From Chlorokybus atmophyticus (lineage: Eukaryota > Plantae > Mesostigma and Chlorokybus algae), in contig RHPI01003511.1 in the NCBI GenBank assembly GCA_009103225.1, positions 53,087-117,086 on the forward strand: DNA of 64,000 bases. Direction: 5' to 3'. Both the position numbers and the translations under genes were made by a program. The notes beneath the pieces are model-generated. The model did no database searches and was not told the origin of the DNA. It saw nothing but the letters and a program-made list of their open reading frames with translations. This document shows, one piece after another, positions 1 to 64,000 of this stretch; position 1 is the first letter of the stretch, and every line of letters starts with the position of its first letter.

Positions 1-2824
1 AAGATTGAGCGACGGCATCAATGACGCATTTTAAACGTTCAGCAAGGATGGGATCGCAGATATACAAAGCATGCACAAGGATGTTAGATAATTTGAGCAA
101 CTACTTGCAGAGATATGTGTAGCAACGAGAGCACTTATTCAGGACTAACCAAAGCGTAGATAGGCTGCATCGGTTGCAAATTAGACACGACATTAAGGAG
201 ATACCATGTGTTCCATGGTTAAACAGGTAAGGTAAGTGAAGGAATGAAGCTTGGCTGCATTATGGTCACAAATCCTACAAGCACATCTCTTGTGTGTTTT
301 AGCATGCAAACCACTAAAAATAGGTCGCTGATGTTTTGCATAGGTGGTGGCTTAGCAGGCAGGGCCGTGTCAGTCTGATTGCGCGTGGCCGTAGGACCTC
401 GAACCTTGAAAGTGGACACAGATCCAATGACGGTATGAAGCGGACAATGGAGCGCAAGCACGCAATGCACAATAGGCCAGGGCGTGCGGCGACAACATCA
501 ATAGAGGTGTGGGTAATGTAGTCGTATGTGGTACGGGAGGGTGTGCGAGCGTGTAGTGGCAATTGTTTCATGTTAGTTCAATGTGGTGGGTAATAGCAAT
601 GGATAGACACAGCAGCGCATGTGTGTGCATTTGTAGATAGCAGGCATATAATCTCTCTATCCTCGCAAGGGTCGAGCGCTCATTAGCAACAGCCATCCCA
701 TGGACCCACACCATAGTTGCACCATACGGCTTCAAACCCCATTGCATACGCGTATATACGTGCATTACATAACCCATAATACATACTTATTACATGCGCG
801 TTTTTTAAGGCCTGTTGCTGTTGCAGGACAATGCCCTTGCCCCGAGTTCCATGCTGTTCTGCACCGCGCGTCACTAGACTGTGAATTAAAGGTGGCGCAC
901 GGTGCGCACTAGCCCTAAACTCGGGGCAGGGGCATTATTATGGCGGTGGGGTAATACGAAAAGGGTGGATTACCAATGGTTGTATAACATTGTGTGCACG
1001 TATTACTGCCGTATACAAGGACGGCCTGTAATGCATACACGTATATACTCGTATACGTGCACTGCGCTTACGATGCATGCCCGTATGGCATATGGTGCAA
1101 TTATGACCCACACATCACCATCGCAGTGCATAAATGCAAACTACAGGTGTTGTAGGTGGTGTTAAGAGTGTCAGCAATAGACCCTTGCCCAATGCTGACT
1201 TCTGCCGTATGGTTGTGGAGACCCTCAAGAGAGGATGCAATAACGAAGCAACATGATAATCAATAGCAAAAGAAGCCAATATACTAAGTTTCTGCCTCAA
1301 TGCGGATGGGCAACTACAGGCATGTGCTACTTAACCATGTTTTGGAGGCTAGGATTTGGGAACATGGCAGATTTTAAAAAGTTAAAAAAGCCAGGACCCA
1401 TAAACACAAGCAATCTCGTTGGGTTCGATACTATCTCTATAATATGCATGCATTGCTGCAAAAGCTTTGGTGACATGGCGCTTGTTCAACATGTACGGAG
1501 TACAAGCTTGCATGGTGTGTTTTGCGTACAATCTCAGTCACTTGTACTCTGGTTGCAAATCGTTGCTGTAACAAGAAGCAAGTGAGCTAGCACCATTAAA
1601 TTGGTAAGCGTAGTGTAGTTTCACATCAAGCATACATCCACTTAGTGTTAGGAATGGTCCCACTCCTTTGTTAGTTGAAGCTGAGGAGTAGTGCTGCATG
1701 ATCGTCACGGCTGCATGCAAATATATCAGCCAAGCGACCGATGTGTAGCGTAGTGCACGGTAATAGCATGATGTGCATGGGTTAAAGAAAGCCAAATGGA
1801 GCAAGGAAGACCAAAGCGCACCAAGGAGTGAGAGCTTGTGATGGTCGGCATTGGTCAGAGTGGGCCCCTTCAAGGCGTTCACAAGGTGGCAAGATGGTGA
1901 GTCACCACCTTATCACCTGATGAACATAGACATGGAGGTGATTGTGGTTTGCAGGCAGCGAGAGGATCTCTTGTCTTTTAATCATATAAAATTGAACGAA
2001 GAAACGTTATAAAGAAAAGAGTGTAAACTACCTATACATTGAGCTTGCAGAAGTGCTTGCGTAAATTAAACGCTGCATATTGCGATGACATTGCATCCTG
2101 CAAACTCCATCCATTGCTGCGTGTTTACCTTTAAATCTTGTAACTATGAATTGTTTTAACAACTTTCATACAGGTTCGATTGCTATTTGCGCTATTATGC
2201 TACACTTGAAGGCAGTAGTTACAATAGTTATAACGGCTAGTGTAGGTAGACCCCGGTGGTGAGTACTCATTGCATGATCATGAGCTTGGTGAACAAGGCA
2301 TGTGTCATGCATGTTGCATGTATCATGATCACTTGCATTTTTGATACACATCCACAACACGCGCACACCACTGTGACACACCTCGCCATGCCCGCAACAC
2401 TTCTTGCCGCGTCAGTTGGGGCTCAATCCCCAACCTTCCACTTGAAACGCAGCAGTCACTGCCGCACTAGTAGGGGCAACAACGAATTCTGACAACGCAC
2501 AATAGGAGAAGGTGCGGTTGTGCGGCACCAGCACCATGGATGTGGCGTGGGCAGCAAGTGGTGTCTGAGGGTGTGGGCAACAGTGTAACATGATCGGTGT
2601 AAGTATAAAGAATGCAATGCCATGATGGAGACAGTTTGTGCAACGTGGTTTGGGTACGTAGCGCGCGACTAGCAGTCATCTAATTCATCCAGGCTTAAGT
2701 GAACACCACCAACAACTAGCGCATGGACTAAGACACCATTGCATCAAATAGTGCAACCACAGCTGCTTGACAGCCGGGTAGAAATTGCCCACACAAAGGT
2801 ACCATTCAACTGTACAGTGCCTGC

Positions 2825-5800
2825 TTACAAAACTGTATTCACATGCAACGCCTTGAGCAACGCCAACGCCATCTGCTTGACCATGACCATCTCACCCTCA
2901 CGCTGCACAAGGCTGCGCAGGTTGGCGGCCAGATTCTGCTCAACCATCAGCTGCTTGGGTCGGGGGTGCTGCTCATAAACAACCTTGCATATCTTGAGCA
3001 ATGACACACGCGCAATGTTGTCACCGTCGCGAGCTGATTGCCTCAACTTCTCCACCAGCAACGGAGCCAGTCCACCAGTTGTGGACAGCGCCACATTGAT
3101 GCGCGTTGATTTGGTCACAATCTTCAAGAACGGGTCCAATATATGCACAAAGGCAGTGCCTTCTGCGGACCCAAACACAGCAACAAGCCGCGCAACAGCA
3201 TCCGGTTGCGCAAGGCGGGGTTCAACACGTCGCTGGTCGGCTGCCAGCCACACAGCCATGGCGTCCATTGCCACAACCTGCCAGTGTTCTTCCTGCAGCA
3301 GGTCCAGGAACAGGTCCAGTCCTCCATGCACCCAGAGTTCCGAACGTGTTGCGGGAGAGGCGTGTGCCATGTCGCACAAGAGGGGGAGAGCCAACCGTCG
3401 CATAGCTGCTTGACTGCCACCCACACCCACGCCAGCAACGATGGGCCGCAGGTGGCGGACGAGGCCTGCGGCTGCAGCAGCTTCTTGCCGCTCCCGGCTA
3501 ATCTTGCAAAGGTTGTAGACGGCGCGCAAAGCAGCCCCGCGAACTGTTGCCGTGGCCACCCCGGCGTGCATCTCCAGCAACGGAACAAGCCGGTGCATGG
3601 CCCCAGCTTCCTGAACAGCTTCAACAGCGGCCGGGTCTGTTGTAAGCTGCGCAATGCACCCAACCACACGCACGAGCACCGGTAACTCCAACGCCGGCAA
3701 CAGTGAAAACAGTCGCCCTAGCAGTGCCGGCTCGCATACTGCTCGCTTGACCGCAGAGTCCCCACCCGCAAATGCAGTCAGAAGCATAGCACACCGCCTT
3801 GCAACATCTGCCGCCGCGGCAGCGCTGGCTGCAGCAGCAGATGTGGCGCTGCCACTGCTGCGCGCGCGGTAGTGGCTGCCATACTGTCCTGCACCACCAG
3901 GGCTGCTGACCCCATTCCTACTCGACCCCGGACTTGCAGTGTAGTAGGATGATGCTGGTGCAACAGGTGGATGGAGCCGCTCGTCATTGGCAGCTTCAAG
4001 GATGCCAATGAGGCTGCTGAGGGCACCCGCGCGAGCAAGAAGGCGTAAATGGTCATTGACTGGTGTTGGGCCTGTGAGCCGCAGCACCCTCTCCAGCACG
4101 CCAACCGCCAGTGCAACAGCTTCACGGTGCTCCCGATAATCAACATTTAGCAGAACTGCCAGTGCTCGCAGGCCCCCACAAGCTATGACTACCTGCAAAG
4201 CACCGGCAGATGCACAGGTACACCTCGCCAGGAAGCGGGCAGCTTGCAGCCGGCATGCACTGCCGCTGCTAGTGTCCGATGTTCGTGCAAGCACTGCTGG
4301 CACCAAGCCACTCATGCACGCACGCTCCGGCAGTGGCGCCCCTTCCTCACCCAGCGCTGCATTGATTAACTGCAGTGCCGCAGTTGCCATTGCTTGCGAT
4401 GATGCTGGGTCCAGCAGTTCTGCAAGCACAACGGGCACCTGCGACTCCAGCAGTCGTGCCCTCAACCGAGGGTCCCTCTGCACCATGGCGCTGAGGGCTG
4501 CAAGCACAGCAGTACACTAGAGTTGGGTTCTGTTTTCGCTCAGCAGCATAAAAAGAAAGAGTTTGTATGCGCGCTACATACCAGAACATGCGGCTTGGAC
4601 CGCTGCCTCTTTGGTTAATTTGCCATTGCGCACGCTGAGCTTGCCCATCAACCTGCCTACATCCTGCAATGATTCTGCGAGGGTGTCCTCTCCATCCCCT
4701 TCATCCCGTGCTCTCGCCCATTCCTGCTCCACACCATTGTTGACATCAACACTCGAACAACAACATGTAAAAGAGAGCGACTGAAGCGCATGCAAGACAC
4801 ACCTGTTCACCATCCGTGAACTCTCCAACAACTTCCGTGCCCGGGAGCGATTGTGTGGTGGTTGTGGTGGAACTCTTCGCCAGCTCGCGCTCATCTGCAG
4901 CCGACAACTCCGTGCCTGGGCTGGAACGTTCCACACCCTTGCTAGCGCCATCTGGTGCACACGCGAGGTCGGCAATCAGCGTCTCCAATGTGCGGTTGGT
5001 AGCAGCTGCCTCAGCGAATGTGTCATCGCTGCGGCTGTGTGCACCCGCCACACTGGAGCCTGCATCGCTGCGGTCGTCGACTGTCGTTTCGCCATAATCA
5101 TGCCGCGTTAGATGCATGGACACCTGAGTGTGCGGCGCATAGGCAATCAGCACAAACAGTGACATGTTGAGTTGAAAGCCCAACTGGTGCAACACCGGCA
5201 ACCAGTGTAGTGAGATGAACTGCAACTCCTTTCATCAAAAGCAACCAAGAAGCCTTACTTGGCCAGATCGTGTACGCGGCATGAGTGGTGATGGTGAAGG
5301 TGGCTGGCTTCTAGCTGAAAGTCGTCCCATCCTGCCCTCACTGCCACCTCGTTCATGATATATGTAAGGTGACAACGGGCCCACGCCATCATCCAACTGC
5401 ACCACAAGTAGCAAAAGATACAGATTGAGGCAACAACAGTCTGGTTGGCTCGAGATTGTATACCATGCAGTACTCACAGGTGACGGTGGGCGTAGCGGGC
5501 GTGTTCCGGATGAGCGATTAAGAGTGCGTGAGTGAGTGGGTGGTTGTGCTCGTGCTCCTCGTTTGACCTCAACTATTCGAAACTCCCCGAGGGCGACGGG
5601 TGAGGGAGAGAGTGCACCTGGGCTGGGAAGAGGGCTGCCGCCTGTGTGATAAGGGGACGGCGAGGCAGAACGCGGTGGCAGTGTGGCAGACGTGGGCACC
5701 TCCTCCATAGCACGGTCCACAACATTGGCAACATCGGCGCTGAGAACCGCAGCAGCATGGCCTCGAGCAAGTGCACGAAGGTGGCCTTGCACCCACGGAT

Positions 5801-6605
5801 GCGCGAGCAACTCGGAAGCGGCAGGTCGGGCACGTGCGTCTTTGCGTAGACACTTCTCCAGGAAATCACGTAGTGAAGGTGAAACTGACTTGGGTGGTGC
5901 CGATGGAGCGAGTGCAGGCGGTGCGCCTCGCGTGCTTTTTCCTGTCAACAGCTCCAGCACCGCCAATCCAAGAGCGCGCACGTCCTCGCGTGCTGAAGCA
6001 GGAGCAGCAGTTGTGTCATTGGCAGCATGAAGAACACCAGCCAGGCCCCAGTCCGCAAGCTTCACAAGGCCGTCCTTAGTGGTGAGCAGGTTGGTAGCGC
6101 GCAGGGCGCCGTGTGCAACACCCTGAGCATGCAAGTACGCCAAACCCTCAAGTGCCTGAGAGACGTAGGCGGCGGTAAGGGACTCTGGAAGAGGTCCAAA
6201 GCGGCCTCCTGTGGCAGTGATGGCAGCGAGGGAGCCGTTGTCACAAAGTTCAGCAGCGACATAAATGTGCGAGCGTGTCCGGGCAAAGCCGAGGTAGCGA
6301 GCAACGTTGCGGTGGTTGAGAGCACGCAGGGCCTCGACCTCCAGCTGGACAGCTATGGCCGCCGCCTCCCCGCCGCCGCTGGGCAGAGCGGGGAGATCAA
6401 TCTGGCGAAGGGCCGCATGTTCCCTAGCCACGACATCCCAGCACTTGAACACCCGACCTACGACACCCCCACCGCTCCCGGACGGCGACGCTGACGACGA
6501 TCCGCCTGCGCCACCTCCGCCGCCGCCGCCGCCTGCTGCAGCCCCAGCATAGGCCGGTAATGGCTCAGCAGCCTGCCAGCGCTCCCCCACGGCGGACCCG
6601 ACCAT
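2825..6605 (-). CDS. MAP3K-epsilon (Cdc15/Cdc7-like) homolog: degenerate N-terminal kinase domain plus C-terminal ARM region; about 5 exons; probable pseudokinase
   Basis: Exon 1 (6605-5478) carries a kinase fold (GRVFKC, LNHRNVARYLG, ELCDNGSL, GLAYLHAQGVAH, VKLADWG, DFLEKCLRKDARARP, HPWV). The last exon ends VMVKQMALALLKALHVNTVL*, matching the recalled plant MAP3K-epsilon C-terminus. Approximate internal exons 5396-5259, ~5120-4803 and ~4723-4570 have GT/AG boundaries. Confidence 0.85.
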
Positions 6606-6744
6606 GCTGGCCTCCTCCTCCCGCCCAACCCGTCACCTCAACTCCCCTCCCCCGTCCTCCCCCTCCTCCGGCACCGCCATCGCCGACGGCAAGGATGCCA
6701 AGGATGCCGCCAACGCCAAGGACCACATTCTTGTGCAGAGTTGC

Positions 6745-6753
6745 AAACCCTAA
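6745..6753 (+). promoter_or_regulatory. Telo-box (AAACCCTAA) in the 196-bp divergent spacer
   Basis: Exact AAACCCTAA at 6745-6753; function inferred from plant telo-box knowledge. Confidence 0.4.
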
Positions 6754-6801
6754 TTGCGCTCAGCTGCTGCCACGTGGCAGTTGTTAGCGGCGGCGGTCAT
6801 C

Positions 6802-8250
6802 ATGGGCGGCTTAGCGGGGGCGGGGGCGGCCGTGTCGCTGTTGGGGTCGGTTGGGGCGCCACAGATGGTGAGGAAGCTGCGGCAGCAGCGTGCTCCAGCT
6901 GCCGCATCCAGGCTGACGCCGGCGGCGGGGTCAGCGTCGGCGTCGTCCTCCGCAGAGCCTGCCTCCGGGCCCGGGGTGTTGTTCGTGTGCTGGGGTAACA
7001 TCTGCCGGTCGCCTGCGGCGGAGGCGGTGTTCCTGGCGAAGGCGCGGGATGCTGGCTTGAAGGTGGGCGAGGGCAATGGGGCCCTGCGTGTGGACTCTTG
7101 CGGCACTGGCGGAGGCGACCGCGACTGGTACATGCCCAATGGCTACTCTTACCACGTTGGCGATCCCGCCGATGCTCGCATGATCAAGGTGCATGACCGC
7201 TGCTTGATGCACGCGTCCACCTCTCTGGTGTGCATGCATGATCAGTGCGAGACTGTTGAGTGTGTTGTTGCAGTTTGTTTTTATTCATGGTATGCTGAAT
7301 CTCTGTGAAGACCGCATTGCAGCTTTTTGCTATGCAGCATGACCGTGCTCGCTCGCGCCATCAGCTCCTCATTACAATTAAATGTGTAGGAAGGCACTGC
7401 CACTCCAGGGCGTAGGATGCCACCGTTGGGCAATGTTAGTCAAGCCACAAGATCCTTGGATGAACCATGTTGTCTGCAACCATTTGGTGTATGAGTAGTT
7501 GCTCAACACCGATGTCACTACACGGTGTCACTACACAGTGCAGGTGGTAGGCTCCATGGAAACTGCAGTGAGTTGTTGTTCAAGGCATGCCATCATATTC
7601 GCGCGTCCAGGATAGATGCATTGCGGAGTTTCAACACCTGCAGTTTATGTTACCTCTCTTGTTGTAGATTTGTTTTTGGGCTATTGATCATCGTACATGA
7701 CACTGACTCCCGTTAATGCAGGCAGCAGCACAACGTGACGTTGATGTATTGTCTCTCTCTCGACCACTGACGCCGGCAGACCTCTCAACATTTGACTACA
7801 TCATCGCCATGGATGCGAAAAACAAGGGTGAGTAGCCTGCTGTTAGATCTAGTTTTATATGAATCTGCTTCACTCAACACCTTTGCGGCTCACAACTTGC
7901 CTGTGGTCTCAGAGGCGATCTTAGAAGCAGCGCAGTATTGGAAAGGGCAGGGTAATCCTGTGCCTTCAGACTATGCCAGCCGTGTGCGGATGATGGTCGA
8001 CTACTGCCGAAACCACCCCAATGCAACACACGTCCCTGATCCTTACTTTGGTGGTCCTGATGGCTTTGAGAAGGTATGCAATAGGCCGATGTGGAATGGA
8101 GGTTGAGGATGTTGCAATAGTATAGTCTGCACGATGCTTGAAGCAGGTCTCTCAATACTCACCCAATCTCCATCACAGGTGTTGGATCTGCTTGATGACG
8201 CGTGCGGAGGGCTTCTTGATGAGGTGCTTGCTGCTTCACCAAGGTTATAG
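6802..8250 (+). CDS. Low-molecular-weight protein tyrosine phosphatase (LMW-PTP), 4 exons, Ala/Ser/Arg-rich N-terminal extension
   Basis: P-loop VLFVCWGNICRSPAAE and DSCGT in exon 6802-7188. SRPL..DL..FDYIIAMD in exon 7721-7827. VPDPYFGGPDGFEK in exon 7912-8073. VLDLLDDACGGLL...* in exon 8179-8250. Confidence 0.92.
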
Positions 8251-8814
8251 CAGTGCTGCAATAGAGCATTCGTGTTGGCTTGCGTACGTCACATTGGCAC
8301 ATTGGCTCGTGTGCAGTCTTTGCACATTGGATTGTTGCGCGTGCAAGTACACAGTGGCCTATGCTGTGTTGTATTATGGTTCGTCTAGCTAGCTTGGGTT
8401 GTACAAACATTGCGGAATAGATTATGGTGTGAGTGTAGCAGGTATGGCTCGTTCCATCGATATTGTTGAATTGAAGTGTATAGGGTATGTGAAGTGCTGT
8501 GTGAGACACACGCATACATATGCCACATGCACACCAACACTCACATGCACACTACCAGTTCAGTTTATCAAGTTGTACACCATCACTACCGGGCTAACCA
8601 ATATCACTATGACACTACCGCCCGTCCCCGTTAGCCATGCATGCATGTTGACATGGTGTTACCTGCCCACAGGGCCGTTGTGACTGCTATATGGTAATGT
8701 GGGACACTACGTGGCGATGTGCATTGACAACTACTTAAGCCGTGACTTTGCACACACAAGAACAAACCACATGAATGCAATGCTTGTTCCCAATACCATA
8801 TTTACCCGTCCCCC

Positions 8815-9192
8815 NNNNNNNNNNNNNNNNNNNNNNNNNNNNNNNNNNNNNNNNNNNNNNNNNNNNNNNNNNNNNNNNNNNNNNNNNNNNNNNNNNNNNN
8901 NNNNNNNNNNNNNNNNNNNNNNNNNNNNNNNNNNNNNNNNNNNNNNNNNNNNNNNNNNNNNNNNNNNNNNNNNNNNNNNNNNNNNNNNNNNNNNNNNNNN
9001 NNNNNNNNNNNNNNNNNNNNNNNNNNNNNNNNNNNNNNNNNNNNNNNNNNNNNNNNNNNNNNNNNNNNNNNNNNNNNNNNNNNNNNNNNNNNNNNNNNNN
9101 NNNNNNNNNNNNNNNNNNNNNNNNNNNNNNNNNNNNNNNNNNNNNNNNNNNNNNNNNNNNNNNNNNNNNNNNNNNNNNNNNNNNNNNNNNNN
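8815..9192. other. Assembly gap
   Basis: Run of N. Confidence 1.
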
Positions 9193-9388
9193 GGGCTCTT
9201 CTTAACACAGGCCCCTCACGCCCTTTGTATCAAGGAGGCTTATGTTCGGGAGAGGCTTGTAATGGGGTAAGGGGGCTTCTATTCGGATGAAACAAGCTTT
9301 GTCAACGCAACCCGCGTCCAATAGGTGTATCTGCCCGGGCAAATGGCCCCACGTGACGCATGCCAGTGGGGTCTTGCAAATGGTTAGA

Positions 9389-9428
9389 GGGGGGTGAGGG
9401 TGGGGGTGGGGGTGGGGGTGGGGGTGGG
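9389..9428 (+). repeat. (GGGGGT)n G-rich tract
   Basis: Tandem GGGGGT units visible; G-quadruplex-capable. Confidence 0.85.
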
Positions 9429-10615
9429 AATACCATATGGGTAGTTATGATGGTCGCCTTAACCGTGAACCGCATGCTTATGTAAGTGCACGCATGAGTA
9501 TTACTACGCGCGAGCAACGAAATGGCTGTACATTAACACTTCATGATTGCAATGACACTCAACACCTACCAATCAGCATAGATGGTATATATTAGGTGAT
9601 GTGGTTATTTGAAGAGAAGAAAGGTACAACCGACTCTGCATAATATGGCCAAAGTGAACAGGTGTAATACTACGCCAGCATGTGTGATTAGCCTCAAGAA
9701 TAGTACGCAACATGAGACACGGAGAATAGGGACAGACTTAAGAGGCCCGAAGATAAATGGTGACATCATGCATGCAAAGCTCGTGCCTTTTGAAAATGAT
9801 CAAACACACGTAAGTAAAGTACAAGACCAGTATGTAGTACCAATAATTAATTATAACGTAGGGCCGTAGTGCAAGTGCAATGAAGCACAACACGTGTACA
9901 GTCTAGCACACAAAGCTCAGCAACGCTCACATCAGCATCATTTACGTGTGTTAAATTGTTTGCTACATTCTTTGGTTTGTGCGCTCATTTGTATTTTTGG
10001 CCCAATAGCAAAAATGAAACTTGTTTTGAAAGTTGTTTTTGTTGTTGACATCAATCGGCATGGCGGGCATCGAAAGTGCAGTAGATATATCAAGGCTTGA
10101 GTCATTCTCTCAGATACTACTGGCTTGATTACATATAGATTGCTAGGTTTGTAGCAATTGGCACTTGGGGTGCGCCATGTTTCATGTCCTGGGTTACGCA
10201 GTGTCGTAATCGGGTGCATGTATGCAAATGGTGCTGTACCTCTTTCGACGTCACGTGAGCGACTTGACTGACGTGCCTTCCCGGCGTGGAGCGGAGTTTT
10301 ATTTTCGGCCACGCAATCTCCGAGCGGCGGCGGCGACGGCGGCAGCAGCAGTGTCGTCTTTGTGGCGGACCTTGACAGCGTGGCCCGCCCAGTCACTGAC
10401 GTTGGCTAATTCAGAAGGTGTCAGCAGCTGCTGGATTGGCGCGTGCTCTAGCTGAAAAGGACAAGGCCTGGGTTGAGGCAGAGGTAGAGGTGGGGAGTGG
10501 TGATTGTCACCCAGCAGGGTGGACCAAGCTTGGCTGGAGGCTTGTATAAAACCCGGGTGGATTAACCACGACACACACTCGCGTGCCTGCAACAGTCCGA
10601 TAACATAAGCTAGAA

Positions 10616-13382
<2,767 letters not shown>

Positions 13383-14977
13383 CACAACACCATAGCAATG
13401 ACTCAAATATCAGCCAGGTGTAGTTAGTTACAATTTATCATTGTATTGTTTGTAACATCTTCTGTCAGATCATGCACATGCGCAGTGCAGTTTGATGTTG
13501 CGTGCCGGCTATGCGACTACTCTTACACGCACATATGCATTGGCAACGAGGCATACACACGCATGGTATACTCACGTATGTAAAGTCTTGATGGCTGATC
13601 GTTGCAAGTGCCAGTACATTGCGTGTGCTCACTCGTTGCAACAAGCAACGACATTACCACAGACTGACTTAATCAACCTCACCAAGCATGACAGCAACAA
13701 TCAAGCCCATGCTGTATGATGACCAATGTCTCGAGGCAGACATGGCAAGCGTATGGTGCTTTAGCTTCACAACTGTGCGTATCATGATGCATGAATGCAA
13801 ACAATAGCCCCCTCCTCCGCCATCAAGTTTGCAGCCTCGCCCGCCTCACGTCGCAACATGCGCAGCCCCTCACAATCATCATCACCTGAACTGCTCTTTT
13901 GGCGGGTGGGGAATGGGGTATGGAAGTGTGCGCTGAGCTACTATCTGTGCGTGCTGCAGGTATGAAGCAGCTTATGCTCTAGCATCAATTGATAGCCTGC
14001 ACACTTGAAGACATGCGCACATTGCGGGCATGGCTTGTTTGTTGACGGGTGCACGCGTCTCGACCCTATTGATAATAAGCACATCTTGAATTCCTTGGCG
14101 TACCGCGAGTGTTGATTAGAGAAAACATGGCAACTCATCAGTAATGGAGAAGCCGTGACATTTGTCGGACCTCCATCAGACGCCGCCATTCGTCTCTGTA
14201 TGTTGTCCTCAAGGGCTAATGCGCTAACACGCACTGATGCACCGACGCAGAGTCTGCCAACACGCACTCATGCAGAGCAGTAATTACCAACACATGCGCG
14301 TGCAATCACGCACGAGCCTCATCAGTCAAATGCACCAGTGCCTCCACCCAATAAACACACCTAGACGATGTGGCCCTCCACCCCACCCCCACGCTACAAG
14401 TATCGTGTACACTACCACTGCTAACAGCAACGGCTCCGCTGCTGTTGCCGCTGATGACGACAATGACGATGACCATGTCGCCGCCCACGCCAGCAACATC
14501 ATAGCGCTACTAAGGTGCTGCTTGTGTGCATACGTTTCTGTGCATGAGTACTACTGGACATCCCACAGACTAGCCACATCTATACATAAGGGAGTTAACT
14601 AGTGCTGTCGGCTGACATACCACATGCTATGATATTTGACAATGGCATAGCATAGAAGACCAACTAGCCAGATAGACTGCCACATAGTGCAAAGACAGCA
14701 GCTTGACAACCGTAGTTTGCCAGTTGTAGTTAGCCACGCAAGTCAGTCAATCAGCCGCTGTACTGCTTGTAACATCCTTCCCAGCAGTTCAACTGTGCAA
14801 TTTGGAGCGACGCAGTGATGGACAACGTAAATATATTAATATAACCCAGCATAAACCCAGAGAAGCTCCACAAACATATACCCTACTATAGTAGACCATG
14901 TACACATGATGGAAAAACTAGGGAGAAAAGCACACTTCCAGGGCAGCAAGCAACTACCTAAACCTGATGTGATCACA

Positions 14978-17548
14978 TCATTGGGCACTTGTGGCGGCAA
15001 CTGCGGTGGGCGGGGGCATGTTGGCGAGCACAGGGGTTGCATCTAACACAATAGCAGGTGGCTTCTCTGCAGGCGCACTGCTGCTGCTGCTGCTACTGCC
15101 TTTGCCCTTGTCAGGTGTCTGCACACAATGAAGCAACAACAGGTGTCTGTATCAATCGCAGCGCTGCATGGCTACAGTCCAGAAGTTGTTTTGTAAGACA
15201 CACAAGCATAGGCACGCGTGCATACACACATGCACATGTGCACACGCGTGTACTTAACGAAACAAGTGCAAAGATAATGACTTCCAAAGACTGACAGCCC
15301 TGTCTCTGTCTGCGTGTCTGTGTATGTCTCAAGTATGTGTGGCACGCACCTGAGGTGGCTTTTTACTATCTTCTTCCCAGAATGGCCGCATGGACTCGAA
15401 GTCCGTGAACACGCTCTCGCGCCGCCGCCGCTGCTTCTCCGCCATGATGGCCGCCGCGCTCGCGCCCTGCGGCGGCATCGCGTGCTTCGCCGCGGGACGC
15501 TGGCAGGAACTGCACAGCAGGTGCTTCGCGATGTTGGGACTCTCAGCCCGCACCAAAGACAACTGCACAGAGGAGAAGTTAACATGATGCGTGCGTGCGT
15601 GTGCGTGCGCATGTTGTTAAATGTAAGCGTACCTTGTCGAGGCGTATCCACTTGCCCTCCGCGCGGTTCTGCACCACATCTCGCCACGACAGACCCGTTT
15701 CTTGGCTGAAGAACGCCTCGCTCGGCACATTCAACGCCCAACGGACCTGTGCGTAACCAACAACCACCATACATGTAGGCGCGCCTACAAACGTGCTTGA
15801 GACACACATGCACACAAGCGCACCTTCGCCCAGGTGTCCTTGGCGATGGGGATGACGTGGTGTAGGTGGAGCCACGCGTCGGCGCCAAAGAACGGCCCAC
15901 GTGCACCTGCTGTCTCCGCTGTGGCCGTCGCAAACGTCAATGGCGCCCCCGCTGGCGCCAACGCCCGCGCTTCAAAGGGAATCCCACTCCCATTCATCAT
16001 GCCCCTCCCACCGCTAACACTACTGCTGCTACTCGCCGCCACACTGCAACAAGATGTCAGACACAGAGACACGCACACACACGCGCGCACACACATGCAC
16101 ACACACGTGAATGTACATGCACAGCATGCACACTGTTGCTTGACTGTGTGCACAGCACACATGTTGTTTGCTCACAGTGTGAGAACTCACTATGGGGGGC
16201 TGGGTATTTCTTCGGGTGTTGGGGGCAGGCCAGGTCGCTCGTCAGCTCCGTGGCGTAGCGTGAAGGACCCAAGACGGGGCTTGAAACGCAGCGAGAGGTG
16301 GACCGTGCGCGCGCGGAGGTTCCAATCGCACAAAAGCCGAAGCGCGTCGCCTCCGCCACCTCCCAACGGCACCTGCTCAAGCGTGTACATTGGTCACGTG
16401 TGTCACACACATGTGCTTGGTGGTGATGGGATAGTGTTTTAAGTGGCAACATGGTATAAGAATGTTAGCTTACCTTGAAGAGCATGCTGCCGGATTTGGG
16501 CTCTGAGGGTGCAAAGTGGTAGCACCATGACACGCCAAACAGGTTCGAGCCGAGCTGCATGTGAGCAAGCATGTGAGCAACACCTTACATACTCCGTCAC
16601 TTGATGATGCTTGAACAACGAGCGGTGCAATGCAACAGATGAAGCAAACATGACGCAATGTGCCTCCTGTTCCAGCCACCACCATTTTGCGTGTGTACGC
16701 AACATGGAGAGTGTTCATACAAGCCAAGAAAGGGTGAAAGTAGTGCACATGACAACATGTGCTTCACGAACACGACAAGCGATATACAATTATCTGTGTG
16801 TGTGAAGTGTTTTGGGGGAAAAATTACCCTGAGTTCTACGCCGGAGGGCTTGCCAACAGAGCCGCCAGCAGCGAGTTGCACGCCAACCGACCGCAGCGGC
16901 AGCTTCAGACGCACCAGAGGCTGCTTACCCTCACGAAACCGCACGCTCGCATTCTGAAAACGTACACACTCAAAGAATGCTACGTGTATATCTTAGAAGG
17001 GCATGCAGCCATGGGCAAGTAGATAATGTGCTTGTTGGCAATACCCAATGTAAAATATTTGACAACCCAAGTCTAGTGCATAGACAGCTTTATTGTTGAC
17101 ACTGTGCTTGTCGCCTGACAACAGCTATAAGATTGCCATGACACGTTAAGTTAAGACAGCATTCATGGTGACACCAACACCAACAACAACACCAACACCA
17201 ACACCAACACCAACACCAACACCAACACAAAAACACACATTCGCATAAGTACCCAACATTTATACAAAAGCATTAATGTTACAAGCTTACACCAGCACAA
17301 CTGTGCAACATTGTTGGGCAGCGAATGCGTAAAGTGTAGTGGTCGGCTGGATGTTGGTTTATGAACGGCTGCTACTGATCAGCACGGTGCTTGCGGCAGG
17401 TGTGCTTATTAAAGTGACAAATGCAAAGCCTAACGACAGGCGAAGCATGAAACGGATAACAAAAACGTGATAACTTCTGGCCTCGTTTTGCTGCCAGCTG
17501 TCACATCACATGTGTAGCATAGCTTAAAGCACTCAAGCGCCTTACCAT
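14978..17548 (-). CDS. OEP40: OEP40-like plastid outer-envelope channel protein, about 8 exons
   Basis: Spliced M|NASVRFREGKQPLVRLKLPL resembles recalled OEP40 MKASMKFREEQKPLFRAKVPL. HLSLRFKPRLGSFTLRH resembles FMLHFKPQFGDFSIKK. TWAK|VRWALNVP resembles VLNFRWGVRVP. WIRLDK|LSLVR resembles FLVMNKIGIEH. The 3' end is less certain. Confidence 0.72.
17172..17229. repeat. (AACACC)n hexanucleotide microsatellite in OEP40 intron 1
   Basis: Visible tandem units. Confidence 0.85.
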
Positions 17549-18301
17549 TGCATGCCATGTGCAGGCGGCAAAATTACGCTCCTGCCCCTGGCGGCACTAA
17601 CGCCATGTCAGACCTCCACCCAACCGCAGCAATACCTGAAAGTCCGCCGCCGCCGACGCCGCCGACCACAACCCTTACAACACCAATCTGTGTGCTGAAG
17701 GTGTTGTCAGGGAATTATGTCAATATTCTTGTTGCGAGGGCTGCTCGCGGTCAATGGTAAACGGGACGCGCCGATCCGGATCGGATCTCAGGCGTACGGG
17801 AGGGTCGAGCCTCCAACTTGGAGGGGATAAGTTATGGCCCATAAATTATGGGCCGTAACCTTGGCGATGAGTCATAGGTTATAAAATGAACATTGAGTCA
17901 TTGCTCGTTTGAAGGGCATGCTCTGTGTTGTCAGCAATCAAATGATAACATACCGGTTGTTACAATGAAGTGAGTCATCAAGCTCACATGGTGTGAGTGA
18001 GCACACCGCATTTTGTACAACTTGCGGTATGTGCGCATAAGTGTCATGTTTTGTGTAATGCATCACTTGATTGCGAAAATTCTAGTGCATGTAAAGTGTA
18101 CAGTCATACACGTGCAATGTCCGTTTTGTATCATTTATATATGATACGGTTGATGCAGGCGAATTGAATACAGGTCTAGCCGCATAAGCTCATTGTTGAA
18201 CGCATTCAACGCTAAGCTTCTAGGCGTTTATAACTAAACTGTAATTAAGAAATCATGGTATGATATGGTAAGCAGTTGCATGTGACTAACGGTAGGGGAG
18301 G

Positions 18302-18856
18302 CTGGGCTTTGGGCTACGTGGCTCGCCACAACGCCGCCCTGGCCCAGGCTTGCGTGGAGGCAGGAGCTGTGCCTCTGTTGGTCCTCTGCGTGCAGGAGCC
18401 TGAGTTGGTTCTGAAGAGGATTGCTGCATCAGCCTTGAGTGATATAGCGAAGCACTCCCCTGAGCTGGCTCAAGCTGTTGTGGATGCGGGTACGGTTGCT
18501 TACGTGGCTCCTCTCATCCTCAACCCGGACGCCAAGCTCAAGAGGCAGGTGTGTTCGTGTCTCGGACAGATCGCCAAGCACAGCGTGGACCTCGCCGAGG
18601 TCGTGGTGGAGGCGGAGATCTTTCCGCGCATACTCACGTGTCTCAAGGACGCCGACAATGTCGTGCGCAAGCACGCCGCTGTCGCAATAAGAGAGGTCGT
18701 CAAACACACACCCGAACTAGCACAACTACTCGTATCATGTGGAGGCCTCGGCGCCCTCGCAGACTACTGCGCAGACTGCAGCTCCACCTCCAACACCACC
18801 ACCACTTCCACCTCCTTCTCCTCCTCCTCCTCCTCCTCTTCCTCCTCCTCTGATGT
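18302..18856 (+). repeat. Exact 555-bp copy of PF16 exon sequence (11497-12051); orphan fragment or assembly artefact
   Basis: Identical wherever compared, offset 6805 bp; ends at an N (18857); no start codon or flanking exons. Confidence 0.85.
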
Positions 18857-19351
18857 NGGCAACGCAGCATGAAATCAAGCTACATGTGCCGAGCTTTGTC
18901 CCCTAATGTACTCGACTGGTGTGGCTGATTAATCACAGCAATTTAATCACACCAGAGCAGGTTTGGACTGCTTACATGACATTTGCATCATTCGCACAAA
19001 CATGCATAAAGTCAGCATGCACGACAGCCATGATCACCCGATTGATACTTACGTGATGCATTTATTTATGCCACCTGTAATATGATGCATGCATTATCAA
19101 TAATCAGCCAGGACACAAGGAGCTTTGCAAAATTAACAAGAACATGCAGTTAGGTACATAGCGAGAGGTGTGCCACCCATGTTCGCATCCAGTTCGACCG
19201 ACGGATCAGTTGTTCAGCCACTCAATCCAGCTCCAAGTCAGGCGCCACAACCACCCCTGTCCAAGCTTGGCCAGGCCAGACCAGGCCGAGCTAGCAGCGG
19301 CAGCGGCGGCGGCGGCGGCGGCGGCGGCGGCGTACTCAGGGCGCCACAGCT

Positions 19352-19979
19352 ATGCGGCACCAGGAGGCGCTCGTACTGGTGTGGACGGTGGTGATCTTTG
19401 CCGCGGCGGTATTCAGGAAGGGCGCGGATGCACAGCTGATTAACCCGGGCATTGATCCTGGTACAGCTCCAAGCAAATGGCTGAGTCTGTGGTTGTTACA
19501 CTTTGTATGCAATGCAGGTCGTAGATGTACTTTGCTTCGTCTGCTACATATGGGTATAAGAAGACGTTGCAAGGTTCTTATGACGTAACAACTCCAGCAG
19601 CCGAACGGTCGTTGCCCACAGCCATGCAAGCTTTTCTCTTGCCTGAGTGTGTAACTCAGCATTGACTGCTGCTAGTTGTGAAATGGTCCACAACCAGTGT
19701 ATCGCAATTGTATATGACAATGGTCTCGCCTGTCATGATCTTCTGCTTTCCTTAACCACCCAAGTTGTGTCACCCATTGCCTCCAACTTATCCCAACAGC
19801 GCAGTCAACATGCATGTACGTGTGCGCAATGGGTCTGGGAAATGTGACAAGTGCTTACTTGCCTGGTTCACATGAGTGCAATCACTCTCCAGTCCAGATC
19901 ATTGCCAAGTCGTCTCGCTGGAATCCCTGAGCGCCTTATATGTATATGTATATATATGCGTGTGTGTATATATATATAT

Positions 19980-20021
<42 letters not shown>

Positions 20022-23000
20022 NNNNNNNNNNNNNNNNNNNNNNNNNNNNNNNNNNNNNNNNNNNNNNNNNNNNNNNNNNNNNNNNNNNNNNNNNNNNNNN
20101 NNNNNNNNNNNNNNNNNNNNNNNNNNNNNNNNNNNNNNNNNNNNNNNNNNNNNNNNNNNNNNNNNNNNNNNNNNNNNNNNNNNNNNNNNNNNNNNNNNNN
20201 NNNNNNNNNNNNNNNNTATATATATTCCTATTGCCTCTTTCAATTTTGTGTGTATGCGCGTGTGCACCCTTCGTGCGTGCCAGCCATGCCTGCGTGTCTG
20301 TGGCGCAGGGCGTGCATGTGCGTGTTGTGCACACGCGTATGCACATGCATTCAATCATGTGAACTAGGACAGTGTGCCTGAGTCGCACGCACAGCACTTC
20401 AACAATGTCATGTTGATATCACATGTACACTGTATACATGTGCGTTGGGATGCATACACACTGTGTGTCTACCGCATGCTAATCTCATGACTGGCGCCAC
20501 AGATGAGTTGATAGCGAGCCCGTGCGCGGCGGGATGCGAGGTGCGTGGGTACTGCAACCACGAGACGCGCGAGTGCGAGTGTCCGTACGGCTTCGGCGGC
20601 CCCACGTGCAACGAACCACTCTACCCCGCGTGCACCACACCCGACGGCTATGTAATATCCTGCAGGCAAGGCGATTCTGATGTATTTTGCGTGTGCGCGT
20701 GCGCGTGCGCGTGTGTGCACGCGCACATTCGCACCTTGCATGCACGTGCATGTGTGTGCGTGTGTTGCATCAGTGCAACAACAGCATTCGCTCTCCTGCA
20801 GTGGGCACGTTGGCGTGAAGCCTTGCGAGTGCCACCGTCAGTGTTTCGCGGCCAAGCGCGCTCGCCACGACCAGCAGCTTTGTTACGAGGAGCCCGACGG
20901 TAGCCCCACGCCCGCGGAGTTCATCGTGCCCAAACCGCTGGACCAGCTCGCCTTCTATGAGCGGTAGGAGAGTGATGATGATGATGATCATGCTGGTGTT
21001 GTGGTGAAGTTGGTGTGTAAATTGGCCCCTCCAATCAGGTTGTGGCCAGAGAAGGTGACCATTTCTGCCCCGCTCGTGCAGCAGCGCGGGTGGCTACACA
21101 TTGACGCGTGCAGGTAAGTGTTGTTGTCGCTGTTGTTGTATTGTTGAGCCTGTGCTCAATCATTTAACACTGTGTGACTGGAACACAGGAACAAGTGTTC
21201 TGGGCGGGGGATATGCCGGGCCCCAGGCGTGTGCCAATGCTTCGTTGGGTATGGGCACGCATCCATATTAGCAATGCATGATATGCCAAATGTATGGCAC
21301 AATGCTAATTGAAACCAGCACCAACACGTTACAACTCTGCAGCTTCGGTGGCGACACCTGCGAGTTCAGCCGACCCATCTATTGCCTCAACGCGTGCTCA
21401 TACAGAGGCAAGCAAACGTCACGCACGACAATATGCACTACCACTTCTCATGTACTCACACACACTGACATGCGCAAGCACATTCCCACACACCCGACAC
21501 AACATGCCCACACACCCACATCCGTAACTCCTCAGGCAGCTGCGAGTCCGGTTACTGCCACTGCGACCCCGGTTCGTACGGCATGGACTGTTCCCTCCCT
21601 CTCCCTCACCAGAACGTCACGCGCGAGGCCGTGACAAAAGCGTACGCGTACCCGCGCGTGTACGTGTACGAGCTCCCCGCACCGATGCTAACGTGGCACC
21701 TCGTCGAGGATGGCTGGAGAGGGGAGACAGTGTATCAAGTGAGTGGAATCATATACTCGGCGTGGAGGTTCATACTGGAGGGATTACTGCATTCACCCGC
21801 GAGAACAATGGACCCGGAAGAGGCAGACCTTTACTATGTGCCGGTAGGTTGGCGTGTGCAATACGTGTTGGGTTGTTGTTTCGTGTCGGTGCAGTTTGTG
21901 TTTGTGTTGCATAACAAGAGAAGGGTTTCAGTTCAAAAACTGTCTGTCATTGTGTTCAGGTGTTGGCGCACCCGATAGCGAGCAACGGTGAGCAGTTCCT
22001 TTGGCGACTTGAGGCTCTCCAGAAGTACCTCAGCGAGAAATATCCCTATTGGAACCGGTGAGACAGAGAGCTCTGTGTTATGAAACCATGGTGTGCATGT
22101 GCATTGGTGCACGTGCGCTTGGGTGTGCGTGGGGTGGGGGGGGTGGGGGGCGGGGGGGGCGGAGGGGAGGAGGCGACTGACTACCAATGTGTCCTCTCTT
22201 CAGCGCGAATGGTGCTGATCATGTGTGGATGCTCCCTGGCGACCTGTCTCCCTGCTTCGTGCAGCCATCCTTGTCCAATGTCATCATTCTGCACCATTTC
22301 GGCCGGATGGTCTCCGAAGACCGAGCCTCCCGCCACCTCGGCCACGCAACAAAGGTGGGTCACACATCCACATCCACACACACCGCACCGACACAACACG
22401 ACACACACAACACTCCTTCACAGGTCTGTCACGACGCACGCAAGGACGTGGTGGTACCCAACGCAATAGACGACCCGTTCGCATACGACTGCCTCTACCG
22501 CAAGCCGAAGCACTTGTGGCCCGAGCGCACGGTCACGTTGTACTTTGCTGGCGGGTTCAGGGACGAGGACCCAACATATTCGGACGGCGTGCGCCAGGAG
22601 CTGAAGAAGTTGTTTGTGAATAAAGAGGGGTATGTGATTGTCAATAGGGCGAACGACTATGTTCGCGGGTTCCAGACAAGCGTGTTCTGCGTGGCGCCAA
22701 CGGGGTGGGGATGGGGAGATAGACTCACACTTGCTATTGTCAACGGGTGCATACCCGTCATCATACAGGACCACACACGACAAGCCTTTGAAGGGTGAGT
22801 GGGCACGTTGTTGATGCTGTGTGCGTGTGCGTGTGTGTGAGGGTGTGTTGTTCTGTGTAGGTATCTGCCCTTCAGGAAGTTCTCCATCAGAGTGGCGAAG
22901 CAGGACATGGCGAAGCTGCCGGAAATCTTGGATGCTGTGGGCACGCGGCAGATTGAGCGCATGCAGCGGTGGCTTGAGAGCGTCTGGCGGTACTTTATCT

Positions 23001-23196
23001 GGCAGGTGAGTGGGTGCATGCACACGCAAGTGTTTGTGTATGTGATCCATGAACAAGGGGCGTGTGTGTTGTGCAGGAGCCTGGTGTTGCGTTTGATGCG
23101 ACATTGCACGAGTTGGCCAGAAGGGTGCGGTGGCTTCGGCGAGAAGGCTTGCTGCCTGGGTCCACATTTGACGTAGTGAGGAGAAAACTTCAGTAG
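19352..23196 (+). CDS. Exostosin-family (GT47) glycosyltransferase with N-terminal hydrophobic segment and EGF-like Cys repeats
   Basis: MRHQEALVLVWTVVIFAAAVF leader; EGF motifs CECPYGFGGPTC and CHCDPGSYGMDC; GT47 motifs RVYVYELP, RTMDPEEADLYYVP, YPYWN..NGADHVW, SVFCVAPTGWGWGDRL, GCIPVIIQD, LPFRKFSIRV. Contains a gap in an early intron. Confidence 0.9.
19938..20216. repeat. (AT)n microsatellite running into an assembly gap (20022-20216)
   Basis: TA run followed by Ns. Confidence 0.9.
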
Positions 23197-24147
23197 CTGA
23201 TATTGGTTGCTGTTTCTCCCTGCCCCTTGCAATCAAGTTGTACATGCCTTTGCACTGCCTAACCACGCATGCTCGTTGCATGCGCGATCCACTCTGCAAT
23301 GATGATCACAGCTGCAAGCATTGCAACTCTGTGTGATATGCTGTGTTGCATCAGTGAAACCGCTGCTCTCACCAGCCTGCTTGTGTGCGGCACTATGCCA
23401 GTGCAAGGCTCGGCGGCTTGCATGTGTGCCATTCTTGATTGGGGTCCGTGGACCATGTGCGTACGAGTAGACCTGTTGGGTGTCGCATGCACCCTTTGTC
23501 AAGTTGCAATTGCGTAGATCCATCACAATTGGCCAATAGGTACAATATATCAAGTTGTGACGCGGAAGCAGCACAGTACACTTTGCCCAACTGATTGCTT
23601 GGACGTAGGCTACATGCGCGCGTGTGCGTGTGTGTGTTCAAAGCATGCAGGTGACAATATTCAAGGGTGCAAGCATTGAGGCACGCATGCTATTGTGATG
23701 ATGTGCCGATTGACTTATAGCCTATGCTGCTAGGCCGTCCATGCGGTGGCGCATCACGTAACGTGGGACACTTTGCTACACTAGAACAACCTGCGTCAGT
23801 CCTCCATCAATGCCCCCAAGCTGAGGCGAGATCAACACCTTTCAACAGAGTAATCGCGTCAAAGGGCACCTGTGAACTGTGGTGAATCATTCATTGCATG
23901 CGAATCTTGAATGACCGCTTTGATTAAACACCAGTGTAATTGGCGGCGTGTTCCGAGATATCGACGCGTCCAAACAATGACAGCGGCATACGGGAGAATT
24001 TTTACCGTAATTGAAGCCGCGGGTGCTAGCGTACGGATATCGCTGTGTTGGCGGCGGCGGCGGCGGCGGCGAGGTTGTTGACGTCGTCGCCGGCGCCTGG
24101 GGTTTCTGTGCTTTTAGTGGAAGCGTTACCCTCGGTCTTTTAGCAAG

Positions 24148-25792
24148 ATGGCGAAGCCGGCATGGGGCGCTAAGTCCGCATGGGCGGATGCGGTGGAGGA
24201 GGAGGGGACAGGGGAGATGGCGCCTCTGCCGCCTCTGCCGCTGCCGGACTTCCCTACGCTGGAGTCGGCGGCGGAGGCGGCCAAGAAAGGCAAGAAGAAG
24301 AAGGCCACTAAGCTCTCCCTGTCTGAGTTTGCCACCCTTGATGCCTCCGGCAAGTTCCGCCCCAGCGCCGCCCGCATGGCTGCCGCCGGCGGCGGCGGGC
24401 CTGCCCTAATGAGCCGTCACGATCGTGACGATGACATTGACCTCAGCATGCTACCCAAAGGCCCCTCCTCCAAGCCAGACGAGGACGCCGGCGGTCCGGG
24501 CCTTGGTGGCGCCTTCAAGGTGGGTCTCTGCCTCAGTTCTAGGGTTTGGGCTCATTAGGGTTTCGCCGCTTTTGCCTTGATCTGTTTCTTGTTGATAGGG
24601 GGGAGTTGCTCGCATTGCATATTACTGAGTGCATACTGCTGAGTCGTTTCGTTTGTCCGCTGTGTACACACTGCTGGCATCCTCCTTGTATACTGCATGG
24701 TGCATGGCTTGTTCGAAGTGGATGCTTTACAACTGCCCGCTGCATGATGCATGCATGAGAAAGCCAACGCCCTTCTTGTCATTGTAGTCTGTCTTTGCAT
24801 GCATGGTGGTCGAGTTTATGGTCCCTTACCAAACTGCCTTGCTGCTCACATGGCATGCTGATGATGTACAGGATTATGGAGGGTACAGAGGAGGAGGCCG
24901 CGATGAGGAAGATGATAGGAGGAGGCCGAGGGATGAGGACATGCCGTCACGTGCCGATGAGGACAGCAACTGGGGCGGCAACAAGAAGGCGCTTCCTGCA
25001 GGTGGACCCTACAACCGGCGTGATGATGCTGGCCGTGGCCGTGATGATATGGGCCGCGAGAATGAAGAGGATGCGGGGCCTTCGCGTGCCGATGAAGACA
25101 GCAACTGGGGCGCTTCCAAGAAGTTTGTGCCTGGCCCGGGACGTGTGAGCCCTGGCAGGAGCCGCTCCCGCAGCCCGGGGCCGGGACTCGGTGGCCCCTC
25201 GCGTGCAGATGAAGACAGCAACTGGGGCTCGTCGAAGAAGTTTGTTCCATCTACTCGCCCGACAGAGCGTCCTCCCGGAGGAGGCTTCGCCGACAGATAT
25301 CAGGACAGACCTACTGTTGACAGACCTTCTGAAGGTGAGCGCTGGGGCCGGCGCGGGCCTCCAGACGCCTTACCCGAGCGCGGCCGTGGGATGGAGCGCG
25401 GGATGGAGCGCGGTCCTCCTCCCCCTACATCCGAACGCCCGAGACTCAACCTCAAGCCACGCTCGCTGCCTCTCCCTGAACAGGCCGCAGCTTCGCCCAC
25501 TATTGCGTCGCCAAACAAGCCGAGCTCGGAGAACGGTGAGCAACAGCCACCATCACATGCGGCCCCAGCTGAGGCGCAGGCACCGAAGCCAAAGCCTAAC
25601 CCTTTTGGTGGGGCGCGTCCGCGCGAGGAGGTTGTCAAGGAGCGTGCTGTGGCCAATCCCATTGCTGATATACGCCCGCTTGAGGAGGCGCTCAAGCAGC
25701 AAGGTCTTGAAGATGCTGGTGCACCTGCCCCGCGTGATGAGGCTGTAAAGGAGGTTGAGGACACGTCTGAAGAGGTTTCTGCTAGCGCATAG
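24148..25792 (+). CDS. EIF4B: Plant-type eukaryotic translation initiation factor 4B (exon 1 24148-24520, exon 2 from ~24872; 3' end uncertain)
   Basis: MAKPAWG..AWADAVEEE, DFPTL, KKKKATKLSLSEF, LPKGP, repeated SRADEDSNWG, ERPRLNLKPRS and KPNPFGGARPREEV are plant eIF4B motifs. Confidence 0.9.
24540..24563 (-). promoter_or_regulatory. Two telo-box-like motifs in eIF4B intron 1
   Basis: TAGGGTTT at 24540-24547 and TTAGGGTTT at 24555-24563. Confidence 0.45.
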
Positions 25793-26230
25793 TCGACCCT
25801 ACCGGTGCACCCATGGTTATCTCTCCTGCGTGTGAGGCTGCGCGCAGTCTTAGCTGCTGCACACAGTTAGCCTGCTTTTGTTGCTTTGTGTTTTGCTTAT
25901 CAGGATTCTGAGGAATCAGAAGGTTTCTTACCTGCCTTGTAACGTATCCATGTCTGTCTGTGAACTTGACTCCGTCTGTGCGTGTCAGCTCTTGCGTGCC
26001 ACAAGAGCTTGTCTCTCACTAGAGCAGCAACCCAGTTGCCATGCAATGTCATTGGCGACAGATTACACGGTATTTATCAGTTCACCCCTCAGCGCTTGCA
26101 CAAGGTTGCAGTCACGGACACTCGGTTGAACAGCTGTGCATCGCCCATTCAGCAATAAAACTGCGAAGACTAGGGAGGGCGGTATCTGCACTTGTGTTGA
26201 AAAGTATGTCAGAACTATGTATAGGAGCTG

Positions 26231-29200
26231 CTACCTTTCTGATACACCCCAGGGTTCAGGGTTAGCAACATCCGTAGCTACGAGGTATCTATTCAGCCCT
26301 TTGACCATGTCAAAAACTCGGGAGTAGTCCGCAGCCGTGTAGCGAACCTCTCGACAAACCTTTCTACTGATGAACTCTTGCAACTGCACAGCCGCTTGGT
26401 TCTGTGCCACGCCAGAGACCAGACCAAACCCCGGCGTTGGCACGTGCAACTGCGCCACCCAATAACCCACAAGCCAAGTCCTTAGAGACAGATCATACAC
26501 TTGGCCTGGAGAAGAAGAAAGCGGTGCTCCTGGCAAAGCCATGAGCGAGTCCAACATGCCGGCTTGTTTGAATGCCCTGCGCTTGGCAGCGAAGGGGTAG
26601 CTCGCCACAACGCTGACGAACTGCATCTTCACGTCAATGTGGGAATCCATGAAGTACATGTCTGTATCGTTGGCGCCATCCATGATGGTATCGTCGTCTC
26701 TGAATGATGCGCGGGACAACCCGATCAACCCGACCCGCGGCCACCGCTGAGACACCTTCATCAGGTTGTATACCCAACCACAATCGGCAGGTGGTGCCTG
26801 TGCTGCCTGCAATGCAAAGCCACTATCAGCCAACACGTGGTGCACAATGGTGCTTACAGCCAATGCAAGTCTGGGAATGACCGAAAGATGTGTGGAAGAA
26901 ACTTCTGCTTACCTGTAGGAAGATGATGATGTCGCCGCGTGCCATGCTAGCCAATCGGTTAGTAGCTGAGGCGCCTCCACCGTTGGCCTCAGAGAACACA
27001 ACAGACATGAAACCCTGGCTTAAGGCAGCAGCTGCTCCCCACTGCGCGCTCTGATCTGCTCGCTCCACCTGTACAAGTTGACTCTCAGACAGCTGCAATT
27101 GATTGTCACTTCTTGGGAGACACTCGCATACGCACACACACACGCGCACACCCTTTTTGCTTGCCTGCACGAGAAGCTCCGCTGTCAACTGCATCGGGTT
27201 GTCCGACTTGAAGCAGCTTTGAAACTTGGCAAACTCGTCCACGGCCGCGGTTGGTTGCCCGATCGCATCCACAACAATCGTGATGTTCACGCCATCGAGG
27301 AAGTCGTCGGTGGGTATCACCGCCCGCGACGTGATGTTCACAGCACCGTCTGCTCGCCACATGCACAAGTAAGCAACACAAGTACACACACGCACGAGCC
27401 ATCAGCGTCAGTTGACGGCGTTGTTGGGACTTGCCTAAGCCATCCATGGAGTCAAACTCCACTCGAGCGATGGGGTCCGCTGCATCCACGTGTTGCTGTG
27501 TCACACGCCATATCAGTAATAACCGACACCACAGCAGTACATACCAGCATCGCTCTTCAGTACTGCAGCCCCTCAAACTGATATCCACCTGCATTATGGC
27601 GAGCGCGCGCATCTCTGTGTGTATCTCCGCCATCCTTTGCTGCACGAGGGGGTACCGTTTATGTGCGCTCTCAAAAGCGGACCAGCTCGGGTTTGCTTGC
27701 AGCGCCTGCAGCTTGCTCTGAGCCTCACTGACTGATACCTGCACTCCAGAATGAAGTCGAGCCAACAACCAATACAGCAATGCGTGCATGCGCATGTGCG
27801 TGTATGTGTGCGCACACGCGTGTGTGGTCGGTTGGTTGAGTGCTTGCTTGCACGCATGTGTGCAGCGACACATGTGTGCGACACCATCTTACCTCCTTGC
27901 TGTCAGGGAATGCTTCCTTGGCTGCCTGCAGCAGCTGCGGGTGCGTGGCCTTCTCTTCAGCCAAGGCACCGACCAACTGTCGCCTCAAACTCTGCAACTC
28001 TACTTGTAACTCCCGCAACCGAGGCGCCATATCCACACCCTGCATGTTGGTATCAGTGAGACGCACAGTACGGGCACATACACACTCGCACACGCGGACA
28101 CATGCACCTCACCACACTGACCTGGAGAGCGAGCAGTTGATGAGAGTTGTCGAGTGGTTGTTGGAGTTGTTGCTGTTCTGGACAGGGCGCCTGCTGCTGC
28201 TTGTTGGTGTCGGTCGCCTGAGCCTTGAGGCTGTCCACCTGCGCTTGCAAGGCTGTCCGCCCGGCGGCTTCATCGTCGAGCCGAAGTTGCAGAGCCTTGA
28301 TCGCCTGCGCATCCTACAAGGAGATGACACGCTTGTTGGAGAAGGCAGGCACACGCACACTCACACACGCACGGACACAGCGCACGCACGCGCGCGCACA
28401 TGCATGGGAACAACGTGACACGTATCACCTCTGCAGAAGCGGTTTGCAGTTTCTTCTCAAGTTCGGCACGCTGCGCCTTCTCTGTTTCCAACAAGTCCTT
28501 CAACACCCGCTTGTCCTCTTCGCACTACACTCACACACAGTACCCATCACGCGCTTGAGCAAAAGAAACACACATTCATCATCGACAACGACAACACAAC
28601 AACAACTCACGGCATCAGGGTCGCCGGTGTTGCCCGCCGCCGCAGCTTCGAGCACCTCCACTTGCTTCTCGAGCTCGCGCACCCGCTCATCTTGATTAGA
28701 AGCAAGCAGTGGACTTTGCCCCGCGGTGTTGTTGTTGTTGCGATCGAGCGCGTCGTACTGTGCCAACTGGGCTTCTGCCTTGTCGGCGCGTCGCTTGTAG
28801 TAGTCGAGCTGCTGCTGCAGCGTCACGAGCACCTCGTCGAGAACGGAGTTGCCCGTCGCGCGAAGCTCAACCCTACTACCACCTGCCTCGTCATCATCCT
28901 CTGGTGCATGCACGCCCGCTGCATTGGAGTGTGTGTTGTTGTTATGCAACATGCATCGGGGTGGTGCGGATCGGTTGTGCATTGTGTTGCAGAGGCAGAT
29001 TGGGTGCTAGTGTTGATTGTCATTGTGATGCTGCGCGGGTACGTATGGACACCGCGCTGTTTATATCAATTGTTGCATGTCTATGCAGATATCAATGTAT
29101 GCACACCTACACATGATACAGACATACATGTGCGTGCGCAGGCGCGTGTACCAACAACCAAGCAAGTGCTGCTAGGGAGCGGGGGGAACATTATGGACTA

Positions 29201-29547
29201 CCCATACACATGCAGTGCACAGGTATCTGGGATCTGGCAGCTGGTTATCGGCATTCATCAAAAGCCTCACAAGTTTTTTGTTCATTGCAACAACAAGTGA
29301 GTTAGTCAGAGTACCAGCAATGTGTGACACATTAACATATACCTGAGATTGTGCCGTTGTGCAGCAGTAGCAGCGCCAGGCTCTCCGGCGTCCCCTTTCT
29401 CACCACGGACTGGCCCGACCTGGACCTTGGCGTCAGCGGGCCAAGCAGCGACCTGTACTCGCTCTCGCCAACATAGTAGTAGTACACCAGCCCGACTAGA
29501 AGCACGACAGCACCGACACCCAGAACAACACACCCCCTCCTCCTCAT
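26231..29547 (-). CDS. Type II membrane protein: N-terminal TM anchor, long coiled-coil stem, C-terminal degenerate GT2-like (GT-A) domain
   Basis: MRRRGCVVLGVGAVVLLVGLVYYYY anchor; several heptad-rich exons (QQQLDYYKRRADKAEAQLAQY, RLRELQVELQSLRRQL); NRLASMARGDIIIFLQ|AAQAPPADCGWV..WPRVGLIG resembles recalled algal GT2-like proteins. Confidence 0.7.
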
Positions 29548-29670
29548 CTCGTCGTCCCCCTTCTCAACCACAGCGCCGCCGCCGATGATGAGAAGGAGGA
29601 GGCAGAGGAGTGAGGCGACAACTACCTTTTTTTGCATAGTCATAATGTAGTGGAGAAGTGTTCGTCTCTC

Positions 29671-31497
<1,827 letters not shown>

Positions 31498-33299
31498 CAA
31501 GAAGTAGACAATCACATAATTTGTGACACAGGAGCAGATTGCATGGGGTTGCAGAAACATGTTACAATGCCAACATGTGTGTCGCGTTCTGCCCTGATCA
31601 CCAGCACTTCCAGGTCTACAAGTGGCATGAAGCTACTAGTGCATGAAAAATGTTGTAAGTTCCATGCCACGGGCACCCGGCAGATTTGCTACATGATTTG
31701 GTGGATGCAGTAGCTTGTGAACCCACATTGTACTGTGTGCCTTGCTCCATGGTAAGAGGGGCAGGCAGGTGAAGGTCGAGGTGAAGCGTGTATGCAAGGC
31801 AGTTGTGATATAGGATGGCAACCTTCAGTTATATGCAGTAATACGGTGTTACCATGTTGTTCACCCCCTCGAGTTCGTAACATGCATACCATCTCGTTGT
31901 ATGCAATGGGTCAACGTTTGAACCAAAGTCATATTATGTATAAAATGTTTGAGGTATCATGCACGTGTGACATACACAAGAATCTTACTTATCAATTTGC
32001 TTACCATTTTAGCAACCTTTACGTTAGGATACAGATGGCCCTTTATCGCATATTGAATATGCAAGCAGCAATTATCCAATCTCATTATATGGTTGTGATC
32101 AGTGCCAGGGGGTATAGCTCACACACTAACGCTACTATACAACCCGTCCAGCTATACGAATGCGTATGCATGATACCAGGAACGATACCCATAAAAAACA
32201 ACTTGTTATAGCATTGTAACGCGTGCCTTATTGCGTAGTAGTCACCAATCGCCGCAATTGTTATAACATCGTAACATGCATTAACATCTTCTGACGATTT
32301 GCTGTCGTGTTTTAACTTAACCATCGTGCAATTTGCTACATGGCATCAAACATGCAAAATATACGCATATACAAGTACATAATTATGTACACGTGAATAT
32401 CTAACTACAATTTAAATAACAAATTTTTAACGATATAAAAAAACTGTTCATCATATGCATGCACAGTGCTTGTTAGGTTAATCACGATTGCATAAGATTG
32501 CATTTATTATGAATTGTGAAGTAAACATATAACATGTTATCATTACATGGTGTTGGGTAGTACCCAGTCATTACATGAAAGATGCCACACAGCTTGCCTA
32601 GCAAGTTGCCTTACAACCTATAGAATAGCCTCCATCTCTCTGGTGTCGCCGACAGAGCTGTATGGCAGTTTGCATGAATGTGTTACTTTAGCGCTCAACG
32701 TGACAGTTTGAGTCAACTCGATGCTGTCGCAACAATCATGCCAACACATATAAAAACGTGTACGCATTCAGTCAAGTATCAAAATCTTTTATAACCTTTC
32801 TGCCACAAGTTTTGGACTGAAATGCACATGATGGAATCCATGATGAATCCCTCGACGGCGGTGGCGCACTACCTTGCAGTATGGATGGGAGACCAGGCAA
32901 TTGAAGAGAAGTGCTGGCGGCTGTGGATGTATGGGATGCTTGTGGATGGTCATGATTGGCCGCGGGTGTGCGCTAATGTGGTTGAGTGTGTACGCAACCT
33001 GGACGCGCGGTGGCAAACTTGTACATTTAAACATGTTGATGATGTTTTAATGTGCTATGCCGCTCTATTTCTTCAATGCGTTGAATTGGAATTCACCACG
33101 TGCAAATTCATGGGTATGCCCTGATGGGGCGTACCAATCTTTCCATTATCATTGACATACAAGCGTCCGCAATTGCATACTAACAACCCTAAATTTTGCA
33201 TTACATGACACCATGGCAATTTCTGCGTGTCCGTACCTAACAACCACACGTCACTCTATTGCATACTAGTGCGCACACCATGCGACCGGAAGAGCTGGG

Positions 33300-33657
33300 N
33301 NNNNNNNNNNNNNNNNNNNNNNNNNNNNNNNNNNNNNNNNNNNNNNNNNNNNNNNNNNNNNNNNNNNNNNNNNNNNNNNNNNNNNNNNNNNNNNNNNNNN
33401 NNNNNNNNNNNNNNNNNNNNNNNNNNNNNNNNNNNNNNNNNNNNNNNNNNNNNNNNNNNNNNNNNNNNNNNNNNNNNNNNNNNNNNNNNNNNNNNNNNNN
33501 NNNNNNNNNNNNNNNNNNNNNNNNNNNNNNNNNNNNNNNNNNNNNNNNNNNNNNNNNNNNNNNNNNNNNNNNNNNNNNNNNNNNNNNNNNNNNNNNNNNN
33601 NNNNNNNNNNNNNNNNNNNNNNNNNNNNNNNNNNNNNNNNNNNNNNNNNNNNNNNNN
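33300..33657. other. Assembly gap
   Basis: Run of N. Confidence 1.
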
Positions 33658-34472
33658 GGGGGGGGTCACCAACGGCAGGTTGCATGCATTGTCTGCGTCC
33701 ATCTAGCATGGCTGCTTGTTGAAGATCTGACCTGGCTGACCTGCAACACTCTCGAGCGAGTGGTGATTGTGCGGTGTGTATGTGCTGAGGTGGGTGTGCG
33801 ATGACGATGTTGTGGTCATATGGGCGGTGTTCTGCCCATAGTACTTTCAGCAGCACCAGCGGGGTACCAATGTTTATAAGCACGCATAAGCTGCATCGAC
33901 TGTAACAGTGCATGTAGGCTTTCAACCACCCACCAGTTGTGCGCTACCACACAAGCATGCATTCGACAAGACAAATAGCTCGAGCCCCAATGTAAGCTGA
34001 TGGAGCTGAATGGGTTAATCATCGTTTGTACTAAATCATCGAAATGCATCTGCTTATCCAACCAGACTGGCTTCAAGCCCACTTACATGCGAGCAATGCA
34101 TCCTTTAGCAACATCAGCGTAGCTGCCATATGCAATGCTTTGCAGCAAGGCTCTTAAAGCTGTACCTGACTGTAGTGCTGGCTGCTACGTTGCAATCATC
34201 GCAAGCACCCTAGCTGCTGTAGAATCAGCTCAAAGTTAGTGCATACGCTTGCACTGTAACGGTGGACGCGACTGGCTGGGACCCATGCGGCCTGCTCAGC
34301 AGCAGACTTCATCACTGCGTTTGTTCAGAGCACAGCTGCCATTCCCCGGGCATCTCCTACAAAGCAGTGTGGCAGCCTCCAGAAATGTATTACTCAAGGA
34401 TTCTCATAAACAGCTGATGCCACAACACTCAGTGCCAGCAACTTAATTGGGTGTGTATGCGTTGAGTCCACA

Positions 34473-36656
34473 CTATTGGCGCTTCTTCCAGTAACCCTCC
34501 ATCCAGGACTTCAACTGTGAGATGCACACAGTGGAATCAACGAGTCCCACGACGGCGGTAGCGAAGAAGAGGAAGTGCGGGTGTGGTCCCAATGACAGCA
34601 GCAGCGACGCGACGCCCAGCACCGTGTATACGCCGGCCACGCCGCCAGTCTTTGCGTGCGCGAACGCCGCACCGTGTGGCGACGAGCAACTCAACAGCAT
34701 GCTGTGGAGCAGTCCCGGCAGCGTGAGCAGCGCGTCCGCCGGGTTGGGTGCGTGACGGTGCAACCGCGGACGCTGCAGCCAAGACACCAGCGCCGCCAGC
34801 TGGAGCAGAAAGGTCCAGAGATACAGCAGGAAGAACGCGTGCAACGCTTGCCTGTGATCGTTGCAGAGGGCATACTCCGCCTCCCAACGCTGCGCTGCAG
34901 TTGCCCTTTCTTTGCTACTTGTACTCAGCAGCCTGCGCCTCCGACACGTGGTTTGGTGGATGGCCAACAGGAGCACTGCCAACGAGACAATGCTATTCAC
35001 CGTGGCGTGCACCGTGAATGAGGCCAGGATGGACAGCACGAACACCGCAAAGGCCGCCGCCAACACTGCCGCAGACAGGCGGCTACTGCCACTACCATTA
35101 CTCAATGCGGCCTTCCGCGGAACAACTGTCCGCATCAACCCCGCCGCAACAGTTGTTTCGCAGCAGCTCGTCACCCTCACGAGTTGCCGTACAGCAAACG
35201 TGCCAATAGCCACGATACCCGCCGCGATGTAGAACAGGAGGGATGTCACGATGAGCGCGTGCAAGACTTGTCCCAACAATAGAGGCACGTGCTGCCCGAC
35301 CACTCGTTGCAGCGGGCCATCGAGGGCGTGCGCCACCACCACGATCACGCCCGCACACACAAGCACTATCAACGCACGACGGATGTCTCTGTGAAGGACG
35401 GCAGCCAGGCTCGGGACACCGCCACCATGACGCTTGACGTGACGCGCTTGCTGCGCGAGGCAGAGTAGCGTGACTGCTCCCGCCAACGTTGCAAGCCGCC
35501 GCGCGTGCGAAAGGAAAAACCTGCCAAGTAGCATGTTATAAGTATGCCAGACATACGACTGTTAAGGCGTGCTGTTGCAACAAGATGTGAGTGTGGCGTA
35601 CTGGGCGATGGCTGTGGAGATGTCGGGTGCCACCTTCAGCTCATACGTGCACATCGGGTCCACTATGAGAAACAGCAATCCCGCATCAAAAGGCCGCCTG
35701 CCAGCAAACAGCTGCATGTCCCACAGGGGCGCGTCCGACGTGACCTTTGCAAACTTGTTGTTGCGCAGCTGCAGCACTCTGGCCTCATCCAGCATCGGCT
35801 CGGTTAGGATCGCCATCGGCGCAAAGCACTCGCACTCTGCACTGCAACAGTAGTCTGATGGCAAGACCCCAACCAGCGTTGTCACAACACAACTTTAACA
35901 TAAATAAAACAACACGAATACAGCATGAGCCCTGTCATCAGAGCCACCGTACCTTCCGCACTGTGGGTGGAGTGCCCACTTCCTTTATTAACCTCAACAC
36001 GCAATGGCAGCAGCACCGGGCTAGCCGGTAAGCCTACAGACACCACAGCAGGGTGTCCCTCGCTCCAAGACAACTAACACACGCAAAGTGAGTGAGTTGT
36101 CACCCTCGCAAGTGCAACACCACAGTCAGGACACGCTGTTGCGAACGTGAACACAAAAACAACAAGACAATACCTTAGAGACTGGTTCTGCCATGGATCG
36201 GGACAACATCATGTCGCGTAGTCGCAAGGTGTTGTGACCCTCATCGGGATGGAAGAACTGCGTGAGAGCCCAACCACGCACGCTGCTCCCCAACGACACG
36301 GTCAACCACCGGTGTTGGGACAGCTGCTCAGCACGTACGATCAGCATGGAGACCGGTCTCCCAACGCCTGGCACTGGCTCTGAGAATTGGACAGCCAATG
36401 TCGTCATCTCCACGGCATCTGACTCGTTGCTCGCTGCTTCCGGCCACAAGTGCACGCGTATGTCCAAACACAAGCGTAGGTTGGTGAGGAAGACAAAGCT
36501 CGTGCGGCCTTGCTTGAGCATGTCGGCCACATCAAATGCTGTGGCAGCATGCATGTGGCTTGTACTGCTGTAACGCACAATGTGGCTCCCAAACTGGTTG
36601 GCAGCATGGGGCAAAGTGATGTCCACAACACTCCTACTTCTGCATGCTGCATGTTC

Positions 36657-36688
<32 letters not shown>

Positions 36689-38227
36689 GGCCTGTCAAGG
36701 CCGTGTGCAGCGTGTGTCCTCCCAACAGGTCTTTAAGTACGCTGTGCCGTGCCTGCCTGTTGTCGTCCAGCTGTCCCGTGTTATGATCCACAAGTTTAAG
36801 GAGTGCATAGGACAGGCGTCTCACGAGCTGGTTGCACCACATGATGCACTGATGGTCTGCGGAGACCCACACGCCGGGCACGGCCGTGGCGGTGACGCTG
36901 ACAGCATTATCAGAAGGCAGGAGGCCCTCGAGTCGTGTGAGTCCCGCACGCACCTGCTCGTCCCGCTCACCTCCCGCAACAGACACTGTCACAACGTCGT
37001 GCAGAAGCCCCGTGCGGAAGCCGTCGAGCCACGCGCGGTTGGTGGACGCGTAGAAGGCCGCCAGCCCCGCCTGCGCGGGGAACGGGTACGTCGTGTGCGG
37101 GGTGGCCAGCGTGACCAATGTGTGCACACTGCCCGCGGGAAGGTGCGGGTGCACCACGGCCGCGCGCGCTACGAGGCCACCCATCGAGTGCCCCACCAAC
37201 AAGACCGTCGCGGGAGGATGATGATTTTGTTGTTGTGTTTCTTCTAACGACTGCAACTGGCTTGTGTATAAACTGAGGATGTGCTTGATGCAACTGACCA
37301 CAAACTCTGTCTGCTCGCGCAGGATGCCGGCGTCAAAGGCGCCCAACTCGTCTTCAAAGTGGATGGAGAAGAAGTCTAAGTGGTGGGTGAAGCCGTGCTG
37401 CTGCTTAACAGCCATGTGTGCGGTCTCCGCAGCCAGCGATCGGATCTGGCGGAAGCTGCCCCCGCTCCCTGCCAGCAGTAAGCGCATGAACAATTGGACT
37501 CAGTTATGACACACGCACACGCTCACGCCTGTGCACATGCACGCACGCACGCACCCATGCGTGCACGCATGCACATGTCATGCACGCTCGCATGTGACGA
37601 TATTGATTACATGCATTGTATGATTCAATGATTGGCACACGAGCTTCCATCCATCCATGTTGGCGAGGTGGCTCACCCACCTGGCACGTAGAGCGCAGGG
37701 ACCCCAGCGAGTGGAAGTAGGATTGGCGCCTGCACGCCCAGCTCCTTGTACAAATGCAAGCTGTATTTGTCCGCACCTGGCGTGCCCGCAGGTAGCTCCA
37801 CCTGTGTGTGGGCGCAACATGCATTTGTACGCGCAATGCATGCCATCCACTAAGCGTTGCCAAAGCATACACAGTGGAGCATCTTGACACAAGCAACGCT
37901 GCTTGCATGGATGCAACCTATTGCTAGGGTGCTTCATGTCATGCAAAAGCAGATATCAATCCCGACGCATGAGGTGGGATTGCATATGCACGCGCATTAC
38001 TACGTGTTGGTGTGCGCTTGAAGGCAGCGTACCGGCAGGTATTCGGGCGACATGTAGGACATGTGGCAAGGGTTGGGTGCGCGGCGCTCGGCCAGCAGCG
38101 AGTGGACGGCGACGGCGACAACTGCGGCGGTGACGGCGGCGGCCAACCACGCCCCGACCGTCGCCGCCGCCGCCGCTTCTGGCGCCCTGCGCGGCGACGC
38201 CGTGGTTGGCGTCGTCGACGTCGCCAT
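34473..38227 (-). CDS. PGAP1: GPI inositol-deacylase (PGAP1/BST1), about 5 exons
   Basis: N-terminal TM then NPCHMSYMSPEYLP; GVPALYVP|GSGGSFRQIRSLAAE; lipase motif LVGHSMGGLVARA; TLATPH; SVAGGERD; DHQCIMWCNQLV; LIVDPMCTY. The C-terminal multi-TM exon is ORF 34473-35534. Confidence 0.92.
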
Positions 38228-39999
38228 CGTCGCCGTCACCGTGACCGCCCTCCTCGCCGGCTTCCTCCACGCTGCTGCTCCTGCCCCGCCGCCACGCCAT
38301 GCCACGCAATGCAGCACATGCCGCCCAACAACATCACCAGCAACGCCGCCGCCATCCTGGGGTGTTTTTTTGAGACGATGACAAAGTTGTCGCTAAGGAA
38401 CAATTCCACCGCAAGCGCGGTCCCCGATAATAATGTGTGCATGGTGAGGATTATCACAGCGGTAACATGTCGACGACGCACACCACCGACTGACACACAT
38501 ATACACAATAATTGTATGTGCTTTCACCATGTTGACCGCTGTAAAGAATCACCAACGACTTCCCCAAATGTCAACTCAGAATCTCAATGTGCACATGCTG
38601 TTGTAGGTTGTAGTTCACAAGCTCTGTTGCATGATAAAACACCCGAATGCTCTACTTCAAAAGTGATGTATCTGTTGTAATTAACGTATAACGCCGTTGC
38701 AAAAGTTGTTATTTGTACTCGTGTGCAATGTTGAATCGTACAGCTGTTAACAATTAGCATGTGACCTGTTTGTTGAAGACACATCATCATCACATATGTG
38801 ATGTAGTATTTGTAACCAGCTGTGTGTTAACCAAGTCATATTGCAAACTGTTTGCATGCATGCGTGCGTGCGTGATATATTACCGATTTCAGCTTCGTGT
38901 ACATATAAGCTCTTCTTGTAAGTGTTTTGTTTAAAACCATAACATCAATTGCCATGATACGAATGCAGTGCGTTACAGAAAACGAGGCTCATTTCGCAGT
39001 ACTTGTAGAAAAGCAATTGTTTTTTTGAATGGATCGTAAACTACACCGTTTTTCTTGCTCATACATCTAGCTTAAAGCAATGTATTCTTCCAAATAAAAT
39101 ACATTGTTGTATTGCTATCATTCCATTAATCAGCTATGCAAGGCACATGCATCTTGCCTGATTACATTATTGTTATGAAAGAGATGAACAAAGATGTGAA
39201 TGTGAAGTATCGAGATGGGAGCGTTTGCCACATACACACGCGCAAGTATGCAAATCGATGGTGCATACATGCCATGGTTGTATAGCATATAACCTTATTA
39301 CAAACGCTTGTGAAATCTGTATACATTAAGTGTACACCCAACACGAAGTTGATATGTTCAATTATGCGAGTAATCGAAAACACAATAACAAACCCTGTAG
39401 CAACATCACACGGAAAGCTCCTTTAAACTCCGTAATAACACGTTCAAAGGGTGCAATAATAAACCTTCCAAGTCTTTTATCCAAGTACAATTGCACAATA
39501 ACACATGTGAATGCATGTTATACATCCCACATGTTTTACATGGCATAAATCATACAGGTTGCTGCCTCACCTGAAGTGGCCTTCCGACTCGGAAGTCCCA
39601 ACCTGAGACTTACATTGAGGAAGCAATCGTAGTGGTGAGCGCTTTCGGATATAGTGTTGGTCTGGCTGTTGACACCTCATTACGGCCTCATTACGGCCTG
39701 GCCCTACAGGCCTCAGCCCACAATTGGCCGCGACGCGACATCAGAAAAGCCGGCGAACAGAAGGAGCACAAGCATGCCGGGGGGAGTCACGCACGTGCCG
39801 AGAAGAAAGGAGCGAGAGGGTGTGTCTGAAGGCAGCGGCAGCGGCAGCGACGGCTGTGCTGTGGGCGGCGGCGGCGGCAGGGCTGTAGAGGTAGGGGCCG
39901 GCTGGATCGAGGGACATTGCTGTTTATCAGCTACGATCGCCATCTTTGATCTTGCCCCTTGGCCTTGACCAGGCGGGTGTCAGTCATCGTTTGACAGAT

Positions 40000-42068
40000 A
40001 TGGCTTGGCTGGAGAGGCTGAGGGGCCGCAAGGGGTCCACGTCCTCCACCTCCTCCACAACGTCCTCATCCTCATACTGCAATGACGGGGGCGGGGGCGG
40101 GGGCGGGGGCGGGGGCAGCGGCAGCGGCAGCGGCAGCGGCACCCATGGCGTGCACGGCGGCCAGGTGTCGCCGATACCATCCACGTCGTCAGGAGGGGCC
40201 CCAGTAGGAATCCTCAAGTCCAAGAGCTACACCTCCATCGCCGTCATCGCCAACAACACCGCCGTGGTGGCGTCCAAGGAGCATCTGTACCAGGCCTTGG
40301 GCTCCAAGAGCGCCAAGGACATTACCGCGAAGGAGAGGGAGAGAGAGAAGGAGAGGGAGAGGGAGAAGGAGAGGGAGAGAGAGATGGAAAGGGAGAAGGA
40401 GAAGGAGAAGGACAAGAAACATCATCATCAGCAGCAGCAGCAGCAGAGAGGAGGTGGAGGAGCACTCCAGCACAATGGTGTTGGTGGCGCGGGCATGGCG
40501 GGTGAGCCTATGCCTGAGATGGTGATGGCCGTGGAGATGCAGCGTCGATACCGTGCAATCCAGGACGAGGAGACTCGCCTGGTGTACGACTTCGGTTTCT
40601 GGAGCAGCTTCTCTCAGTTCGAGGGCAAGACTGAGATTGGTAGCGGCCGCACGTCGCGCGTGTACGCCGCCACGTGCGCGCGCACGGGCCTACGCACGGC
40701 CGTGAAGGTGTACTTCAAGTCGAAGCTGTCTGCAACCAACGTACACCAGGTCCAGCGTGAGATCGCTCTGCTTCAAACACTGCGCGCGGAGTCGCGCGTG
40801 TGTGCTCTGTTGGGCACATTCGAGGACGAACGCTGCGTGTACTTGGTCCTCGAGCACTGCGCACGTGGGGACTTACTCGCTGCGTTAAATGCGTGCGGTG
40901 GTCGCATGCCCGAGCGCCAAACTGTGCGCAGCGTGTTGGCGCCGCTGCTTGCCGCCCTGCGCAGCATCCACGCGAGAGGCATCATCCACCGCGACATCAA
41001 GCCGGAGAACCTATTCGTATGCGACAGCGGCGGACCCGTCAAGCTCGGAGACTTTGGCCTCTCCATCTGCAAGCGACTGGAGCGACCCGTCTCACGCATC
41101 GGCACGTTGGACTACATGGCGCCAGAGGTCCTCAGCATGCCCGTCGCATCCTCCTCCTCATCATCATCAACAGCGGCCTCCTCCTCCTCCTCCTCCAACA
41201 ACAACAACACGGGGGGTGGGGAACACCCTCCACGCTGCTACGACGAGGCCATCGATTGTTGGGCCTGCGGCATCCTCGCCTACGAGATGTGTTGCGGGAA
41301 GCCTCCCTTTGAGGTGGAGAGCGAGGAGATGACTTGCGCCATGATATTATGGACTGAGCTTCCTATCGGCAACGGCGGCTGGCCATCTCACCTCTCTCAT
41401 GACGCCATCTCATTCATCGACGGCGCCTTGCAGAAGGAACCACACAAGCGCTTCACCGTGGAGGAGATGCTTCAGCACCCGTGGTTGATCAAGCATTGTG
41501 GAGGTACGGATCCCGCGGAGATAGCCGCCCCGGCAGCCGTGCCGCCACCCGTGCCGGGACTGCTGCGCAAGGTGCCCTCGGGGAAGAAAAGCCCATCCAA
41601 TATTGTGGTGAATAAGGGTGAAGGCGGATCCCCCCCGCCCGTGCGCACGGCCACGCTGCCCACCATCAGGATGAGGCCCGACAGCAGCAGGTACTGTGCG
41701 TGTGCGTGTGCGCGCGTACGTGCGTGTGTATGGCACCAGTGTTTCCATTGTCTTTGTTGCTGTCGTGGTTGATGTTAAGCCTAAGCTGATGGACTGGCAG
41801 CTCGGACGATGACAGCGCTTCCAGCAGCAGCTACAGCTCGCAATCTTCCCTGCCAGACGTGCGCATGGCGCACATGGACTCCTCGTCTTTGTCGCTCCCG
41901 CCTTCGCCGTCGTCGACGATCGTGCGAGGCGGCCACATGTTGGGCCCCAGGCCGTCCCCGATATCCGCTCCCCCGACACCGTTATCGCCAATATCACCGC
42001 GCTCACCCACTTCACCCCTATCCAAGTCTCTGCGGAGCCCGCTCGCACCACGCTCGCCTGGAGGCTAA
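40000..42068 (+). CDS. Aurora-like Ser/Thr protein kinase, 2 exons (40000-41690, 41801-42068), low-complexity termini
   Basis: IGSGRTSRVY, AVKVY, REIAL, HRDIKPEN, KLGDFG, GTLDYMAPE, DCWACG, GKPPF, HPW; catalytic residues intact. Confidence 0.9.
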
Positions 42069-43447
42069 TAATGAACACGACACATGCATCTGCAACCTGA
42101 ACACCTGGAAACAGTCACTCGGCACCGAATGGATACTAACAAGTATATAGTAGAGTCAACAACCGTTGTTGTATACACGGCAAAGCAACGGACACACCAC
42201 TGTGTAGAGTAAGTTATACTTTGTTGTTGTCGTTCCTAGCAGTCCATTGTCATTGGCAAAAGGACGCATTGAGCAGCAACCAATGTTGCAACAACACTCC
42301 GCTTGAGATGAAAAAGTCGGCTTTTCTCAACCGTTGCAGTGCGCCTGTATAACATCAAGTTACAGGCAGTGTACAAAAGATGCAAGAGGGATTGCATAAC
42401 ATGCAAACCTATGTGCACATGCAATGTGCACGTAGGTTTAGGTGTTGTGCATTCCCTCTTGTTATGTGTGTATGCTTGCAATCATTCGTGCTTAGCATGG
42501 GCAACTAAGTCCAGCCAATCTGTTGAGCATCAATGGAAATCCCATGGGCTGGCCCAAGCCTCTAACCAAAAGTTAGAACAACTTCACCATGCCAGGCGGG
42601 CTTGTGTGGCTGCATTCATCCAGTCCCACAACGCCACCTGATTATGCAAACGCCACAGCGAGACATAGACCTTGTGGGTATACGTTTTGTATGTGTCAAC
42701 ACTTCTCTGACTTTGAGTATGCTTGTGCAGTGATAGGCAGGGATGACAGTACGTAGCTTGGTGTGACGATGTTGCTGTTAGTGGAGAGAGACTTTGACTT
42801 GCACATACGCATGTGCACAACATTGCTTGGGCAGCAATCACGAAAGTAGCTCCAGGTGCTTTGTTGCATAGCCCAGCGTGAAAAGCACAAATTCTGCATG
42901 ATTTGTCGTGACAGCACAACCACTCAACCATTCATGAGCAGGATATTCACCAAAAATACGCCATTCATACCAAATGTCGCAGCTACACCTTAGTAGTAGC
43001 AGCCAGATTTGTTGTATTCCTCCTGTAGCAAGGGACATTCCTGACTCAAGTGTAAGTTCTTCAACACCAGAGAATACAAAGCAGATGATGATGATGAATA
43101 CAAAGAACTCACAAATGACTGCCACGCAATTGTGTGTCAGCAACAGCATCTGTCATCAACACCTTATGCGGCGGAGAGCACATGTCCGTGATAGCATAAT
43201 CAGCAACCAAGCGGATATTGAGCTGTTTGCAGAGGGGCGGTCTCAACTACGGTCCAAATGCTACGTCAAATGACGATACAATTGCAGGTTGGCAGCGAGC
43301 CAGCACCCAACATGCCCCATGCCACTACGTATGCTGTAATATACTCTTATACAGCGGTTGTCTACATGTCTAGTGACATCACCAAGCGACAACCTAAGCT
43401 CAGTAATGCATATGCATCGCCATCAAACAGAGGACTGTCAACGTCAG

Positions 43448-46400
43448 TCAGCTTGCTGTTGCTGACTGACCAACATTGCGACAGTACTTGGAGGCTGTTG
43501 CATACAAGGTGGCCACGTTGATCGGTTTGACCAAATACGCGTCCATTCCACACTCGTACCCTTTCTTTTCATCCTACAGACACAATTGGCAGTCGGTCAG
43601 GAGAAGCAGTGTGACAATCCTTCTGTGACAACCCTTCTATGCCATTGGCACGCAATCCACACCTCAGCGTAAGCATTTGCTGTGAGAGCGATGATCGGCA
43701 CGCGGCGACTCGTCCCCTCTTCCATCTTACGCAAGGCTTGCGTTGCTTCGTAACCGCTCAGCACCGGCATCTGCGGGTCAACGCATCAGTGGCATGTCCT
43801 GCGGCGAGTTCACCCGGCAAGCCGTTTACCACGTCGATGTGCCCTCTCACCTGGCAGTCCATGAGGATGAAGTCGTACGCATTCTGGGAAGCAGCGCGCA
43901 CGGCCTGGCCGCCATCCCCGACGACTGTTACATTTGCTCCCTGGCGCTTCAGCAATGCGCCTATCAGCTTCTGGTTCACCAAATTGTCCTGACATGTGCA
44001 AGCACAACCATGGCATCAGCACAGGTGCACCGAAGAAGGAAACCATCCAGAGATCTGCACAACCGCACCTCAGCGACCAGAACGTTTGCCCCTTTCAAAC
44101 TGCGGGCATCGTCAACGGGCCGCTTCTGCACTGCTGCTTGGCTCGAGCCGAGGCTGAGAGCGGGCATTGACGTGCGCTGCGCGGCCTCTATGCGTTCGAG
44201 CGCGGCGTGCACAACCTTTTTCATGCGCACCGGGTGCAGAGGCTTGGTGACAACAAACTTTTGGTGCTGCTGCAGACTTCCCTGCAAGACCTTGCGCACT
44301 TGCGCCGAGCAGTTGTATGAGACCGCAATGGCGACTGTACAGCTGTCTGGAAGAGCGGAAGCCAGATCTACAACAAAGGCTTGGACTTCTGCGGGCTGCA
44401 GAGCGGGCAGCCAGGCGTCGTCCAGCAGCACGAGCGTGTTGCGACCGAGCTGGCTGGCAATGTCTCGCACTTGCTGCAAGTTCTGAGCGCACAGCACTGT
44501 GGCCTTCTGCGACTGGAGCCAGTCCTGTGCCAGGGAGCGCAGCAAGCCCTCTGGCATAAGCAGCAGCACGCGCAGTTCTGACACGCTCATAGTCGTCGGC
44601 ATGCGGATTTCAGGGGAAGCCATCTGCAAGCAGCCACGTCACAGCTTGCTGTGAGCTCAACTCTTTCTGCCATGCCCTTGAGCATGAACTCTGCTCAAGG
44701 CAACCACGCATGAAGAGATTTTAGCACGACCCATCACCAACCTGGCTCAGTGCTGGCAACTTTACTCGGAAATTGAAGTCCATACATGTTCCGGGGGATA
44801 CCTTTCCAGCCACCCGAATCTGGCCACCCATCAGGTTGATAAGAGACCGAACAATCGGTAGTCCAAGGCCTGGTCATGAGCAACAACTGTCAGCAAGAAC
44901 ATATGCAGGCATTTGCATGCTGCTAGAAACGCTCGTGTCCTTCTGTATGAAGCCAATACCCTTCCCATAGCCCAGTTATGCAAGACAAGTACCTGTTCCT
45001 CCAAACCTGCCAAGACACAGAAACCTAAGTTAGATATACAGATAGATACCGAGGACCTCTCATAACAGGCACAAAGCAAAAATAAGGTACCTTCGCGTAG
45101 TCGCGGTATCAGCCTGCACAAACGGTTCCCAGACTGCCTCCCGCCGCTCCTTGGGGATGCCAATACCCGTGTCATCAACAATGAAGTGCATCGTGGCATC
45201 TCCGCAAGAGTCCAACTTGGCCTCCTCCATGGTGACAACCTCTCCCTGAACTATAATGTGCCCCGCTTTTGTAAACCTGCATAAGCAAAGATTGGCCACC
45301 AACCCCGTGGCCCTGCAGATGCATGTTTCGTCGAGGCGCTAACTGTGCTGGCTTACTTGGCGCTATTGCTAACGAGGTTTGTGAAAATTTGGCGCACGCG
45401 GCCTTCATCTCCGATGACGGATGTTGGCACGTCGTGCTCGAGCTTGAGCACCATGGCCACGCCGCGCTCCTCAGCCTGCCGGCCAAAGATATCCACGACC
45501 CCCTCCAGGGCATTCACGAGATCAAACTGCGCCTCCTCGAGCTCCAACTGCCAGCAGCACACCGATCAGCATGTTGCAACAAAGGGCAACACATTAACTC
45601 AACCAATAACTGCTATGTGATGCTTGCCTTGCCGCTGGCGACTGAGTTTATGTCCAGCAAGTCGTTGACAAGTTGCAACAGCACGGCGGAGCAGCTCTCC
45701 ACTTGCATAAGACAGTCCCTCTGCTCCTCACTCAGATTCCTAAACCCGAGCAGCACCTCCACAAACCCCATTATGCCTGCAAAGGAAGGAGCGGATACGC
45801 AAGAGTTATGCACATGGCTACTAGACAACACAGTTTGTGCGCCTGAGGGTGCTTTCATCACCTGTCATTGGCGTTCTCAATTCGTGGCTGATTTGCGCCA
45901 GAAACATCTGCAGCACAACAGAGAAACAGACGCTGAGACCTTGCGCCAAGACTGGCTGGTGCAATGCAATGCTCCAGGAGTGTGGAATGGGCCTCACCGA
46001 TTTCGCTGCATTGGCAGCCTCTGCCTCCTGCTTGGCAATACGATAGCGACCGTTCAAGGTGTCCAGCTGGCGGCAAGCCAACACGAGGCCTTCCTTCAGC
46101 TTCACTTCATGTGAAACTCCCCTTGTGCATAATACAATCAGCCTGCGTGTTTAAGCCCGCATGTGTATCGTGAGAGAGAGGAAGAGAGACTGCGTACAGC
46201 CACGCTTAGTACTCTGCGGGCAATGTGATGGCAAGCGGCTACATAAATTAGATCACAGCTTACAGTGCGCCAACCAGCAGCACGCCAACAGCCATCAGGG
46301 AAAGTCCCAGTGTCGTAGCGCGGTTTGTGCTATCGATCCCGGCAAAAAGCTCAGTTCTGCAAAAACACGACGAACCAGCTGGTCAGAGATGCAGCTCTCC

Positions 46401-48022
46401 TTGAGCGCGCAATGCCACACTCACCTTGGCATCACCAGCACTGAGACTAGGTTGACCGACTCAAATGTCAACAACGCAGCATCCGTGTACAACATCGTCC
46501 CGTTGCTGCTCAGGAATGAGCCTTGAAAGGTTGTCGCATTGCTATTTGCTGCAAGCAATGTCCCTCGGACATACACAGCCGCCTCCCTAATGACATCGCT
46601 AGATGACTCATTAGCAAGCAACAGCGCGGGGGTGGTCTTGTTGATGCGCTTTGCAAAGTAGGTTCCCTGAGATGCGGCCAGCAAATAGCCTTCATCATTC
46701 ATGACGAACAGGGAGCCATGACCTGCGGTCAGCAAGCTGCAGGTCAGCAACTCGGTGCAACACCACCGCACCGTGCACGCAAAGCACCCAAGCCAGTGCA
46801 AGGTTACCGCTGTCCACCGAGTACAAAAAGTTCTGGATCGCTTGTAGTGATATACTGACGCCCCACAGTCCGTCACCCTGCATGAAACCGCCGGTTACTG
46901 TGCTGATACAGCAGCAACACGCTCAGCGACCAACCAAAGACACGCCGCACCATAGTGGCTGTTTCGTTGCTGTAGACCGGTGCTGTCAGGGCCAGAAACG
47001 GCGTCGCGTCGCGGGAGGTGCCCGGAGAAAAAGCCCACATGAAACTCTTCCTCGGCAGGGACAGCACTTTCCAAGACGGTTGATCTGGAACGCACAAAAC
47101 ACACATTGTGCTGAGCGGCACTGGTGCAGCAAACGATGCGCACGGCCACAACGTTGGCATACCACGAAGGTTAGCTAGCACCGGCACTTCCGTTACGGGT
47201 CCAACAGGTTTGCCATGCTCATCAGCGGCAGCATAGAGCCACACTCCGACTCTAGTAGTGTTACTGCGCTGCACCACGATTGTCTGCGACGAAGCGTCGC
47301 TCGCATTCTGGTAATACCAAAGACTGGAGCCCGCTGTGCCGGAGTCGAGGTTGACTGACACGTACCCCACTCTGCGCAGATCATCCAAGCACACACAAGT
47401 CAACATGCACATACAGACACAGGGTCGCTCAGGCTGTAGAGAGAGAAAGAGCATACGTGATGGAGGTTGGGATGGCGCTAATACATGACCACGCTATGGA
47501 GCGGATGGTCGTATTTATTGTGCTGTCTGTGATTGTAGGGAGCAGTGAGGAGTCATAAAGCTCGTTCAATGAAACCGTCATCGTCACATTGGCATCAGAC
47601 AAAAGCCTGATCAGCTGCTGCTGAGAGGTGTCCAGCAGCTGCGCCGAGAACCGCCTCGCAATGGTATCCACAGCGCGGGACGACGCGCGGTTGTGGAAGA
47701 GTATGACGACGAGTGTCACCACTGTCAACGCCACCGCCAGGATGGTCTGCGAGGTGATGGTGTGCTTGTGTGCATGCGTGTGTTCGTGCGTGCACATGTG
47801 TGTGCCTGTGCGACTGCGTGTGCAAAGCTCGCGTACTGCAACCAGAAGCATACAACTGGGGCGTACCGACATCGCCAGCCGCGTGTACAACACTGTGTTT
47901 CGCGCCCAACATGTTGGGGGTGAGCCATAACGCTTCAATGCTATTTCCGCTTGACTGCGCTTTCTGTCTGGATCGGCTGCATACTTGCCATGCACCGATC
48001 GGGACAAAGACTCTGCTTGCAT
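43448..48022 (-). CDS. AHK1: AHK1/CKI1-type hybrid histidine kinase, copy A (TM - Cache-like sensor - TM - HisKA - HATPase - receiver-like - receiver); start uncertain
   Basis: TRLAMS|TILAVAL (TM1), GHGSLFVMNDEGYLLAAS, VMPR, TM2 then TRGVSHEVKL, FLAQISHELRTPM, NLVSNSAKFT, DDTGIGI, RRFGGTGLGL, VLVAE|DN, ILMDCQ|MP, TANA, GMDAYLVKP. Sensor and TM2 match recalled Arabidopsis AHK1 (HGGHIYLTSQEGYLLATS; LTNGVSKEMKL; NLISNSIKFT). Confidence 0.88.
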
Positions 48023-50090
48023 AGACTCTGCTTCCGACAACAACACACATTTTCAGACATGAATAGCCATAACGTGAGATGCATCTGATGCAAGGTCGTG
48101 CCAATTGGGCCGTGCACAATCCGGCCGCTCACTCAGTGCTGTTACATTAGTGCTGCTCAACCAGGACTGCATGTGGGGTTCCGTGCGTTCAAGCCTCACC
48201 ATGAGAGACGCACTCGTGTTCCGTTGCAGCGTTTTGCACAGAACCGCTGGATGGTCGGACGGGATCCGGCGCAATGCTCACAACAATGCTGAGCGGGTGG
48301 TCCCCAGGCCGATGCGAGTCGCCGTTGAAGCCAACAGCTTGTGTCTGCACCATCTCAACCTACAACAGACTGTTAGTCATCACCATAATCCCTTACTAGC
48401 ATGTGGCCTTCGTGTATTGGTTTGCTACTGCTGCTGTGCTTGCCTTACCCGACTGGCATGTACGAGGCTGTTGGAAAGCACATATCAGCTCGGCGCATGA
48501 GGCCCCAGCATGCCGCAATTGGTGCATGCTCCACAATGTGCCCGTCTTACAGCCAAAACTCCTTCATTCAGCTTGCACACATGCAACCGCAACACGCAAG
48601 GAAATAAAGAGCTGCAACTTCAGGCCCACACTGCGCTCTCCTCAGCACGCGTGCCAAAGGTTGAGAACCTGCCGAACTCCCCTGAATCTCCTAGCCGATT
48701 CAATCACCCTAGCTTCGCAAAGGGGTTATGCACACGGACAGGTAACCTCCTGGACTGTAAGCGGATACAATAAATAAGTAGATGCCCAAAACAAACGCAA
48801 AAACGTTGCGTTCACTGGCCAAAAATGTGTAGCAATTGCGTGTACAGCATAAGAATAAAGGTATACTGTGAGGCTCAGAACATGGCCGTTGATTTACATC
48901 CAACAACGCTCGACACAATAGCACACAGCTACTGTGTGCTACTACTCGTCAGCACAAACAAAGTCGACACAAGCGTACTTGGTGCTCTCTCACTAGCAGT
49001 GATATACGTCATCATCAGCACAAGTGAACAGCGACACAATCTGCACGCGTTTCTAAATTCTGTTACCCTCGGGCAAGAGCATGTTGCGCGCGTTTGCTGC
49101 ATGACAGTCGCCAACTCAGAAGCTGCTTGAGTACAATTAACAAAACCCTCCTGCCATGATAACAGCGATACTGACGGCGAGGGTTCTGTTTCGTAAACCT
49201 GTAACTAAACCAACTCCGAAATCCTTCCCCGTAACGTATTCGTCTTCAGTGGTGGTTCTTAACAGTGTTGTGAGCTAGGAACCCTGCTGCGTTGTGTAGA
49301 TCAATCAGTCGTTTGTGGTGTATCAGACCTGCCGGGAAAGGCCGCGTGCTAAGCGCAGCGCTGGCTGTGAGCGCACTCATGCTCATGCACGCAGCACACA
49401 CCCTAACTGTACAGCTGGCGGTCCGGCTCAAGACACCACCCGCCCACATCCAAGGGACCACAGCACCACAGCAACTTGTCTTACCGCTTACCACAGCGTT
49501 CCGGATGCACTGCCCCGCTGAGCTCCGCAACGCCAAGCACGCCCCGCTCCCCACCACCACGCACAATCGCCGTGCGGACTCGCACGCCGCCGCCGCCGCC
49601 GCCGCCGCCGGCAATGTCCCACACGGAGTAGTTAGGGTCTAACCCTAACCTGGTGGGCCGGATACACGCGGACCTCGGGCCCGTGTGCATGTCGCTGTCC
49701 CTCGCCTGTCATTTGTAACGACAATGTGCGCTCAGCCGCGGCCCGCGCAGGCAGTACGGCCGTGCACGGTGCACCAGAAAAAAACCAATGACAAGCACAA
49801 GTCGTGCTAATCATTGACTGGCTGCACAACAGGTCGCTCGATTTAGACAACCACGTGGCTGCTGTCTGTCGTCGCTTTATAATGCATCTGTCGCCCGCTG
49901 GATCGACTGGTACGGCGTATCATTTCACAAGGATGGCGCGGATCACATCGTCAGCTTTTCTGCCGTTACGTGTGATAACCTGACTGTCCTCTGGCGCTGG
50001 CACATGTCATGTGAGTCACATAATGTGAATGCCGCACCATGCATGTGATGTGCGCAATTGAGTGGCGCCACATCATGGCGCGACATCAAC

Positions 50091-50150
50091 CACTACCGGT
50101 AGTACCGGCGGCGGCTGCGGAGGCGGACGCCGCCGGTACTACCGGTAGTG
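50091..50150. repeat. Perfect 23-bp inverted repeat with 14-nt loop
   Basis: CACTACCGGTAGTACCGGCGGCG (50091-50113) and its exact reverse complement (50128-50150). Confidence 0.95.
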
Positions 50151-51531
50151 TGCATGCACGCGCACGTAGTTGTGTAGGCTTAAACACGTTCGTTTATTTG
50201 GACTGCCGTGCAATTTCTTTGATAGAGAGAGAATTGATGGGAGTAGGGTTAGCTAAAGCTACCTAATTAGCACCTACCTAAGTAGCAGCGGTCCAGCGGT
50301 CTCTCAAAAGGACCCGCTAAACGGCTGAACGACCCTAACCGGGAAGGGATAAGACCTGATCACTTTCTGGGGTCTTATTGCTTATACATGTACAGGCCTG
50401 TAGGCTAGGCCGATTGGACATGTCTCCCTAGGGACCTATCATGCCGCGTGCCTGTCCGCAAAGAGCACCAACCGATCATCATTGGCGCACTGTGGCGGCA
50501 GTAAACCGCTTCCGTGTCAAGCCGCTTGACTCAAGCGTCGCATGCGCCGACTATCATTGCATCCCGTAGCAACGTTGGCGGCGGCGGCGTGCAGGGTCTC
50601 GCCGCCGAGGTTGCCGGAGGGCAGGGGCAGAGGCTGCGTCGTTGGGGCGGTTACCATTGGGGCTGCTACTGCTGCTTGCCACGGGTTCAGTTCTCTTCCT
50701 TCGAGACGTGCCCACCGCGCTTGGTTCTTGCGCATGCGTGGGCTGTGGGTTGCTTTCTAGCTTACACGCTGCTTGTGATTGGGGTGGGTGACGTACATAA
50801 GGCCTGGCGGTAGCAGCAACGCTGTGTCCTGCTGGTGGGGGTGGGTTTGGGTGCTGCGCAGAGCCGGCACCGCCATCACTCGCACTGGTGGGTGGGGTTT
50901 GGCGTTGATTTGACACACCATAGTTGGGAAACATGGTTGTGCTTGCAACTGACGACCTGATGATCATGTCAGGGCATTTAGGCGTTGGCGTACTTCTCTA
51001 GAACACCTGCACTGCTGTTCAGGATTGCAGTCGGCACATGGCATAGAGTTTACTTGTGTAAGGAGGAGACTGCAGTTGGCATCCGCACAAGCCGACATAG
51101 TGCATACCTGTGTTGGGTGCCTCATGAGGGTTTTTCAACCTGCCACACAAGGTTTCAATCAACTGCGTGTCAACCTTGCACATGTGAATTAGACAACGTA
51201 AGGATGCGTTCAGAGTTAGGCACTGAGGGGCAGACGATCGAGCTGCCCGTTGCTAGGGATGGCATCGCTCCATATGCTGACCAATCACCACTTGCTGGTA
51301 AGTGGTTCTACCGCAGACACTTTGCTGGCGCGGATGCAATTGAGATTACTATTAGGCCGTAGCTGCCATGGACATTACGCCTGTAGTTGTGCTTGCATGA
51401 TGCCTTCTAGCTAGCTGGTTGCCGTTGTGAAATTGAAGTCAATGTCAAGCGCCATCAGCAAGTTTTTGTTTGTTGCAGTCATTGAGTCGCAATTAGTTAT
51501 GCTGTAGTACAATATGTTGAAAACTGAACTG

Positions 51532-54500
51532 ATGGCTTCATGCCATGGTTGGTCGTCCAGTGGTGCAACCATAACACACTGAAGTGTGTTGCCTTGTCTC
51601 AGATATATCACCTTCGACATCACCGTCAATGTCACAACGCAGCCGGACAGCATGGGGCAGGTACTGGAGTAGCAGCGTGCACCGCGCGAGAGGCTTCTGG
51701 CAGCGGAACACTGTCCTCTTCACAAGACTGGCAATGGTGGTACGTGCTTGGTTTTCTATGCTCATCCCACACGCCTTGTACAAATCTGGTTGCAAGACTT
51801 GGCCTGCTTGTGTCGTTTCACAACATTCGTTCGCAACATGATGCATGCAGTTTCTTTGTCTCAATCAAACATTTGATCTATGATTTGCTTCTTCAGTATA
51901 CTCATTTCTACGTCACTGTCGCGAGTGCAGTTGCACTCGCACTCGCACTCATGTTGTCTTGCTGGCGCTCTATTGTACGTGCCAATATCCTCATGCCTCA
52001 GGCCATCCTTGCTGTGGCTCTTGCGGTAGTCTCGCTGGTCATTATGCGTGTGAACGGCGGACACGCTGCCAACGCGGTGGATGAGCTCGCGCTGCGGTTT
52101 CGCACACAGCTGCTGCAGACCACCGAAAGCCGCGTTGTGCAGCTCCTGCGAGCAGCTGAAGTCAGCATGACATTGGCCACAACGCAGTTGAATGACCCGG
52201 CCATTCTACCCTACATTGACGATGGCACGATTAACACCACGATCTGCTCCATCTCGTGGATGGTTGTCACTGGCACGCCATACTCCTTGAATACATGTGG
52301 CTATGTGTCGATTGATTGGGACGCCAAACAGCCCGGGTCCGTGTGTTTGTATAGAAAGTTTGGCGCGAATGGCACGAATATCATTGTCATGCGCTCGAAG
52401 GAGTCCGCTCCGGGGTTATGGTAGGCGCTGTTGTCTGGCCCTCGATGTGGTTTATTTGGGTGGTAGCAGTAGATTTAACTGGCTGTCTTGGCAGGTACTA
52501 CCAGGTGGCGGATGCCAATGGCCATGGTGTCGGGCCAGTCCAGTCTAGACCTGTGGAGGGCAACTACTCCAGTCAGCCATGGTTCCCCGCTCTCCAGTAC
52601 AATAGAACCCAGATATTGTGGATATTCACGTCAGGTGCGCATGTCCTGATGCTCTGTTGCCTGCATGCTTCAGTGGTTATGTGTGCATGTCTGGACCTCC
52701 TCCTGCTTTGCGACAGTCATGCCTTCGTTTTATAGTTGCAGTAACGTCAAGTAAGCTGTCTGTCTCTTTTCAGGAATTCTGAACAAGGACCCTCCATTTT
52801 TCCAAGTGGTAACCCCTTTGTACCAGACACCAACTGCTACAAGGGTGAGAGAGATGCACGGCAGTGCACGCACGCCTGCTGCTGTCTTCCATGGCTGGTG
52901 TTATCAATAAATTGTGACATCACTTCTGTTGCTAATGCTGGGTGTCAACAGGCCAATGGCATATTTGCTTTGAACATCGATATACAGACTATAAAGGATT
53001 TCTTGTTCTCTCTTGATCGCGGACATGGCGATGTGTACATCATTACAAATGATGGGCTATTGATCAGTGCATCTCAAGGTGCATTGTACCAAATTCGGCC
53101 CGATCAGCCCAGCATCCTGCGCGCCACAGACTCGGACATCCCCAGCATCAGAGAGTCGGCCCTCTTTCTGCAAAACGCGGGAGTGTTCAATAGCACCATG
53201 GTGTCTCGGCTCCAAGTCACGCTGAATACTAAAGTCCTGATGGAGGCGTATTATCTGGATGCTCAGAATCTGACGTTCGCAAACCTAAACCTCATTGTTG
53301 TGCTTGTACTGCCAAGGTATTTCACCGCTTATGCTACTGTACGATTAGCTTCGCTTGGTTGCATTCTGAACGCAGCACGGGATGCAGGGTCTGCTGACAC
53401 AACAGTTGTGGCATGCAGGTCATTTCTGTTGAAGCAGATTAGCAACAGCTATCGCACCACAATTATTGGGTTGAGTTTCATGGCCGTTGGCGTGTTGCTG
53501 GTGGGCTGCCTGGTAAGTGTGCACAGTCTCAGCTGCATTATAATGATATGTGGCTCCATTGAGACATGTATGCCAACCCCGTGCTTGTGCGCTTCGCAGC
53601 TGGTATTCACGGTTGGTACGTGTGGGGTGTCGAGGGAAGTCAGGCTGAAGAATTGGCTTTCCATTGCTTGCCAGGAGCTGGACCAGTTGAACCAGAGGTA
53701 TTTGAGAGCTAAGCAGGACGCAGAGGCTGCTACCGAAGCCAAATCGGTGAGTTGGGACCGGAAGTTGTCATTGGCCATAACACTTGCATCATGCTTATCA
53801 TCTTATGTTGTGCATGTGCAATGTGCAGGCATTTCTTTCCACGCTGTCCCACGAGCTTAGGTGGGCACACATTGATATCACGCTGCATGCCTTATCACCG
53901 TTTGCTTTTGAAGCCTTGTCCTCTCTGATGCTCGCTAACACTACACAGGACCCCGCTGACGGGCGTCCTCGGCTTTGTTGACATACTGTTGACCAACCCC
54001 GACGTGCACAAGGAGCACCAGGATTGCTTGCGTCAAGTTGAGGGGTGCTCTATCACTCTGCTGCAATTATTGAACGATCTGCTGGACATGTCGAAGATCA
54101 CAAGTGGCAAGGTCAGAGCACACAATTTGCTACGCATACCTGTGTGCATCGGACTTTCATATGCAACGTGGTAACAGCTGGAGCTGGAGGAGTCGGAGTT
54201 TAATTTGGTCACAGTGCTGGAAGGTGTAGTGGACATGTACAGTCCCAAGGCCCAGGAGAGTGGCGTAGAGCTTGTGCTCGACCTCTCGAGCGCTGTTCCA
54301 GAGCATGTGGTGGGTGATGAGGTAAGCTTTGGTCATGGCTTCCAAGTCGCACGTACGCGGCAACAACCTTTTGCTAATGCATCTGCACGGTACATAGGCT
54401 CGCGTGCGCCAGATCTTCCTCAACCTGGTGTCCAACTCCGTCAAGTTCACCAAAGCGGGTCATGTAGTTGTGCGGGTGAGTTTCGCATGCCATTGGCCAG

Positions 54501-56308
54501 GGTTGACGCAGCGGCTGCCGCTTAACAGAGCCTTGTCTTCATAGGGCAACGCGGTTGAGGCAGAAACTGTCGCTGGCAATGGTGCTCGAGCTGCCGTGCT
54601 GTGCTTTTCCGTTGACGACACGGGTACTTGTGAACCTTTGCCAGAGTCAGCCCCAACACATGGGGTCAGCTGCGCTATTGTTGGAAGTGGTCACCTTGGA
54701 TTGTGGCGCAGGTATTGGCATCCCTGCTGATCGGCGGGAGGCCGTGTTTGAGCCTTTTGTGCAGGTGGACGCTACTTCAACACGACAGTTTGGAGGTTTG
54801 GTTTTGCCCTGAGTACTGCATGCCCGTGGTTGTACAAGTCACTTAGCACTGCCACTTGACCATTTGCTATGTCTCTGTGTCATTGCCTGCGCGTGTGTGA
54901 CCGTTGTCATTGACACAGGTACTGGGCTGGGATTACCCATCTGTAAGAACCTGCTGGCGTTGATGGGAGGGGACATTTGCATTGCCGACAAGCCGCCTCC
55001 TGGCACGCGTGTGGAGGTCAAGATGCCCGTTAAGGTTCCTTCAGCTCAGCCGGTAAAGTCAGCGCCATGCTGTTTGCTCTCTGGTGCATGCAGTTGAAGC
55101 CAGCCATGACTCACAGCACAGCACCTGTCCTTGTTGTACTGATCAGTTGCCTTTGTATGCCCAGCAAAAGGTTGATGGGGATCGGAGCGGATTGTCTTGG
55201 ACCAATGCATCCCTCAGGGCCGCGTCTGTGGTGCTCCTCATGCGGAAGGGCCTGGCACGGTCAATGGCGCAGGCGGCACTATTGTCCCGACAGGCGGTGG
55301 TCATTGCTCCCGAGAATGTTGACGAGCTGCAGCATCAGAGCAAGGGCATGTCGGCAGGACCCAGCCAATCAGTAATTGTTGTATTGGACACCGACTGGCC
55401 AATGGATCAGCCATGCGGTCAACCTCTGCATGCTGTCATCTCAGATATGATGCAGAGTATCTTGCTTGAACGCTGCGTGCTGGTTGTTGGCGCCGCGATG
55501 GATGGATCCCTGCTGCCAGGCCTTGAGCGGATACAGGGCGTGCACGTGATGCGCGTGCGCAAGCCTCTGCATCCCGTGCGGGTTGTGAAGAGCGTGACTG
55601 CGGCATTGCAGCGGTCAATGGCACCAGACACCGACTCCCCTGGCAGGCCAAGTCCTGTCCAGTCCACCCAAAGCAGCCCGCAGCAATACGATTTGCATGG
55701 CTTGAAGGTCCTGCTGGCCGAGGTGAGTCCATTCATGCCAGAGAGACATACAACACCAGTCTTGGCATCAGAGCTTGTTGATGTGCACTAATCCGGCACT
55801 TGACAGGACAACGTGGTGAATCAGAAGCTTGTCTGCACCCTGCTGCGGCGCCAAGGGGCGGAAGTCACGGTGGTCGGTGACGGCGCGCAGGCCGTGGCAG
55901 CAGTCGCTCAACAGGAATTTGATGTGGTCTTCATGGATGGACAGGTGGGGCAATACGCATACATAGGGTGTGCAATGCAAGGTACTGTCAGGCCCTGAGT
56001 TCGCTTCCTTTGCTTGCGTGGCAGATGCCGGTGAAGTCAGGTTATGAAGCCACGAAAGAGATACGCCATAGCGAAAAAGGCACGGGCCGCCACTTGCCCA
56101 TTGTTGCACTGACAGCACATGCTGGTGCTGAGGTAGGAGTCTCTTCGTCGGTCTTGAGTGATTGTGTGTATGCATTGATGTCAATTCAAGTTGCTGTATA
56201 CAGGAGGAGCACACGTCCCTGTCCAGTGGCCTGGATGCCTACCTGGTCAAGCCCATCAGCGTTAGTGCATTGTATGCAACAGCTGCACGCTATCGCCGGC
56301 AGCGGTGA
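51532..56308 (+). CDS. AHK1: AHK1/CKI1-type hybrid histidine kinase, copy B, same architecture as copy A; start 51532 or 51629
   Basis: RNTVLFTRLAMV|AILAVAL, GHGDVYIITNDGLLISAS, ILRATDS, VLVLPR|SFLL, TCGVSREVRLK, FLSTLSHELR|TPL, NLVSNSVKFT, DDT|GIGI, FG|GTGLGL, VLLAE|DN, VFMDGQ|MP, TAHA, GLDAYLVKP...RRQR*. Confidence 0.9.
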
Positions 56309-57550
56309 CACAGAATGTTGTGGCGCGGAGCCATCAAGCATAATCTCTGCGCAAACATCGTGGTTGCCGTGACACTGCAGGGCGTCAGGCGTACAAACAC
56401 TGGCAGGCTTGAAACAAAGGTATTGCCCATCTTATTGCTGCAGTTCAGTTTGGCTTACAGTGAGCAGAACAGAAGTATATCTCGCCTTCCACAGACCCAA
56501 AACGCAAGGCCTAGGTGACACCACGCGCCCCTGCTGGCTTGGTGAAGTGTGTGCAAATGCGTACAGCACGCATTCTGGCGGCAGCCCCTAAGCAAACGCC
56601 AAGAACATGAACAGCAGCGGGTGTGACAAGACGACCGTGCGGCAATAGCTCGCGTGGCGGCTGATGTGCGTTGCATCATCACTGACATCGACCATAGACA
56701 TCAGCGCTAGGATCTTATCCAGTTGTGCAAGCAACTTGTAGTGTAATGTCAATTGCCAACACATTTACATGGACTATCTTCTGGCTCCAGTTATGCATTT
56801 CCAGCCCTGGTTGTGCAATGATTGCTTGCACATCATGTTGGCCTTGGATGCAGGGCTTTTCATGTGCTTGTCACTGACAAATGCGCATGCATGGGCTGAT
56901 TGGAACCTGTACTGCCAGGTCTGCTGGTGGTTAGCAACAGTCTGCTACTTGTCCTATCCTTGCTACTTGTCCTACCCGCCCTTGCCTGCTTCTTGCACGC
57001 ACGTAGTTAGCAGCACGCACGTAGTGTAGCTGCCCGCTGCTTGATTGCTTTCTTGTTTGCTGGCTCGTGTCTAGGTGTGCTGCTGTCTGCCTGAGTGCTA
57101 TGTTGTGATTCTTTGCATCAGCAACACATGGACAGTCTATGCATTTAGGTATGATGGTTTGGGAAGTCTATGTAGGCATCTCATGGTTTATGTAGTGTAT
57201 CAAAGGTGCAAGAGGGAATTTGTACATGCACAACCTGCTGTGCAATGCCACAAACACTCACCATCTCGACCACCGGGATAAGGCGGTTACATGCTACTCA
57301 CTGATTGTGCAGGGCTTATGTGTGCACAAACAGATAGCTACTACTAGACTTGCACACGCGCAAGCCATAACATCGCAAGGGACCAGGTCAATGCTTGATC
57401 AACCTCCACACTTCTTGGGGGCGCAGGTGAAACATCAAAGGGTGACACGGGTTGGGCAGATGAGAGCAGGTTATTAGGCGCACGGTTTGGAACTACTGCA
57501 TAGACCGCTACATGGACCGAATGGTATGAAAGGGGCCACCTGATCCCCCC

Positions 57551-57566
57551 CACCACCACCACCACC

Positions 57567-57602
<36 letters not shown>
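57551..57602. repeat. (CAC)n/(CA)n compound microsatellite
   Basis: Visible. Confidence 0.9.
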
Positions 57603-57604
<2 letters not shown>

Positions 57605-58077
57605 ACCCCACCCCCCATTGGTACATCAAGCAACAAGACATCAGGATTTATCCGCAGCTTTCTACGTGACGATAACAATGCCTCGTCACAACAGTGCTAT
57701 ACTTCTCAGGCCCTTTGTGACCATTGCATAATCACAGGTGGGTGAGTGGTTGAATACCGTACTTGCTCAAATAGAATCCCCCCCTTTGCACAGGAGCCCC
57801 ACCCCTTTATATGAAGGGGGCTTGTATTTAGGCGGCTTCAATTGCAATGGGGGGCCTCCATTTGGTGCGAGTTATGATGTTATTTATGCAAATCGCGCGC
57901 ATCATAAGTGTGACACTTGATGCGCGCGATCCACACATGAAGCAGCAACAACTCGCGTCAGGCGGAACCGACTGAGCACAATGGGCCCCATTGTGTCATG
58001 CGGCCGTTTGTAACCGGTCGGGGAGCTTGTAAGTGTTTACATAAGCCCCCAATCCTTTTTGTCAGGGGAGTTTATAG

Positions 58078-58152
58078 GGATGGTTGTCACTGGCACGCCA
58101 TACTCCTTGAATACATGTGGCTATGTGTCGATTGATTGGGACGCCAAACAGC
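58078..58152 (+). repeat. Exact 75-bp copy of histidine kinase B exon sequence (52258-52332) abutting a gap; likely artefact
   Basis: Identical sequence, offset 5820 bp, immediately followed by Ns. Confidence 0.85.
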
Positions 58153-58326
58153 NNNNNNNNNNNNNNNNNNNNNNNNNNNNNNNNNNNNNNNNNNNNNNNN
58201 NNNNNNNNNNNNNNNNNNNNNNNNNNNNNNNNNNNNNNNNNNNNNNNNNNNNNNNNNNNNNNNNNNNNNNNNNNNNNNNNNNNNNNNNNNNNNNNNNNNN
58301 NNNNNNNNNNNNNNNNNNNNNNNNNN
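58153..58326. other. Assembly gap
   Basis: Run of N. Confidence 1.
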
Positions 58327-59060
58327 GGGGGAGGGGCTTCTATCTGGGCAGATACGTTAAGTGGTAGTATTCAAGGTGGATAAGGTACTAAGTAGCCCGG
58401 TGGTCGTGTATATAGTCTACCCTCCGTGTGGTGACCATGAATGTCTGGAGGCATTTGGTCATTACACGGAGGTGTCGTTCTTTCGATGTAGTGACGGACT
58501 GTCACTATAATGCGTTAATGCTAAATAATGACCATCTGTCATTGCAATGAGGGATTTATTGGCAAAATATAAGCAATCGGATAAATTATTACTTCTGTTG
58601 ATGTACCGAGTTAACAAAAGCTTTCTTGTTGCAAAAATTTAAATCTTACATAGCTACGCCGCATCACAGTATGAGGGAAGAAAATCTAATTCTTGGTTAT
58701 ATAGCCTTTTTATTTGTTATAACCGCTGCATACAATGCAATGATTACAATTCCTAAGAACTTATTATATGTCAAAAAACAAAGGAAATAACAGAGCCGTA
58801 TGCGATAAAAGTTGCACGGTTCGGAAAGAATGCGTTGTATACCAATCTTATATTACATTTGAGTATATCGCAAGACTTCAAATATTTAATATCAAGAAAG
58901 CAAGTTATGCATCCACCAAGAGCTGGACATCTTCATGTACTTACACAATTGATCATTACATCAAAGTATTCATGCCATTTGTAACAACAACTGGTCACTA
59001 CAACGAAGTTTGCAAACCTGTCACGAATTGAGATAAATTGTGACAAACCTCACTCATGGG

Positions 59061-59397
59061 AGTGTCTTTTACTACCATAGCCTAATGGTCGGGCCCCAAT
59101 TGTTACAATGGTGACGGAGCTTGACGTTTCAGGTTCAATTCCCGTAGGGGACTGAGGCAGATCCAAGGCCAAAACAAAAACATTTGGGGCGGCTTGCCTT
59201 AGGCTGGGCGCGGGATCACGACCTGCGCGCCGAGCTAGTTCAACCTAAGGTCGCGTGAGCGGTCGCGCTGCGATGGCAGGTCGCGCGGTGAGGATGGCCG
59301 TTCCGTCGGTCACGAGCGTTCGTGGGCAGACCGGTCGTAGTAGTGTCTTTTACTACCATAGCCTAGTGGTCGGGCCCCAATTGTTACAAAACCCTAA
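59061..59397 (+). mobile_element. Small element bounded by 48-bp direct repeats with a tRNA-like (A/B box) head; candidate SINE or miniature LTR element
   Basis: Repeats at 59061-59108 and 59342-59389 (1 mismatch); A-box TAGCCTA(A/G)TGG; B-box GGTTCAATTCC at 59132-59142. Confidence 0.5.
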
Positions 59398-60111
59398 TCA
59401 ATGCATTTCATACATGTTGCCCTTTTTATAGTGACGCTCCCCACTAGCATCGATTGTCCTTACAGGGAGTTTCATAGTCATTACAAAGGTGAAAAATTGC
59501 CACATGTAAAACGGTTAAACAGTATTTTGTCATTATTGAGAGGGTGTCGTAAGAAAGACTGCACATATAGCGAGGGTAGACTGTATGTCGTACATGATGG
59601 TGAGCATGCAATGTCGCAGTCAATGACCGCGACTTGCGCTGCAAATTTTACACGGTGACTGATCAGGGACTGAGGGACTGACGAGTGCCTGACCCTACCT
59701 GACCGTACCTAACCCTGACGACTTGGGCCATAAAAGGACTGACGAGACTGCCGGTGTATATTGTGGATAATAATCAACGCCCGATGGCCTATTATACGAT
59801 ACAATGGACTGCTGCCTGCCTGTCATGACCTGCTTGTGATATATGTCAACGGCCGACCGCCGGTCGTACAGCACCCGCGGTGGCGACCTACCTGTTATGG
59901 CAATAAAGTCACCTCTCAGTCCCCTAATTTCGACGAATGATACGGAATATATACGTAGTTGATATAACCGACCGCCGGTCGTATAGCATTTTGCGACGGT
60001 TATGTATCAAATTTGGCAAGCAAGTGACTTATCAGTCCCAACTTAGGGACGAGCGGTGGCGGTGAGTTGGGAAGTACCGATATATGATACGATGGAAGTT
60101 TCGTCTTAAGA

Positions 60112-60228
60112 CAATGGTACGATCGTACCATTGATATGATACAGCAGTACCATTGCAATGGTACCATGGTATTGATACTTTTGTATCATTACGATGGTAC
60201 AAAAGTACCATCGTACTGGTACGATGGT
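60112..60228. repeat. Cluster of GTAC-centred palindromes and inverted repeats
   Basis: 22-bp palindrome 60112-60133; 18-bp palindrome 60147-60164; 10-bp inverted repeats 60191-60214 and 60207-60228. Confidence 0.9.
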
Positions 60229-60352
60229 GTCATAAGGGAAGCCGTTGAGTTTTCAAACTGAACGGCCCCCTCGTGAATTCAAACGATAAGCCGCAACACA
60301 ACGCTCAACTGTGCAAGTTGACTTGACGCAACTGAGCGTTGTGCTGCTGCGG

Positions 60353-60384
<32 letters not shown>

Positions 60385-61133
60385 GCGACAGGTATGTGCT
60401 TGTGCATGTCTTGTCGTGTAGTGCGTAGCAGCGCAGCCTGACCGCCCTTCGTGTTGTAGGGCGCCCATCAGGCCAAGCGGCGGCGGCGGCGGCGGCCGCC
60501 AGCAGGTGCGCTGTCGTTGTTGTTGTGGTGGTGGTGGTGGTGTGTATATAATGTGTTGCGCCGCCCTAGCTGACCGCCCCTCTTTCCTTACGGACGGCCA
60601 TGCTAGGAGGGCGCAAGCAGCAGGCAAGCGGCAGTATAAGACTTAGCGGCGGCAGACTGTAGTGTAGTAGGTAGTACTACTACTGTAGTAGTGTAATAGT
60701 ATATCGTAGTATGTTAGCAGTGGGGCTTGTACTGTGTAGGTGACATGTATATGACTGTGATGTAATCAAGTTGTGATAGGCGTGTCGCAAGATCCGGGGG
60801 GACACTTTTCGAAAATGGCTGGGGCTGATTTGGCGATCATGAGATCACGCAGAATTCGCCGAATTTCAGCTGAAATCGCTGATCTTGCGCTTTGCAGGTT
60901 ATGGGAGTTCCATTAACGCGCATACTCGGCGCGCAGTGTGGCAAAAAGCTTAACCGCGATTATCTCGCGTGCAGCGGGTTTTGAACCCCGGTAGCCGGCA
61001 TTGTGGGCTCGATACGCTGCCAACTAGGCCACGCCGTATAGCAAACACATCACACTTTGTTTACAAACTCATCAGGGTATTACCCTTGCCGCGGTGGAAT
61101 GTGCCACACTATCTATAACTGTTCGTGTACTGG

Positions 61134-61204
61134 TACCCGCGGTGTAGTGGGTAGCACGGGAATCTCACATTCACGCGACGGGGGATCAATTCCCGGCGGC
61201 CGCG
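61134..61204 (+). pseudogene. Degenerate tRNA-like sequence (Val-CAC-like) or SINE head
   Basis: D-arm GTGT-AGTGGGTA-GCAC pairs; loop CTCACAT; T-loop variant GGATCAATTCC. Anticodon and T stems are poorly paired. Confidence 0.45.
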
Positions 61205-61573
61205 CTCATCGTGAGTTCGGCTTTTCACTTTTCAGTGCGCGTCGATGGCGTGTAGATTATAGAATGGCGTGTAGATTATAGAAAGCTCCAACATTTTGCC
61301 GCCTTGAGGCGGAGGACCCGCAGACGCGGGTTAGTGGAGGTCTAGGGTCAAATTTCGGCTAAATAAGATTTGGGCAGTTATAGCTTTCATGTTGTTTGTT
61401 TTTTTGCGGTCATGTGAGTGAATAAATAGAAGCTTATCCTGTTACCTACACGTAGCTATTTTTTTTATAATATTCTGGCTAGTGACGCGGCAGTATGCCG
61501 CGCCAAAGGGGCATGTGTAAATCACCGGTAATTATGAGACCCCCGACTTTATGAAAATTCACGGCAAACGCAC

Positions 61574-62110
61574 TGAATATTCGTTTGATTTACCGCTTCA
61601 GCTTTTTATCGAGTGAATATTCAAGTGTTTTCGTACATTCTGTGCAATCCCTGCCAAAACGAAATCGCGACATTCACCTATAAATCGCGTGAATATCCAC
61701 ACGATAAATCAATGCCACCTTTCAAAACCCATATACCTCGTATATTCAGTTGAAATCGATTGAATGTTCAAGGGCATGCAGTTGTGAATGGACACAGCAT
61801 ATGCTCTGCTAAATATTCAGCTATACATTGCCTGAACATTCATGAAGGGGCATAGACTTGTGGCTATAACAGACAGCTTAAACTCACCAAGTCCCAACTG
61901 CCCGTGAATAATCAGTTGATCAGCTTGTCACACATGTATATTCATAACCTTCATCAGTTTCATGCCACAGATGTGAGTGAACATTCAACACCAATCTGAA
62001 ACTACGCAATACGATTCACACTAAGTCCTAGCTTTGAGTGAATTTTCAACACCATTCCAAAACCAAGCAATACGTTTTTGCACTAACTCCTAGCGGTGAG
62101 TGAATATTCA
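61574..62110. repeat. Array of about 11 TGAATATTCA-like palindromes, ending in a degenerate ~62-bp tandem repeat
   Basis: Copies at 61574, 61614, 61690, 61740, 61761, 61811, 61833, 61905, 61936, 61978, 62039, 62101. Confidence 0.85.
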
Positions 62111-62321
62111 ACCCCACACGAATAAACATATACTCTCATTTTGGCCAAGTCTCGAATGTGATTGAAAACCAAGTAGATTGCACTGCTAATTCTAATATAC
62201 AGTCTAGTATATGTCACAGCCAGAGTTGCTCAGCAATTCTACACAGCTGGTTTGAGTTGATGGTGGGGGACAGCTCTGATATGGACTACAGCATTGCTAT
62301 GCTACACACCACCTGCTACTA

Positions 62322-63954
62322 CTAGCTCAACTCATGTCTTTGCTGTGCTAACATACTGTCCATGAGTGTTCGCAATCGTCTTCTCAACCTGTCTGCCACT
62401 TGAGGATGAAACCAACTCCTTTGCATCTGCACACAACCACACAGCAATAACATGTGGTTACTAAGCACGTGTCGGCCTACACGACAGTGCCATTGAAGCA
62501 CCTTCCACTTGTAAACATTGCAGTGCACATGCATGAACTGTACCTGTTGAAATATCCGTGCGTTTGGGTCAATTGGACCAGCTTGTACCCCATCTATAAA
62601 CTTGTCAAGATAAAGCATGACAAACAACCCGCACGCAACTCCATCCTTCTGCTGAGGGACCTGCACAAACATGTGTCAATGCTTGCAAACCAAATGCATG
62701 TGCATGCATCCAATCAGTGCTTGTGACAGAATGCATGCAAACTCATCACTAGTGCAATGCAACGTGTGCTACCTGTGGTACAAGAAGCTGTACGTTTTCG
62801 GGAGAGAAGCGTCGTTGTGAGTCACTTCCATGCTTTCTGCCCCACATGTAGTCAAGGTAAGCGCGCATAGGTCCATCAACGTTGCGATGCAGGCCAAGGG
62901 AGTCGAGATGGACGAGTAAAGGCGGCGTGTCACTTCCAAGTTGGCCTCCAGGATTGCACACAAGCAGCAGACTCCAGTGAGTCCTGTGAAAAATCAAAAA
63001 AATTCCAGTTTGCAAATACAGCAGCAATTCAGCAAGATATTCTTGGCGCTTATTCTCACCGCGTGTCTGGGTTGACAATCACTCCCAGCAAGTCCTTGGC
63101 AAACGGATCACTCTCCCACCTGTCTATCCTGTGATTGCTCGTGTGCCAGTCATTTTGTCTATGGCAGCGCACGATCTTGGTGTAGAAATGCGGGTGGAAC
63201 AGCTTCACCTGAATGCCATCTGCTCTGCCTAAGATTTCCTCTTCCTTGTATCTGCATGTGCATCCCACGTACATATGAGATACACGAATAACACAGACGC
63301 AACAAATCACATACCTGCAAAAGAAGTGGAGGATGGTGTCATTGAGCTCTTGTCTGCCATCCAGCAACCTTCTGTCCGTTTCAAGCACTGGCACCGCATC
63401 ACGTGCACTTGCACTAGGGTAAATGAACAGTGGCTGCAGTGTTGACGGCTGCGGGTTGCTGACTGGATCGTCCAGCACCATGATGTCATCATCGCTGCCC
63501 ACGAGGTCCACAACTGCCGCAGCCGTTGTGGGTTGCTGATTACAGCCCTCTTCGTCTTCATCGTCAACTTCCATCATGACTGCCTCTGCAGCCATATATG
63601 GTTCAATTGGGCAAGAACCACAACGCAAATCAACAAGCTCAAGCACACAGCAGCTTACCATTGTTAGCCTCATCCCCACTCTCTTCAACGTGTTGAAGCC
63701 CACTCTGCACAGGTTGTGAAACCCTACCGCAACTGCCCGGCAGAGAACGACGAGCAAGGCTCTCCCTTGAGAGCTGCGCTGGAGCACGACCTTCTTCGTA
63801 CGCAGCGCATCGCGAGCACGTAACCTCAACCATGCTACCCACAGCGTGCCGTCGACAGAGGCTGTTTGAACACGTCGCGCAGACTTGAAAAGCTGCTTCG
63901 TTGCAGTTCTTCACTTGGCACCTGTGTTTTGGTTCAGTACAAGTGATGATGGTT
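62322..63954 (-). CDS. Ulp1/C48 SUMO protease (ULP2/OTS-like) with upstream Cys/His finger and SIM-like motifs; 5' end beyond the window; possibly transposon-borne
   Basis: LFIYP..DAVPV, ELNDTILHFF, FYTK, R|THWSLLLVCNPG (His), LVHLDSL (Asp), VPQQKDGVACGLFV (Gln, Cys), WFHPQ; introns with GT/AG. Confidence 0.85.
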
Positions 63955-64000
63955 CTAGGAGTGAAGTTCCTCACAACAAGATGCCAAGCATTTGCTGCAA

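What the first reader, a model, noticed from the sequence alone, without database searches (positions are those of the whole stretch)
5478..6605. MAP3K-epsilon homolog has lost every catalytic motif but keeps an intact ORF and ARM tail
Seen in sequence: the beta-3 lysine motif VAIK reads AALR, the catalytic loop HRDIKGAN reads HGALRATN (no catalytic Asp), DFG reads DWG, and the whole GTPYWMAPE segment is deleted between DWG and subdomain IX. The C-terminal ~560-aa ARM exon still ends in the conserved KQMA..LLKALH.NT.L. Established: plant MAP3K-epsilon is related to Cdc15/Cdc7 of the MEN/SIN cytokinesis pathway. Inference: this is a pseudokinase scaffold or regulator paralog, and I know of no description of one in this family.
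Basis: partly seen in the sequence, partly recalled or inferred. Interest (0 to 1): 0.72.

Follow-up and report, generated by a model that had tools for sequence, protein, structure and literature searches.

The report
Dead-kinase MAP3K-epsilon paralog in Chlorokybus
An early-branching green alga (Chlorokybus) expresses and conserves a second copy of the cell-division kinase MAP3K-epsilon/Cdc15 whose kinase part can no longer catalyse but whose protein-binding armadillo tail is well preserved; this is the only catalytically dead member seen in this otherwise invariant family.

Summary
The stretch 5478-6605 (minus strand) is exon 1 of a spliced five-exon gene. It encodes 1133 aa and is identical to the JGI model Chrsp46S06092 of Chlorokybus.

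- **Motifs.** The kinase domain reads AALR, HGALRATN and DWG. It lacks the GTPYWMAPE segment and part of the alpha-G region. All 59 other family representatives with a near-full kinase domain keep these motifs.
- **Transcripts.** Contigs from two studies are colinear with exon 1, so no hidden exon restores APE.
- **Domain-specific divergence.** The kinase-domain end branch is 3.07 against a median of 0.14. The armadillo-tail branch is 0.53, equal to the median. The tail is 50-52% identical to land-plant MAP3K-epsilon.
- **Selection.** Against a related Chlorokybus strain, tail dN/dS is about 0.04. Exon 1 shows at most 71 differences where neutrality predicts 191.
- **Intact paralog.** A catalytically intact copy (Chrsp94S08315) exists in the same genome.

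The reading as a pseudokinase paralog is supported. "Every catalytic motif lost" overstates it: the Gly-loop, alpha-C Glu, catalytic-loop Asn and DFG Asp remain. A scaffold or regulator role is inferred, not tested. This is a new variant of a known kind, of moderate interest.

The parts
5478..6605 (-). Exon 1, CDS aa 1-376: Gly/Ser-rich N-terminus, pseudokinase domain, start of the linker
   Evidence: ORF. cDNA contigs are colinear over 5478-6601 or 6632 in X1, X2 and X3. Pfam Pkinase 3.8e-32.
5781..6473 (-). Pseudokinase domain, aa 45-275
   Evidence: Pfam aa 45-272. AlphaFold2 model pLDDT 83, pTM 0.81. Foldseek best matches are MST2/3/4, OSR1 and HPK1, TM about 0.7.
6405..6416 (-). AALR in place of VAIK (beta-3 Lys to Arg, aa 64-67)
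6090..6113 (-). HGALRATN in place of HRDIKGAN (catalytic Asp to Ala, Lys to Arg; His and Asn kept), aa 165-172
6045..6053 (-). DWG in place of DFG, aa 185-187
5985..6044 (-). Ala/Pro-rich remnant of the activation segment (aa 188-207); the P+1/APE part is deleted. Its length varies by +9 nt in related strains.
   Evidence: Alignment. Low pLDDT at model residues 151-170. In-frame 9-nt insertions at 5996 and 6002 in X3 and X4.
5397..5477 (-). Intron 1 (GT..AG)
5259..5396 (-). Exon 2 (linker)
5124..5258 (-). Intron 2 (GT..AG)
4803..5123 (-). Exon 3 (acidic, Ser-rich linker)
4724..4802 (-). Intron 3 (GT..AG)
4582..4723 (-). Exon 4 (linker)
4498..4581 (-). Intron 4 (GT..AG)
2825..4497 (-). Exon 5 coding part with stop codon: armadillo-repeat region and the conserved C-terminal tail (aa 577-1133)
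   Evidence: ORF. Family search: 904 hits, 152 at E<=1e-30. Streptophyte MAP3K epsilon hits. dN/dS 0.04 over the last 244 codons.
2749..2824 (-). 3' UTR as far as the transcript contigs reach
   Evidence: table 8

Best explanation
This is a real, transcribed and selectively maintained pseudokinase paralog of the MAP3K-epsilon/Cdc15/Cdc7 family (N-terminal STE-group kinase domain plus C-terminal armadillo repeats). It lies in Chlorokybus, in the sequenced strain now called C. melkonianii.

Shown:
- The gene is spliced from five exons into a 1133-aa protein.
- Its kinase fold is kept, but the phosphotransfer residues are replaced (beta-3 Lys to Arg, HRD Asp to Ala, catalytic-loop Lys to Arg).
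- The substrate-binding parts (P+1/APE segment, alpha-G region) are deleted.
- The armadillo tail is conserved as well as in any normal family member.
- An intact-kinase paralog exists elsewhere in the genome.

Inferred:
- After duplication the kinase domain went through a burst of change that removed catalysis. It then came under new constraint as a non-catalytic module.
- The protein now acts through binding. Its armadillo tail, including the streptophyte-typical C-terminal motif, would engage the family's usual partners. In Arabidopsis these include MOB1A/1B of the MEN/SIN/Hippo-like module.
- It would therefore scaffold, compete with or allosterically modulate the pathway run by the intact paralog. 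This would resemble the way ULK4 works with STK36, or STRAD with LKB1.
For: Gene structure and expression:
- Spliced contigs with four GT..AG introns appear in four runs from two studies. They are identical in X1 and X2 and 90-95% alike in X3 and X4.
- There is no intron or extra exon inside the kinase domain.
- My spliced model is identical to the database protein P0001, jgi Chlat1/6594 Chrsp46S06092.

Motif loss is unique:
- P0001 is the only one of 60 representatives with a near-full kinase domain that has lost the motifs.
- All 20 partial domains that cover the catalytic loop are also intact.

The fold is kept:
- Pfam Pkinase 108 bits.
- 62 of 101 family-conserved positions are kept. The losses cluster at catalytic and substrate-binding elements.
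- AlphaFold2 pLDDT 83; Foldseek matches STE20-group kinases.

Domain-specific acceleration:
- Kinase-domain identity to the family is 43-47%, where intact members share 60-86%.
- Armadillo C-part identity to land plants is 50-52%, comparable to Prasinoderma at 52-54%.
- End branches: 3.07 against a median of 0.14 for the kinase domain; 0.53, equal to the median, for the tail.

Selection:
- Last 244 codons against X3: 32 synonymous and 4 non-synonymous changes, dN/dS 0.04.
- Exon 1: at most 71 differences against 191 expected if neutral, P 1.5e-26, rough dN/dS 0.1.
- All listed indels inside the coding sequence are multiples of 3.
- Chlorokybus lineages diverged 24-76 Ma ago (PMC8611356).

Intact paralog: P0011, Chlat1/9058 Chrsp94S08315.

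Partner context: Arabidopsis MAP3K-epsilon 1/2 bind MOB1A/1B (PMC8910673). The ULK4 pseudokinase with armadillo repeats works with STK36.
Against: - There is no biochemical or cell-biological evidence of any kind.
- Codon-level dN/dS for the kinase domain alone could not be computed. Read laying listed only the first 40 differences, all in exon 5. The exon-1 estimate rests on totals and assumes the same dS.
- I could not see whether the related strains share AALR, HGA and DWG. Only the shared absence of the APE segment follows from the colinear alignment.
- The runs are labelled 'RNA? (a guess)'. Splicing shows they are RNA, but nothing is known about expression level or about the protein itself.
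- Beta-1 is replaced by Gly/Ser low complexity and Lys is replaced by Arg, so nucleotide binding is doubtful.
- The age of the duplication is unresolved. The tree groups the pseudokinase copy with chlorophytes, and the AU test rejects a sister relation of the two Chlorokybus copies at p 0.019. Its amino-acid composition is flagged as deviant.
- The interaction test was not run by the tool.
Confidence: 0.8

Rival explanations
1. Transcribed relic: a duplicated MAP3K-epsilon gene on its way to becoming a pseudogene. The kinase domain is decaying first and the protein has no function.
For: The kinase domain has an end branch 22 times the family median. It has two internal deletions and a low-complexity N-terminus. 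An intact paralog could cover the ancestral function. The gene is known from one genus only.
Against: The 1133-codon frame is intact, and indels in two diverged relatives are in frame. Tail dN/dS is 0.04. Exon 1 has about a third of the neutral number of differences. 62 of 101 conserved fold positions are kept and the fold is predicted with confidence. Splicing is correct in four runs.
Confidence: 0.07
2. Atypical but active enzyme: the domain still transfers phosphate, or does other chemistry, with relocated residues. WNK kinases and some 'pseudokinases' later shown to be active work this way.
For: The Gly-loop pattern, alpha-C Glu, catalytic-loop Asn and DFG Asp are kept, and Arg replaces Lys conservatively at two sites.
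Against: The catalytic base Asp is Ala. The P+1/APE segment and alpha-G, which hold protein substrates, are deleted. Beta-1 is missing from the model. No compensating acidic residue is evident in the catalytic loop HGALRATN.
Confidence: 0.05
3. Artefact of assembly or gene model: the degenerate motifs or the missing APE segment come from sequencing errors, or from a missed exon or intron.
For: The assembly has N-gaps nearby, at 8815-9192.
Against: Transcript contigs from two independent studies match the genome base for base across 5478-6601 with no gaps. Diverged relatives align colinearly, with only +9 and +3 nt.
Confidence: 0.01
4. Sole ortholog: Chlorokybus has only this copy, so the whole MEN/SIN-type kinase function was lost in the lineage.
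For: Word-based searches from P0001 found no second Chlorokybus protein.
Against: The exhaustive representative search returned P0011. The cluster look-up names it as Chlorokybus Chrsp94S08315, and all its motifs are intact.
Confidence: 0.02

Closest known systems
MAP3K-epsilon 1/2 of land plants (Arabidopsis, Brassica), with Cdc7 of S. pombe and Cdc15 of S. cerevisiae
   Same: The architecture is the same: an N-terminal STE-group kinase fold, an acidic/Ser-rich linker and C-terminal armadillo repeats. The armadillo C-part is 50-52% identical to Selaginella and Marchantia. The C-terminal motif matches the streptophyte consensus at 16 of 18 residues. The protein falls in the Viridiplantae clade of the family.
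   Different: The beta-3 Lys, HRD Asp and catalytic-loop Lys are replaced. DFG reads DWG. The APE segment and the alpha-G region are deleted. Kinase-domain identity is 43-47% instead of 60-86%. The Pfam kinase score is 108 bits, against 218 bits for the intact paralog even with its truncated model.
Chrsp94S08315 (P0011), the intact paralog in the same genome
   Same: Same family and architecture. The armadillo regions align over about 545 residues (E 5.6e-76).
   Different: Its kinase domain is 74-77% identical to land plants, with all motifs intact. Its armadillo C-part is less like land plants (42% against 52%) and its C-terminal motif is degenerate. The two copies are only about 40% identical in the tail.
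ULK4 (animals), paired with STK36/Fused; by my recollection also its plant homolog RUNKEL
   Same: A pseudokinase domain followed by armadillo/HEAT repeats, acting together with an active kinase of like architecture. The ULK4 pseudokinase domain contacts STK36 (10.1101/2020.06.18.159293; PMC10721220 abstract).
   Different: It belongs to a different kinase group (ULK, not STE) and arose independently. ULK4 keeps the catalytic Asp and an extended activation segment and binds ATP. Here the Asp and the activation segment are lost. The RUNKEL comparison rests on memory and was not found in the papers I read.
STRAD-alpha (STE20-group pseudokinase that activates LKB1 with the armadillo-like scaffold MO25)
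   Same: An STE-group pseudokinase that works by binding and allostery. Armadillo-type helical repeats take part in the complex (PMC2686265 abstract).
   Different: The repeat protein is a separate subunit, not a tail in cis. STRAD binds ATP. There is no homology beyond the kinase fold.

Membership tests
MAP3K-epsilon / Cdc15 / Cdc7 family (by descent) | N-terminal protein-kinase fold of the STE group | tested here: met
   Pfam Pkinase 5.8e-31. Best PDB sequence hits are MAP4K3, MAP3K2 and MST/STK24-26. AlphaFold2 model plus Foldseek give MST2/3/4, OSR1 and HPK1. The nearest full-length relatives of the kinase part are family members with the ARM tail.
MAP3K-epsilon / Cdc15 / Cdc7 family (by descent) | C-terminal armadillo-repeat region homologous to that of the family, ending in the conserved tail motif | tested here: met
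   HMMER against 1.84 billion representatives gave 152 hits at E<=1e-30. Those with an N-terminal domain are kinases of this family. Named hits are 'MAP3K epsilon protein kinase 1'. Tail motif.
MAP3K-epsilon / Cdc15 / Cdc7 family (by descent) | Placement inside the family tree with green-lineage members | tested here: met
   The Viridiplantae clade has support 100/98. The exact position within it is unstable.
MAP3K-epsilon / Cdc15 / Cdc7 family (as an active kinase) | Catalytic residues: VAIK Lys, HRD Asp, DFG, APE | tested here: not met
   AALR, HGALRATN, DWG, APE deleted. It is a member by descent but should not be annotated as a protein kinase or MAPKKK enzyme.
Pseudokinase (sequence definition) | Kinase fold lacking at least one of the beta-3 Lys, the HRD Asp and the DFG Asp | tested here: met
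   Two of the three are lost (Lys to Arg, Asp to Ala). The DFG Asp is kept.
Pseudokinase (functional definition) | No phosphotransfer activity; nucleotide-binding class | not testable with these tools
   Needs recombinant protein, a thermal-shift assay and a kinase assay.
Pseudokinase (functional definition) | Maintained by purifying selection rather than decaying | tested here: inconclusive
   Clear for the tail (dN/dS 0.04). For exon 1 it holds only from totals (at most 71 differences against 191 expected). A codon-level test of the kinase domain alone was not possible.
ULK4 / RUNKEL pseudokinase-armadillo family | Kinase-like domain of the ULK group | tested here: not met
   All nearest relatives of both halves are MAP3K-epsilon/Cdc15 family or STE-group kinases. 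It is analogous, not homologous beyond the folds.

The most novel reading that the evidence does not exclude
The two Chlorokybus paralogs have split the ancestral protein's jobs. The intact copy kept the kinase but let the C-terminal partner-binding tail drift: 42% identity to land plants, and a degenerate tail motif. The dead-kinase copy kept the ancestral tail (52% identity, 16 of 18 motif residues) and turned its kinase domain into a docking module. The pathway would then need both proteins as an obligate hetero-complex. That would be an independently evolved counterpart of ULK4-STK36 within the MEN/SIN/Hippo-type kinase family. It would also be a natural separation-of-function experiment for the kinase-independent role of the Cdc15/MAP3K-epsilon tail.
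Probability: 0.22. Interest if true: 0.65.

Novelty: new variant of a known kind. Interest (0 to 1): 0.45.

Why it matters
The Cdc15/Cdc7/MAP3K-epsilon kinases start the mitotic-exit, septation and Hippo-like cascade. Their catalytic motifs are invariant in every other member sampled here, from fungi, oomycetes and brown algae to land plants.

A naturally occurring, conserved dead-kinase member shows that the armadillo tail and the kinase fold can be kept for a non-catalytic job. It offers a ready-made separation-of-function allele for asking what the tail does. It also adds an independent case to the recurring pairing of a pseudokinase-plus-armadillo protein with an active kinase, as in ULK4 and STK36.

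On the practical side, the gene should not be counted as an active MAPKKK in kinome surveys of streptophyte algae. Its scope is narrow: one genus so far, no functional data, and an intact paralog that probably carries the canonical function.

Tried and rejected
- **Complex prediction** of the intact paralog's kinase domain with the pseudokinase domain. The tool did not fold the pair under a rule about pairing chains, so there is no verdict and no evidence either way.
- **Word-based homolog searches from P0001** did not show the second Chlorokybus copy. It surfaced only through the exhaustive representative search plus the cluster look-up. The earlier blank was a sensitivity limit, not absence.
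- **Third homolog search**, with the intact paralog's armadillo region, returned only itself and one Closterium protein. It did not help to date the duplication.
- **Long family members without a kinase hit** (P0063, P0101, P0123, P0117, P0024). Most come from metagenome or Logan contigs, and the five inspected begin in the post-kinase linker. I read them as ORF calls that miss upstream exons, not as kinase-less or pseudokinase relatives.
- **dN/dS for the kinase domain alone** was not possible. Read laying prints 40 of 327 differences and is capped at one call.
- **Relatives' proteins.** The protein database holds no proteins from the related Chlorokybus transcriptomes; the P0001 cluster has one member.
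- **Earlier scan notes** gave no note of an intact MAP3K-epsilon.
- **Rejected readings:** a hidden intron or exon supplying APE, an assembly error, and a sole ortholog.
- **Handling of the spliced model.** Searches were sent exon by exon by reference. The exons were joined only inside a sandbox script, to check identity with the database protein P0001. After that P0001 was used by its id. No typed joined sequence was sent to any tool.
Full report
**What is at the coordinates**

The region 5478-6605 is an open frame on the minus strand. It starts at the ATG at 6605 and ends at a GTGAGT splice donor. Pfam finds a protein kinase domain at aa 45-272 (3.8e-32). The best solved-structure relatives are STE-group kinases: MAP4K3, MAP3K2 and MST/STK24-26. 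Those alignments show directly that HRDIKGAN is HGALRATN and DFG is DWG. The ORF 4507-2825 downstream on the same strand carries armadillo repeats.

**Gene structure and expression**

The look-up of sequencing runs found four runs of 'organism A' from two studies that hold the stretch. Laid on 2400-6900, their contigs skip four segments. After the cut offsets given by the tool, all four are canonical GT..AG introns on the minus strand: 5477-5397, 5258-5124, 4802-4724 and 4581-4498. Contigs lacking introns can only come from RNA, so the gene is transcribed and spliced.

X1 and X2 match the window with no differences. X3 and X4 are 90-95% alike.

The contigs are colinear with the genome across the whole of exon 1. 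No hidden intron or skipped exon supplies the missing APE segment.

The exons add up to 3399 coding bases, or 1133 codons. A script-level join is identical to database protein P0001. The cluster look-up names P0001 as Chlorokybus atmophyticus, jgi Chlat1/6594, Chrsp46S06092. According to PMC8611356 the sequenced strain CCAC 0220 is now C. melkonianii. That paper dates the deepest split in the genus at about 76 Ma (54-102) and the atmophyticus/melkonianii split at 24 Ma. X3 and X4 are probably other cryptic species from that study. This is an inference, because run ids are coded.

**The motif loss is unique in the family**

I searched the armadillo exon with HMMER against 1.84 billion representatives. 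This gave 904 hits, 152 of them at E<=1e-30. I aligned the kinase domains of the best 150 to a family profile.

- Among the 60 with a near-full domain, 59 have VA[IVLM]K-type beta-3, HRD[IV]K..N, DFG, the ..WMAPE segment and D[IV]WS[VL]G. Only P0001 reads AALR, HGALRATN, DWG, no APE, and DVRALG.
- The 20 partial domains that cover the catalytic loop are all canonical too.

A 30-sequence alignment adds three points:
- About 19 residues are missing between DWG and subdomain IX.
- A second deletion of about 13 residues removes most of alpha-G.
- Beta-1 is replaced by Gly/Ser low complexity.

Several catalytic-site elements are retained: GxGxxGxV (GGGVVGRV), the alpha-C Glu, the HRD His, the catalytic-loop Asn, the DFG Asp, the subdomain IX Asp and the subdomain XI Arg. 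So 'every catalytic motif lost' is too strong.

Of 101 positions conserved in at least 93% of the 29 intact sequences, P0001 keeps 62, substitutes 28 (many conservatively) and deletes 11. The losses cluster at the catalytic and substrate-binding elements.

An AlphaFold2 model of aa 36-300 is confident (pLDDT 83, pTM 0.81). Only the N-terminus and the activation-loop remnant are disordered. It matches MST2/3/4, OSR1 and HPK1 at TM about 0.7.

**Only the kinase domain has diverged**

In this family the kinase domain is normally the best-conserved part, at 60-86% identity between plants, green algae, oomycetes and fungi. The armadillo C-part is less conserved, at 27-67%. In P0001 the order is reversed:

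| Region | P0001 | Comparison |
|---|---|---|
| Kinase domain identity to any member | 43-47% | 60-86% among intact members |
| Armadillo C-part identity to Selaginella/Marchantia | 50-52% | Prasinoderma 52-54%; chlorophytes 31-35% |
| Kinase-domain end branch (changes per site) | 3.07 | median 0.14 |
| Armadillo C-part end branch | 0.53 | median 0.53 |

The branch lengths come from maximum-likelihood trees.

**Selection**

Read laying listed what appear to be the first 40 differences of relative X3 by position. All lie in the 3' UTR and the last 244 codons. Of the 36 coding changes, 32 are synonymous and 4 non-synonymous. This gives dS 0.19 and dN/dS 0.04.

For exon 1 only totals are available. 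There are at most 71 differences in 1155 aligned bases. If all sites changed at the synonymous rate, 191 would be expected (P 1.5e-26). Assuming the same dS, dN/dS comes to about 0.1.

The indels listed for the relatives within the coding sequence are in frame. There are 9-nt insertions at 5996 and 6002, in the Ala/Pro-rich remnant of the activation loop, and a 3-nt insertion at 6203. Because these are the only length differences there, the relatives also lack the APE segment. The deletion therefore predates their split.

I could not see whether they share the point substitutions. I also could not compute a codon-level ratio for the kinase domain alone.

**An intact paralog exists**

Among the representatives, P0011 (1049 aa) matched the armadillo exon at E 5.6e-76. 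It is Chlorokybus Chlat1/9058, Chrsp94S08315. It has GRGAYGKV, VAIK, HRDIKGAN, DFG, GSPYWMAPE and DIWGVG. Its kinase domain is 74-77% identical to land plants. Its model lacks about 25 residues between alpha-G and alpha-H, probably because of a missed exon.

The armadillo C-part of the intact copy is less like land plants than that of the dead-kinase copy (42% against 52%). Its C-terminal motif is degenerate, while the dead-kinase copy matches the streptophyte consensus at 16 of 18 residues. The armadillo N-part shows the opposite pattern: 40% for the intact copy against 28-30%.

In a 28-sequence tree of the armadillo region, both copies lie near the base of the green lineage. The pseudokinase copy groups with chlorophytes (99/95). 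Forcing the two copies together costs 11 log-likelihood units (p-AU 0.019). The pseudokinase copy's composition is flagged as deviant, so I treat the age of the duplication as unresolved.

**How it most likely works**

Shown: catalysis-critical residues and substrate-holding segments are gone, the fold and the tail are conserved, the gene is expressed, and an intact paralog exists.

Inferred: the protein acts by binding. Arabidopsis MAP3K-epsilon 1/2 bind MOB1A/1B of the Hippo/MEN/SIN-like module (PMC8910673). From memory, yeast Cdc15 and Cdc7 use their non-kinase parts for localisation and for GTPase and scaffold binding. The best-supported model is therefore a scaffold, competitor or allosteric partner in the pathway run by Chrsp94S08315.

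The ULK4 pseudokinase with armadillo repeats, whose pseudokinase domain contacts the active kinase STK36, is the closest functional precedent. It belongs to another kinase group.

Nucleotide binding is uncertain. The Gly-loop pattern, the Asn and the DFG Asp remain, but beta-1 is missing and Lys is Arg.

A complex prediction of the two kinase domains was not run by the tool.

**Novelty**

The paper library gave no hit for the gene id, for 'MAP3K epsilon' together with pseudokinase, or for a Cdc15-type pseudokinase. The library does not cover most subscription journals.

Another first-stage note of this scan (s1-079617) made the same observation on an overlapping window.

I rate this a new variant of a known kind: a pseudokinase derivative of a well-known kinase family, so far restricted to one genus. 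It is of moderate interest.

Searches of the spliced model were sent exon by exon by reference. The joined form was built only in a script, to compare it with P0001, and from then on P0001 was used by its id.

Noticed in passing
window 6654-7308 (+): The divergent neighbour is a low-molecular-weight phosphotyrosine phosphatase gene (Pfam LMWPc 2e-10, with the CX5R motif region). Its transcript contig starts at 6654, while the pseudokinase transcript reaches at least 6632. The two genes are head to head, with roughly 20-50 bp between the transcript ends, so they presumably share a bidirectional promoter.
   Followed up: partly
window 11480-12322 (+): A long exon encodes armadillo/HEAT repeats (Arm 1.2e-17). 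It belongs to another armadillo-repeat gene about 5 kb away and is unrelated to the finding by sequence. Its identity was not pursued.
   Followed up: no
window 8815-9192, 20022-20216, 33300-33657, 58153-58326: Four assembly gaps (runs of N) explain the low-GC bins in the composition profile. None touches the gene studied.
   Followed up: yes
window 2825-6605 (-): The gene has two very long exons (1128 and 1673 nt), and all four introns sit in the linker. The whole kinase domain and the whole armadillo region are intron-free. This looks unusual beside the intron-rich Chlorokybus genes described in other scan notes. It may point to intron loss or a cDNA-mediated origin of this copy.
   Followed up: no
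P0011 (Chrsp94S08315), aa about 230-245: The JGI model of the intact paralog lacks about 25 conserved residues between alpha-G and alpha-H of the kinase domain. This is probably a missed small exon, so the reference annotation of that gene needs repair.
   Followed up: partly
window 4486-4582 and 4726-4860 (relative X4): In the most diverged relative the linker exons differ. One joint carries 11 other letters and another 54 replaced letters. The linker region therefore evolves by indel or replacement, or uses other splice sites, while both domains stay colinear.
   Followed up: no
P0063, P0101, P0123, P0117, P0024 (family hits from metagenomes and Logan): These are long ORFs with the family's armadillo tail but no kinase domain. 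The five inspected begin in the post-kinase linker, so they look like single-ORF calls on intron-containing eukaryotic contigs rather than kinase-less proteins.
   Followed up: partly
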